Below are positions 1-47,146 of a stretch of DNA of 47,146 bases, in pieces. The position numbers and the translations under genes were made by a program. The notes beneath the pieces are model-generated. The model was not told where the DNA came from. It saw only the letters and a list, made by a program, of their open reading frames with translations, and ran no database searches. The first letter of the stretch is position 1, and every line of letters starts with the position of its first letter. This DNA comes from a virus. Taxonomy: Duplodnaviria; Caudoviricetes. The stretch is taken from positions 1 to 47,146 of IMG/VR virus record IMGVR_UViG_3300044878_000075; one strand, given 5' to 3'.

Positions 1-127
1 TGCTGGAATGCCTGAGCTTGCATCGTCGCCGCGCCATACCTTGAGCGCTGCCGTGGTCGCTCCGGTCCCAGTGAGTGATACGCGAAGCCTGCCAGCCGGA
101 CCCTCAAAGGCCCATTGATGCAGCGCC
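1..127. repeat. 127-bp terminal overlap, identical to 47020-47146 (circular assembly overlap)
   Basis: Exact identity at both ends; 127 is a common assembler k-mer size; an ORF reads through the join. Confidence 0.95.
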
Positions 128-315
128 TGAGCATAGACCTGCTTGAAATTCTCTCCTGACAATGTGCGGCTAACAGAGATCGTCGCCATGCTCGTCGGGA
201 AAATCTCCACGCCTCCAGCATCGTAATACTGAATTGTGACCAGCCCAGAGTCATAATCCAGACTCATCGGTCCAGATTCGAGACTGCCGCGTGGGATTTC
301 GTAGATCATTGCCAT
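1..315 (-). CDS. 5' part of a ~281-aa virion-associated protein spanning the contig join (continues 47019->46489)
   Basis: ATG at 315 (MAMIYEIPRGSLESG...) stays in frame across the overlap into ORF 46489..46896; TGATAAAAT upstream; lies between capsid and head-tail adaptor genes. Confidence 0.8.
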   Translation of the reverse strand, partial: MAMIYEIPRGSLESGPMSLDYDSGLVTIQYYDAGGVEIFPTSMATISVSRTLSGENFKQVYAQALHQWAFEGPAGRLRVSLTGTGATTAALKVWRGDDASSGIPA

Positions 316-344
316 TGGTCGGAACTCGCATAGAGGTAAGCATT

Positions 345-389
345 ATTTTATCATGGGCGCTTGACGGGATTAATAGCCGAGGCTATTGT
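345..389. promoter_or_regulatory. Divergent promoter pair: extended -10 TGATAAAAT (minus, 345-353) and sigma70 TTGACG-17-TATTGT (plus, 361-389)
   Basis: Consensus matches; same layout recurs at four other loci. Confidence 0.7.
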
Positions 390-434
390 CTATTTCAAGG
401 GAGCCAAGACGGCGACCACATCGAGGGCACAACC

Positions 435-467
435 ATGCTATGGCTCCTGCTGCTTATCCTGATCTAA
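435..467 (+). CDS. 10-aa hydrophobic micro-peptide MLWLLLLILI (or part of an sRNA)
   Basis: GAGGG SD at 423-427, ATG 435, TAA 465-467; only plausible ORF between the promoter at 361 and the terminator at 473. Confidence 0.45.
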   Translation: MLWLLLLILI

Positions 468-498
468 AAAAGAAGCCCTCATTGCGAGGGCTTTTTTT
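466..498. terminator. Bidirectional intrinsic terminator
   Basis: AAGCCCTC-attgc-GAGGGCTT with flanking A and T runs between convergent units. Confidence 0.85.
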
Positions 499-685
499 AT
501 TGCTCTTTCGGCGGTCGTCCACGTCGAGGCGTTGCAACCTCAAGCGTCAACTCTTCCGATGGCGAAACCTCAACGGCTTTGTTCACAAGCTCAGCCGGCA
601 TACTCTCAGCTTTGATGCGGGTTCCGATTGGCTGCCGAACGCCATCGACGTAATAACCGGACTGTGTAATCTCAAATTCTTTCAT
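497..685 (-). CDS. Small protein downstream of capsid gene with C-terminal RRGRPPK (AT-hook-like)
   Basis: 62-aa ORF, AGGTG SD, typical post-capsid position. Confidence 0.75.
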   Translation of the reverse strand: MKEFEITQSGYYVDGVRQPIGTRIKAESMPAELVNKAVEVSPSEELTLEVATPRRGRPPKEQ

Positions 686-697
686 GTATCACCTAAA

Positions 698-722
698 TAA
701 AAAGGGGCCAATCAAGGCCCCT
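698..722 (-). terminator. Intrinsic terminator after major capsid gene
   Basis: AGGGGCC/GGCCCCT stem followed by T-run on minus strand. Confidence 0.8.
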
Positions 723-738
723 ATTTTACATCTAAGAC

Positions 739-1749
739 TTAAGCGCCTTTTACGAACTGTGCTACGCCGGTCGATCCATTCGCATCACGCTTGAACTGCG
801 GCGCAACTGCGGTCATGATCTGGAAGCTGTACTCGTCGGTGAAGTTTTTACGTTCAATCGGCATGGTGGTAACAGGCATCGCAGTCAGCAACTCAACCAC
901 TCGACGCTCTTTCACTACGGCGAGGATTTCGTTGACAGGAACAGCGGTCGATGGAACGATTGCAACTACGCCAGGAATAGCCATCAGACGGCTCAGGATG
1001 GTGTTCTGAGGCGCGGCGGTTACGTAGTCGTTAACCGATGCAGCGAACCAGTCGCCGTAGTTCAGGTAGAAGGTTACGCCGCCGTAGTAGTTCTCACCTT
1101 GCAGGCCGACCAGAACGCGACGGAACGCTTCAACCCACTGAGCACCGGTAGCGGTTGCCAGATCGACGTTACCGAAGTTACCGGTAGCGCGGCCAGGAGC
1201 AGTACGCAGACCGTAGATTTGGTTGCCGGCAACGTTGAACTTGGTGTCACCGTTAATTACCAGGTCTTCCAATTTCTCAACAATTTTTCTGTTGCCGTTG
1301 TCACGAGTAGCGGCATCCAGGTACTGCCAGCCACCATCTTGACGAGCGGCTTCGACGTCTCGCCAGCCGAAGGTGAAGGTTGTGTCGTAGATTGGAACTG
1401 GAGTGCCTTCGTAGTCGATAACAGGCGCATCGGCTTTCGCACGGCTACGGCCGTCCATCGAGCTGTTCACTTCGCCGGAGTCAGTGACTTTGGAGAAGTA
1501 GTGCAGAACTTTGCCGATTGGCACGTTACGCTGAAGACTCGCCAAGTCAGTGAATACGCCTAGGGCGGCACGCTGCAAGGTGATCAGGTCTTGGTCGTAG
1601 GTAGCCCAAGCATCACGAGGGATGGTGTATGCGTTACCGATCAGCTCGCCTTCACTATCTCGTGCAAGACGCTCCTGGCGGGCGTTGTGAGCGCGGCGCT
1701 TGCCAATTACGGCTGCTTCCTGCTCTTTGTTGAAAGTCAAAATAGGCAT
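739..1749 (-). CDS. Major capsid protein (HK97 fold)
   Basis: 336 aa, follows protease and decoration genes, followed by terminator; G-N-Q-I-Y-G-L motif typical of this capsid class. Confidence 0.9.
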   Translation of the reverse strand: MPILTFNKEQEAAVIGKRRAHNARQERLARDSEGELIGNAYTIPRDAWATYDQDLITLQRAALGVFTDLASLQRNVPIGKVLHYFSKVTDSGEVNSSMDGRSRAKADAPVIDYEGTPVPIYDTTFTFGWRDVEAARQDGGWQYLDAATRDNGNRKIVEKLEDLVINGDTKFNVAGNQIYGLRTAPGRATGNFGNVDLATATGAQWVEAFRRVLVGLQGENYYGGVTFYLNYGDWFAASVNDYVTAAPQNTILSRLMAIPGVVAIVPSTAVPVNEILAVVKERRVVELLTAMPVTTMPIERKNFTDEYSFQIMTAVAPQFKRDANGSTGVAQFVKGA

Positions 1750-1754
1750 GTCAA

Positions 1755-2186
1755 TTACACCACGTAAGAGTTAGCGAGGATACGAACGTCACCGAAGCCG
1801 TTGGCACCGACAGCGCGGGAGGCTGCTTCATCGAAGGCTGCGACAGCTACTTCACCGGTTGCAGCGGCCTTGAACTGACCAGATGCAACACTCAGGACTT
1901 GGCCTGGAGTGTAGGTAGCAGCGGCCATGCGCACGTTGAACTCGTACTGAGGAACCGGCTTGAATGCTTCGCCAGTTTCGCCAGACGGAACAGCGGTATC
2001 GATGGTTTCGCCGATGTATGCGCGGTTGTGCATGATGAAGAAGTCAGTCTTCGAGGTTGCTGCCAACTGGAACACGCCAGCGGTCAACACTACAGCCAGG
2101 CCTGGAAGAATGCTTGCGCCAGTCTTTGCGGTGCGCGAATCAGGCTGTGCGAGATGCACAGGACCACGCCAGATAACGTTAGCCAT
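1755..2186 (-). CDS. Capsid decoration/cement protein
   Basis: 143 aa, Ala/Gly-rich, between protease and MCP. Confidence 0.75.
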   Translation of the reverse strand: MANVIWRGPVHLAQPDSRTAKTGASILPGLAVVLTAGVFQLAATSKTDFFIMHNRAYIGETIDTAVPSGETGEAFKPVPQYEFNVRMAAATYTPGQVLSVASGQFKAAATGEVAVAAFDEAASRAVGANGFGDVRILANSYVV

Positions 2187-3439
2187 TATTTGGCCTCCTG
2201 ATCAGCGGAGTTCAGGCTGTAGCCTTCGAACTCGTCTTTTGCGTTGGTAGCAGGGGTGCCGCTAACGATGCCGGCTGCGGTTTGGCACTCGGCATACATC
2301 TTATCCAGTGCCTCGCCGGACAGAGCGTTGGCGACAACTTCGCCGAACTTCTTGCCGACAACTTCGCGCTTGTCTTTCAACAGCAAGTCGGAGTTAGCCT
2401 GCAATGCTTCTTGCAGTGATTTTACTTGAGCCTCTGAAGAGTTCAGCTTGAGGTTCACTGCATCAACTGCTGCGCCCACTGCCTTATCAACGATGGCCTG
2501 AACTTCTTCAGGGGTCATATCTGTTTCCTCGGGGGTATTAACCTGCACAACAGGCTGTTTAGTTTTGGTACTGAATAATTGTACCATGGCTTTTAAATGC
2601 GCCATGAGACTGTTGGTTTTCACCTTGTACGACGTTTCCGCAACTACTGTTCGCGACTCACCAGTTAGAATCGGGTTGTCGCCTTCAAAGTGATAGTCAA
2701 TCGAATACATGCCTTCTGGAGTGCAATACACCAGCGCACGATCATCGAAATCTTGCACGTATGCGTAAGAGTCAGAAGTGGCGAATCGCTCCTTGACTGC
2801 ATCGCTCAAGATGGCTAGCTTCTCGCCGTATGAGTCGTCTAGGGCGTCTTCGTTGATCACAGGAACGGCAGAGTTAATAACGAACGTCTTGTTTACCATC
2901 ATGCCAACGCCGTCTTCTGGAGTTGCGGCGCCGATTTCGCCGATCAAAATAGCGTCATGGTCGAAGTTCATATTGCGGGCGATCCACTCGTGACCTTCCG
3001 CATTAGGCGTCATTTCGCGTTCAAGGAAGATGCCGGTTGATGTGTGGATTGGTTCGCCCTTGTTGATAGCCTCAAGCAGCTTGCGACCGCCCTCGGTATT
3101 CTTGGCAAACTCAACGTCAATCATCTTCTCTACAGAGATGCGATTGCCTACGCGCTTAACGTTGCGGTTCCAGGCGCCTACGTGATACGAGTTGATCGCG
3201 TCAGGCTGTTGCGCGCTGACGTACTCGCCATTCACTTGCGGATGGCCTAGAGGCGCTAGAGTGCCTTCTAGACTGGCGTAGGACTTCTCGATCTCGTCAT
3301 GCGGATACAGGCCTCCGTTCATTACTACGCCATCTGGCAAAGTAAACGACGGGACCACGATATGCTCGCGACCGTTATGCTGCTCGCGTCGAATAGAGGC
3401 AGCGTTTACGGCTACTCGGACGTTTACGCGGGTATTCAT
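2186..3439 (-). CDS. Prohead protease/scaffold (DUF2213-like)
   Basis: LGHP and DHDAIL..G motifs, coiled-coil C-terminus; likely start ATG 3439 with GAGG SD (alternative 3448). Confidence 0.85.
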   Translation of the reverse strand: MNTRVNVRVAVNAASIRREQHNGREHIVVPSFTLPDGVVMNGGLYPHDEIEKSYASLEGTLAPLGHPQVNGEYVSAQQPDAINSYHVGAWNRNVKRVGNRISVEKMIDVEFAKNTEGGRKLLEAINKGEPIHTSTGIFLEREMTPNAEGHEWIARNMNFDHDAILIGEIGAATPEDGVGMMVNKTFVINSAVPVINEDALDDSYGEKLAILSDAVKERFATSDSYAYVQDFDDRALVYCTPEGMYSIDYHFEGDNPILTGESRTVVAETSYKVKTNSLMAHLKAMVQLFSTKTKQPVVQVNTPEETDMTPEEVQAIVDKAVGAAVDAVNLKLNSSEAQVKSLQEALQANSDLLLKDKREVVGKKFGEVVANALSGEALDKMYAECQTAAGIVSGTPATNAKDEFEGYSLNSADQEAK

Positions 3440-3516
3440 TAGATCCATTCCTCTTCATTGGTGCACGAATCACCAAATCCAACGAACAGATCCCAATCGA
3501 TTTCTTTCATTTTCAC
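3439..3516 (-). CDS. 25-aa acidic peptide (MKMKEIDWDLFVGFGDSCTNEEEWI) coupled to the protease gene
   Basis: GGAGGG SD 8 nt before GTG 3516; TAATG overlap with protease ATG. Confidence 0.55.
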   Translation of the reverse strand: MKMKEIDWDLFVGFGDSCTNEEEWI

Positions 3517-3544
3517 AGGGCTAACCCTCCAATAGATAGCCACT

Positions 3545-3553
3545 ATTCTACCA
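3545..3553 (-). promoter_or_regulatory. Extended -10 promoter TGGTAGAAT for the head operon
   Basis: Same 9-mer as upstream of the portal gene (4277-4285). Confidence 0.6.
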
Positions 3554-3556
3554 GAC

Positions 3557-3586
3557 AAAGAAAACCCCGCCGAAGCAGGGTCTTTT
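3557..3586 (-). terminator. Intrinsic terminator (UUCG loop), possibly bidirectional
   Basis: ACCCTGC-TTCG-GCGGGGT-TTTCTTT on minus; TCTTTT on plus side. Confidence 0.8.
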
Positions 3587-3602
3587 GTGTTGCGGTTAGG
3601 AG

Positions 3603-4220
3603 TTATGGGCGTCGGACGAACTTGATAGTCGCGCAGTCCATGTCAGGCCACCCATGACTAATTCTTATTGGCATGTCGGCGTCATAACCGGCCTCTTCAA
3701 CTTCAAGGATTGCATATTCTCCATCATTAATGTCGCAATCATTGATGACGCTTACAATATCTCCAACCTTCCAATTCCGCCAATCGCTCATATCAACATC
3801 AGTCGCATAATCCTGCATCGCCTTCTTGCTATCCGTCTGCATCATCAGGCCTTCTGCATCGAGCAACTGAACATTCCTCTCAATCTCGCGCTCGCAGTCT
3901 TCGATGATTGCTTGGCAGTGGATGATTGTGTCGCGCCACTTGATTGGGCCGTCGATTTGGTGCCATTGCTCCCCGAAAGTAACCGAGTCATCAGTCATCG
4001 GAGTTAACTCCAAAAGCTCAAGGTTGCACTCGCGGATGTATTGGTTCTCGTGATCTTCGTCTACTACGTAGACACAGCCATGCTCATGATCATGCTTGCA
4101 CACGCGAACCGTATGAATAGATCCAACACGGCACCATTCCCCTTGGCTGCGACGTACGACCTTGACCGAATCGCCAGCGCTGAACTTGTGCGGGAAAACC
4201 TCTTTCAGTGTTTTAGGCAT
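3603..4220 (-). CDS. Hypothetical early (moron-like) protein
   Basis: ORF with CGGAGGGG SD, own sigma70 promoter and terminator; start re-called at ATG 4220. Confidence 0.8.
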   Translation of the reverse strand: MPKTLKEVFPHKFSAGDSVKVVRRSQGEWCRVGSIHTVRVCKHDHEHGCVYVVDEDHENQYIRECNLELLELTPMTDDSVTFGEQWHQIDGPIKWRDTIIHCQAIIEDCEREIERNVQLLDAEGLMMQTDSKKAMQDYATDVDMSDWRNWKVGDIVSVINDCDINDGEYAILEVEEAGYDADMPIRISHGWPDMDCATIKFVRRP

Positions 4221-4247
4221 CACAACCCCTCCGTTTAATGTCCGCAA

Positions 4248-4285
4248 ACCTTAGCCGTAATCCGATTCCACGTCAATGGTAGAAT
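4248..4285. promoter_or_regulatory. Divergent pair: TTGACG-17-TAAGGT (minus) and TGGTAGAAT (plus, portal)
   Basis: Consensus matches at 4271-4276/4248-4253 and 4277-4285. Confidence 0.7.
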
Positions 4286-4311
4286 GGACATAATTTACGA
4301 GGCCCTATTTT

Positions 4312-5685
4312 ATGACTGTCAATGCACCACCTGAATTGATGATGGCGCTCAACAACCTAGCTGAGCGGCAGATTGCTGCGTCACGTCAGGCTGCGGCGGC
4401 ATTCAGCACTGGAGCGCTGGATACGAAGCGCCCACGAGCTTACTGTGAATATGGGTTCCCCGATAACCCGTGCTTTGACGAGTTCTATCGTGTATACAAG
4501 CGTCACGGTATCGGTCACGGCGCCTTGATGCAGGTTTTGGATAAGACCTGGCAGACACCGCCTTGGATTCTGGAAGGTGAAGACGAGTACGACGAAACCC
4601 GAGACGAGACGCAGTGGGAAAAAGACGTTAAACGCCTCTTCAAGAAGAAAAGCATTTGGTGCGCAATCAAGGAAACCGACAAGCGCAAGATGGTCGGTGG
4701 TTATGCTGGTATGATCATTCAGGTAAAAGACTCTAAGCAGTGGAATCAGCCGCTTGGCAATATCAGTGCAGCAGCTATCGTGAAGTTCATTCCTGCTTGG
4801 CGTGGATCGCTTGAGATTGCCGCGTGGGACAACAATCAGACTAGCCCTACTTACGGCCAGCCATTGATGTATACCTATCGCGAGCATAGCGAAGCTATCG
4901 GTGATTCGCCGCGCATGGTTGAGATGCATCCTAGTCGCGTGATTATCTTCGGCTCTATCACTGAGCCTGAGTCAATCTTCGAGCCAGTACTGAACGCCCT
5001 GATCAGCCTTGAGAAAGTTACAGGTGGATCCGGCGAGGCTTATATAAAAGCCGCCGCACGAGCAATCCATATCGGGTTCGACAAGGACACAAATTTGCAG
5101 GACCTGGCGAGAGCCCATGGCATGCAGATGTCGGAAATCGGCACCTTGTACGATTCCGTGGTGGATGGGTTAAACCGAGGGATTGACTCTGCGATTGTTA
5201 CTCAAGGTGGTCAAGTCTCCGCAATCGCTTCTGCCGTACCTGATCCTACCGCTCCGTTTCAAGTAAACCTTGAAGAGACTGGTGCAGGTATGCAGGTCCC
5301 GTCAACGATCATCGTTGGCCGGCAGACTGGCACGCTCGCAAGCAATGAGGATGTGAAAGCGTTCAACCGCTTTGGTCAAAGTCGCCGTGAGAATGAGGTC
5401 GGACCTAACTCCCGTCTCGTCGTTGATTGGCTGATGGATCATGGCGTGATTGAGCGTCGCGAAGATTACGAGATTATGTGGGACCAGCTTACAGAGTCTA
5501 CTGACGCCGAAAAGTTGCTGAACGCAAAAACCATGTCTGAGGTGAACGCCCAAATGCTCAGTTCGGGCCAGCCAGTGTTCAATGTTGATGAGATTCGGGT
5601 TGCGGCAGGGTACGAGGCAGAGGTCGAGCTTGATCCTCTGCCTGATATCGAGCCGCCGCCAGAAGATCAAGCGGCCGTGCAATAA
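4312..5685 (+). CDS. Portal protein (DUF1073-like)
   Basis: 457 aa; EYGFP, GGSGEA and G.QTG.LAS.ED motifs; followed by head morphogenesis gene. Confidence 0.9.
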   Translation: MTVNAPPELMMALNNLAERQIAASRQAAAAFSTGALDTKRPRAYCEYGFPDNPCFDEFYRVYKRHGIGHGALMQVLDKTWQTPPWILEGEDEYDETRDETQWEKDVKRLFKKKSIWCAIKETDKRKMVGGYAGMIIQVKDSKQWNQPLGNISAAAIVKFIPAWRGSLEIAAWDNNQTSPTYGQPLMYTYREHSEAIGDSPRMVEMHPSRVIIFGSITEPESIFEPVLNALISLEKVTGGSGEAYIKAAARAIHIGFDKDTNLQDLARAHGMQMSEIGTLYDSVVDGLNRGIDSAIVTQGGQVSAIASAVPDPTAPFQVNLEETGAGMQVPSTIIVGRQTGTLASNEDVKAFNRFGQSRRENEVGPNSRLVVDWLMDHGVIERREDYEIMWDQLTESTDAEKLLNAKTMSEVNAQMLSSGQPVFNVDEIRVAAGYEAEVELDPLPDIEPPPEDQAAVQ

Positions 5686-5687
5686 TC

Positions 5688-5709
5688 AAGCCCCTACGGG
5701 GGCTTTTCT
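5688..5709 (+). terminator. Hairpin/terminator after portal
   Basis: AAGCCCC-TACG-GGGGCTT-TTC. Confidence 0.65.
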
Positions 5710-5723
5710 AATTAGAGGTAAGC

Positions 5724-6626
5724 ATGGCAGGTAGCCCGATTCTCCCGCGCTCAGCAACAGACCCAACCGGCCAAGACTCCCGAGAGCGCAAGGCAATCAA
5801 AGACTTCGACCGACGAGTTAGCGCAATCGGAAAAGAAGTCCTGCGCATCCTTGGCGAGCAGAATTACACGGTCGTTACGCTGAATGCGCTTGAGATCAAC
5901 GCAAGCACGTATCAATTCCAGCTAGACCAAGCGATCCTGGCTGGCATCAACTCCGAGATTGAGCGAATCTGCAATCTGATCTTGCTGGAAGGTGGCGAGC
6001 AGGATCTGTGGTTCATGCGCGCATACGTAGAGCCGGCGTATCAACAAGGGACGGCAACTACTGCGGCTAACCTGACAGTCCAATCAGAAGCCTACGCACT
6101 AACCAAGCCAACCCTAGACGCAATCCTATTCAGCCCACCATATCGCAAGCGGATCAGCCTGTTAGCCGCTCGCGAATTCGAACTGATGCAAGGATTCAGC
6201 CAGCAGATGAAATCGGATCTTGCGCAGACGTTAACGCGAGGGATGATTGCAGGCCAGAATCCGAGGGTGATCGCTAAGGACATTCAGGAGCGCACAGGCG
6301 TTAACCGTTCGCGTGCTGAGCGGATTGCGCGGACTGAGGTTACTAACTCTTTTCGTCAGGCGCGCATGGACGAGGCTCAGGCGGCGCAGGTTGATTTGGG
6401 TATCAATACCAGGCTTATGCATATCAGCGCCTTGTCGCCCAGCACGAGACCATCGCATCGCGCTCGTCATTCGCACATATACACTATTCAGGAAGAGAGA
6501 GACTGGTGGGCAATCACGCCGAATATGATCAACTGCAAGTGCTCGACGGTAGAGATCTTGGTTGATGAGAAAGGTAATCCACTCTCTCCCGCCATTGTCG
6601 AACGAGCCAAGCGCAAGCTGAAATAG
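5724..6626 (+). CDS. Head morphogenesis protein (SPP1 gp7/Mu F family)
   Basis: RAERIARTE, TRPSH..RH and NCKC motifs. Confidence 0.9.
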   Translation: MAGSPILPRSATDPTGQDSRERKAIKDFDRRVSAIGKEVLRILGEQNYTVVTLNALEINASTYQFQLDQAILAGINSEIERICNLILLEGGEQDLWFMRAYVEPAYQQGTATTAANLTVQSEAYALTKPTLDAILFSPPYRKRISLLAAREFELMQGFSQQMKSDLAQTLTRGMIAGQNPRVIAKDIQERTGVNRSRAERIARTEVTNSFRQARMDEAQAAQVDLGINTRLMHISALSPSTRPSHRARHSHIYTIQEERDWWAITPNMINCKCSTVEILVDEKGNPLSPAIVERAKRKLK

Positions 6627-6652
6627 AAAAAGGCCCCATTAAGGGCCTTTTG
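6627..6652. terminator. Bidirectional terminator
   Basis: AAAAAGGCCC-cattaa-GGGCCTTTT between convergent genes. Confidence 0.8.
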
Positions 6653-6728
6653 TTTACTACTGAAAGATCTATCCTCACGCCAATGAGGATCAATCACGAA
6701 GCATTGCGAAGATCAGATTATACACAGA

Positions 6729-7301
6729 TCACCGGCAATCACAAGCACCAAGAAGCTCAGGAACGCCACGATTATTAGTCGAGCAGTCCGACTTGCATGC
6801 CTCCCGCTTAAACCCAGCATCAACCAACCTAGCAGCAGTCACGCGGCAATCTACTTGTGCGATGTCCATTAGTTCGCGGATGGCGGATTCGCGGAGTTGT
6901 GCGGCGATATCTTCCTCTGTCTTGATAGCGCGGAATTCGTCTGCCCATCTAGCGGCTGTCTCTTCGATATCGACGACTAGCAATTCAGATTGCGACATCT
7001 CCTCATTCTGGTAGACAACCTCGCAGCGCCTCCAAAGATAATTTGACTGACCAGGAAGAAGAATGCGCGCCTCGCACACAGTACCTACTGGCGGCAACCC
7101 ATCTTCCGGGCCTGACCACGCTTGCGGCTGTTTTGGGCGCTCGATAAGTTCGGATTCCTTAGTTTCGCCATTGTATAAAGAGGCAGACTTGAAATGGTCG
7201 CCATCATCGCACAAAACGTGCCATTCATCGTCTACTTTTTTGTAGAAGCACTTGCCTGGCTCGTCATAATGCGTTGCGTCGAAAATCCATTGAATGCTCA
7301 T
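6729..7301 (-). CDS. Hypothetical phage protein (GLPPVGTVCE motif)
   Basis: 190-aa ORF, ATGA-coupled to upstream gene. Confidence 0.8.
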   Translation of the reverse strand: MSIQWIFDATHYDEPGKCFYKKVDDEWHVLCDDGDHFKSASLYNGETKESELIERPKQPQAWSGPEDGLPPVGTVCEARILLPGQSNYLWRRCEVVYQNEEMSQSELLVVDIEETAARWADEFRAIKTEEDIAAQLRESAIRELMDIAQVDCRVTAARLVDAGFKREACKSDCSTNNRGVPELLGACDCR

Positions 7302-7588
7302 AACTTAACCCCGTCCGCGTCGAATGCTGGGTGGTATTTCTTGATTGAGTGAAGAATGTCTTCAAGCTGAGGAATCGAGTCTTTCTCAGTCCAAGTTGGC
7401 GTGCGACCGCTTAGGTATACGGTTTCTGCATAGTAGCAATAGTCTCTCGCATCTTTCTTTGATACTCGCGCATCAAATCCGTGGATATGCCCATGATAGT
7501 CAACGAATGCGCTGTACTCTCCAGCTCCAATATCCATTGCTAGGCTAGTAATTTCTGCGATCAATTCCCGTTCTTTTTCAGTAGCCAC
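7298..7588 (-). CDS. Hypothetical early protein
   Basis: CGGAGGG SD, GTG start, promoter upstream. Confidence 0.8.
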   Translation of the reverse strand: MATEKERELIAEITSLAMDIGAGEYSAFVDYHGHIHGFDARVSKKDARDYCYYAETVYLSGRTPTWTEKDSIPQLEDILHSIKKYHPAFDADGVKL

Positions 7589-7609
7589 TTCACACCCTCC
7601 GTTTAGATA

Positions 7610-7646
7610 GTGAGCCGATTGTGCGATCTATTCGGCTCACCGTCAA
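7610..7646 (-). promoter_or_regulatory. Sigma70 promoter TTGACG-17-CACAAT overlapped by 9-bp inverted repeat GTGAGCCGA/TCGGCTCAC
   Basis: -35 at 7641-7646, -10 at 7618-7623; IR arms 7610-7618 and 7632-7640. Confidence 0.7.
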
Positions 7647-7648
7647 GT

Positions 7649-7662
7649 GTTCTCCGGAGAAT
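7649..7662. repeat. Palindromic motif copy GTTCTCCGGAGAAT
   Basis: One of 7 copies of RTTCTCYGGARAAC. Confidence 0.8.
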
Positions 7663-7664
7663 CT

Positions 7665-9071
7665 TTACCGGCGGAGTCGAGCTGGCAAGAAGACGGCACC
7701 GTGAACCTGCTCAGTAGGCGCAAAGGCCATGATCAGCGAGTCAGCCAAGTTAGGCGAAGGAATGCCACGCTTAGCCATGTCTTTTTTGCTCTCAACCTTT
7801 GCGCGCCCGTTGTTGTCGTAGTCGACCATCGGCCTTGATAGCTCAGCCTTAAGCTGCTCAAGATGTGGAAGCGTTGACGAAAGACTTATAAGCTCGTCAG
7901 GCGGATACTCTGCGCCCTCTCTAACGGCCTTGTAGGTCTTGCTGAAGCGGTCGCGCATTTGCCACCATGCCTGCGCCTTGATGTTCGAGAACATGTCTTT
8001 GTTCTTCTTGCCGACCATGTATTCGCTTTCAGGCTGAACCACTGCGCCGCCAGCGTTGAAGCCAGACACCTGCATCTGCCTGGACGACTGCCGCTGATCC
8101 ATCAGGCGATTAGTCTCAGCCTTAACGCCAGCACCTACGCCAATCGAGTCATAGGTAAGCTGATCGAATCCGTTCAGGTCTGCATATGCGAACGCCTTGT
8201 TAGCGCTGAATATCACGTCACCTTTGCGCCACTCCTCAAGATCGAAAACGACAGAGCCGTGACGAGCAGTCATTGCGTTACTGTCGGCACCCTCGTCCGC
8301 TACGTCCATGCCGACGACCTTAATACCTTCAGGCTTGAAGCCAAGCACGATATGCGCGTCTACTGCTGCCTGAATCCATGAAGGCTTGATGATAGCGTGC
8401 TCGCTGTCTGCCGTTGGCTCACCCAGCCAGATGTGCGGATAAGCGTCAGGGAAGCGACTCAGGCACTCCAGGCGCTCAGTCTCAAGTACTTCAGGGAAGA
8501 ACGGATTGGAGTCATAGTTGATCTTGCGGTGAATGCTGCTCGATGGCGGATTAGCTACAAACCGAACATAGCTCGCATCCATGATGTTGCCAGGATTCAT
8601 GGAGATGATGAACTTAGATCCAGCGCCACGAATTGACGGGATCAGGACTTGCCAGGAGTCATCGACAACACCATGAGCCTCCTCGATCCATACGCGGGTG
8701 ATGCCCTCCATCGATTTGATACTGTCAATGTTGGATTGCAGACCTTCGAATAGAAAGACGGTGCCATTCTTGCCAACAATCTGCGTGCGCTGTACGTCGT
8801 AGAACCAAGACAGGCCTAGCTTGTCGATCTTGTCAGCCAAGAGCTGAAGAACAGATGCCTTGATTGACTTCTGAATCTGGCGCGTACAGAGAATGCGCTG
8901 AGGCTGTAGATAGCCCTCAACGACTAGTAACTCTGCGATGAAATGGCTCTTACCCCCACCGCGCCCCCCTTCCATGATGTGATAGCGGGCATCGCGCAGC
9001 AGTTCGCGCCTTGTTGCTACATTCTCAAGGTCAACGAACGGGAGATAGGCCGACGAGATATCAAACTGCAT
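7665..9071 (-). CDS. terL: Terminase large subunit (PBSX/Terminase_3 type)
   Basis: Walker A GGRGGGKS, Walker B WIEEA, nuclease GMDVADEGAD and SPNLADS. Confidence 0.95.
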   Translation of the reverse strand: MQFDISSAYLPFVDLENVATRRELLRDARYHIMEGGRGGGKSHFIAELLVVEGYLQPQRILCTRQIQKSIKASVLQLLADKIDKLGLSWFYDVQRTQIVGKNGTVFLFEGLQSNIDSIKSMEGITRVWIEEAHGVVDDSWQVLIPSIRGAGSKFIISMNPGNIMDASYVRFVANPPSSSIHRKINYDSNPFFPEVLETERLECLSRFPDAYPHIWLGEPTADSEHAIIKPSWIQAAVDAHIVLGFKPEGIKVVGMDVADEGADSNAMTARHGSVVFDLEEWRKGDVIFSANKAFAYADLNGFDQLTYDSIGVGAGVKAETNRLMDQRQSSRQMQVSGFNAGGAVVQPESEYMVGKKNKDMFSNIKAQAWWQMRDRFSKTYKAVREGAEYPPDELISLSSTLPHLEQLKAELSRPMVDYDNNGRAKVESKKDMAKRGIPSPNLADSLIMAFAPTEQVHGAVFLPARLRR

Positions 9072-9537
9072 CTTTAGGCTTAATGATGTTGAAGGTCAGT
9101 TGCTGAGGCGACATGGTGCCATCGCCGCTAGTCAGGTCAACGCTCGACTTCTCGACTAGCCCAATATCCCGCGCAATCAACGTAGGGTTCATCAGCCCAG
9201 CGACCGCATTCTCGAACTTATATTGCTTCATGCGGTCTTCGATCTCTTCGCAGACTAGATCGAACTCATCGGACACGCGGTAGTTGATCCATGTATGCCG
9301 GCTTATACCGAGATGCAGGCAAAGGCCGACGATGGTAACTGCGCGAGGCTTGCGGATCTCAGCTGTAAGGATCTGGCCTTGTGCGCAGAAGTGTTTCTCT
9401 TCGTACAACGGATTATCGTCGGCCCAAGCCAAGTATTCTAGGCTTGCCTCGCGCAGATCGTCGGCAGTCTCGAAAGCTCTCGACCGCCCAACCTGACTAA
9501 CCTTATCCCCAGCATGCGTTAGTGGCGTTTTAGCCAT
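9061..9537 (-). CDS. terS: Terminase small subunit (P22 gp3-like)
   Basis: TIVGLCLHLGI HTH and AVAGLMNPTLIARDIGL C-terminus; overlaps terL. Confidence 0.9.
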   Translation of the reverse strand: MAKTPLTHAGDKVSQVGRSRAFETADDLREASLEYLAWADDNPLYEEKHFCAQGQILTAEIRKPRAVTIVGLCLHLGISRHTWINYRVSDEFDLVCEEIEDRMKQYKFENAVAGLMNPTLIARDIGLVEKSSVDLTSGDGTMSPQQLTFNIIKPKDAV

Positions 9538-9568
9538 AAAAAAGCCCTCTTATAGAGAGCTAAGGATA

Positions 9569-9889
9569 TCACGCGCTGTCGACTTTTTTCTCTAGCCAGC
9601 GCTTGAGTACGGCTTTGACTGGTCCGATACCGTAGCCAGCGAATACGCCAGCAAGGACGAATACTAGCGACTCACTGAATCCCATTGCTTGGAGTGAGTA
9701 GCCGCTGATCACAACTAGGATCGGGGTTGCCAGTACGTCGGTCACTCGCTCGCTAACGGTTCGCCCGTCTTGCTTGAACGCCATAATCAAGGCCAGAAGC
9801 AGGCCTAGAATAGAGGCTCGAACGGTGTCGGGCATGCTATGCCACAAGGCAATCCAGTTGTTCGGGTCTTTTTCAGGCATTTTGGTCAT
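9569..9889 (-). CDS. Holin, lambda S-like, with MTKM dual start
   Basis: 106 aa, three hydrophobic segments, charged C-terminus, MPEKDP N-terminus. Confidence 0.85.
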   Translation of the reverse strand: MTKMPEKDPNNWIALWHSMPDTVRASILGLLLALIMAFKQDGRTVSERVTDVLATPILVVISGYSLQAMGFSESLVFVLAGVFAGYGIGPVKAVLKRWLEKKVDSA

Positions 9890-9929
9890 CGCAGGATGTC
9901 TAATTTAAGGAATGTATCCATTTAGACTA

Positions 9930-9938
9930 ATGGTATCA
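9930..9938 (-). promoter_or_regulatory. Extended -10 TGATACCAT for holin-terminase operon
   Basis: Matches the TGnTAnnnT class seen upstream of other late genes. Confidence 0.5.
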
Positions 9939-9982
9939 CTTGCGGTTCGGTGGCTAGTGGCTATCAATTTTTGTCGGGCAAT

Positions 9983-10636
9983 AAAAACCCCTCAGCACAC
10001 TATCAGGATCTCTGAATCATGCGAGAGGGGCCGTGTTTTTGCACATAACAGGAGACGGTTTTAGCCGTGTCGCCGAGGTGGAGTCCTGCGCTCTTCGCTC
10101 GACCAGTTGCCGCGTGTGCGGTCATGGCGAAGTTGACGTAAAACTACGCTACCTCTCGCCTCGTCTTTCGTAGCGGAACCAGATCCTAAGATTTCCTGGC
10201 ACCCTAGCTGAATAGGCTGGTCTACTCGTCAGCGTCTAGCTGGGCGTTAAACCATACTAGATCCGTACTGCATTACAGGAAGGTCGCACCGTTCGATTAG
10301 CTCTGGTTTTAGCCAGGGGTCTCAAACCGCCAAACTGTTGCTATGGCGCCGCCTTCGATAGAGAGTGTATTCCTCTATCCGTCCATGACTTTGAGCAAGT
10401 CCTAGGCCGCCTAATACACAACGGTTCTCCTAGCTGGTCTTACGCTGCAAATCCACTAGATACAGTCACGAAAGGAACTATATCACAAACATCACCTGCG
10501 TCTCACCTTACGCCGAGTCTTTCCGCACGCTATCTCGCCGAGGTTCCTTACGTGCTGCGACAGGTTATGCGACTTACGAGCCGCAAATCGAGCCCGAATA
10601 ACGAGTGGCTAGGACGGCCTGCACTGGAACCAGGCG
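9983..10636 (-). ncRNA. Putative large structured ncRNA(s): ~650 nt, or ~150 nt plus ~490 nt
   Basis: No ORF >=60 aa in ~900 bp; many stems relying on minus-strand G-U pairs; promoters at 10642-10650 and 10477-10485; U-tailed hairpin 9983-10030. Confidence 0.65.
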
Positions 10637-10641
10637 TGAGA

Positions 10642-10692
10642 ATGATACCACGAGCGCGAAAACGCTAATATTCTGGCTGATTAGCGCGAAAA
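10642..10692 (-). promoter_or_regulatory. Extended -10 TGGTATCAT with two upstream TTTTCGCGCT direct repeats
   Basis: Repeats at 10653-10662 and 10683-10692, 30 bp apart. Confidence 0.55.
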
Positions 10693-10710
10693 GTGTAATT
10701 TTATTGGCAT

Positions 10711-10743
10711 AAAAAAAGCCCATCGGACGGTTCACGATGGGCT
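10711..10743 (-). terminator. Intrinsic terminator of the leftward early operon
   Basis: AGCCCATCG-loop-CGATGGGCT followed by T-run. Confidence 0.9.
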
Positions 10744-10790
10744 AAAGGTCTTACATCAGCGGAGGGGGACGCCGATTCTGTAAGGCGGTA

Positions 10791-11033
10791 TCAGTGGATG
10801 CCGCGCTGTTGAGTGGATTGTACACTCTTTTTGTACATCGGGGCGACTTTTATTCGAAGCTCAAGCTCATGCTCCATGTCTGAATTCGAATAAACGAACT
10901 GCCGCAACTTGTCGCACGCCTCATCATCCATCTTTAACCCTGCACGAAACCGCTCATACCGCGCATACCCAAGCTCGCACATGGTCATCATAGCCATAGT
11001 GTTGATTTGTTCTAGGTCGTTGATTGTGGTCAT
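10791..11033 (-). CDS. Hypothetical protein
   Basis: 80-aa ORF with GAGG SD, last gene of the operon. Confidence 0.75.
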   Translation of the reverse strand: MTTINDLEQINTMAMMTMCELGYARYERFRAGLKMDDEACDKLRQFVYSNSDMEHELELRIKVAPMYKKSVQSTQQRGIH

Positions 11034-11252
11034 TTACATGTCCTCAGCAGCAGCAAGAATGGCCTTTCCAATCAGAATAGCCTGTTCCTTTGAATGGATC
11101 GAACACCGGATATCACCATAGAACTCCTTGCTTTCTGCGTTAGTGGTTCTGATCTCTATGCCGCCAAGACCGTCGCCATCAGGCCCAACCTCGATGAACA
11201 CGCCTTCGCTGTCATCATAAATACGCCGCACAACTTCTTGACTGAAGCTCAC
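11034..11252 (-). CDS. Hypothetical protein (start re-called at GTG 11252)
   Basis: GGAGGG SD; GTGA overlap with upstream gene. Confidence 0.7.
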   Translation of the reverse strand: MSFSQEVVRRIYDDSEGVFIEVGPDGDGLGGIEIRTTNAESKEFYGDIRCSIHSKEQAILIGKAILAAAEDM

Positions 11253-11443
11253 TTCGTCGCCCTCCACCAGTACCAAGCATTCATGATGTAGCGATATGGC
11301 CAGCAGAAGCACCACATGATCCAGGCCATGAGCCAATGATACCAGCGCCCGTTTTTGATCTCTTCTGGATCTAGCCAGAAGTAGACGGCTGGCCAGTATG
11401 AGAGCAGGCCGACTAGGAGGTAGAGGATTGCTAGTTGGGTCAT
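11249..11443 (-). CDS. Small Trp-rich membrane protein
   Basis: Two hydrophobic segments; ATGA coupling. Confidence 0.7.
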   Translation of the reverse strand: MTQLAILYLLVGLLSYWPAVYFWLDPEEIKNGRWYHWLMAWIMWCFCWPYRYIMNAWYWWRATK

Positions 11444-11655
11444 GGGCGTGGCTCCAGTGTTCCAACCCAAAAATCATCATTTTCAAACCATGCGTCAAAT
11501 TCCCCAAATGAATCTCCATCTACCTGATCAGTTGATGGCATCCAATGGAAATCGCCTAGATATGGCTCTTTAACAAACCAGCACCATACACCGCTCTCGT
11601 CCTTAGCCATCCAATTTGCATGCGATGGTGCATCATTCCAATCTGGCTTATTCAT
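11440..11655 (-). CDS. Hypothetical protein (DWNDAP..ANWMAKD..G.W motif)
   Basis: Common small phage protein pattern; ATGA coupling. Confidence 0.75.
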   Translation of the reverse strand: MNKPDWNDAPSHANWMAKDESGVWCWFVKEPYLGDFHWMPSTDQVDGDSFGEFDAWFENDDFWVGTLEPRP

Positions 11656-11870
11656 TTCAACACTCCAAGGCTGCGGTCGACTGCCATGCTTTGAAGCCAA
11701 TCCAACTCATGCGCTTCAATCAGCGTCGTGTGCTTGACGATCTTCTGCGTACTGGTTAAAGCAGTATGACTGCCGATTAGCTGGTATTCGCCGGATTCGT
11801 AGACGATGAATTGGCCGGGGATTAGGCGTGCTGGTGGGCCTGCTGTAAATTTCGGGACTACGTTAATCAT
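11652..11870 (-). CDS. Hypothetical protein
   Basis: 72-aa ORF, GAGG SD. Confidence 0.7.
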   Translation of the reverse strand: MINVVPKFTAGPPARLIPGQFIVYESGEYQLIGSHTALTSTQKIVKHTTLIEAHELDWLQSMAVDRSLGVLK

Positions 11871-11891
11871 ATTCGCTGCCTCTCTCGTGTT

Positions 11892-12728
11892 TCAGAATAG
11901 CCTACCCATGCTTTGCGCAAAAAGATAGGGGTCTTTTGCTGATTTTTTTAGATTGCATCCAGGGCAAGCGATAACCAGATTGCTCACAGTATGCGCTCCA
12001 CCTTTCGACAGCGGATGGTAGTGATCGACGTGGTATTTCTTGAGCTTCTTCTTGCCGCACCAGTAACAATCCTTTTTGGCGTTCGATTCCCACTCTCTAA
12101 GCTCCGCCGTGGTAGATCCTTGCTTCTCTATTGCGCGACGACGGTGTTTGTATGCGTTAGAGATAGATCGGCGTTTCTCTTGGTTGCTGCGAGCCCAGGC
12201 AGTAGCAGCAATCGTCCTTTGCGCAGAGGTCTTGGCTTGATATTCCGTGCGTCTTGCCTGAATCTTCTCTGCGTTCTCCTCCTGATACTGCTTGTCATAT
12301 TCCTTCTTGTGGTCGGATGCAGAGAATTCAGCAGAGCAGGTAATGCAGTTGCCGCCGCTGGTGTACTTCTCTGTGCCGTGACCATAAGGGCATTCGCGAC
12401 CATGATAGGTAAGCGCGCCAGATGCTAGCGCCTCCTGTCTTGATGCTCGCAGCTTGTTCCACGCCTCTGACTTAACAGCTACTTCAGCCTTGCGCTCTGC
12501 TGCGATTCGCTTGGCTTCGGCAATGGCTAGCTGCCTTTCTGGATTTGCATCCTGTTTTGCTTTGAATGTTCTCGCGCACACAAGGCGATTGCACTCCACG
12601 CATTTACCATCAGCAGTTGCACGCTCAGTGATATGCCCGTGCGGACACGGCTTAGCCATGAAGAAACGACGAAGGCCCAGGGTTTTAGCCTGAGCCTTGG
12701 AAATAATGTGAATGCACTTCTGTTGCAT
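11892..12728 (-). CDS. HNH endonuclease (probably homing) with two N-terminal Cys/His repeats
   Basis: CYWC...HVDHYHPLSKGG.H..SNL..AC..CN; repeats CPHGH...CVEC and CPYGH...CITC. Confidence 0.9.
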   Translation of the reverse strand: MQQKCIHIISKAQAKTLGLRRFFMAKPCPHGHITERATADGKCVECNRLVCARTFKAKQDANPERQLAIAEAKRIAAERKAEVAVKSEAWNKLRASRQEALASGALTYHGRECPYGHGTEKYTSGGNCITCSAEFSASDHKKEYDKQYQEENAEKIQARRTEYQAKTSAQRTIAATAWARSNQEKRRSISNAYKHRRRAIEKQGSTTAELREWESNAKKDCYWCGKKKLKKYHVDHYHPLSKGGAHTVSNLVIACPGCNLKKSAKDPYLFAQSMGRLF

Positions 12729-12830
12729 CTGATACCACCGATATGGCTAGAAGGATTTGCGGATAATCCATGTATCGGCATGGAAAGGCTGGCCGGCCCT
12801 GTCTCCGCAAACCGAATCATATCACAATGG

Positions 12831-13961
12831 CTATTTCAGCATGTCGGAATTGATAGTGATTCGTCCTACTTCGCCCCATTTGTGGTGATAGGTGATGACC
12901 TTCGCGTCACGACCTGAGCTATAGCCGCCACGGCTTGAGTGTGCGTCTGCTGCTGCCAAGGTCCGATGCTGCTCCACGATCATCAGATTGTTTTCCTTCA
13001 CGTCTACGTGGTGCAGGTGACCCATGTGCGCGTAGCTCTTTGAGGTGCGCCCAAACATATCGCGGAACTTCGACACGAACACCTGCGAGATATCCGAAAC
13101 CCTCTTCTTGTGCCCGTGATGGAAGAACAGAGAGCTAGCCCCGAACTCATAGGCGTAATAAGGATCTGCTGATCGGTCTACGGTGATGCGCGGCTCATGC
13201 TCGTACATTGCGTACAGCATTTCACGAAGCCAGCATGACGCGGACGTGTCGTGATTACCTTCACACATTTTTACGTGAACGAGCTCATGCTTCTCCAGCA
13301 GCATGTTGATTACCTTGCGAACGGTACGCACTACTACGCGCACCATCTTCTGGAATCGACCGTCTGCGTCCAGGATATGGCCGCTAGCTTCAGTGGTCGC
13401 TTGGAGCCCTGAGCCGGAATAGTGCAAGAAATCACCGACCTGCGCAAAGATGCCGATCTTGGCATCAGGCGCGGCAGTGATAGCCATAGAGAACCAATCA
13501 ATCAGTTGCTTCTCTGCAATCTTAAGGTCGTAGTCCTCGCCTCGCGTCTCTTCGCCCCACGATAGCTGGCCGAAGTGGTAATCGGTGATCACGTAGCAGT
13601 TCAGGAGCTCTTCGTTGGTGTCTGTTGGGACTTCTACTGGCTCAGCCCTTACAACCACCTCATTCAGCGCCTCAACAGCCTCCAGCATCATCTGGTAACG
13701 GCGCTCATCATCAGCACCAGACTTGATCCACTGCGCAGACAACACGCCGTCCTTGTTATACAGACTTGAAACACCGCGAACCTTAAACCCATCAGGAACC
13801 TGTCGCGTCATGTCGTGCTCAGGCGAGTACCCAGATACTGCCAACTTAGCCTTCCACCGCCGCATAGTCCTTTCCGAAACGCCCAGCATCTCAGCCATGA
13901 TCGCGTTATTCGCGCCAGTGCTCAGAGCTTCCTTTACTCGCTGCTCGTTGTATTCGGTCAT
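12831..13961 (-). CDS. N-terminal HTH fused to calcineurin-like metallophosphoesterase
   Basis: MAEMLGVSERTMRRW HTH; DYH, GDFLH, GNHD, HHGH, GHLH motifs. Confidence 0.85.
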   Translation of the reverse strand: MTEYNEQRVKEALSTGANNAIMAEMLGVSERTMRRWKAKLAVSGYSPEHDMTRQVPDGFKVRGVSSLYNKDGVLSAQWIKSGADDERRYQMMLEAVEALNEVVVRAEPVEVPTDTNEELLNCYVITDYHFGQLSWGEETRGEDYDLKIAEKQLIDWFSMAITAAPDAKIGIFAQVGDFLHYSGSGLQATTEASGHILDADGRFQKMVRVVVRTVRKVINMLLEKHELVHVKMCEGNHDTSASCWLREMLYAMYEHEPRITVDRSADPYYAYEFGASSLFFHHGHKKRVSDISQVFVSKFRDMFGRTSKSYAHMGHLHHVDVKENNLMIVEQHRTLAAADAHSSRGGYSSGRDAKVITYHHKWGEVGRITINSDMLK

Positions 13962-14431
13962 TTGGTTGTGCTCGTTGGTCGATCAGAGTGAACAAGCCAC
14001 AATTGCGGCTGGCCTTCTGTAATGAACCGGCTAGCCTCAAGCGTATAAGGCTCGTCGTAATACCCAGCGCCGTGCTTAACCGCATACTGATACTTTCTGC
14101 CACCTGCAATCTCGAAGTTCGCAACCATTAAGTGAGTAGCCCACTCCGGCGCATCATCCCATCTAGGAATATCCGAAATAATATGTGAAGGATTTACAAG
14201 AGCGACATCTTCTACACCATTGATTTCAGAAGTCTCAAGGTCAATAAGCAATTGCGCAAAGTGCTTGATCTTCTCTAGGTCTGCGATGCCGCCCTTGTCA
14301 CGCCACCGAGATGCGTACTTGATAATACAGCCCTCAATGAATGGAATGCCGTTCGCGTGCATGTACTCAACCGGCTGGATCTTAAGCTTCTTGTAGTGGT
14401 CGCCGCCTACTTGCGTATCCAGTGCGCTCAT
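13958..14431 (-). CDS. DUF3310 (T7 gp1.7/SaV-like nucleotide kinase family) protein with extra C-terminal domain
   Basis: QVGGDHY...GCIIKYASRWRDKGGIADLEKIKHF. Confidence 0.85.
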   Translation of the reverse strand: MSALDTQVGGDHYKKLKIQPVEYMHANGIPFIEGCIIKYASRWRDKGGIADLEKIKHFAQLLIDLETSEINGVEDVALVNPSHIISDIPRWDDAPEWATHLMVANFEIAGGRKYQYAVKHGAGYYDEPYTLEASRFITEGQPQLWLVHSDRPTSTTK

Positions 14432-14586
14432 TTTTTAGCTCCTTTGATTGCGTCGCGAATCTCTTGCGCGAGAAACAGTGCGTACATGGTCGCAACGCCG
14501 ACCGACGCATGCGTGTCCAGTCCGACAAAAAATGAAACAGTAACGATGCATACGGCCTCAATCAGCTTTACGAAATCAATTTTCAT
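14428..14586 (-). CDS. 52-aa membrane protein (not in ORF track)
   Basis: MKIDFVKLIEAVCIVTVSFFVG...; ATGA overlaps at both ends. Confidence 0.7.
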   Translation of the reverse strand: MKIDFVKLIEAVCIVTVSFFVGLDTHASVGVATMYALFLAQEIRDAIKGAKK

Positions 14587-14768
14587 TGATTCAACTCCAA
14601 ATCATCCAGATCAATCCCGCATTCTTCCTCTGCCAGTCGTAGCAGTGCGCGCTCCTCACGAACGCCGAACACTCCGCGCTCTAGCCTATTCTGGCTAACC
14701 CCGCTCCGACTTGCAATAAGCGCCAGTGTCCAGCCTCGCGCTTGCATCTCCTTGATAATTTCAAGCAT
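14583..14768 (-). CDS. Small HTH-like protein
   Basis: GWTLALIASRSGVSQNRL resembles an XRE HTH. Confidence 0.65.
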   Translation of the reverse strand: MLEIIKEMQARGWTLALIASRSGVSQNRLERGVFGVREERALLRLAEEECGIDLDDLELNQ

Positions 14769-15012
14769 GCAATTCTTCCTTATCGGTTACGTCTAGTGGG
14801 TCGGATTCTGGCTTGATTGGAAGAAGATGGATTGGAAGGCATAGCGCTCGATCTACCTTTTCCCCGTCTTTAGTAATACTGTCGCCGCTAACCAATATCT
14901 GCCCATCAAACCACTTTTCAATAACCTCAACCATTTTGCCGATATTGTCCTGAGTTGACGCGAACCTTGAGCCAACGATCATCGCCAACATCCCAGGCTG
15001 CAACTCGCTCAT
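14761..15012 (-). CDS. Hypothetical protein
   Basis: Coupled ORF in the small-gene cluster. Confidence 0.75.
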   Translation of the reverse strand: MSELQPGMLAMIVGSRFASTQDNIGKMVEVIEKWFDGQILVSGDSITKDGEKVDRALCLPIHLLPIKPESDPLDVTDKEELHA

Positions 15013-15236
15013 TCCCAAAGCCCCTGCGTAATCAGATTCTCGTGAACCTCGGCCAGATCGGTCGAGAATTCGAGTTTAGTACAGAAATTGGCGCATGCGT
15101 TCCAGTATTCGTGGCGGGCGTTGGTGAGTGCTTCTTTTGCGATGTGAGTGGCAGTCGGATGCTCGATATCTGCCTTGGTGAATGCCAGGTGCGCTGCTTC
15201 GAGCGCTTCCCGTGCTTGCTTGACTGTGATGCTCAT
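15009..15236 (-). CDS. Hypothetical protein
   Basis: Start re-called at ATGA overlap. Confidence 0.7.
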   Translation of the reverse strand: MSITVKQAREALEAAHLAFTKADIEHPTATHIAKEALTNARHEYWNACANFCTKLEFSTDLAEVHENLITQGLWE

Positions 15237-15490
15237 GATTGACGCTCCAATTCGGACCAGATTTGCTCGATGATTTCTGCGTGATTGGCTTCTGCCCATG
15301 ACTGCGCCAGGCTATCATGAAGCGAGTCACCGTAATCATTAACAACTTCTTTAACCTCGTAATCAAGCTCAGAGTATCCGTAGCAATCTTGATCGCTATC
15401 GGCGCGCATGCCCATCGGGGCCTGGACAAAAACATGCTTGATCTTGACGTCAATCGCATAACCACGCAGAAAAACTGTTAACTCTGACAT
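15233..15490 (-). CDS. Hypothetical acidic protein
   Basis: 85-aa ORF; resembles downstream-adjacent neighbour 15494-15718. Confidence 0.75.
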   Translation of the reverse strand: MSELTVFLRGYAIDVKIKHVFVQAPMGMRADSDQDCYGYSELDYEVKEVVNDYGDSLHDSLAQSWAEANHAEIIEQIWSELERQS

Positions 15491-15493
15491 TCC

Positions 15494-15718
15494 CTATCCC
15501 TCTATCTGCGCCCAAATGGCGCGTTCGATCTCATTTATATACTCGTTGCAGATTAAGTCAAGCGCATTTTTTGAAATTGTTTCTCCGATTTCATCTGTGC
15601 CGCTGGTTGCGGTCCAGCAGAGTTCGCTGTGGCCGTTTGTGTGGCGTGTAGAAGGCTCGGAGTGGGCGTAGGTGATGTCTACGTCTAGCGTCAAGCCGTG
15701 TAGGTTCAAGAGAGGCAT
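15494..15718 (-). CDS. Hypothetical acidic protein
   Basis: 74-aa ORF, TGATG coupling. Confidence 0.75.
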   Translation of the reverse strand: MPLLNLHGLTLDVDITYAHSEPSTRHTNGHSELCWTATSGTDEIGETISKNALDLICNEYINEIERAIWAQIEG

Positions 15719-16077
15719 CAGGAAGGGTTCTCCGGAGAACTGTTGATCACGTAGTCGATGGCGTCATCTAAGGACTCGAACTGCTCGTTTAACTCAGGAC
15801 CAGGCTTGTATTCCCATGCATGGACAATCGGTAGCGAATAGCTGTCTTCGTATGACGAAAGCTCGGATTCCTTCTTGATCCACCGATACCGCTCAGCATC
15901 CTTGCGCAGAGATTCGTTCTCGGCTTTGAGCTTGTCCGTGTACTCCATCCATTCTTGACGCTCAACAGAGCGGTATAGGATCTGATCCTTCAAGCTAGCC
16001 GCCACCTTCATGTAGTCGCCTTCGTACACATAGCAACCAGCTGCACCCGCAAACGTATACAGCTTCACATCACTCAT
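15718..16077 (-). CDS. Hypothetical protein (LRKDAERYRW motif)
   Basis: Motif common in small phage proteins; GGAGGGG SD. Confidence 0.8.
   Translation of the reverse strand: MSDVKLYTFAGAAGCYVYEGDYMKVAASLKDQILYRSVERQEWMEYTDKLKAENESLRKDAERYRWIKKESELSSYEDSYSLPIVHAWEYKPGPELNEQFESLDDAIDYVINSSPENPS
15727..15740. repeat. Perfect palindrome GTTCTCCGGAGAAC
   Basis: Copy of dispersed motif. Confidence 0.8.
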
Positions 16078-16150
16078 ACACCCCTCCAATAACTAATTTT
16101 CGTCTTAGGTCGCGGCAATATGTATCCCCACAGGAACCATGTCAAGGGGA

Positions 16151-16465
16151 TCATAGGGCGGCTCCGATTTTGGCGGCAATCAGTAGAATCGCCATGCGGT
16201 AATCTGCGCCCCGGTTATCGCTGTATACGATCCTTTGCGCAAAGTCAGCCCTGTAGAATGTCACGACGCATTGGCAGTCATCCCATCGCTCAACCTGGAT
16301 ACCAAGCGCAACCATCAGCTCAAACGAATCCGCGCTCGACGTCTCAGGCTCCCACCGCCGAAGAATAGCTCCATCCTTAGCCAGATAGTTCGCGCCACTC
16401 GGATCAGTCCAGAGGTCGCACTCGATGGCTCTGGCTGCGTTTTGGAGGGTTGTTTGGGTGATCAT
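16151..16465 (-). CDS. Hypothetical protein
   Basis: 104-aa ORF, ATGA coupling. Confidence 0.75.
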   Translation of the reverse strand: MITQTTLQNAARAIECDLWTDPSGANYLAKDGAILRRWEPETSSADSFELMVALGIQVERWDDCQCVVTFYRADFAQRIVYSDNRGADYRMAILLIAAKIGAAL

Positions 16466-16674
16466 TTCAGGTTCCTCTGCATCTGCTTGATTGCTTTATT
16501 TCGGTCGAATGGCACGATTTCAGGCTTCTTGTAATTTCTCCATTTCTCGCGCTCCTCTTCGCGTTCGATGGCATCCCTAACCATTGGCATATAAAACACC
16601 TTAAAGACGAAGAAAAAAGGCGCGCAAATGCAAACTATCATCACTGTCTTGAATATGAAATTCGTAAGCGTCAT
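16462..16674 (-). CDS. Small membrane protein (start re-called)
   Basis: GGAGGG SD before ATG 16674; N-terminal TM segment. Confidence 0.7.
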   Translation of the reverse strand: MTLTNFIFKTVMIVCICAPFFFVFKVFYMPMVRDAIEREEEREKWRNYKKPEIVPFDRNKAIKQMQRNLK

Positions 16675-16696
16675 CTCAACCCTCCAAATTTCCAGC

Positions 16697-16728
16697 AAAA
16701 AAGAAGCCTCACGATAGGAGGCTTTTTT
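16697..16728. terminator. Internal terminator
   Basis: AAGCCTC-loop-GAGGCTT with T-runs on both strands. Confidence 0.75.
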
Positions 16729-16742
16729 GGTTTTGGCAATAA

Positions 16743-16853
16743 CTATTTCTTGAATATCCAACGCCATGGATCGCCGTACAGGATTGCGCCACAGAATGGA
16801 TAGGCAACAATCGTCATCGACACAGCAAACAGAACGAACTCTAGACTCATCAT
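16743..16853 (-). CDS. 36-aa membrane peptide (not in ORF track)
   Basis: MMSLEFVLFAVSMTIVAYPFCGAILYGDPWRWIFKK; GGAG SD; ATGA overlap. Confidence 0.6.
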   Translation of the reverse strand: MMSLEFVLFAVSMTIVAYPFCGAILYGDPWRWIFKK

Positions 16854-17092
16854 CGCAATATCTCCCGCGCCAAAGACTGGATTTCACTCCAGAGCTGCGA
16901 TGAAGGCGAGTCGTCGTACTGGGATAGCATCTTGGCTAATCGCACTCCAGCTGGTTTATGGGTGTCTTCCTGATGCGGCATGCGGATACGTTCTGGCAAT
17001 CCATCCGGCGTGTTCATAATGTTGCAATAGGTGATTGGTTCGCGACGGTGATCAATCACGGTAGCTAGCTCCATCTGTCCAGGCAATGTCAT
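16850..17092 (-). CDS. Hypothetical protein
   Basis: Coupled ORF. Confidence 0.7.
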   Translation of the reverse strand: MTLPGQMELATVIDHRREPITYCNIMNTPDGLPERIRMPHQEDTHKPAGVRLAKMLSQYDDSPSSQLWSEIQSLAREILR

Positions 17093-17409
17093 TTCTTCTG
17101 CTCCATGATTTGTTTGGCGCGATCAAGCAAAGCAGATTTACGCGTCACATACCAGTTCTCGCTACGTAGGTCGGCATGGCAAGACTCGATCTCTTGCAGC
17201 ATCTCTTCAATCAAGCTCAGATGAATCGATGTCGTCTCCTGGCAGCGGGTGAAGGTGTCGAGGCGGGCGTCCAGTTCCACGCATTTGTTGATTCGCTCCT
17301 GAGTTATGCGGATCGCGTCGTTGCACACATAGGCACCAATATTCATCGACCACACGACACCATCAGGCACCGGCCAAATTTCCTCAAACTTACTTCGAAT
17401 ATCGTTCAT
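17089..17409 (-). CDS. Hypothetical protein
   Basis: GGAG SD, 106 aa. Confidence 0.75.
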   Translation of the reverse strand: MNDIRSKFEEIWPVPDGVVWSMNIGAYVCNDAIRITQERINKCVELDARLDTFTRCQETTSIHLSLIEEMLQEIESCHADLRSENWYVTRKSALLDRAKQIMEQKK

Positions 17410-17451
17410 GCTATCTCCAATCCCAATATATGGGATGAGTTGAAATATTGG

Positions 17452-17760
17452 TCAAGAATTTGACGCTAGCGCTTTGGCGATTGCGCGAACGGCGACGGAT
17501 GACTGCACGGGCCTCTGAATGTGACCAATCTCATGCATCCGATCAACGTATTCAACAAGACCCGCTAGCGCCTCAAGCAAATCAGGAGCGGCAGAAATTA
17601 GGCTTGCGTTGGCTAGTGCTATTTCTCTCTGATCTGCAACCTTAGCCGAATGTGCAACCATGCAGACCATCAGGCCTTTATGCCCGACCGTAGGACATCC
17701 ATTAGGCTGAATTCTCCATCCGTAATCCCAAGGCCCTGGCGTTCCTTTAAATTCGCTCAT
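17452..17760 (-). CDS. Hypothetical protein (TPGPW...ANA.LI.AAPDLLEAL family)
   Basis: Widespread phage early-gene motif. Confidence 0.85.
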   Translation of the reverse strand: MSEFKGTPGPWDYGWRIQPNGCPTVGHKGLMVCMVAHSAKVADQREIALANASLISAAPDLLEALAGLVEYVDRMHEIGHIQRPVQSSVAVRAIAKALASNS

Positions 17761-17769
17761 TCCATCACC

Positions 17770-17943
17770 TTAGTAAAAATCAACGAAAAGTTCCCCTTTC
17801 TTACCCATCTCGCTCGAAGTCTCAAACTCCGAAACAAGCGCCCCAACGATAGGCTTATGCTCATCAAACCCAGTAGCCAAGGGTAAGTCCCCGTGCTTCT
17901 CGTAGATCGCGATTAGGAGGGGGAGTAGGTCGATTAGGGTCAT
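17770..17943 (-). CDS. 57-aa hypothetical protein (not in ORF track)
   Basis: MTLIDLLPLLIAIYEKHGDLPL...; ATGA overlap. Confidence 0.65.
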   Translation of the reverse strand: MTLIDLLPLLIAIYEKHGDLPLATGFDEHKPIVGALVSEFETSSEMGKKGELFVDFY

Positions 17944-18230
17944 TTCCAGGTAATTCCAGCGCAGTTAATAGCTTCAATGGTTTCGTCATAGTCAAGGCAA
18001 TCGCCTCTTCCGCATGAGTCTCCGTAGATAGTGTACAAGTCGGCGTCACTCCACTTTCTTTCTGGCAACTCAACCACGAGTGATTCGCGTGATGCCTGCC
18101 ACGCCGACCACATTGCTCGAGTGATAGCCCAGTAATACTCTCCATGGCTTTCAACGAATCTAAGATCAGCCAGCTCTAGCGCTCCGGCTTGCGTTACTGC
18201 CCACTCTTCAAACTGCTGCCTGCTATCCAT
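17940..18230 (-). CDS. Hypothetical protein (RQQFEEW...WSAWQASR family)
   Basis: GGAGGGG SD; common phage motif. Confidence 0.8.
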   Translation of the reverse strand: MDSRQQFEEWAVTQAGALELADLRFVESHGEYYWAITRAMWSAWQASRESLVVELPERKWSDADLYTIYGDSCGRGDCLDYDETIEAINCAGITWK

Positions 18231-18258
18231 CACACCCCTCCAAACTCTCAATTTAACT

Positions 18259-18280
18259 GTTCTCTGGAAAACACTTAGAT
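18259..18280. repeat. Motif copy GTTCTCTGGAAAACACTTAGAT
   Basis: 21/22 identical to 22887-22908. Confidence 0.85.
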
Positions 18281-18670
18281 AGCGCGCGGAACAGAGCCGA
18301 AGCCGAACTTGTCTTCAGCGTAGTGCAGCAGATCGAAGTAGGCGTCTGCGTATTTCTCGGATTGAGCATGAGCGTGTTCGTAGCGCGATTGAAGCAGCGA
18401 AATTTCGCGCTCTGCAACTTCACCAGACTCGTTTGCAATTCGTCGCTGTGCATCCATCAGAGCAGTTGTATAGCTAGGCGATCCGGTAGCGAATGCACCT
18501 GAATGGAAATTCTCAGTCAGCCCGTCAAAAATCTGCTCAGCAACATGCTTGATGACAATCTCTTCACAGCTCAGACGCTCAACAAGGTCAAGCTTCTGCT
18601 CGTCACTCATTTCGCTCAGCAGGTCGTATGCGTCGAAACTGATCTTGCCGTCTTTGAATTCGATTTGCAT
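18275..18670 (-). CDS. Hypothetical protein, first gene after internal promoter
   Basis: CGGAGGG SD, 131 aa. Confidence 0.8.
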   Translation of the reverse strand: MQIEFKDGKISFDAYDLLSEMSDEQKLDLVERLSCEEIVIKHVAEQIFDGLTENFHSGAFATGSPSYTTALMDAQRRIANESGEVAEREISLLQSRYEHAHAQSEKYADAYFDLLHYAEDKFGFGSVPRAI

Positions 18671-18697
18671 TTTGTAGCCCTCCGTAAATGTCTGCTG

Positions 18698-18725
18698 ATT
18701 ATGGCTTAGGTGTTGGCAGAGTCAA
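18698..18725 (-). promoter_or_regulatory. Sigma70 promoter TTGACT-16-CATAAT
   Basis: Consensus match at the head of the small-gene cluster. Confidence 0.65.
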
Positions 18726-18728
18726 GCA

Positions 18729-19079
18729 TTATTCGATGTCTTCGTAGATTTTCACGACGACCTTTCCACCTGGAAACTTGTCACGAGTCCGAACGCGCAA
18801 CTGAAATTTGACGTCATCGATCTCCAATGCTTCGGCAATCCCATCGCGACCAGACTTGAAGCTTGCAATCATGTTGTCGTCGTCTCTGCGGCGATTGTCA
18901 GGCGGAAAGAACTCAAGGTCTAGCACGAGGTCGCCCATTGGCACATCGTGGCTAGATTCGCCTGCTATGGCCTTACAGGTACCACGGTACATCTTGATGT
19001 ATCCCATCTTTGCGGCCCAATGGAGCTTGGTGTTCGGGTTTAGCTCCTTGGGCGGGTATGGCACGGTTATCTCAATCAC
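18729..19079 (-). CDS. rusA: RusA-like Holliday junction resolvase
   Basis: PPDNRRRDDDN...K...DG...IDD. Confidence 0.9.
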   Translation of the reverse strand: MIEITVPYPPKELNPNTKLHWAAKMGYIKMYRGTCKAIAGESSHDVPMGDLVLDLEFFPPDNRRRDDDNMIASFKSGRDGIAEALEIDDVKFQLRVRTRDKFPGGKVVVKIYEDIE

Positions 19080-19330
19080 TTTTTGACCTTTAGCAATAGG
19101 TTCAATTGACGGCGTGTCTCGGCTTCGATATCGGGTCGCTCCTTTAAAGAGCGCTCAGCCCACATTCTGCCCTTGTTCGCCTTCAGCCCAAAATAAATCT
19201 GGCTGGCATGGTCCCGAGCTAGCTTCCATCTCTGGAGACATTCGCTCTTGTAGTCCTCGATGGCTTCCCTCTCTACAATCGAAAGGGTTGCCAAATTCAC
19301 CGGCCCAACATTGATAACACAAGAAGTCAT
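19076..19330 (-). CDS. Hypothetical protein
   Basis: GGAG SD; ATGA/GTGA coupling to rusA. Confidence 0.7.
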   Translation of the reverse strand: MTSCVINVGPVNLATLSIVEREAIEDYKSECLQRWKLARDHASQIYFGLKANKGRMWAERSLKERPDIEAETRRQLNLLLKVKK

Positions 19331-19342
19331 CTTTGATCTCCA

Positions 19343-20719
19343 TCAGAATCCTGCCTTCTTCCAATTGCCACCACCCTTCTTCGGCTGCTCTGGCTCTTCA
19401 TCATCCCAGCCTTGGAATGCAGCAGGATCAAGCTTAGTGAGCCTCGAGTACTTACCCTGGAACAGACTGAAGAACGTCTCAGGCGAACACTCTCGAGCGG
19501 CGCCAATGATGATCTCGGCAACACCCTTGCGATCAGTATCCGGATGATAAACCTCATCGCGATAGACAAAGATGATCATGTCGGCGTCTTGCTCGAGCGA
19601 TCCGGAGTCACGCAGATCGGATGGAACAGGGCGTTTGTTAGGTCGCTGCTCGAGCGAACGGTTTAGCTGCGACAGGAACAGAACCGGAACATTCAGCTCC
19701 TTAGCCATTAGCTTGGCCTGCCTCGAGATCTCTGTAATCTTCGCCACTTGGTTATGCTTCGGATCATCCGCGTTCAAAAGCCCAAGGTGATCGACCATGA
19801 TCAAGTCAAGGCCGTCTTTGCGCTTCTTGCGTCGTGCATCTGCGCGGATCTGCTGCATGGTGTAGCTCGAGCGGTACGACGCATCAAAGCTCGAGTCTTT
19901 CATCTTGGCTACAGACGCCATCAGTTGCGCCGAGTATTCGGACAGTGCCGAGCCGTCCTTCATTGCGTCAAGCGGGATAGTGGATTCAGCAGCCAGCACC
20001 TTGTCCATCACCTGCTTCTCGGTCATCTCGAGGTGATACATCATTACCTTTTTGTTTTGACGGAATGCTGCGTGCTGGCACCAGCCGATAGCCAGCGTCG
20101 ACTTACCCATTTTCGGTCGACCAGCAACAAGGTACAGTCCGCCGTTTTGCAGTCCGCCAGTGTGCTCATCGAATTCATCGTGACCAGTTGCAATGCCCGT
20201 CACAACATTGGCGCCAGCAAGCCGTACCTCGAGTACGTCCATATGCTTGACGAGAGAATCGAATATCCCAACCGTATCGTTCGCAGCAGTCTCAGTGTCT
20301 AGGCCGAGAATTGCCGTCTGCGATCTCGAGATTTTATCCTCGGTCTGAATGTTGCTGTGCGCAATCTCGTGAATCTCTCGAGCGGCTTCGATCAAGCATC
20401 GATCCATAGACCGCTCACGCACGATCCTGGCGTATTGCTCGGCATTGGCAGTGCTAGGCGTACCCTTCTGGATTTCCGCCGTGTAGGCGAAGGCTGGCTC
20501 GCCATTATCAAAATTGCCGATGTGCTCGCCGACCGTCAAAAAGTCGATGTGACGGTTGAGCGAATTAAGCTCGAGGATAGCTTTAAAAATTACCTCGTTG
20601 TCATGCCAATAGAAATCGCTGGCTGACAGGTCGGCGCATAGCAGGTCGATCATCTCAGGAGCAATCATCATGGCCCCCAAGACACTCTGCTCAGCCTCGA
20701 GACTAAAAGGATCTCTCAT
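19343..20719 (-). CDS. dnaB: DnaB-like replicative helicase
   Basis: EAEQSVLG, GRPKMGKS, SQLNR, SDLRDSGSLEQDAD. Confidence 0.97.
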   Translation of the reverse strand: MRDPFSLEAEQSVLGAMMIAPEMIDLLCADLSASDFYWHDNEVIFKAILELNSLNRHIDFLTVGEHIGNFDNGEPAFAYTAEIQKGTPSTANAEQYARIVRERSMDRCLIEAAREIHEIAHSNIQTEDKISRSQTAILGLDTETAANDTVGIFDSLVKHMDVLEVRLAGANVVTGIATGHDEFDEHTGGLQNGGLYLVAGRPKMGKSTLAIGWCQHAAFRQNKKVMMYHLEMTEKQVMDKVLAAESTIPLDAMKDGSALSEYSAQLMASVAKMKDSSFDASYRSSYTMQQIRADARRKKRKDGLDLIMVDHLGLLNADDPKHNQVAKITEISRQAKLMAKELNVPVLFLSQLNRSLEQRPNKRPVPSDLRDSGSLEQDADMIIFVYRDEVYHPDTDRKGVAEIIIGAARECSPETFFSLFQGKYSRLTKLDPAAFQGWDDEEPEQPKKGGGNWKKAGF

Positions 20720-20776
20720 TTCTTCACTCCGTGTAATTATTTTCCGATCTTATGGCTTGAAAGATCCGAGATCAAT

Positions 20777-21538
20777 CTATTTCTGCTTTCTCGCTGATTC
20801 GCCTTGGAATACCAGGCATTCACCGCCACCCTCACGAAGCCGGTCGAAGCATCGCTCGCCAATGGCCTCGCCAATCTGTTTAGGCCCGAGGTTCGAAATA
20901 ACGATTGTCGGGAGCTGCCACTCGTACCTTGAGTTGATGATGTTGAACAGGGTTGCAAGCTCAAACTCTGACTGCTTCGTTGCGCCAACCTCGTCAAGAA
21001 CGAGCAGATGCGTATTTGTGACCGACTCAATCACCTCGGACTCGCTGAATCCTGAGTCTTTTTCATACGATGCACGGATAATTTGCAGTAGACCGTTAAC
21101 GGTCCAGTACTTTCCGGTGTAACCCTGTTTTTCAACGACATCCTTCAGAATCGCGGCTGCAAGATGGGTTTTCCCAGTGCCGACGGTTCCGGAAAGGATC
21201 AGGCATCGTCCGTCAGCATAATGCTGGTCAAAGTTCTCTGCGTATCCCTGGCACTTTTCAAGGTTCGTCCGCTGACTGCCCGATGATGCATAGTAGTCCC
21301 AAAATGATTTTCCAGAGAACCGATGCGGAATACGGCACGCCTCAACTCGAGCTGATATCTCCTTCGCCCGTCTAGCATCGCTCTGAGCCTTTTGGGTAGC
21401 TATGGATTCGGCGCGCTGCTTCTCTTGCCCGCACTCCGGGCAGAACGCCAGAGTCAAGCCATCATCATCCGATCCTGCCGCCTCTTCAGGGTGAGCAGGG
21501 CAAAGACCAACGTGGTACGTTAATAGTTTAAAGGCCAT
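20777..21538 (-). CDS. DnaC/IstB-like helicase loader ATPase
   Basis: GTVGTGKTHLA, LLVLDEVG, SNL, DRL; N-terminal C..H/CPEC. Confidence 0.92.
   Translation of the reverse strand: MAFKLLTYHVGLCPAHPEEAAGSDDDGLTLAFCPECGQEKQRAESIATQKAQSDARRAKEISARVEACRIPHRFSGKSFWDYYASSGSQRTNLEKCQGYAENFDQHYADGRCLILSGTVGTGKTHLAAAILKDVVEKQGYTGKYWTVNGLLQIIRASYEKDSGFSESEVIESVTNTHLLVLDEVGATKQSEFELATLFNIINSRYEWQLPTIVISNLGPKQIGEAIGERCFDRLREGGGECLVFQGESARKQK
21307..21320 (-). repeat. Motif copy GTTCTCTGGAAAAT within loader gene
   Basis: 13/14 match to the 18259 copy. Confidence 0.55.
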
Positions 21539-21547
21539 TTTCTTTCC

Positions 21548-22312
21548 TCAGAATCGTAGTGAGCCGTTTTCGTCGACGGTCAAACCGTCCATGTAATCAA
21601 TCTGCTCGAACCCGTTGTGATTGGATGCGGGCGATTGAGTCTCGTCTTCCCAGCGCTTGCCTCTGATCCATCCGCCAGCCAATGGGATGTATTGCCCGCC
21701 ATCCTTCTTCCAGTCCTTCGACGCTGCCTGGGCTGATAGCGAGGCGATGATGCTCGAGAAGAATTCGTCCGTCATCTTCAGCTTCGACCATGCTTTCTCA
21801 GCATCTGCCTTTGACTTCTTCTTCGGGTATAGCTTCCAGAACCGATCAAAGTAATCAGCGCGTGACTGAGCATCAGGCACATGTGCCTTTTCTTGGTTAC
21901 TGGTTAGTGGTTCTTGGTTAGTGGTTAATGGTTTATGGTTTATGGTTAGGTGGTCATTCGTGCACGTTTCGTGCTCGGATCGTTCTCTGGTTGACCTCCT
22001 TGCAGCCTCCCTTGCGATTGCAATTTCTTGGTTTTTTATAGACTTCGCTCGGTATGCGTCTATTTCATCCTTGACTCTCTGCTGAGCGTAAACAGAGTCA
22101 GTAAGCGTGAAGAATTTTGAAAGAACAAATTTAACGGCGGCGATCTCATCCTCTGATCTTGCCCACGACCACTCCAAAGCCTCTTCAATAGTCGGAAACC
22201 TCTCACGGTCGTAGCACGCGTCAAGCAACAACGTGTACGCTCCGTGCTCAAGCATGGACAGTCGACCGGCTTTCTTATGGTAGTCACCAATATTCCTTTT
22301 AAAGTAGTGCAC
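21548..22312 (-). CDS. Replication initiator (DUF1376/YdaU-type)
   Basis: HYF..NIGDY...LSMLEHGAY..LLD; C-terminal FDRFWKLYPKK..K..A..AW; GTG start with GAGG SD. Confidence 0.9.
   Translation of the reverse strand: MHYFKRNIGDYHKKAGRLSMLEHGAYTLLLDACYDRERFPTIEEALEWSWARSEDEIAAVKFVLSKFFTLTDSVYAQQRVKDEIDAYRAKSIKNQEIAIAREAARRSTRERSEHETCTNDHLTINHKPLTTNQEPLTSNQEKAHVPDAQSRADYFDRFWKLYPKKKSKADAEKAWSKLKMTDEFFSSIIASLSAQAASKDWKKDGGQYIPLAGGWIRGKRWEDETQSPASNHNGFEQIDYMDGLTVDENGSLRF
21894..21949. repeat. 8 tandem 7-bp units TGGTTNN (candidate origin iterons)
   Basis: TGGTT every 7 bp inside the initiator gene. Confidence 0.75.
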
Positions 22313-22664
22313 TTTTCGCCTCTCTTGCACTGCGTGCACTCTCGGTAAATGAAGCCGAAACCTGATCGGCCACTGCCTCCGGAAGCTTGAACCACTCGCC
22401 TCTTACTCTGTACTCGATTAGCTGTTCATGGTAGTGAGCCTCGACAAGATGTGCGATAGGAGTCCGTATTCCAGCAATCAAGATCAGATCAAATGGGCAC
22501 GCTGTCTGAAGGTTGGAAAATCTTTGCTTAGGGCATTTTGTCCTTCCTATTTTGTAAAAATCCCCATCGGAAGCAGATAGCATGTAAACAAGCTCCATCT
22601 TTCTAAGCATTTGGTGCTCAAGCCCTTTGAAATGTTCCGGTCCATGCTCAAAGTTATCAACCAT
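22299..22664 (-). CDS. GIY-YIG/T5orf172 (MUG113-like) protein
   Basis: VYM...YKIGRT...RF..LQT..P; E...H....RVRGEWF. Confidence 0.9.
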   Translation of the reverse strand: MVDNFEHGPEHFKGLEHQMLRKMELVYMLSASDGDFYKIGRTKCPKQRFSNLQTACPFDLILIAGIRTPIAHLVEAHYHEQLIEYRVRGEWFKLPEAVADQVSASFTESARSAREAKSALL

Positions 22665-22835
22665 CTATTTACCCTCAAGGTAATCAGAAAGCTTCTGAGC
22701 GGTAAGGATTCCAGGATTTGCCGTTACGCCGGTAGCGATTGCCCAAATTTTCTGCCTGCTGAGGCCCGTAGCTCTAGAGACAGCCGCGAAATTCTTGTCC
22801 TTTAGGCCCTTTACGATGTCTTGCAGTGTCAACAT
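22665..22835 (-). CDS. Cro-like HTH regulator
   Basis: NFAAVSRATGLSRQKIWAIATG..ANPG; GAGGG SD before ATG 22835. Confidence 0.85.
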   Translation of the reverse strand: MLTLQDIVKGLKDKNFAAVSRATGLSRQKIWAIATGVTANPGILTAQKLSDYLEGK

Positions 22836-22864
22836 TTGGCAACCCTCGTTTCGTTTGAGTGACC

Positions 22865-22979
22865 ATGGTAACACAAACTAAAAACAGTTCTCCGGAAAAC
22901 ACTTAGATTTTGATAGCTATAAACCGTTCGTCGCTTATAACTAAATCGTCTTTGACTGTAACCGTATGTGTCCTATCCT
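22865..22979. promoter_or_regulatory. Divergent control region: TGTTACCAT (minus) with the palindromic motif over its -35 position; TTGACT-16-TATCCT (plus)
   Basis: 22865-22873; motif 22887-22900; 22952-22979. Confidence 0.65.
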
Positions 22980-23051
22980 TTAGATCAAGGGGCAGCAAGA
23001 AGCCGCCCCAATCTTGAGATAAGGATCTAAACACTTTTAGAGGCTAAGACG

Positions 23052-23609
23052 ATGACTACTGAAAAAAGCAAACAAGGCAAGGTTCTCCAGGCGATTGCAG
23101 AGCAAGGCGACAAACTGGACAATGTAGCTGGTGCTTTTATGAAGCTAGTCAAGGAAGACAACATTGACACGCTGGAGAAATTCAACCCGTGGCTGGCGGT
23201 CGGCTACGAGGAGAACGGATGGTCGAACGTGATCGGTCGTCCAGTTCCAGGCTCAACGTTGACGCCGGCACCGAGGGCGGTTAAGCAGTACGCCTCGATG
23301 TTCCGTGCCGCGTACAAATACGAAATGAAGGTGACGGAATTCGAATCAGTCAGGCAGATGGTGGATGCGGTTGCCGAGAAACGCAAGGAGCTAGCCAAGC
23401 CTCCTACTCAGCCAGCAGATCCAGAGCTGAAAGGTGTACTCCTGCGCTCGACTGGTCACATGAACGGCGCGCTCTGGCATGACGCAATCGTCGTAATCGA
23501 GAACCTGAATGAAGAGGACAAGGATGATTTCGAGCAGAGGTTACGCAAGCTGGTCATGCGGTTCCAGTCCAAGGTTCCGAAAGAGGTGCGGCGTCCGAAA
23601 GCTGCTTAA
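23052..23609 (+). CDS. Unknown 185-aa protein in the position usually held by cI
   Basis: GAGG SD, own promoter and terminator; no S24 peptidase or obvious HTH. Confidence 0.85.
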   Translation: MTTEKSKQGKVLQAIAEQGDKLDNVAGAFMKLVKEDNIDTLEKFNPWLAVGYEENGWSNVIGRPVPGSTLTPAPRAVKQYASMFRAAYKYEMKVTEFESVRQMVDAVAEKRKELAKPPTQPADPELKGVLLRSTGHMNGALWHDAIVVIENLNEEDKDDFEQRLRKLVMRFQSKVPKEVRRPKAA

Positions 23610-23611
23610 GA

Positions 23612-23625
23612 GTTCTCTGGAGAAC
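23612..23625. repeat. Motif copy GTTCTCTGGAGAAC
   Basis: 2 nt after the stop of 23052-23609. Confidence 0.8.
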
Positions 23626-23627
23626 AG

Positions 23628-23659
23628 AAACCCGAATCCTAAAAAGATTCGGGTTTTTT
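23628..23659 (+). terminator. Intrinsic terminator
   Basis: AAACCCGAATC/GATTCGGGTTT plus T-run. Confidence 0.85.
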
Positions 23660-23660
23660 G

Positions 23661-23689
23661 TTGACGGCGCAAAAGTGTTTGGCTAGAGT
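23661..23689 (+). promoter_or_regulatory. Sigma70 promoter TTGACG-17-TAGAGT
   Basis: Heads the rightward recombination operon. Confidence 0.75.
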
Positions 23690-23717
23690 GACGGTACACG
23701 AAACGGAGGGGTTACAG

Positions 23718-24056
23718 ATGAGTAGGACAATCGAAATATCTCGCGAATTAGCAGAGCTGGTCGTTAGCTTCAGATTAGACCATTCAAATGTTGCTGAGAT
23801 TCGAGCGCTGTTAGATGCTCCTGTTATTGAGCGCAAACCAGATGCATATCTCGTTACGGATATTCATGGGCAGAAAAAGGCCTTGCGAGCTGGGGCAGAG
23901 GGAATAGAAAGGCATCGTAATTCAGGATCTACGCTTGTCCCGCTGTTCGCCACTCAATCATCTAAGCCTCAAACGATTGACGACTGGTACACCGATGAGT
24001 GCGGAAACCTTAGGTACAAGCCAGAGGAAGATATGGCCAAGGAGGTTAACCAATGA
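23718..24056 (+). CDS. Hypothetical protein
   Basis: CGGAGGGG SD; start re-called at ATG 23718. Confidence 0.8.
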   Translation: MSRTIEISRELAELVVSFRLDHSNVAEIRALLDAPVIERKPDAYLVTDIHGQKKALRAGAEGIERHRNSGSTLVPLFATQSSKPQTIDDWYTDECGNLRYKPEEDMAKEVNQ

Positions 24057-24433
24057 TAACCGAATCCAAAAAACAAAAGATCCAAGCAGGCATCGAAGGC
24101 TTGCAGGCAGCGTTCCCCGAGATCTTCAACGATAACCGTCCGAAGCCATTGGCGCTGGGCATTACTCAGCAACTGGCTCAGGCGCGTCGTTCGGGCAAGC
24201 TGCAAATCTCGCTGCTGACTCAACGAGCTGCTATGAACGCCTGGCTGCACCGTCCGAACTACTACCGAGCACTGGCGATCACTCCTTACCGATATAACCT
24301 CGACGGCACTGCTGCTGGATTCGTTATCGACGATCACCGCCAGCACGCAATCGACAAGCTCAAGGAAATTCGCAAGGCCAAGAAAGCCCGAAAAGCGGCT
24401 ATCTATCAGTCTAAGATGAGGGTTGCGGCATGA
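24053..24433 (+). CDS. ProQ/FinO-domain RNA chaperone
   Basis: FP.IF....PKPLALGI...L; W.....YY.AL....RYNLDG...G.V...H...A. Confidence 0.88.
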   Translation: MITESKKQKIQAGIEGLQAAFPEIFNDNRPKPLALGITQQLAQARRSGKLQISLLTQRAAMNAWLHRPNYYRALAITPYRYNLDGTAAGFVIDDHRQHAIDKLKEIRKAKKARKAAIYQSKMRVAA

Positions 24434-24636
24434 GTCAGTGGGTTAAATGCAGTGAGAGGATGCCAGAAATTGGCGTTCCAGTTCTTATCAGGATTCCAGT
24501 TGGCAAGCACTGGAATATTGAGAGTGGAGAATATCGCGGAAAAGGCCAATGGTATGGAGCTTGGTGTACGTCTAGAGGCGCTGGTCATTGCTACAAGGTC
24601 ACGCAATGGGCAGAGCAACCGAGCGAGCCACTATGA
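24430..24636 (+). CDS. DUF551-family protein
   Basis: WVKCSERMPE...VTQW...P. Confidence 0.8.
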   Translation: MSQWVKCSERMPEIGVPVLIRIPVGKHWNIESGEYRGKGQWYGAWCTSRGAGHCYKVTQWAEQPSEPL

Positions 24637-24758
24637 CCTACAAGGCCGCAATATGGTCCGCCATCATCGGCGAGGCTGATAAGTTTGGGCGTCGGATTAC
24701 GCGGGCTAAGCGTGATCGGTATATGAAATTGGCAGCCTACTGGAGCAAGGTGCAATGA
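24633..24758 (+). CDS. 41-aa basic protein (not in ORF track)
   Basis: MTYKAAIWSAIIGEADKFGRR...; ATGA overlaps at both ends. Confidence 0.6.
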   Translation: MTYKAAIWSAIIGEADKFGRRITRAKRDRYMKLAAYWSKVQ

Positions 24759-24985
24759 GCGAGTTTGAAGATAGCCCGGCATTCCCAATAATTCATCCGG
24801 ACGGCAGCGGTGTTCAGTATTACGGAATGACGCTGCGCGATTGCTTCGCTGCTAAGGCTATGGCAATGTTCCACGGAATGGATGTAACTTGTGAAGCCGA
24901 TATTCGTCGCCGGCTAGACTTCTCGGAAGCTGCATCTCTATCCTACCAATATGCAGACGCAATGCTAAAGGAGCGCGCTAAGTGA
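24755..24985 (+). CDS. Hypothetical protein (PAFP...GMTLRD.FAAKAM...ADAML family)
   Basis: Widespread phage motif. Confidence 0.85.
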   Translation: MSEFEDSPAFPIIHPDGSGVQYYGMTLRDCFAAKAMAMFHGMDVTCEADIRRRLDFSEAASLSYQYADAMLKERAK

Positions 24986-25878
24986 CGATAATGGAGCAAG
25001 ACAGCTGGATCAACGCAGCGGAAGCGCAGGTTAATCATGCACCAACCAGAATTGCACTCGGCCTACACGAAGGCTTGAGCAACCACGATTACCACGCAGA
25101 CGAAGCAGTCGGCAGCACAGGTCTTAAGCGAATCCTCGTAAGCCCTGCACACTTCCGCTACCCGAACCCATTCAACGCGACTCGGGCCAAGGAGATAGGC
25201 AGCGCGATTCATTGCCGAATCCTTGAGTCGGATCGCTGGGATAAGGATTACAAGGTGGTTGAGTGCGATGCTCGTACTTCGGCGCTGTATAAGGCTGCGT
25301 GCAAAGACCATCCGAAAGAGCGCGTGCTGACTTCGGGTGAATACGAGAACGTCTTGGGCATGCAGAAGGGGTGCATGCGTAACCCGAGATTCCGAGAGAT
25401 CATCGAGTCAGAAGGCAAATACGAGCTTAGCTTGTTCACTAATGATCCAGAGACTGGCGTCCCCGTAAAGGTTCGCTATGACAAGCTTGACACAAACATT
25501 CTTCTGCCCTTCGATCTGAAAAAAACGCAGAAAGCAGACCGCTACAATTTCAGCAAGGCGATTCAGTCTTACGGTTATCACATCAGCGCCGCACTCTACA
25601 CAAAAGCCTGGGAGTGGCAGTACGGCGAAAAGATGCAGCGGATGCATTGGGGCGCGATTGAAGAGCAATCCCCGCACATCGCCATGGTCTATCGGCCTGA
25701 TGACGAGATGATGGTTGTCGCGGATATGCTTTTGCGGCAGGCGCTAATTACTTATGCAGAATGCCTTGACACAGATAACTGGCACGGATACCTTGACGAC
25801 TCTGAAGAAATAAGTCTGCCGCAATGGGCGCTAGAACAATCAGACGAAGTAGAAATCGATTTTGGAGATGAAGAATGA
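24982..25878 (+). CDS. RecE/ExoVIII-like PD-(D/E)XK exonuclease (DUF3799-like)
   Basis: YHA...S.LK, GSAIH..ILE, KVRYD, DLKKT, YGYH.SAALY. Confidence 0.9.
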   Translation: MTIMEQDSWINAAEAQVNHAPTRIALGLHEGLSNHDYHADEAVGSTGLKRILVSPAHFRYPNPFNATRAKEIGSAIHCRILESDRWDKDYKVVECDARTSALYKAACKDHPKERVLTSGEYENVLGMQKGCMRNPRFREIIESEGKYELSLFTNDPETGVPVKVRYDKLDTNILLPFDLKKTQKADRYNFSKAIQSYGYHISAALYTKAWEWQYGEKMQRMHWGAIEEQSPHIAMVYRPDDEMMVVADMLLRQALITYAECLDTDNWHGYLDDSEEISLPQWALEQSDEVEIDFGDEE

Positions 25879-26459
25879 CGCAGGACGTAGATATTCGCGC
25901 AGCAACCAAGCCCAAGAGCGACCAGCTCAACTACGAAAATTTTATCTCTGGTCCGCAGACTTTCACCGTAGCCAAAGTGACTCCAGGTGATCGCGATCAT
26001 CCTGTGTTTGTGCATATGGTTGAGTGTCCGGCAACGCCGTATAAGCCGTCCAAGGGCATGCTGAAATGCCTCGCATCTCCTGACGGATGGGGCGACAAGT
26101 CTAGCCAGTGGACTGGCAAAGCAATCACCTTGTACGGCGATCCAACCGTTATCTATGGTGGCGTAGAGGTAGGAGGCATCAAGGTTGGTGCGCTTGAGGG
26201 AATTCAGTCAGATTACGAGACTCTTATCAGCGCTCGTCGCGGTGTTCGTAAGCCGCACCTGATCAAAAAACTCGAAGTCGCCTACTATGATCCGGCCAAG
26301 TTTGATGCTAACCTTCCGGCCTGGATCGCAGCTATCGATGCTGGCAAGGCTACGGCAGACGCGATCATCGCCAAGGTAGAGCAGTCCGGAAAGCTCACTG
26401 ACGAGCAGAAACAGAAGATTCGAACACCAGCATTTCAATCTGAAGGAGTTGCACAATAA
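25875..26459 (+). CDS. Unknown protein, candidate single-strand annealing protein
   Basis: Lies between exonuclease and ssb; KPKSDQLN motif. Confidence 0.6.
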
Positions 26460-26902
26460 TGGCTCGCGGCGTAAATCGAGTAATTCTCATCGGCACATTG
26501 GGTCAAGACCCAGAAGTCAAATATCTAACCAATGGCAATGCCGTATGCAACCTGAGCTTAGCCACTAGCGAGCAGTGGAAAGACAAGCAGTCAGGGGAGA
26601 AGAAAGAAACCACCGAATGGCATAGGGTTGTTCTGTTTGGCAAGGTGGCCGAGATCGCGGGGGAGTACTGCCGCAAAGGAGGACAGGTCTACATCGAAGG
26701 CAAGCTAAAGACCCGTGAATGGGAGAAAGACGGTATCAAACGCCATTCAACTGAGATCGTGGTTGATATGCAGGGCACTATGCAATTGCTTGGCGGCAAG
26801 CCTGCTGATGGTGGTCAGCAGCAATCTCGGCCACAGCAGCAGTCACGTCCAGCGCAACAACCTGCACCTGATGACGATCTAGATAGCCAGATCCCATTCT
26901 GA
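26459..26902 (+). CDS. ssb: Single-stranded DNA-binding protein
   Basis: [23 protein letters not shown], acidic tail ending IPF. Confidence 0.97.
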
Positions 26903-26953
26903 CCTAACAAAGCCCCGCTAACCACGGGGCAATCCAAATGCCTGGAGGGGCGC

Positions 26954-27139
26954 ATGAGAAAGCTGAATCACAACGCACTACTGACACACGACGACGCAGA
27001 GAAAATCCGCGAGCTTAGCGAATGGAAGAAAGCAGAGATTGCGCGAATCATGTCAATTGCAGGTAACAAGGCATTAGCAGAGAAATTTGGAGTTTCGCCT
27101 ACCTGCATATCTCACGTTCTCAATTATAGGACTTGGTGA
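26954..27139 (+). CDS. Small HTH protein
   Basis: LAEKFGVSPTCISHVL. Confidence 0.75.
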   Translation: MRKLNHNALLTHDDAEKIRELSEWKKAEIARIMSIAGNKALAEKFGVSPTCISHVLNYRTW

Positions 27140-27660
27140 TGATTAAGGCTGGCTCGGTAATCAAAAAGGTCGAGCAAGAATACGGCGAGCCGTTTTGGGA
27201 TGTTGTTGCGGCGTATGCAGCAGACGGCAACTCTCTCACAACGACAGCTAAAATACTTGGCTATACAAACGCATCAACGCTTTGGTATCTGATAAACCGG
27301 CACAAAAAGGAAATCAGCTTTCCGAAGCTTGGACAATGTAACGCGATGCAGAATCCAGGGCCGATGCGTGAATCTTCAAGGATTCTCATATCGAAGGGAA
27401 GGATCGAATCCGACTTCAGCGCTGGCGGTCAGTATGAGCGGCGCACTGGAGAGCCAGCTATCGATGCAATCAGAAGAATGGCGCCAACGCATACGATTAC
27501 GGAGGTCGCTAGGTTTCTAGGATGGAACAATGTAACGCCAATGCGGGCATGGATGAAGCTTCGAGGATATGAAGTCACATTCAAGGCAGCAAAATTAACT
27601 CCGCCAAGGAGAAAGCCTTGGTGCGATATTGATTTGAGGGGAGCTAAGAAACGTGCCTAG
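27139..27660 (+). CDS. Tandem-HTH protein, paralog A
   Basis: SLTTTAKILGY and TITEVARFLGW; TGATG coupling. Confidence 0.75.
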   Translation: MIKAGSVIKKVEQEYGEPFWDVVAAYAADGNSLTTTAKILGYTNASTLWYLINRHKKEISFPKLGQCNAMQNPGPMRESSRILISKGRIESDFSAGGQYERRTGEPAIDAIRRMAPTHTITEVARFLGWNNVTPMRAWMKLRGYEVTFKAAKLTPPRRKPWCDIDLRGAKKRA

Positions 27661-28144
27661 ATCAATCGTAAAAGAAGTCGAACATGAGTATGGTCAGTCG
27701 TTTTGGGAAGTTGTGCGCGGATTTGCTAGTGATGGGCACAGCATTCACGCAACTGCGACTCTGCTTGGATACTCAAGCGATACACCATTTCGCCGAATGA
27801 TCCAGCGTCATGGTGTTCAGATTGAATTTGCCTCAGCTCAAGAATCGGTATTCCAGGTTGAGGCACGTATTCAGCGTCGAGGGAAATGTACTGATCGTCA
27901 AAGAGATGGCGCTATGATCGCATCACTTGCTAACCCAAATTACAAGAGTATTGAGGTGCTTGGAATCATCGATACTCTTGCCGGTCATGCTAGGAGGGTT
28001 GGCCTATCACGATCAACTGTTTACAAGCGTTATGCGCGCAGACCTGATGATCTTGATTACGTATTCTCTACAAGCATGCAATACGTAAATCCTCCGAAAC
28101 GAAATGGCTGGGGTCCTATTGATTTTTCTCGGAAATCGCACTAA
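27653..28144 (+). CDS. Tandem-HTH protein, paralog B
   Basis: SIHATATLLGY and LAGHARRVGLSRSTVYKR. Confidence 0.75.
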   Translation: MPRSIVKEVEHEYGQSFWEVVRGFASDGHSIHATATLLGYSSDTPFRRMIQRHGVQIEFASAQESVFQVEARIQRRGKCTDRQRDGAMIASLANPNYKSIEVLGIIDTLAGHARRVGLSRSTVYKRYARRPDDLDYVFSTSMQYVNPPKRNGWGPIDFSRKSH

Positions 28145-28391
28145 TCAAAGCATCATGCCGCTCAGAACACTCTCTAAGCGCCGCACCCCACTCAGTCAAA
28201 GCAGTCAGCGCATCCTTACCTGTTACGCCTTCTAGATCATTTGGAATCCGGCAAGGCGTCAACAGGCTTGCTTGTGATGCGCCCGTTCTTTGCGTCGTTT
28301 GCGAGCTGCACGCCACTAGGCTCCAAGCAAATATTCCGATAAACAGGCATCTCAACGATTTTTTCGCGCTCACGGATGATAGTGTTTTCAT
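28116..28391 (-). CDS. Rz1: o-spanin (Rz1-like lipoprotein)
   Basis: Lipobox LVAC; LLTPC...C..RH; overlaps Rz in another frame. Confidence 0.8.
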   Translation of the reverse strand: MKTLSSVSAKKSLRCLFIGIFAWSLVACSSQTTQRTGASQASLLTPCRIPNDLEGVTGKDALTALTEWGAALRECSERHDALISAISEKNQ

Positions 28392-28608
28392 TTGCTCGAA
28401 GCTCCGATAGGCGAACTTCCCACGCCTTAGCTATTGATTCGTCTGCCTTGTTTGCTGCAATAACCGAGAATGCCGCACCAAGCTTCTCATTGGCCCGATC
28501 AGTCGCAATCCTCGACACGCTAGCATCATGCCAAAGCCAAACGACTATCGAGCCGCATGCGATGCCTGAGATGAAGCGCCAGGGTAGCGCGGATAGCCAG
28601 AGCGGCAT
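28237..28608 (-). CDS. Rz: i-spanin (Rz-like)
   Basis: N-terminal TM, coiled coil, PVYRN.C. Confidence 0.8.
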   Translation of the reverse strand: MPLWLSALPWRFISGIACGSIVVWLWHDASVSRIATDRANEKLGAAFSVIAANKADESIAKAWEVRLSELRANENTIIREREKIVEMPVYRNICLEPSGVQLANDAKNGRITSKPVDALPDSK

Positions 28609-28612
28609 TAGT

Positions 28613-28626
28613 GTTCTCCAGAGAAT
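28613..28626. repeat. Motif copy GTTCTCCAGAGAAT, overlapping the Rz SD
   Basis: Fills the endolysin-Rz intergenic space. Confidence 0.75.
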
Positions 28627-28629
28627 AGT

Positions 28630-29049
28630 TCAGGCGAGCGCACGGCGAACACCTTCAGACAGAATCGCGTCAGGGTATTCATAGTTCGAATTCTCATGCC
28701 GAATGATCGCCTTGATCATCCCTTTCAGAATGTCATGTTCTCGCAAGTCGATTTCAGCGCCAGGTTTCGTGTTCGTGTACGTTTCAACCGACTTAACGTA
28801 CGCGTTCGTATTGTTCTCTGTCGCTGGCGCCCATCGACTGATGATCGCCTTGACTGTCTTCAGGCCATGCTTTCGTTGATATGTCTGCAACAGCTTGCCT
28901 AGCGCACGAATCCCATTCTCTGGCGTATCGAACCGGCAGAATCGAGGTTCGACGGTCTTGTCTACCTTGAGCTGACCCTGCCAGTTGTTGGCTGGGTTGT
29001 AGTCGATGTTGCCTGGATTGTTGTTCCGGATACCGCGAGCTACTGACAT
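28630..29049 (-). CDS. Putative endolysin (RNNNPGNI family)
   Basis: RGIRNNNPGNI...F.TPE.G.RA...WAP..EN.T.AY; directly upstream of spanins. Confidence 0.8.
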   Translation of the reverse strand: MSVARGIRNNNPGNIDYNPANNWQGQLKVDKTVEPRFCRFDTPENGIRALGKLLQTYQRKHGLKTVKAIISRWAPATENNTNAYVKSVETYTNTKPGAEIDLREHDILKGMIKAIIRHENSNYEYPDAILSEGVRRALA

Positions 29050-29076
29050 GACATCACCATGGAAAAATATATCCTA

Positions 29077-29123
29077 AGTTTACCCGAAATAACTTGCGCG
29101 AATTCCTGTCTTCGGCTTACAAT
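29077..29123. promoter_or_regulatory. Divergent pair: GGGTAAACT (minus, lysis) and TTGCGC-18-TACAAT (plus)
   Basis: Same 8-nt offset as other pairs; weaker consensus. Confidence 0.5.
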
Positions 29124-29150
29124 CCGCTTAAGCCAACAGGAGCAGTACCA

Positions 29151-29402
29151 ATGCACACAGGCAACCAAGAACGATTCGTAAAAGAGATTCATAAGTCAAT
29201 TTCATTCGCTGACGACAAATTCCAACGCTCACGAACCAGCGAGTACAAGCATATCTTCGGCATGCTGCGCGGTGCCCTGCTGATGGGGCTTCCATACGAC
29301 ATCTACTCGTCTTTGTACCGGCACGTTTGGGACTGCAAATTCGACATGGACGGCGTAGACATGGAAGATCCGGAACAGGCTGAATTGGATATGGAGGATT
29401 GA
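29151..29402 (+). CDS. Hypothetical protein
   Basis: AGGAG SD before ATG 29151. Confidence 0.75.
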   Translation: MHTGNQERFVKEIHKSISFADDKFQRSRTSEYKHIFGMLRGALLMGLPYDIYSSLYRHVWDCKFDMDGVDMEDPEQAELDMED

Positions 29403-29404
29403 CA

Positions 29405-29578
29405 ATGAGCTCTCGCACCGTAATCGTCATCGTTGTATTGCTGGTAGTTGGCTTCTTTGTATCTAATCGCATGAGCTATCAAGACGGCCTTGATGATCAG
29501 GTATTAAAGTGCCAGATGATCTCTGAAGGCGCATGGCCTAATGTTGACGGTTACTTTGAGCGGGTGTGTAAATCATGA
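29405..29578 (+). CDS. 57-aa membrane-anchored protein (not in ORF track)
   Basis: GGAGG SD; N-terminal TM; C.MI..G.WP motif. Confidence 0.7.
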   Translation: MSSRTVIVIVVLLVVGFFVSNRMSYQDGLDDQVLKCQMISEGAWPNVDGYFERVCKS

Positions 29579-29667
29579 GCTGGATTATCGGGTATGCACT
29601 TTTCATCGCTGTTATGTGCCGATTTCTGCATAACTGCAAACCCACCGAATCGGGAGCAAGCGAATGA
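29575..29667 (+). CDS. 30-aa hydrophobic peptide (not in ORF track)
   Basis: MSWIIGYALFIAVMCRFLHNCK...; ATGA overlaps at both ends. Confidence 0.55.
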   Translation: MSWIIGYALFIAVMCRFLHNCKPTESGASE

Positions 29668-30140
29668 GCAGTAAAATTGAAATCCGCAAGTTGGCCGAAC
29701 TGGCTTGCGGCACGTCGCAGGATTCGCCTGAGCACAAGCGCTTCATCGCAGCTATGAATCCAACGTTGTTACTGGACTTGACCGCCCCTGTCGTCGAGCG
29801 CCAGCAACCTGAGCCTGTAGGCGTCTTGATGCTCGGCGAAGTGTTCAATGGCACTCAGGGCCTAGAGCTGGATGATTGGGATGTCGACTGGTATCGGAAG
29901 CCTATCGACGAATTGAACGCAGCAAATCCTGGAGCACAACTGAAGCTGTATGTTGAGCCGCCCGAACTCGCCGAACTGCAAGCCACCATCGCCAAGCAGG
30001 CGGCCGAAATCGAGCGGCTGAAGGGCGGGCAGCGTGAACCAGTGGCCTATCTGCGCAACGAAGGCACTCCAAACAACTTGGTCATGAGCGGGTTTGGCCA
30101 GCCTGGCGCTTTTAAGGTATTCAGGGAATTTAATCAATGA
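29664..30140 (+). CDS. Ead/Ea22-like protein
   Basis: RFIAAMNPTLLLDL plus coiled coil. Confidence 0.65.
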   Translation: MSSKIEIRKLAELACGTSQDSPEHKRFIAAMNPTLLLDLTAPVVERQQPEPVGVLMLGEVFNGTQGLELDDWDVDWYRKPIDELNAANPGAQLKLYVEPPELAELQATIAKQAAEIERLKGGQREPVAYLRNEGTPNNLVMSGFGQPGAFKVFREFNQ

Positions 30141-30478
30141 GATCAGTCTACGGCAAGGACTGCGCTAAACATCCAGAATTTGCTGGTCGCCGCTACTTGC
30201 CGAATAACAACTGTATCGGCTGCCATCGCGAGTCGATGAAAGAACAGAGTCAGCGGCGAAAGGCTGACATGATCGCACGTGATGAGCGACTAGCATTGCT
30301 GGAAATAGAGGTAGCATCACTGCGAAATGCGAAAGCTGGTATTGCTCCTGAAATTCCTGCATTGCGCGCAGAGCTAGTAAGCTCCAAGGCTCTATCATTG
30401 AGTCATGAATTAAACCTGACGCGTGCGAATCGTTACATTGAAAGGCTTGAAGCATTGCTTGAAGCATCGGGGAAATAG
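30137..30478 (+). CDS. Cys/His-motif plus coiled-coil protein
   Basis: YGKDCAKH...RY...NNCIGC resembles the repeats in the HNH protein. Confidence 0.75.
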   Translation: MRSVYGKDCAKHPEFAGRRYLPNNNCIGCHRESMKEQSQRRKADMIARDERLALLEIEVASLRNAKAGIAPEIPALRAELVSSKALSLSHELNLTRANRYIERLEALLEASGK

Positions 30479-30480
30479 TC

Positions 30481-30687
30481 GTGCAGCACAAGATACTATC
30501 AAACCAATTTTACCTTGAAGGCAAGTTAGCGTTTCTGGAGAATAAACATGAGTGTCCATATCTGCCAGGACCAGAGAAAGGAATGTGGCTCGCAGGCGTT
30601 GCAGAGATGCGCGAAGAACTTAGAGTTCTCGGAGAAAGTATGCGCGTGCAAGCACGAGCTTCTGGGAACGGGCGCAATTTTCCTTAG
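30481..30687 (+). CDS. Hypothetical protein (EG..AF....CPY.....W..G, Rmf/CrpP-fold-like)
   Basis: Motif resemblance only. Confidence 0.55.
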   Translation: MQHKILSNQFYLEGKLAFLENKHECPYLPGPEKGMWLAGVAEMREELRVLGESMRVQARASGNGRNFP

Positions 30688-30750
30688 AAGCTACGGCTAT
30701 CTGTTTTGCAATGAATGTCATGGATTGCAGAAGATTACAGGAGAAATAAA

Positions 30751-30951
30751 ATGATTGGGATCTTCATTGCTTTATGGTGGGCATCCGGTATAGCTGGATT
30801 CATTTATTGGTGGACCTCTGAATTTGATTTCGAGGTGGTTGACATAATTCCAGTTATCTTTGTTGGCTCTCTAGGTCCGCTGGCATTTATATTCGGATGC
30901 ATTGCGCACAACACTGACTCAATAATTATTAAGGGACGGAAAAGTAAATGA
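30751..30951 (+). CDS. Small membrane protein
   Basis: AGGAG SD, two TM segments. Confidence 0.7.
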   Translation: MIGIFIALWWASGIAGFIYWWTSEFDFEVVDIIPVIFVGSLGPLAFIFGCIAHNTDSIIIKGRKSK

Positions 30952-31145
30952 GCGAATGGATCAGGGTGCTAGATAGGAAGCCAGCCGAACACACTGATGT
31001 TATCGTGTGGTCCAGAGGAAACGAGCCAGCATGCGCGTATCTTCGGCATAATGAGTGGAGGGCGTCCGGGGTAGAATCTGATTGCGGTATTTATCTTGAC
31101 GGCGAACCATCACACTGGCATGAAATACCGGAGCTTCCACAATGA
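30948..31145 (+). CDS. DUF551-family protein
   Basis: WI.V.DR.P...SHW..IP..P. Confidence 0.8.
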   Translation: MSEWIRVLDRKPAEHTDVIVWSRGNEPACAYLRHNEWRASGVESDCGIYLDGEPSHWHEIPELPQ

Positions 31146-31336
31146 GCCAACGAATAAAGCTAAAGTTCTATCCATTCCCTGATATGGTTGCCGACATTGT
31201 TTGCGAGCTAGAAGGTCACGGATTCAATATCCAAATGGAGCCATGCGCAGAGACTGATCATTACGTGATGATCGCAGAACTAGCGCACGAAGGAGAGGAG
31301 CCGGAGCTATTATCGAAGCCGCCAACTCTGCACTAA
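31142..31336 (+). CDS. Hypothetical acidic protein
   Basis: Coupled ORF ending at terminator. Confidence 0.7.
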   Translation: MSQRIKLKFYPFPDMVADIVCELEGHGFNIQMEPCAETDHYVMIAELAHEGEEPELLSKPPTLH

Positions 31337-31338
31337 AA

Positions 31339-31366
31339 GAAACCCCGCTTATTAGGCGGGGTTTTT
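31339..31366. terminator. Bidirectional terminator between early and tail operons
   Basis: AAACCCCGC-loop-GCGGGGTTT-TT. Confidence 0.85.
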
Positions 31367-31368
31367 GT

Positions 31369-33144
31369 TTATATGCTTATCTGGAGTCGCCCGGTAAGCG
31401 TGTCACCTGAAAGTTCGGTGTAGGTATAGGCAGTTCCTTGTTTGTCCTTACAAACAGCAAACGATGTAGCCGTACACCCATTCCCGGCGCCAGTCCCGCC
31501 AATCAGATATACCTCTCCAACTTGGCTTGTGAGAGTGACAGACCCACCGAAAATACTGTTTACTGAGTTTACTGGTAGCCCAGTAATAACCACCGGACTA
31601 CCAGATGCCGATCCGAAAGTTATGGAGAAATCAGCAAACAAGATAGCGCCACTTCTTCGGTATGTTGAGAATGCGAATGTACCAGTACCCGCCGAAGTTG
31701 CAGCAGGCCAGGTTCCGCGAGCGCGATCAGCGGAGTAAGGCATTTTGTAGACTGCTAGGTTTGCGGTGTCACCCATTGACAGCAAATTTGCCGCAGTATC
31801 AATTGCTGGAAGCAATGAGTTGTCGTGCAATCTGCCGTTGAATGCGCTGTTGCCGATACTAACTGGCGCAGAAGTGTTGCTCCAGTTGATTTCATAGAAA
31901 TTAGTGTTTGCAACGTTGGCGGCCGTACTTGTTATCCATGTGCCGATAACCGTGATATTTGTGTTGGGCGCACCAGCACCGAATTCAAGAAATGACTGAC
32001 TGTTACCTTCACCATAATACCCCGACACGAGAAGACTTCTCGCCAGTCCGGCTGTTACAAGGCCGCCGCCACTGCCCTCATGGACTCCACCTCGAAATCT
32101 CACCGAGTAGCAGCCGTTAGGCATCACCACCAGGTAGCCAATGCCGAACTCGGATATGCAACCATCGAAGTCGATATCGAAACCATGGTCCGCGACGAAC
32201 CAGCTTGAATCCCAAGCGCGGATGTTGCAATTTGAAAAGAAGAACGACTGAGCATACACATCAGTAACCATAAACCGTACTTTGTAGAAGTAGCAGTTTA
32301 TGAACTTCATGCGCAGGAATTTTTTCGAGAGAACACGAGGACCAGTCAGATAATTATCACAGGCGAATCGGATGCCCTCAAAAGTCACGAATTCACTAAC
32401 CGGCGAGGTCGTCATGGCGATAGTAGATGTGAACATCTCGATATTGGTCGTCACGTAGAAGCCAGCATTCGGCCCCTTGGCGACAATCCTGAATTCGCTG
32501 GTGGTCGTGTCCACCATTCGGTCGATGTTAATTGATGCTGTAAGGCGGCACGGACCAGGGACTTCCATGGGTGGCCAGTTGTTAGCGGCGCAATAATCGA
32601 CCGTCTTCTGTACGGCTACTGTGTCATCCGCAACACCGTCACACACTGCGCCAAAGCGGCGAACACTCACTGCGTCGAGCAGGAGGAGCTCAGCAGTAAG
32701 AAGCACCTCGCCAGCGCCTGGCCCCTTAAAACCGATCATCGATGAGCCAGTCGCCGATGCTAAAGCAGAGCGCAGGCTTGAGTCCCCAACGTCGACCAGT
32801 AGCAATTGGTCAGTAGCCCAAGTACCGGTCAAGTTAAACGGAAAGCTAGCAGGCTGCTTGACCTTATAAACAGATCCGGCGCGGTCGATAAGCTGAGTAG
32901 GACGAAGAACAGTAAGCGGCGTACCATCAACGTAAGTGAGATGGGTCGCCTCAAACCCCATGGCCTCAAGAAAGTCCTGAACCATCTTCTCCATGCCCGC
33001 CCAAGTTTCACGGCGGCGCTTAAACCGGTCGTAGAAACTTGTCGACAGAGAGTTCATCCCCTCGTCAAAATTCGACGCGTTATCCGATAGGTCTTTGGCG
33101 GATGTAGAGCCTAATGGGTTTAGGGTGTTGTAGGTGTTGGTCAT
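31369..33144 (-). CDS. Tailspike 2 (beta-helix, pectate-lyase-like)
   Basis: YNT.NP.GS...DL.DNA N-terminus; VSVRRFGAVCDGVADDTVAVQ. Confidence 0.85.
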   Translation of the reverse strand: MTNTYNTLNPLGSTSAKDLSDNASNFDEGMNSLSTSFYDRFKRRRETWAGMEKMVQDFLEAMGFEATHLTYVDGTPLTVLRPTQLIDRAGSVYKVKQPASFPFNLTGTWATDQLLLVDVGDSSLRSALASATGSSMIGFKGPGAGEVLLTAELLLLDAVSVRRFGAVCDGVADDTVAVQKTVDYCAANNWPPMEVPGPCRLTASINIDRMVDTTTSEFRIVAKGPNAGFYVTTNIEMFTSTIAMTTSPVSEFVTFEGIRFACDNYLTGPRVLSKKFLRMKFINCYFYKVRFMVTDVYAQSFFFSNCNIRAWDSSWFVADHGFDIDFDGCISEFGIGYLVVMPNGCYSVRFRGGVHEGSGGGLVTAGLARSLLVSGYYGEGNSQSFLEFGAGAPNTNITVIGTWITSTAANVANTNFYEINWSNTSAPVSIGNSAFNGRLHDNSLLPAIDTAANLLSMGDTANLAVYKMPYSADRARGTWPAATSAGTGTFAFSTYRRSGAILFADFSITFGSASGSPVVITGLPVNSVNSIFGGSVTLTSQVGEVYLIGGTGAGNGCTATSFAVCKDKQGTAYTYTELSGDTLTGRLQISI

Positions 33145-33183
33145 TTTGGCTCTCTAATCAAAGTATGGCAGCTATACCTATTT

Positions 33184-35358
33184 TCACACATAAAGCACGG
33201 CTGGAATTGCACGCTCTCCAGCTCCTAGGCCTGGATTGTTGATCACCGCGCCGCCGTACCAGAGTGTCGCTGAGCCGCCGCCATCAAGGTTGAATGCGTT
33301 GACACAGCCAAGCGCAAGAAGCTTGTCAGCAGCCTGCTTCATCGTGCATCCGGATGATCCGCTTACGCCATCGACAGCCAAGATTATATAACTAAGGTCA
33401 GCCTTTTGGCCCATACACATCCTCGCGCTAAGCGCTGTATCCCAACCGGCCTGATCAGGGATTATGCCTGACCCTACGGCATCATATACCGCCCCGTCTA
33501 CTACGAGAGGCGCCCTGAAATAAGCGGTTTGCCAAGACTCTTCCTCTATACTTTTGGACCCGACAAGGATTGGGTAATTCAGATCCACGGTTGCACGGAA
33601 GAAATCCCGGCAGGTCAGAAGGTTCCCAAGGTCTAGAACCATGCCAGATTGAGCAAAGTAATAATCCTCTGGCCCTGCCTGCTCATGCAGGCCCCCGTCC
33701 ACGATCACGTCGGGCAGTCGGCCATCTACCACGTTCCAAGAGCTAGAGTTCCACCCGAGCGTAGCGCCCGGGACCGTAGCCATCCAAGCGGATAGGGTTT
33801 GCTTCACGGTGCTGTTTTCCAAGCCTTTTATGTTCTTCACACTGCCGACAGTGAATGCGACTACGTAGGACTTGGCGTTATTCAGTGCAGCATCCGTCGT
33901 AGTTATGACGGGTGCGGTGACACTGGTCGTTGGTGCAGCTGTAACGACCAGTGTTTGAGGGCTGGTGGCGGTATCTACTGTAATCCCTGCATCGAGTTTA
34001 ACGGGTGTCCCGCTCGGCGCTTTGTACACGTTGTCATAGCTACGATTATTCAGCGCGCCAGTTGCTAACCACAACGCCGAGTTCGCGGGTATAGCCGATG
34101 TCATCTCGTAAACGTTGCGGTTGTGTCTCGTGCCGTCCGTGTTCTGGATTTTCAGAGTGAAAGCGACACCCTTTGACTCATTGTCTTCAACTACGAGGTT
34201 CGCTGATTTGTAGTAGAGGCCGTTTACGATCGGGTTTACCTCTATTCCACCGACCAGGCCGAGGAATACCGCCCCGGAGTTAACGACTGATTTGTTTCTC
34301 GTAAAATAGGTATCACGGCAAGACGTGAAACGGAATACCGGGGATGCGCCATGCTGGACGAATTCATTTTTGTAGGCCCGAGAGGTTAGGCAGCCTTGTA
34401 GTTTTAACAAATCATTCTTGCCGCTAACAACGTTGTGTGCGAATCGGAGCCCTGTACAGAAAGTACCGATGAACACTCCCAAAGCTGCACTAGCCGCGCC
34501 CCTATTTGATCCGACAAGGGTATTATGTTTTACGGTAGGCTTACTGATTCGACACTTGGAGGTGCCCGACAGCTTGATTGCAGCGTCGTTCGCTGAGAGC
34601 GCATTGTGATGTAGGTTTATCTGAGAGGCAGCGTACGATTTTGTCGGTGCGACCTCGATTCCGCAAGCAAACTCTTCTGCCTCACAATTGCTAACTTCGA
34701 TATTGCAAGCGTTGATGATTTTAATCGCACTGAAGGTCCTGCTCTTGCCCGATGTTGCTTTCACCTCGCTGACATCGAAGCCACTAACGATTGACCCAGG
34801 GCTTCCGATCACGAGCTGACTGTTAAATAGGTCGATCTTATCTACTTTGACAGGCGCGTACGCGATTGTACCGCTGACAGGCGCGACGGAAGCGATGAGG
34901 TTCTCGAACCCCATGGTCGATACATCAAATCGGCGCGTGAAGCTGATTTTGATAGTAGGCGCTAGATCGCCATTCGCTGGGCCTATAAATTTGACGTTTC
35001 CGTTTGTGAAGAACTGGCGGCGGAATTCAATATTTGAGGTGACGAGATAGGTTCCACTCAGCATAAGGTAATTTCCGCTTGCATATGCCTCTGCTTCTGC
35101 CGCAATCAAAGCAGAAGTAGCATCTACGACGCCGCCAGTCGGGATGCTATTTGTAGTGTTTGTGATGAATTGCGAGAACGCGGCCGCGGAGTTCTCGACG
35201 CCGGCGAGAGTTTTGCGTTGCGTGCCGAAGCGATCTGTAAATGTCAGCTCAGTACCGTTGACAATCTCATCAATATGCTTAGCGTTATCGTCTAGATCGC
35301 GAGGATCGATAGAAGGAACCGGATTACCAGTATTGTAGAAACTCATGGCGTCGGCCAC
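33184..35358 (-). CDS. Tailspike 1: anchor, beta-helix and C-terminal NAGPA/phosphodiester glycosidase domain
   Basis: YNTGNPVPS.DPRDL.DNA; Asn-ladder repeats; AR...G...VDG...A.NLDGGGS. Confidence 0.85.
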   Translation of the reverse strand: MADAMSFYNTGNPVPSIDPRDLDDNAKHIDEIVNGTELTFTDRFGTQRKTLAGVENSAAAFSQFITNTTNSIPTGGVVDATSALIAAEAEAYASGNYLMLSGTYLVTSNIEFRRQFFTNGNVKFIGPANGDLAPTIKISFTRRFDVSTMGFENLIASVAPVSGTIAYAPVKVDKIDLFNSQLVIGSPGSIVSGFDVSEVKATSGKSRTFSAIKIINACNIEVSNCEAEEFACGIEVAPTKSYAASQINLHHNALSANDAAIKLSGTSKCRISKPTVKHNTLVGSNRGAASAALGVFIGTFCTGLRFAHNVVSGKNDLLKLQGCLTSRAYKNEFVQHGASPVFRFTSCRDTYFTRNKSVVNSGAVFLGLVGGIEVNPIVNGLYYKSANLVVEDNESKGVAFTLKIQNTDGTRHNRNVYEMTSAIPANSALWLATGALNNRSYDNVYKAPSGTPVKLDAGITVDTATSPQTLVVTAAPTTSVTAPVITTTDAALNNAKSYVVAFTVGSVKNIKGLENSTVKQTLSAWMATVPGATLGWNSSSWNVVDGRLPDVIVDGGLHEQAGPEDYYFAQSGMVLDLGNLLTCRDFFRATVDLNYPILVGSKSIEEESWQTAYFRAPLVVDGAVYDAVGSGIIPDQAGWDTALSARMCMGQKADLSYIILAVDGVSGSSGCTMKQAADKLLALGCVNAFNLDGGGSATLWYGGAVINNPGLGAGERAIPAVLYV

Positions 35359-35855
35359 TCCTGATTAATTGCTTGGTCTGTTTCGAGAATGTAGATCTGC
35401 CATGGATTCATAGGCCACTTGTCGTTCATGGCAATATCAAAGATTGCTTGTTGTGCGACGAAATCAGGAATAAGACCCCAGTCGACAGGAAGAATTGGGC
35501 GCTCGCGTAATTCGAGTTCGGCGCTAATCTGCCAAAGAAGAGGCCCGAGGCGATTAGGGCCTGTGTAGATATCAGTGAATCGAGCGGTGTAATCCTGATA
35601 TCCAAGCGGAGTTTCAAGAGGGCATTCGAACCACTGTGAGCCGTCAATTAACTGATCGCGCCACCACGCCTCGAACGCCTGAGCCTGAGCCGAATTGAAT
35701 ATCCAACTAATGCTAGCCATCGTCGGGACGCTGGTGAAATTCCGGCGTTGACGAGCGCGCCCGCTAGCGAGATCTGATCGCTTTAGCGGGCTAACTGTTT
35801 GGTAGGTTCTGCCGTTATGGAGGCCACGCGGCAATGACTCTGGATAATTGATCAT
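35343..35855 (-). CDS. Minor tail protein (distal-tail-like)
   Basis: SGRARQRR.F..VP, FEAWW, G..WF. Confidence 0.75.
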   Translation of the reverse strand: MINYPESLPRGLHNGRTYQTVSPLKRSDLASGRARQRRNFTSVPTMASISWIFNSAQAQAFEAWWRDQLIDGSQWFECPLETPLGYQDYTARFTDIYTGPNRLGPLLWQISAELELRERPILPVDWGLIPDFVAQQAIFDIAMNDKWPMNPWQIYILETDQAINQEWPTP

Positions 35856-38509
35856 GGCGGCGAAAGGTCGTCCGATGCATATACCAACTCATTATACTGC
35901 ATCGCTTCAACGCTGGCCGAGTCAGTCCCATTTGGCGAAATTGAAGTGATCAGAACTTTATATCCGATGCCGAATAGTAAGTGCGGCGGCTCGCGATCTA
36001 GTGAGGTATCTGGAGGGAAATCCAATCCAGAGATCGAAAGATGGAAGTCATCAATACGAGTGGCGATATATGGGCCAGCACTAGACCCATCTTGGCGGCG
36101 CACATACAAATAATACGGCCCCTGATCTGACCAGTCGAAAGCCTCAGACGACTCAATAACGCCATTGTCATAAGAGATCATATAGGCGGATTGCGCATAG
36201 CCAGGAACGTCGTCGGCGACTTGGACATAGCTCAAGTAGCGACTATTCAGCGCATCAAGCTCGGTGGCCCAGTTGTATTCCCAGCGACGATATTTCAATG
36301 CGCGACGTTGACGCATGCCGATGCGCCATGCCTTGGTGCGATTGGTGCATCCTTCCGCCTTGATCTTTTGGACTCGCGTGCCAGCGTCTCCAGGCAAGCG
36401 ACATTCAACAGTCTCAACCTGCCAAGAAACGCCGTCGACATACTCAACATCAACGCCGTCGTAGTCGTCAGGGCGAATCGCAGTGAAGTCGCGTTCAAGA
36501 CCGCGAGTCATGTTCTGAGGTGTGTACATCGACTCAAATACGGTCTTAGGTTCATCTCGGGCAGGACGCAATAATCCACGGTCAACAGTAAGCTCACTGA
36601 AACCGCATGAGAGCGCGTCATTGATAACGCCCTTAGCTGTGCCGTTGGTGTTCGTTGCTTGGTCGTAGTGGTCGCCACGAGCCTTCCAGATTGCGTCTAG
36701 CCGATCTAGCTCTACAAGATCGATATCTGCATCTGTGTAGCCAACGTTCTTTGCGACGTACGCGAAGAATGGAGCGATGTCGCGGGTTGCGATTGGCGCT
36801 GTCCAAGCTCCAGCTACACGGGTAGGCAGCTTGCGCGTTGCTTCTACGGAAACCAGCGTTTCTGACTGTGCAGAAAGTCGATCACCACCGCGAGCATTCA
36901 TGCTCATGACAGTTACCCCGGTATATGAGGTAGGGCCAGACAGGAGCGAGCGAGCGCCATACCAGACGGTATCATTGTTGATCTCGTTCTCGCGCTCTGA
37001 TTGCTGGATGAAGCGCTTCTTTATGCGAGCCTCTGGACGCATCGGGTACGGAAGATCGACGCGATTAGTAAATCCTTGAGAGTCAAGCGAAGACCCCGAG
37101 TGTGCCTTTTCAATTACGGTCCACGCTCCCGCAATATCCATGTCACGGTATTCAAATGAGTGAAACGCCGACACCTCGTAAACTTGACCCTCGCGACCTA
37201 GACCGCACAGACCAGACGGCATGAACACATCCCACTCAATAGCTGTGGCCTTCTCGCCAAATGGGCACATGGCGAATGGACCACGATAACCACCCTCAAG
37301 GTTTGATGGGTCAAGAGTCACTGAGGCTGATGCAGTTTCGAGATAAATAAAGCCTGGGAAGCCTGTATCGACTGCACCAGTAGAATCCAGTCGCTCGACA
37401 GTAATTTGTGGAGTGCTGAACACGGTGATCCTATACCGCTGTCCACGCGGCCCTATGCTCGCCGGAAGCGATCCTAGCGTCATACCAGTTACAGGCGCCC
37501 CACCATCAAAGTTCAGAGTCATCTCGGCTGGAGTGAGCCCTACGGACGGAGTGAAGCTATTAACGACGTACAGGCCTGCGTTAGTACCAGCAATCTCAAT
37601 CGAGTCTCCAACCGTTGGGTTAAGCATGTCGAGATTGAATCCGCGAATGATGTCACGACCAGCGCCGCCATCAATGAAATCGTATTGGTACGAAACGAGG
37701 ATGCGTACGATCAGGCCGTCTGACCAATCGCTAGGAAATGATCCTGCTCCGGATGGGATGGTGACGGTGTAGTCGTCGAAGATCTGAGATGTTGCAACGT
37801 AGCCGTTAGTTAGCGGAGTCGCAACCGTCAACTCAAGCCCTGACGAGCCGTTAGAGCTTGAACCGACCTCAGTAACGTCGTTCCACCACATATGCGCGGG
37901 ATCTGCGCTTAGGTCGGCACCTGGCGGATAGACGTTAATCTCTACGTCAGCACCTAGAGAGATAGCCGGGGTATCGCCAATCAGAATCTTGTTGCCTGGA
38001 ACTTCGTGATCACCCTTGCCGATGCACAGAAGCATTTCGACGTGCTGCTCACGAGGTCCCGCGAAGTAACGGCGAGGCGGCAGCAAATAGTCAGGGTAAA
38101 CCTTGCGAGTTCCGGCGATCTCGCGGATAGGCGAGTTCAGCTTGACCTTGTTGCCCTTAATCGAAGCCTCGTTAATCCCTTCGCCATTCTGCGCAGTAGA
38201 ATTAACCTTTGGAATCTTTGGCGTCAAAGTTTTGATGGCTACGAGAAAGAGTGCTCCGAAGAACAGTTCTGTACCCTTTGGCTCAATCACAATGTCGACG
38301 GTATCAGTAGCAGCAAACGAGCAAATATCCCACTGCTCTGGAGGAATTAACTTGCCGTTTAAAGAAGCGCTAATTGGCGGAACTTCCATGTCCTTATAGC
38401 TAGGAATATCAGGATTAGTCGCCAACCACTGGCGCACAGTCATTCCGCCTACCTGAAACTCTTCGCCAGGCTCATCATTAAGTTTCGACCCGAATACTCT
38501 AATTGTCAC
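35852..38509 (-). CDS. Central tail tip/host-specificity protein (lambda J-like)
   Basis: 885 aa; PIREIAG..KVYPD, DYDGVDVEYVD, TELDALN. Confidence 0.85.
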   Translation of the reverse strand: MTIRVFGSKLNDEPGEEFQVGGMTVRQWLATNPDIPSYKDMEVPPISASLNGKLIPPEQWDICSFAATDTVDIVIEPKGTELFFGALFLVAIKTLTPKIPKVNSTAQNGEGINEASIKGNKVKLNSPIREIAGTRKVYPDYLLPPRRYFAGPREQHVEMLLCIGKGDHEVPGNKILIGDTPAISLGADVEINVYPPGADLSADPAHMWWNDVTEVGSSSNGSSGLELTVATPLTNGYVATSQIFDDYTVTIPSGAGSFPSDWSDGLIVRILVSYQYDFIDGGAGRDIIRGFNLDMLNPTVGDSIEIAGTNAGLYVVNSFTPSVGLTPAEMTLNFDGGAPVTGMTLGSLPASIGPRGQRYRITVFSTPQITVERLDSTGAVDTGFPGFIYLETASASVTLDPSNLEGGYRGPFAMCPFGEKATAIEWDVFMPSGLCGLGREGQVYEVSAFHSFEYRDMDIAGAWTVIEKAHSGSSLDSQGFTNRVDLPYPMRPEARIKKRFIQQSERENEINNDTVWYGARSLLSGPTSYTGVTVMSMNARGGDRLSAQSETLVSVEATRKLPTRVAGAWTAPIATRDIAPFFAYVAKNVGYTDADIDLVELDRLDAIWKARGDHYDQATNTNGTAKGVINDALSCGFSELTVDRGLLRPARDEPKTVFESMYTPQNMTRGLERDFTAIRPDDYDGVDVEYVDGVSWQVETVECRLPGDAGTRVQKIKAEGCTNRTKAWRIGMRQRRALKYRRWEYNWATELDALNSRYLSYVQVADDVPGYAQSAYMISYDNGVIESSEAFDWSDQGPYYLYVRRQDGSSAGPYIATRIDDFHLSISGLDFPPDTSLDREPPHLLFGIGYKVLITSISPNGTDSASVEAMQYNELVYASDDLSPP

Positions 38510-38891
38510 GGTAGTAGATCACTCTTAGATATTGGGATTCGAAATCACTAACGCGCATCAGCCGAGCCCCCTTCTTCGGGTTGATCTCTAGCGCGTGCAA
38601 TCCATTTTCTAGTTCAATTATAACAGCGACGTGTATGCACAAAGGTCCGCGGAACACGGCTGCGATTGCTCCGTGTTCTGGTGCGCACTCTTGCATTGAG
38701 GCGGATTCTTGTTGATAGGCGCGGGTGAATTCTTTAGGTTGCGTGTTTCGGATTGCGCCGAATGATGGGAGTAGGCGCTTGCCACAATGGTGATGGCGAA
38801 CCAATCTAACAAGACCGAAACAGTCCAGCTCGCCAACTTCTCGGCCACCGTCTACGTATTTAGAGGCTAGATAAGCGTTGATCCATTCCAT
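38499..38891 (-). CDS. NlpC/P60-like tail tip assembly protein (gpK-like)
   Basis: Y..GGR....DCFGLVR and HVA. Confidence 0.85.
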   Translation of the reverse strand: MEWINAYLASKYVDGGREVGELDCFGLVRLVRHHHCGKRLLPSFGAIRNTQPKEFTRAYQQESASMQECAPEHGAIAAVFRGPLCIHVAVIIELENGLHALEINPKKGARLMRVSDFESQYLRVIYYRDN

Positions 38892-39379
38892 TAGAGGTAC
38901 TTCAATCCAGGAAATTCAACGGTGTTATATGCATCGCGAGGCCACGCATAGTTCAATGCATCTACAAATCCGGCCTCAATTTGAACCGTAGTACCAGTTA
39001 CATTCCCGCCAAGTACTACCGCATAGAATGGTTTTTCAGAAGGCGTCGTAAGATCAGTATTCAAATACCGGCGAAAGGTAAGCGTGATTCTTGCGCCAGC
39101 TTCCATGGCGGTATCAATCAACCGCTGAGCCTGACCAGTAACGTTATCAATCGCAAAGTTAAGCGTCTGGTTGCCTTGGTTGTTCTTCTTTGGCAGCGCA
39201 ATAGCGATAGGTGCGGCCATGAATTCTTTAAAGGTAACGCCATCAAGGCCAAGAGTCATATCCTCATAACCCTTGACGATGTACATCGATTCAGTCCACG
39301 CAGGACAAGCAAGCTCGATGGTGTCAATGATTACTTCTGAGCCTGCCGACGCATATACGCGCTCAATTAACGTGCTCAA
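38891..39379 (-). CDS. Minor tail protein (DUF1833, gpL-like)
   Basis: IDNV.G, TFRRYL, FPGL. Confidence 0.85.
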   Translation of the reverse strand: MSTLIERVYASAGSEVIIDTIELACPAWTESMYIVKGYEDMTLGLDGVTFKEFMAAPIAIALPKKNNQGNQTLNFAIDNVTGQAQRLIDTAMEAGARITLTFRRYLNTDLTTPSEKPFYAVVLGGNVTGTTVQIEAGFVDALNYAWPRDAYNTVEFPGLKYL

Positions 39380-42300
39380 ACTCCCTGCCTCCTAGTCCCG
39401 GTAATCTGATTCGTTGCGCGGCTAGTCCTACCGTCGCCCATCATGTCGCCGACAATTGTATCAATAACCCAGCGACGATCTTGCTCGCTGAACTTGGCGG
39501 TGGATTGCATTGTCTGCCCGCTGTAGTTGTGGTTGTTGATTACTGGAGCATTTCCTGCGCCGCCACCACCTGAACTCGCATCCTTATTGCTAACCACATC
39601 GCCGCGACTGTTAGGCATCATGTATTGACGACCATTTGCTGCGTTAAATATCTCTGGAGCACCTGTTTCGTTGACGCGATACATTCCGCCCGCCTGCACT
39701 GGACCGCCAAGAGCTTTACCGCTAACCATTGACAGGCCAGATGCAAGAGCGCTGGTAGAAGTCAGTGCGGCAGCAGCAGGAGCGGCGTTAGCGCCAAAGG
39801 ATGCCAGGGATGCGAATGCAGCAGCAGGAGCCCATGCAGCGGAAACAATAGCAGCCTCAGCTACAGACGCAGCAGTCGCAGCAGCAGCAGTTGCTTGACC
39901 TACAGACGCCATCACGATCTGTTGCTTGACCCATTCAACACCAGCCTGGACGAACGAACCGATTACAGCATTGAGCACGGTATTAGCGATGTTGCCGAGC
40001 GCGTCTTGCAGGCTCATAGTGCCAGAAAGAATCCCGCCAAGCGCTTGAGTTCCTGCTTGGCCTAGAGCATCAAGCCCGTCAATTAGCGCTTGATTGCCGG
40101 CAGACTGAGCGGCAAATCGCTGCTGCTCAATCTGAAACATCCTGTCGTTGTATTCGGTTTCTGCTTGCTCTTTAAGTGCAAGGTAATCTGTGTCGCTCAA
40201 CAGCTTCATGTCGTTGACGGTTTGCAGGTCTTTCAGTTGCTGCTGATATCCTTGCGCAGCATTGGCGGCAGGATCTACACGCGCAAGAGTATCTTTTGCC
40301 GTCTTGGCATCATAGAAGGCGCCCGCGATATCCCGGATTGACTGAATCTGTTCAGGAGTTGCGTATTTGTTAAGCGCTAGCTGCGCCTGATCCTGAGCCA
40401 GTTCTCGCGCTGACTGACCGACGCTTGCAAGCTCAGCTCCCAGCTTAGAGAAGACCTCAAGATTGCTTTCAATTCCTTTCTTCTCTTCTTGAGCTGCACG
40501 CTTGGCAAGCTGCTCAGCATTTGTCTTTTGCTTCTTGTTTGCCTCGTCTAACGACTTGGTTGCGGTTTCTAGCTTGTAAATCTCAGCGCCGAGTGCTGCT
40601 GCCTCAGCCTTTTCCTTTTCGGTGGCTGCGCTTCCTAGCTTCTGAATTGCTTGAAGTCTAGCCTTTGCTTCTCCTGTAAGCTTTGCTAATGCAAGCTGCT
40701 CTTTAAGCGTGTCGATGGCTTTTTGGCCGTCTTCCGAAGTCTCAGAAACAACCGGAGTTATCGTTGGGTTTACTGCTGGAGCTTGCGGCTTGTTTGTGAT
40801 TTTGTCTTGTGCTGCTGCAATCTCATCAAGTCGCTTTTCACGAAGGGCGATAGCCTGGTTTACATCATCAAGCGCAGCCCTTACCTCTGTTTGCTTCTTA
40901 GCGAAAGCCTCTGCCGATAGAACTGCCTTGTCGCTTGACAGACTATTGAAGTTGTTTCGAGCAACAGCAAGCTGGCCATTAAGATCTACGATTTCCTCTT
41001 TTACCTCCTGAGAAGCCCTTGACATCTGATTGAAAGAAAGAGTCTCAAGCGATCCATTAAGCGCATCAACCTCTACCCTGGCCTTGGCAGATTCTCGCGA
41101 GAACGCAGCAACAGCAGTTGCAGCCAATAGGAATACACCAAGCGGGCCACCAAGGAAAGATGTTGCTTTCCCCAGTAAACCAAGAGCAATGCTGGACTTC
41201 GTTGCAACTCCTGCGCTAGCTGCTAGCGCAGCGTTAAGATTGGTTGTTGCTGCCGCAGCCCTGGCTTCTGCTGCTGCTAGTTGATCAGCGTTAGCTGAGC
41301 CTAGCTTCATTCCAGAGTTTGCAGCCTGAATAGCAACTGTCTTTGCAAGCGCCGCCTTAGCTGCTGCGTCTTCTGCGCGAGCTAGAGCTAGATCCGCTGC
41401 TGCTGCCTGCTGCGATGCGGCAACCTGCTCAAGCGTGGCCTTTACTGCTGCAGCTTGAGCGGTCGCAAATCCTGCAAGACCGGTAACAACCCTGCCGGTA
41501 ATTACAGCCGCAAATGATAGAGCTGCGTCGCCGGCTACATTAAAGAACGATGCAAGCGCATCCTTGTTGCTTCCGAAAGACGAAAGAACATCGGTCAACT
41601 GCTTTGTAAGATCGCGTAATGTCGAGTCTGACAAGTCGCCAATAGTAATTTGCAGGGTCTCGAATGCGCTTGATAGGTTGGCTACGTCACCTTTTAGGTT
41701 ATCTTGGTTAATCGCTGCCTGTTTATATGCCTCAGACGTGCCAGTGATAGCGGTAGTAACATTATCCATCGTGCCACGGAACTGCAAAAGTACCTTGGCG
41801 GTGGTGATATTCTCTCGCCCGAACAGCTTGACCATTTGCGTATCGTCAAGACCGGCCTTTTCAAGATTCGCAAGCGCCGTGGACAGGCCAACGACCGAAG
41901 GCTTAAATTCAGACTTGGCTTGAGTGTTTAGGATTGTCAGAATGTTTCTGAGACCGGTGCCCGCCTCTCCAGCCTTGATCTGACCTTGAGCTAGCGCCTG
42001 AATTGCGCCGTTGAACTGTTCAAAGCTAAGGCCTGCTTGAGCCGCAACGACGCCAGCATCTTTCATCGCTGCTACTGTGTCATTGATTTCGGAGGCGCCT
42101 TCTTTCGCACCAGCCGCCAAAACGTTAATGACCCGTCCTGCCTGATCAGCCCCAAGCTGGAACTGGTTAAGCGCACCAGTTAGTGCCGCAGCGGCCTCTG
42201 GAAGAGTGCTGCCTGCTGCTTCAGCCAAGGTTACGGCCTGCTGCGTAACGGCCTTGAGAGAGTCGGCAGACTTCAACAGATCAGGAGATGCAGAGCCAAT

Positions 42301-42675
42301 CAGCTTCATCGCTTCTGCTGCTTGAGTGGCGCTCAGGGATGTAGAGCCGCCGATATCAATGGCCGCTTGACGAAAGACTTCTAGATCCTTGCCGACCGCG
42401 CCAGTCAATGCAGAAAGGTTGGAGATTGTCGCGTTGAACTCCATTGTCACGGCAATGGCTTTCTTGAACTCATTAACCACGGCGGCAACAGACAGAACAC
42501 CAGCAATCGATGTTGCGAGCCTGCTTAGCCCTCCACCCAACTGAGCTGCTGCCTTATCCGTGCGGTCAAAAGATCCTTGTAGGCTATCAAGTTGCTTATC
42601 AGCAGCCTTTGTGCCGGAAACAAGCTGAGCAGTCTCGATGTTGGTTGTATATGTGATCGTGCCAAGGTTGCTCAT
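39376..42675 (-). CDS. Tape measure protein
   Basis: 1099 aa, Ala-rich helical; TP901-type N-terminal region; GGPV..G..Y.VNE.G.PE. Confidence 0.95.
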   Translation of the reverse strand: MSNLGTITYTTNIETAQLVSGTKAADKQLDSLQGSFDRTDKAAAQLGGGLSRLATSIAGVLSVAAVVNEFKKAIAVTMEFNATISNLSALTGAVGKDLEVFRQAAIDIGGSTSLSATQAAEAMKLIGSASPDLLKSADSLKAVTQQAVTLAEAAGSTLPEAAAALTGALNQFQLGADQAGRVINVLAAGAKEGASEINDTVAAMKDAGVVAAQAGLSFEQFNGAIQALAQGQIKAGEAGTGLRNILTILNTQAKSEFKPSVVGLSTALANLEKAGLDDTQMVKLFGRENITTAKVLLQFRGTMDNVTTAITGTSEAYKQAAINQDNLKGDVANLSSAFETLQITIGDLSDSTLRDLTKQLTDVLSSFGSNKDALASFFNVAGDAALSFAAVITGRVVTGLAGFATAQAAAVKATLEQVAASQQAAAADLALARAEDAAAKAALAKTVAIQAANSGMKLGSANADQLAAAEARAAAATTNLNAALAASAGVATKSSIALGLLGKATSFLGGPLGVFLLAATAVAAFSRESAKARVEVDALNGSLETLSFNQMSRASQEVKEEIVDLNGQLAVARNNFNSLSSDKAVLSAEAFAKKQTEVRAALDDVNQAIALREKRLDEIAAAQDKITNKPQAPAVNPTITPVVSETSEDGQKAIDTLKEQLALAKLTGEAKARLQAIQKLGSAATEKEKAEAAALGAEIYKLETATKSLDEANKKQKTNAEQLAKRAAQEEKKGIESNLEVFSKLGAELASVGQSARELAQDQAQLALNKYATPEQIQSIRDIAGAFYDAKTAKDTLARVDPAANAAQGYQQQLKDLQTVNDMKLLSDTDYLALKEQAETEYNDRMFQIEQQRFAAQSAGNQALIDGLDALGQAGTQALGGILSGTMSLQDALGNIANTVLNAVIGSFVQAGVEWVKQQIVMASVGQATAAAATAASVAEAAIVSAAWAPAAAFASLASFGANAAPAAAALTSTSALASGLSMVSGKALGGPVQAGGMYRVNETGAPEIFNAANGRQYMMPNSRGDVVSNKDASSGGGGAGNAPVINNHNYSGQTMQSTAKFSEQDRRWVIDTIVGDMMGDGRTSRATNQITGTRRQGV

Positions 42676-43286
42676 TGGTACTGTCTCAGTCGGTTAATTT
42701 CTTTGAGTCGAGCCATTGCATCATCATGTTCATCAAGGCTCGGCAGAGTTTCAGGTTTTCCGAATTTTGACTGCATCGCCCCGGCGAACTCAGTCATTGT
42801 CATATTCCAAGCCTTATCACTATCAATTCCGAGATGAGCGACGGCCTGCGCCACGAATTCTCGCGCTCTGAATTCTGGCGTGTACTCTTCTTTTGGTTTT
42901 GCGAGCAGGCCTTCAGGCTTAAGGCCGATGATCCCGTCATTTATCAGTGATCTAGCGAGATAGACCATATCCATTGCAGGCATTGCGCCTGGAACGAACG
43001 AACCCCACTTGCTACCCATATGGCCAAGCAGCGGCGTTACGTCGTCATCGCAGCAGGCCACGAGAACGTCATAAGCAACAGACATGACGTCGCGCTCCCA
43101 TGACCTATAAGATTGCACGGGCCAAATCGGATTTATTGAAGGGGTCGAAAAAAGAACGCCGTACTTTTCTACGATCTCTCGCGGAGAGCCTAGAGAATCC
43201 ATGGCTGATAGCGACGGCCTGAACAGATATTCTTTGTCGCCAACATAGGCGCCAATCTCTCCAATGCTGGTGATGGGCTTGCGCAT
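42672..43286 (-). CDS. Tail assembly chaperone
   Basis: Directly upstream of TMP; FRPSL.AM..LG.P, AW.MTMTEF. Confidence 0.75.
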   Translation of the reverse strand: MRKPITSIGEIGAYVGDKEYLFRPSLSAMDSLGSPREIVEKYGVLFSTPSINPIWPVQSYRSWERDVMSVAYDVLVACCDDDVTPLLGHMGSKWGSFVPGAMPAMDMVYLARSLINDGIIGLKPEGLLAKPKEEYTPEFRAREFVAQAVAHLGIDSDKAWNMTMTEFAGAMQSKFGKPETLPSLDEHDDAMARLKEINRLRQYQ

Positions 43287-43313
43287 TTTTAGCGTCCGCA
43301 GAATTAATGATCC

Positions 43314-43358
43314 ATTTTAGCATTTTGCGCTTGACGCCTTTTCGCTCAAGGATATAAT
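43314..43358. promoter_or_regulatory. Divergent pair: TGCTAAAAT (minus) and TTGACG-16-TATAAT (plus)
   Basis: 43314-43322 and 43331-43358. Confidence 0.75.
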
Positions 43359-43388
43359 CGGATGACACAAACTATTTTGGCGGTTTAA

Positions 43389-43598
43389 ATGCTTACTTTG
43401 GTGCTAGTGGTTGGTCTTTGCACATCAAATGGATGCCTATACATGGACGCGACCGACAGGTTTGGCATCAAAAGCGATGAGGAGTGCGCGCAGATCGCGA
43501 ATTACGCGAATGATCAGAATAGGATTGATAGGAAGGAGCAGCGATTTGCATGCCTTGAGCCAAGGGTTTATCAGGGTCTTGTCAGTAGAGAGATGTAA
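43389..43598 (+). CDS. Moron: small exported Cys-rich protein
   Basis: Hydrophobic N-terminus, 4 Cys, own promoter and terminator, antisense to tail genes. Confidence 0.75.
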   Translation: MLTLVLVVGLCTSNGCLYMDATDRFGIKSDEECAQIANYANDQNRIDRKEQRFACLEPRVYQGLVSREM

Positions 43599-43620
43599 AA
43601 AAGCCCCTTTCGGGGCTTCT
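43597..43620. terminator. Terminator after major tail gene (possibly bidirectional)
   Basis: AAGCCCC-GAAA-GGGGCTT-TTTT on minus. Confidence 0.85.
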
Positions 43621-43634
43621 TAATTTCTGTAGCG

Positions 43635-44363
43635 TTACGCCACTGTGACGGTGCAGCTAGCGCTCTTAGTCGGGTCGCTGACAGAGGTAGCAGTTACAAC
43701 GCTGGTGCCGGCGGCGACGCCAGTGACGATGCCGCTTGCGTTAACTGTGGCTTTCGCAGGGGTAGCGCTAGACCATGTTACTGCCTGACTTGCAGCGTTC
43801 GGGAACACATGCGACAGCAGGTTGGTGGTAAGGCCAACAGCTACGGTGGCGGTTGCTGGGCTTACAGTTACAGAGGTAACAGCAATCGGTGTTGGCGCGG
43901 TGATAACGCTTGGCAGACCGCCAGGACGCGAAGTTGCGCTTGCAGTCATCGAGTAAGTGGCTACGTCGTCGTACGGATACTCTTCGCTGAACTCTGTCAG
44001 AACGCAGAACGAGGTGGTAGTGTTGATTGGGCCAGTTAGGCGCATCCACACATACGGCTGAGGGTCAGTCTCGAAGTGATTCGACAGAAGCTGCTGATTG
44101 GAGGTGGTGCCATCGTCGCGCTTGGTAACGCCGTCAATCGACAGCTCAAACGTTTTGTAGGTGATCAGCGTGTCACGGAAGCTGCCAACAGAATCGTCAG
44201 CAGTCGCATCAACAGTGTCAGCCGACATGGTTTTAGACTTGTTCCGAGCTGCGCCAAGTGGCAGCCACGTCAAAGTCAGCGGGTCTACATCACCGCAAGC
44301 AAGTGCGAACTCAGCGAGAACGCTCTTGCCTACGAACTTGTCCGAGGCGCAGTTCAAAGCCAT
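43635..44363 (-). CDS. Major tail (tube) protein with C-terminal Ig-like (Big_2) domain
   Basis: PYDDVATYS; VTSVTVSP...VTWSS...ATV...G.VTGV..G. Confidence 0.92.
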   Translation of the reverse strand: MALNCASDKFVGKSVLAEFALACGDVDPLTLTWLPLGAARNKSKTMSADTVDATADDSVGSFRDTLITYKTFELSIDGVTKRDDGTTSNQQLLSNHFETDPQPYVWMRLTGPINTTTSFCVLTEFSEEYPYDDVATYSMTASATSRPGGLPSVITAPTPIAVTSVTVSPATATVAVGLTTNLLSHVFPNAASQAVTWSSATPAKATVNASGIVTGVAAGTSVVTATSVSDPTKSASCTVTVA

Positions 44364-44416
44364 TTCAAATTACCTTTAGGGTTGATTTTTATCGCCCAAA
44401 TTGAGCAGATACGCAT

Positions 44417-44425
44417 AGTTTAACA
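44417..44425 (-). promoter_or_regulatory. Extended -10 TGTTAAACT upstream of major tail gene
   Basis: Matches late-class pattern. Confidence 0.45.
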
Positions 44426-44806
44426 CGTCAGTTCGAAGTTAATTTCTACCCATGGCCTGCTCGTTTCCGTGTAATACGGACCCTGTACGCTGCCTATTGG
44501 GCGAATCTGCATCATGCAGCTAGTTGAAAAGTTCGCCACCGCTGCATCGAATAGCGATTCAGCAAACAATTCTGCCGGCTCTGTATCTCCTAGAGATCGG
44601 CCATTAGCACGACCAGTAACAATCACGCGGATATGCGGGTACTGTATATCGCCATTTGGCGTGCGCCCGGAATCAGACCAGACGGCCACGAACTTCTTTG
44701 CCGAATTATTCGTCTCTTCCCACATGCCGCGACTGATCGTATAGCCGGCAGTCGAAACATACGCCTCTAGCCAGTCACGAAATAGGTTGATCGGTGTATG
44801 GCTCAT
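44420..44806 (-). CDS. Tail terminator protein
   Basis: Position before tube gene; P..TE..RP motif. Confidence 0.75.
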   Translation of the reverse strand: MSHTPINLFRDWLEAYVSTAGYTISRGMWEETNNSAKKFVAVWSDSGRTPNGDIQYPHIRVIVTGRANGRSLGDTEPAELFAESLFDAAVANFSTSCMMQIRPIGSVQGPYYTETSRPWVEINFELTC

Positions 44807-45219
44807 TTTAGTTTCATGTACCTTTCAACTACAGCGTCAATGTCTGCCCTAGCATCAGGCTCTTCGAATGCCTTCTTGAGGAATTCAGGTTCAGCATCAG
44901 GGTCCCAAAAGTTGCCGCGTGACGGATCGTTCTTGGCGCGAGGAATATTCTTGCCAAGCGTTGTGCCTTTCTTGTCGTGAACGGCTGCTGCGTATGCCGC
45001 TGTGTAGCCTAGCATTGCCGTAACACCATTAGAGGACTTTCCAATATGCCGGAACTGACTATTGATCAGATTACTCGTGTCAATAGGTGTCATTGTCGCG
45101 GCGAATCCACCAGCAACAATCATAACCTCTGTTAGCGCCTTCTCTGCCATAGGGCCTGAGATCTCGCCCATCAGCCTATGCAGTTGCTGGCGAACCTCCT
45201 TCAGCCCCTTAACTGGCAT
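44803..45219 (-). CDS. Tail completion/neck protein (HK97 gp10-like)
   Basis: TPIDTSNL.NS, YAAAVH, FL.KA. Confidence 0.85.
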   Translation of the reverse strand: MPVKGLKEVRQQLHRLMGEISGPMAEKALTEVMIVAGGFAATMTPIDTSNLINSQFRHIGKSSNGVTAMLGYTAAYAAAVHDKKGTTLGKNIPRAKNDPSRGNFWDPDAEPEFLKKAFEEPDARADIDAVVERYMKLK

Positions 45220-45563
45220 CAGACAGTCTCCAAATCATACTCATCCTCATATCCAAACGCGGACATGCCATGACGAGCAATCTTGCGGATCTCTGCGGCA
45301 TAAACTGCATCCCATGCTTGCGCGGTAGTATCACCGTACGCGATCCGGTCCAAGTAAGCGGGCCGTGTGTCTCCTGTGTAATAAATGTCGCGAGTAACGA
45401 ATTCTGCGCCTTCTTGGTCGCGTGATTGGCGCGATACGCCTTCGTTGCCGCAAAGGATTGTGTAGGGGGTTCCGTATGTTACGCCGCCGCCCCAATCGCT
45501 CTCTGCGAGCCTAGGGTAGATCGTGGCAGTGTCGATCATGTACCACGCGGACATGAAGGCCAT
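45219..45563 (-). CDS. Head closure protein
   Basis: 114 aa in the connector gene order; G.EFV motif. Confidence 0.7.
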   Translation of the reverse strand: MAFMSAWYMIDTATIYPRLAESDWGGGVTYGTPYTILCGNEGVSRQSRDQEGAEFVTRDIYYTGDTRPAYLDRIAYGDTTAQAWDAVYAAEIRKIARHGMSAFGYEDEYDLETV

Positions 45564-45564
45564 G

Positions 45565-45690
45565 CTAGCGCTCCTTTGGCGGCTGAGGATTACCCTTGCC
45601 GCTGTCTACAGGCTGATAACCGCTACCACCTTTGCCGTCGAATACCTCAACGAATCGGAATCCTGATTTAGTCCATACGAGACACATCAT
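45565..45690 (-). CDS. 41-aa protein (not in ORF track), GYQP...NPQPPKER
   Basis: TAATG coupling; fills the gap exactly. Confidence 0.6.
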   Translation of the reverse strand: MMCLVWTKSGFRFVEVFDGKGGSGYQPVDSGKGNPQPPKER

Positions 45691-46088
45691 TAGCAGCACT
45701 TCCCGCCAGTTGATACCCATAGACCGGCAGATGCGCCAGGTTCGGCGGGGATAACGGAATCAGTGCAGCCTGACGTGTCGAGCATGCGCAGAGAATTCAG
45801 CATGCCGCGATACTTGTCTTGTAGGTTGTTGTAGCGGAAGGACTGAGACGCGCCGCTTGGAGCCGTCTGTGAACTGATGTACTTGTCGCCAGCAACGATC
45901 CCGTAAAGGCTCAGCGTATACAGGTAGATCAGCAGTTGCGTCGATGCAGGATAACCAGCGCCATCGAGGCAAGGCTGAATGATCGCAACCGTATCAAGCC
46001 ACGCCTGCAAAATGAAATCTGGCGGCAACGGTACGCCGATAGACGTAAGGTACTGCTTAAGCTCGTCGAGAGTCGGCATTTTCGCCAC
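45690..46088 (-). CDS. Head-tail adaptor protein
   Basis: ISSQ.APSGAS.SF, LD..GC; start may be ATG 46079. Confidence 0.75.
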   Translation of the reverse strand: MAKMPTLDELKQYLTSIGVPLPPDFILQAWLDTVAIIQPCLDGAGYPASTQLLIYLYTLSLYGIVAGDKYISSQTAPSGASQSFRYNNLQDKYRGMLNSLRMLDTSGCTDSVIPAEPGASAGLWVSTGGKCC

Positions 46089-46106
46089 CTGAAAATAGTT
46101 TGGCCT

Positions 46107-46151
46107 ATTTTAGCATGAGGGGTTGACGCGAAATCGAAGCGGCTATAGAGT
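46107..46151. promoter_or_regulatory. Divergent pair: TGCTAAAAT (minus) and TTGACG-17-TAGAGT (plus)
   Basis: 46107-46115 and 46123-46151. Confidence 0.75.
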
Positions 46152-46180
46152 CCGACTCACCAAAACAGAGGATTGCACAA

Positions 46181-46453
46181 ATGGGCATTGATTCGGCAGC
46201 ATCTATTTTTGTTGGCCGTCCACGGGACGATGGTGATTTTGAACAGCTAATCGACGAGGACGAGCTTGAGGTTTGCCCGCCATATTACGATGGTGGCAGT
46301 GATGGTCTTGTAGGATTTCATTACGCGCTGAGTCCAGATTATTCGCCATGCGAGATTAGCTGGGATCAGTCGGAGGTTGATTCTCTTAAGCAGAGATTCA
46401 AACTGCTAACAGGGATTGACGCGAAGGTCTGGCTCAGTCCGAACATCTCATAA
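46181..46453 (+). CDS. Moron: small acidic hypothetical protein
   Basis: GAGG SD, own promoter and terminator. Confidence 0.8.
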   Translation: MGIDSAASIFVGRPRDDGDFEQLIDEDELEVCPPYYDGGSDGLVGFHYALSPDYSPCEISWDQSEVDSLKQRFKLLTGIDAKVWLSPNIS

Positions 46454-46456
46454 AAC

Positions 46457-46482
46457 AAAGCCCTCTACATGAGGGCTTTTTT
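46457..46482. terminator. Bidirectional terminator
   Basis: AAAGCCCTC-tacat-GAGGGCTTT-TTT; stem shared with 473-493. Confidence 0.85.
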
Positions 46483-46488
46483 ACGCCA

Positions 46489-47146
46489 TCAGGAAAGCGG
46501 CAGATCCGTTCCGCCTTCGAACCACGTCAAATAAGACGAAACCTCTTGAGCCGCGCCTGAGTCATTGGTGATTCGCTGAAGGTAGGTAGTGTTCGGAGCC
46601 AGCAGGCGCTCAATGCCGAGAGTCGAATAGGTGCTAAGGCTTGAGTTCCCCTGACCTGCCGACCCGATGTCGAATGTAGGTGCGCCGAACTCTGTGCCGA
46701 CGACAGTAACGGTCGCGCCAGTTCGGATTACTACTGATCCGGCTACAGGGTTTCGATCGTTAAGGTTGAAGTAAGGCGTGATCGTACCACCAGTGTACGT
46801 CGGCGCGCGATATACGCGGGTGGTCAGGTGCGTACCGTTGAACTTGACTAGGCGATTCTTGATAACCACAGGATTCGCGCCAGTCGTAAAGATCACGTCG
46901 ATATTCGCGCCGTTAGCCAGCGCCAGGTTATCGCTTGAGATCTCGTACTGAACGCCGTTCTTTACATTGGCCTCGACGTAGTTCTGGAAGGTTAGCGCAC
47001 GAAGCCCGCTGAATGCTCCTGCTGGAATGCCTGAGCTTGCATCGTCGCCGCGCCATACCTTGAGCGCTGCCGTGGTCGCTCCGGTCCCAGTGAGTGATAC
47101 GCGAAGCCTGCCAGCCGGACCCTCAAAGGCCCATTGATGCAGCGCC
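46489..47146 (-). CDS. 3' part of the join-spanning ~281-aa virion-associated protein
   Basis: Open frame from the contig end to TGA at 46489. Confidence 0.8.
   Translation of the reverse strand, partial: ALHQWAFEGPAGRLRVSLTGTGATTAALKVWRGDDASSGIPAGAFSGLRALTFQNYVEANVKNGVQYEISSDNLALANGANIDVIFTTGANPVVIKNRLVKFNGTHLTTRVYRAPTYTGGTITPYFNLNDRNPVAGSVVIRTGATVTVVGTEFGAPTFDIGSAGQGNSSLSTYSTLGIERLLAPNTTYLQRITNDSGAAQEVSSYLTWFEGGTDLPLS

Follow-up and report, generated by a model that had tools for sequence, protein, structure and literature searches.

A gene-free stretch of several hundred nucleotides in a tightly packed phage genome raises the question of what it encodes: one large structured RNA, as a first-pass annotation had proposed, or something of another kind. 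The window analysed here is the whole 47,146-bp record, a complete virus genome with direct terminal repeats, whose gene set is of the long-tailed phage type. No integrase was found among the 64 ORFs scanned, the best capsid matches of cultured phages are about 51% identical, and no prophage relative was found in GTDB with the capsid as query. The host would be Pseudomonas, as deduced from where the modules described below occur. Elsewhere in the window, portal and head-morphogenesis genes (4312-6626, plus strand) are flanked by minus-strand head and terminase genes and form an inverted block in the packaging region.

The gene-free gap and its signals

The gap (9890-10790, 901 nt) has the length of about 900 bp first claimed for it and is the longest stretch without ORFs of at least 60 aa, followed by stretches of 250 and 177 nt. 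The 80-aa ORF at its upstream border (Table 1) matched no PHROG or Pfam family, and in relatives the array occupies the same site, between this ORF and the holin gene. The 658-nt stretch proposed as the RNA locus had no match in cultured phages or in E. coli genomes. It contains -10 elements of the sigma70 type, and a terminator at either end insulates it. Both extended -10 elements of the first-pass annotation are found in the sequence, although a consensus scan called one promoter where 1.1 were expected by chance; likewise, the upstream hairpin with its U run is present (10743-10711), but the scan called neither minus-strand terminator. The long U-tailed 3′ hairpin folds well, as had been claimed. 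A TATAAT hexamer lies ahead of the same module start as the internal element at 10477..10485 in L005 and in one contig of run X4, and this element is likely a promoter that was brought in with the next cassette.

Table 1. Features of the gene-free gap and of its borders, in the order of minus-strand transcription
Feature	Position	Strand	Evidence and occurrence
80-aa ORF, function not assigned	10791..11033	-	Upstream border, conserved in relatives
Upstream intrinsic terminator-like hairpin and U run	10711..10743	-	Sequence; similar hairpins in relatives
Extended -10 element TGGTATCAT, predicted main array promoter	10650-10642	-	TGnTAnnAT at array start in 14/18 related loci tested
Module M1, two hairpins	10568..10636	-	4/25 phage-group loci, always first; no bacterial source traced
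Module A, closed stem and internal pseudoknot, commonest module	10494..10565	-	21/25 phage-group loci, 3/3 megaplasmid arrays
Internal extended -10 element TGATATAGT	10485-10477	-	Called by consensus scan at chance level
Short module a	10452..10470	-	4/25 phage-group loci and L049
Module D, about 175 nt, multi-stem	10272..10448	-	Orphan relative of RNA convergent to predicted nuclease genes in Pseudomonas
Module H, hammerhead-like words	10165..10268	-	9/25 phage-group loci, L049, 2/3 megaplasmid arrays
Module B, hairpin and internal loop	10126..10160	-	5/25 phage-group loci; z -3.12
Hairpin q, CCGC-4 nt-GCGG, short, recurrent	10110..10121	-	9/25 phage-group loci, twice in two
Module E, pseudoknotted RNA of about 60 nt, orphan copy	10042..10106	-	57/58 nt identical to Pseudomonas caricapapayae copy
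Long terminal hairpin and U tail, predicted array terminator	9983..10031	-	z -3.39; close variant ends array in L022
Holin-like gene	9569..9889	-	Downstream border; small and large terminase genes next; phrog_126, phrog_606, phrog_3717

Further inspection of the upstream side revealed a hairpin that precedes the upstream terminator (10745-10780, minus strand, and the same place in L005-L032), in which an exposed, anti-Shine-Dalgarno-like CCCCUCC loop is kept and the stem varies. The loop of the terminator itself, GUGAACCGUCC, is conserved in relatives too. This hairpin and terminator region gave sub-threshold Rfam matches to anti-hemB and Betaproteobacteria toxic sRNA, and the hairpin may be a further small RNA.

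The ten stem pairs that had been named are all present in the minus-strand sequence, ARAGORN found no tRNA or tmRNA, as had been stated, and the Rfam scan yielded no family at gathering score; an E-value scan gave sub-threshold matches only, three of four on the upstream terminator. Nor did any module or native bacterial copy match an Rfam family. Contrary to what a large RNA would lead one to expect, the minus strand folded with a z of -0.76, with 4 of 20 shuffles equally good, and the plus strand with a z of +0.27. Among six internal modules only B fell below z -2 under a fold model that leaves out pseudoknots. A large RNA is thus not supported by energy alone, and support comes from homologues: compensatory changes were found in modules A, D and E, and they uphold the earlier view of a minus-strand, non-coding locus that acts at the RNA level, is absent from Rfam and is not a DNA element. 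Regarding expression, 22 runs share 5-20% of words with the stretch, as contigs only and from mostly DNA-like libraries, and eight of them were compared with the window. The sole contig of RNA run X2 on 19 kb covers 10107-10363, inside the array, but it cannot be read as expression because the runs were picked with this same stretch and three of the four runs in the contig comparison are probably DNA.

A mosaic of modules in phages and megaplasmids

The organisation of the locus became apparent from its relatives. A search with the large terminase fetched twelve viral loci, eleven of them at 97-99% identity, and the DNA of these loci at the array site is similar to the window in blocks only. 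Further loci of the phage group were added by pattern scans. Described with 19 motif labels, beside which unlabelled modules exist, the resulting 25 loci (some near-duplicates included) display 19 different module strings between the conserved promoter site and the terminator. The order in the window is M1-A-a-D-H-B-q-E, other loci read A-s, X-E-u, X-A-K-Z-t-u or tRNA-tRNA-A-a-D-H-q-s, and the smallest arrays have two detected modules. Contig joints in other samples coincide with the module borders 10110, 10168/10494 and 10470. Modules also occur outside this phage group, since L049, a contig of an unrelated phage with unlike flanking genes, has a-D-H and three Pseudomonas megaplasmids carry arrays of the form A-R-D-W-(H)-Y. 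When the megaplasmid array was compared with phages, the best 40 of 893 matches covered terminator-like ends only, and two other arrays compared with plasmids matched only pPL1 and, weakly, one more.

Several additional observations were made on these loci. The megaplasmids with A-R-D-W-H-Y arrays measure about 1 Mb (L034 5790-6510, NZ_CP143488.1; L070; L072), and solo copies of module E are found elsewhere on the Pseudomonas megaplasmids (L036, L037, L051, L053). Two tRNA genes per array stand ahead of the modules in some phage relatives (L012 1456-1612; L121 1834-1986; L022). L118 (3350-) and L122 (2215-) pair the array and the same small terminase with a different large terminase, and the phage group is therefore wider than the terminase search showed. 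Module K, which is absent from the window, is a 35-nt H-type pseudoknot with compensatory changes (L006 3610-3649, L010, L011, L012, L025, L119), and we take it to recall type III antitoxin repeats by size and layout; a short hairpin in L006 (3590-3620) presumably resembles a type I-F CRISPR repeat.

An important consequence of this mosaic is that the single multi-domain RNA originally proposed is largely refuted, and we leave it very little probability. GOLLD and ROOL, the class to which it was likened, are large ornate phage RNAs described as single conserved folds (10.1101/2024.12.08.627333). The locus resembles them in its several hundred non-coding phage bases and in the tRNA genes near it in some relatives, its stems are dense over 650 nt from one promoter to one terminator, and the block 10110-10548 is spanned by single contigs in other samples. 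Unlike GOLLD and ROOL, however, the array has no conserved overall length, order or content, and it has no Rfam covariance match, including to these two. Neither the folding energy (z -0.76) nor the existence of 19 different module sets, some of only two modules, agrees with one large molecule. It is not one large RNA because relatives delete, add and replace whole modules and because E and D stand in bacteria as small RNA genes in their own right, each with a promoter-like site and a terminator. Similarly, the long-range pair CGUGACU(10470)/AGUCAUG(10390) of the first-pass annotation exists as two complementary strands, but it is not obligatory, since its two modules occur without each other in relatives (L005 has the first alone, L122 the second alone). 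A DNA-level element, namely a packaging or replication signal, might be thought of for a site that adjoins the holin and terminase genes just upstream of them. This explanation is scarcely credible, given that the content is interchangeable among phages with 97-99% identical large terminases, that the pairing needs G-U pairs and pseudoknots possible on one strand only, and that the modules are promoter-terminator units in bacteria.

The individual modules differ in how far they could be followed. In module A, 9 of 24 pairs changed on both sides, three of them in the pseudoknot helix, and 97.7% of cells are paired, which none of 500 shuffles equalled; the structure was proposed from the very sequences tested, which are related. 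No real match outside arrays and no bacterial partner of A was found in 151 genomes, a single new genome match being rejected for lying inside a coding gene, and a metagenome scan returned six loci, all of them phage arrays. Searches for M1 and a used the whole stretch that contains them, and a stretch resembling a stands alone before a terminator in megaplasmid pPL1 (L038). Module B had no match at three or fewer mismatches in 401 genomes and its source was not traced; it may resemble a retron msr stem. Hairpin q is possibly a linker or a recombination site. Its identification as a CRISPR repeat was unsupported, with the exact 13-nt pattern at chance level in 121 genomes and no array-like cluster among the matches listed.

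Module H gave rise to another explanation, that the array is a chain of self-cleaving ribozymes or processing signals with H as a hammerhead. The invariant hammerhead core consists of CUGANGA, GAAA and UH with stems I-III, and the window contains the corresponding words CUGACGA-GUAG...CUAC-GAAA, as does L012. In contrast, two positions, the A after CUGACG and the G of GAAA, are missing from L034 and L072, and L049 and L120 change the A of CUGA. Moreover, GCUGA pairs instead with a downstream UCAGC, a pairing maintained by compensatory change. With core positions varying in homologues and no Rfam ribozyme match, H was rejected as a hammerhead, and a ribozyme chain is very improbable. A model of H gave 13 weak matches (22-30 bits) in 151 genomes, with no convincing homologue and no bacterial partner: twelve lie inside long ORFs, and L149, which overlaps no listed ORF, is of unconvincing likeness. 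The most H-like match, L139, was not accepted, as it overlaps a 563-aa ORF on the other strand.

Bacterial genes beside modules E and D

Two modules of the window also exist in bacteria outside the arrays. A GTDB scan for module E gave five Pseudomonas matches, alone in two megaplasmids and just 3′ of one gene in three other genomes. There E has a TTGACA-type promoter and a terminator downstream of a gene for a 334-aa protein, and forms a small RNA gene of its own. Among 105 homologues of this protein many carry PF02452, the PemK/MazF family of Pfam, and its predicted model (pLDDT 85) gave 42 Foldseek matches to MazF structures with E values up to 0.001, the best at 6.8e-6. The MazF/Kid fold is shared by ToxN-type toxins. 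Searched by sequence against PDB, the partner proteins gave coiled-coil or noise matches only. Starting from the E-partner protein, 36 GTDB loci with 29-100% protein identity were collected, and the E profile matched strongly in 11 of them. A strict stem-and-pseudoknot descriptor, written after viewing the sequences and with 3 of the 36 loci as its discovery set, matched downstream of the gene in 24 loci and nowhere else in the 385,122 nt of the same loci; in the window it has one match, at 10103. The other 12 loci fail both the strict and a relaxed descriptor, a similar unit being visible by eye only. The 401 sampled genomes contributed three further E matches, two beside the whole gene and one beside its last 26 codons, and the paired bases in the stems of E vary together between genera. 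In the 36 loci, the upstream ORFs within 160 nt included no small one that is conserved, and because no protein antitoxin candidate is conserved beside the gene, the RNA is the likeliest inhibitor of the MazF-fold protein. The MazF-fold family had no match in the complete 47-kb phage record.

Two viral contigs carry another E-RNA subfamily (L187 1490-1560; L188 430-500) and no MazF-fold gene in the fetched flanks; in L187 this RNA stands ahead of lysis-like genes. At the flanks of one native E locus (L054) lie a gene for an Mrr-type nuclease and a match to PADLOC DitA (616-1497 and 3138-4727, minus strand), a defence-island-like setting.

A covariance model of module D, built from phage and plasmid copies only, matched 13 of 151 genomes, comprising one megaplasmid array and 12 solo copies that each end in a terminator. 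Six solo copies face a convergent gene: one PemK (E 1.8e-9), one Abi_2-like gene that is below the Pfam cut-off and matches PADLOC PD-T4-5 (E 1.9e-9), and four genes of one unnamed family. As a lead, the ESM Atlas places this family with PBECR1 nucleases (score 0.96, PF18809 on 14% of cluster members). For the other six solo copies there is no such nuclease gene within 1.5 kb. The reverse test started from the PBECR1-like family, for which 30 of 32 places in 401 genomes were fetched. D was found convergently in 22 of these 30, four of the 22 being discovery loci and three copies in one genome, and seven of the remaining eight show a longer D variant by eye. Across 23 phage, plasmid and chromosomal copies, 25 of 32 pairs of D changed on both sides in an alignment fitted to the model. 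The native matches score 30-52 bits against 120-138 for phage and megaplasmid copies, which points to a diverged subfamily in the latter whose own cognate gene is unseen. D partners had no match in the complete 47-kb phage record, and the PADLOC defence models gave no convincing match to the MazF-fold and PBECR1-like families. The exact D pattern had no match in GTDB; an 18-nt D pattern gave eight matches with dissimilar flanks, which were treated as chance. Of the chromosomal D copies without a nuclease gene (L126, L128, L129, L131, L133, L135), several are neighbours of one and the same conserved gene, where insertions apparently recur. It is possible that chromosomal copies of this kind are anti-addiction relics.

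Module Y of the megaplasmid arrays behaves in a comparable manner. The array matched 56 records, and Y itself matches plasmids of several genera. In four of six records opened, a solo unit is convergent to a related gene of about 180 aa, and in two no such gene is annotated; the partner family has no Pfam or PADLOC match and a sub-threshold NCBIfam match only. Loci L060-L065 show Y RNA and such a convergent gene of about 180 aa on plasmids from several genera, some small and of the ColE1 type, others larger. Module Y and this gene are a third candidate protein-RNA toxin system, possibly an addiction module.

Origin and possible role of the array

The anatomy of the locus is modular and shuffled, modules A, D and E covary, E is linked to MazF-fold and D to PBECR1-like genes, and both protein families are absent from the phage. 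What the phage carries are orphan copies of protein-linked RNAs that have lost the protein gene, have been joined behind a single promoter and are reshuffled. We consider it rather probable that the locus is a recombining cassette array of short RNA modules, with at least two toxin-less copies of RNAs that stand beside predicted ribonuclease toxin genes, and that it likely gives a multi-specific antidote transcript against several host protein-RNA toxin systems. The native bacterial pairs would be type III-like toxin-antitoxin systems in which the RNA binds and inhibits the protein, and would restrict phages or enforce plasmid maintenance. The array would be transcribed from the 10650 promoter to the 9983 terminator, and each module would fold alone and bind its cognate toxin once the host RNA supply fails. 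On the analogy of the PhiTE pseudo-ToxI, a phage supplying the RNA would keep the toxin blocked, the array would cover several toxin systems and be updated by recombination, and megaplasmids might be protected likewise, or become immune to rival addiction modules. The tRNA genes inside arrays fit an anti-defence locus. About eight modules make up the window's array, and samples of 151-401 genomes, all from one genus, led to bacterial loci for two of them; the untraced M1, A, a, H and B may share the same origin. None of these conclusions depends on the unpublished genome G104.

The closest precedent is the pseudo-ToxI of PhiTE, reported as a phage-borne copy of an RNA antitoxin without its toxin, gained or expanded by recombination, that suppresses abortive infection (Blower et al., 2012; PMC3475682). 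The two have in common that the phage carries the RNA without the toxin gene, as the complete 47-kb record documents here. PhiTE, however, repeats one antitoxin against one system, whereas here about eight unrelated modules from undescribed pairs are fused and reshuffled and are common to megaplasmids, with a predicted antidote role. In type III toxin-antitoxin systems, an RNA inhibits a ribonuclease until infection frees it (PMC12283969, PMC13064643), and the families named there are ToxIN, CptIN, TenpIN, AbiQ, AbiF, AbiV and AvcID (PMC12283969, PMC13064643, PMC10511110). The native pairs are alike in combining a predicted ribonuclease toxin and a pseudoknotted RNA with promoter and intrinsic terminator, with no protein antitoxin seen; at the native E locus the linked ribonuclease-fold gene and the pseudoknot RNA with its terminator are both present, and the activity is predicted. 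In contrast to ToxIN and TenpIN, whose RNA forms tandem repeats ahead of the toxin within one operon, E is a single downstream unit with its own promoter, D is convergent on the other strand, and the E partner, at 334 aa, has extra N- and C-terminal parts. The pairs are not members of ToxIN, CptIN, TenpIN or AbiQ because they have no upstream tandem antitoxin repeats.

In habit, the nearest to the native RNAs are the drum, skipping-rope and DUF3800-I to XI motifs, structured RNAs that end in a 3′ terminator, accompany a single protein family in one orientation or the other, and whose function was left open (Weinberg et al., 2017; PMC5737381). They differ in their partner proteins, and the part of that article available describes no orphan arrays. 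The RNA anti-CRISPRs (Racrs, solitary CRISPR repeats; PMC10651486) and phage single-guide mimics (bioRxiv 2026) are small RNAs of phages that imitate the RNA component of a host defence complex. No module of the window was shown to match a CRISPR repeat, q having been compared by genome pattern counts. No description of such an array or of the E and D gene pairs was found in the literature, an earlier one being possible in closed papers or in the supplement of Weinberg et al. (2017).

The main rival to the antidote reading holds that the bacterial RNAs are scaffolds, sensors or activators of the nuclease and that the phage copies are decoys that soak up the protein or the trigger. Gene linkage alone does not tell whether the interaction is positive or negative, D is large, ornate and common to three folds, and similar protein-linked, terminator-ended RNAs have been described with no function offered in the part of the article available (Weinberg et al., 2017; PMC5737381). 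That D faces three unrelated folds is also odd for a fold-specific inhibitor and counts against an antidote. On the other hand, phage copies that serve as decoys of an activator should have been altered; E, however, shares 57 of 58 nt with the native copy, as expected for a working antidote, and the MazF-fold gene has no conserved candidate for a protein antitoxin next to it. On balance we regard scaffolds and decoys as unlikely. More doubtful still is that the modules are passengers, small RNAs captured at a moron and tRNA locus where recombination is frequent and kept with no anti-defence purpose, or selfish elements. The site in relatives does take up tRNA genes and small ORFs, and orphan D copies persist on chromosomes, but passengers would hardly explain why, in elements of three independent kinds, the partner genes are left out and the RNA cores, without the terminators they once had, are joined behind a single promoter, or why compensatory change maintains the pairing.

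Within the antidote reading, a bolder version can be put forward only tentatively, as we hold it to be possible but rather doubtful: that the array is an RNA-only anti-defence island of Pseudomonas phages and megaplasmids in which each module was captured as the antitoxin of another, in most cases undescribed, protein-RNA toxin system and D is a promiscuous antitoxin scaffold for MazF, BECR and HEPN nucleases. If so, the arrays would be a catalogue of RNA-controlled defence systems, with more than 10 such modules among the 19 motif labels. In conclusion, the array is real, RNA-level and modular. The RNA counter-defences known from phages each mimic a single system, and a shuffled multi-specific array, if true, would be a new organisation of counter-defence that is invisible to protein-based anti-defence screens. 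Tracing an orphan module to its native gene offers a method of system discovery; it exposed two undescribed protein-RNA pairs, a MazF-fold protein with a 60-nt pseudoknot and a PBECR1-like protein with a 175-nt RNA, with module Y as a third candidate. These pairs bear on the old question of the role of protein-linked, terminator-ended RNAs such as the drum and DUF3800 motifs, and suggest a much greater variety of RNA-controlled toxins than the few type III families represent.
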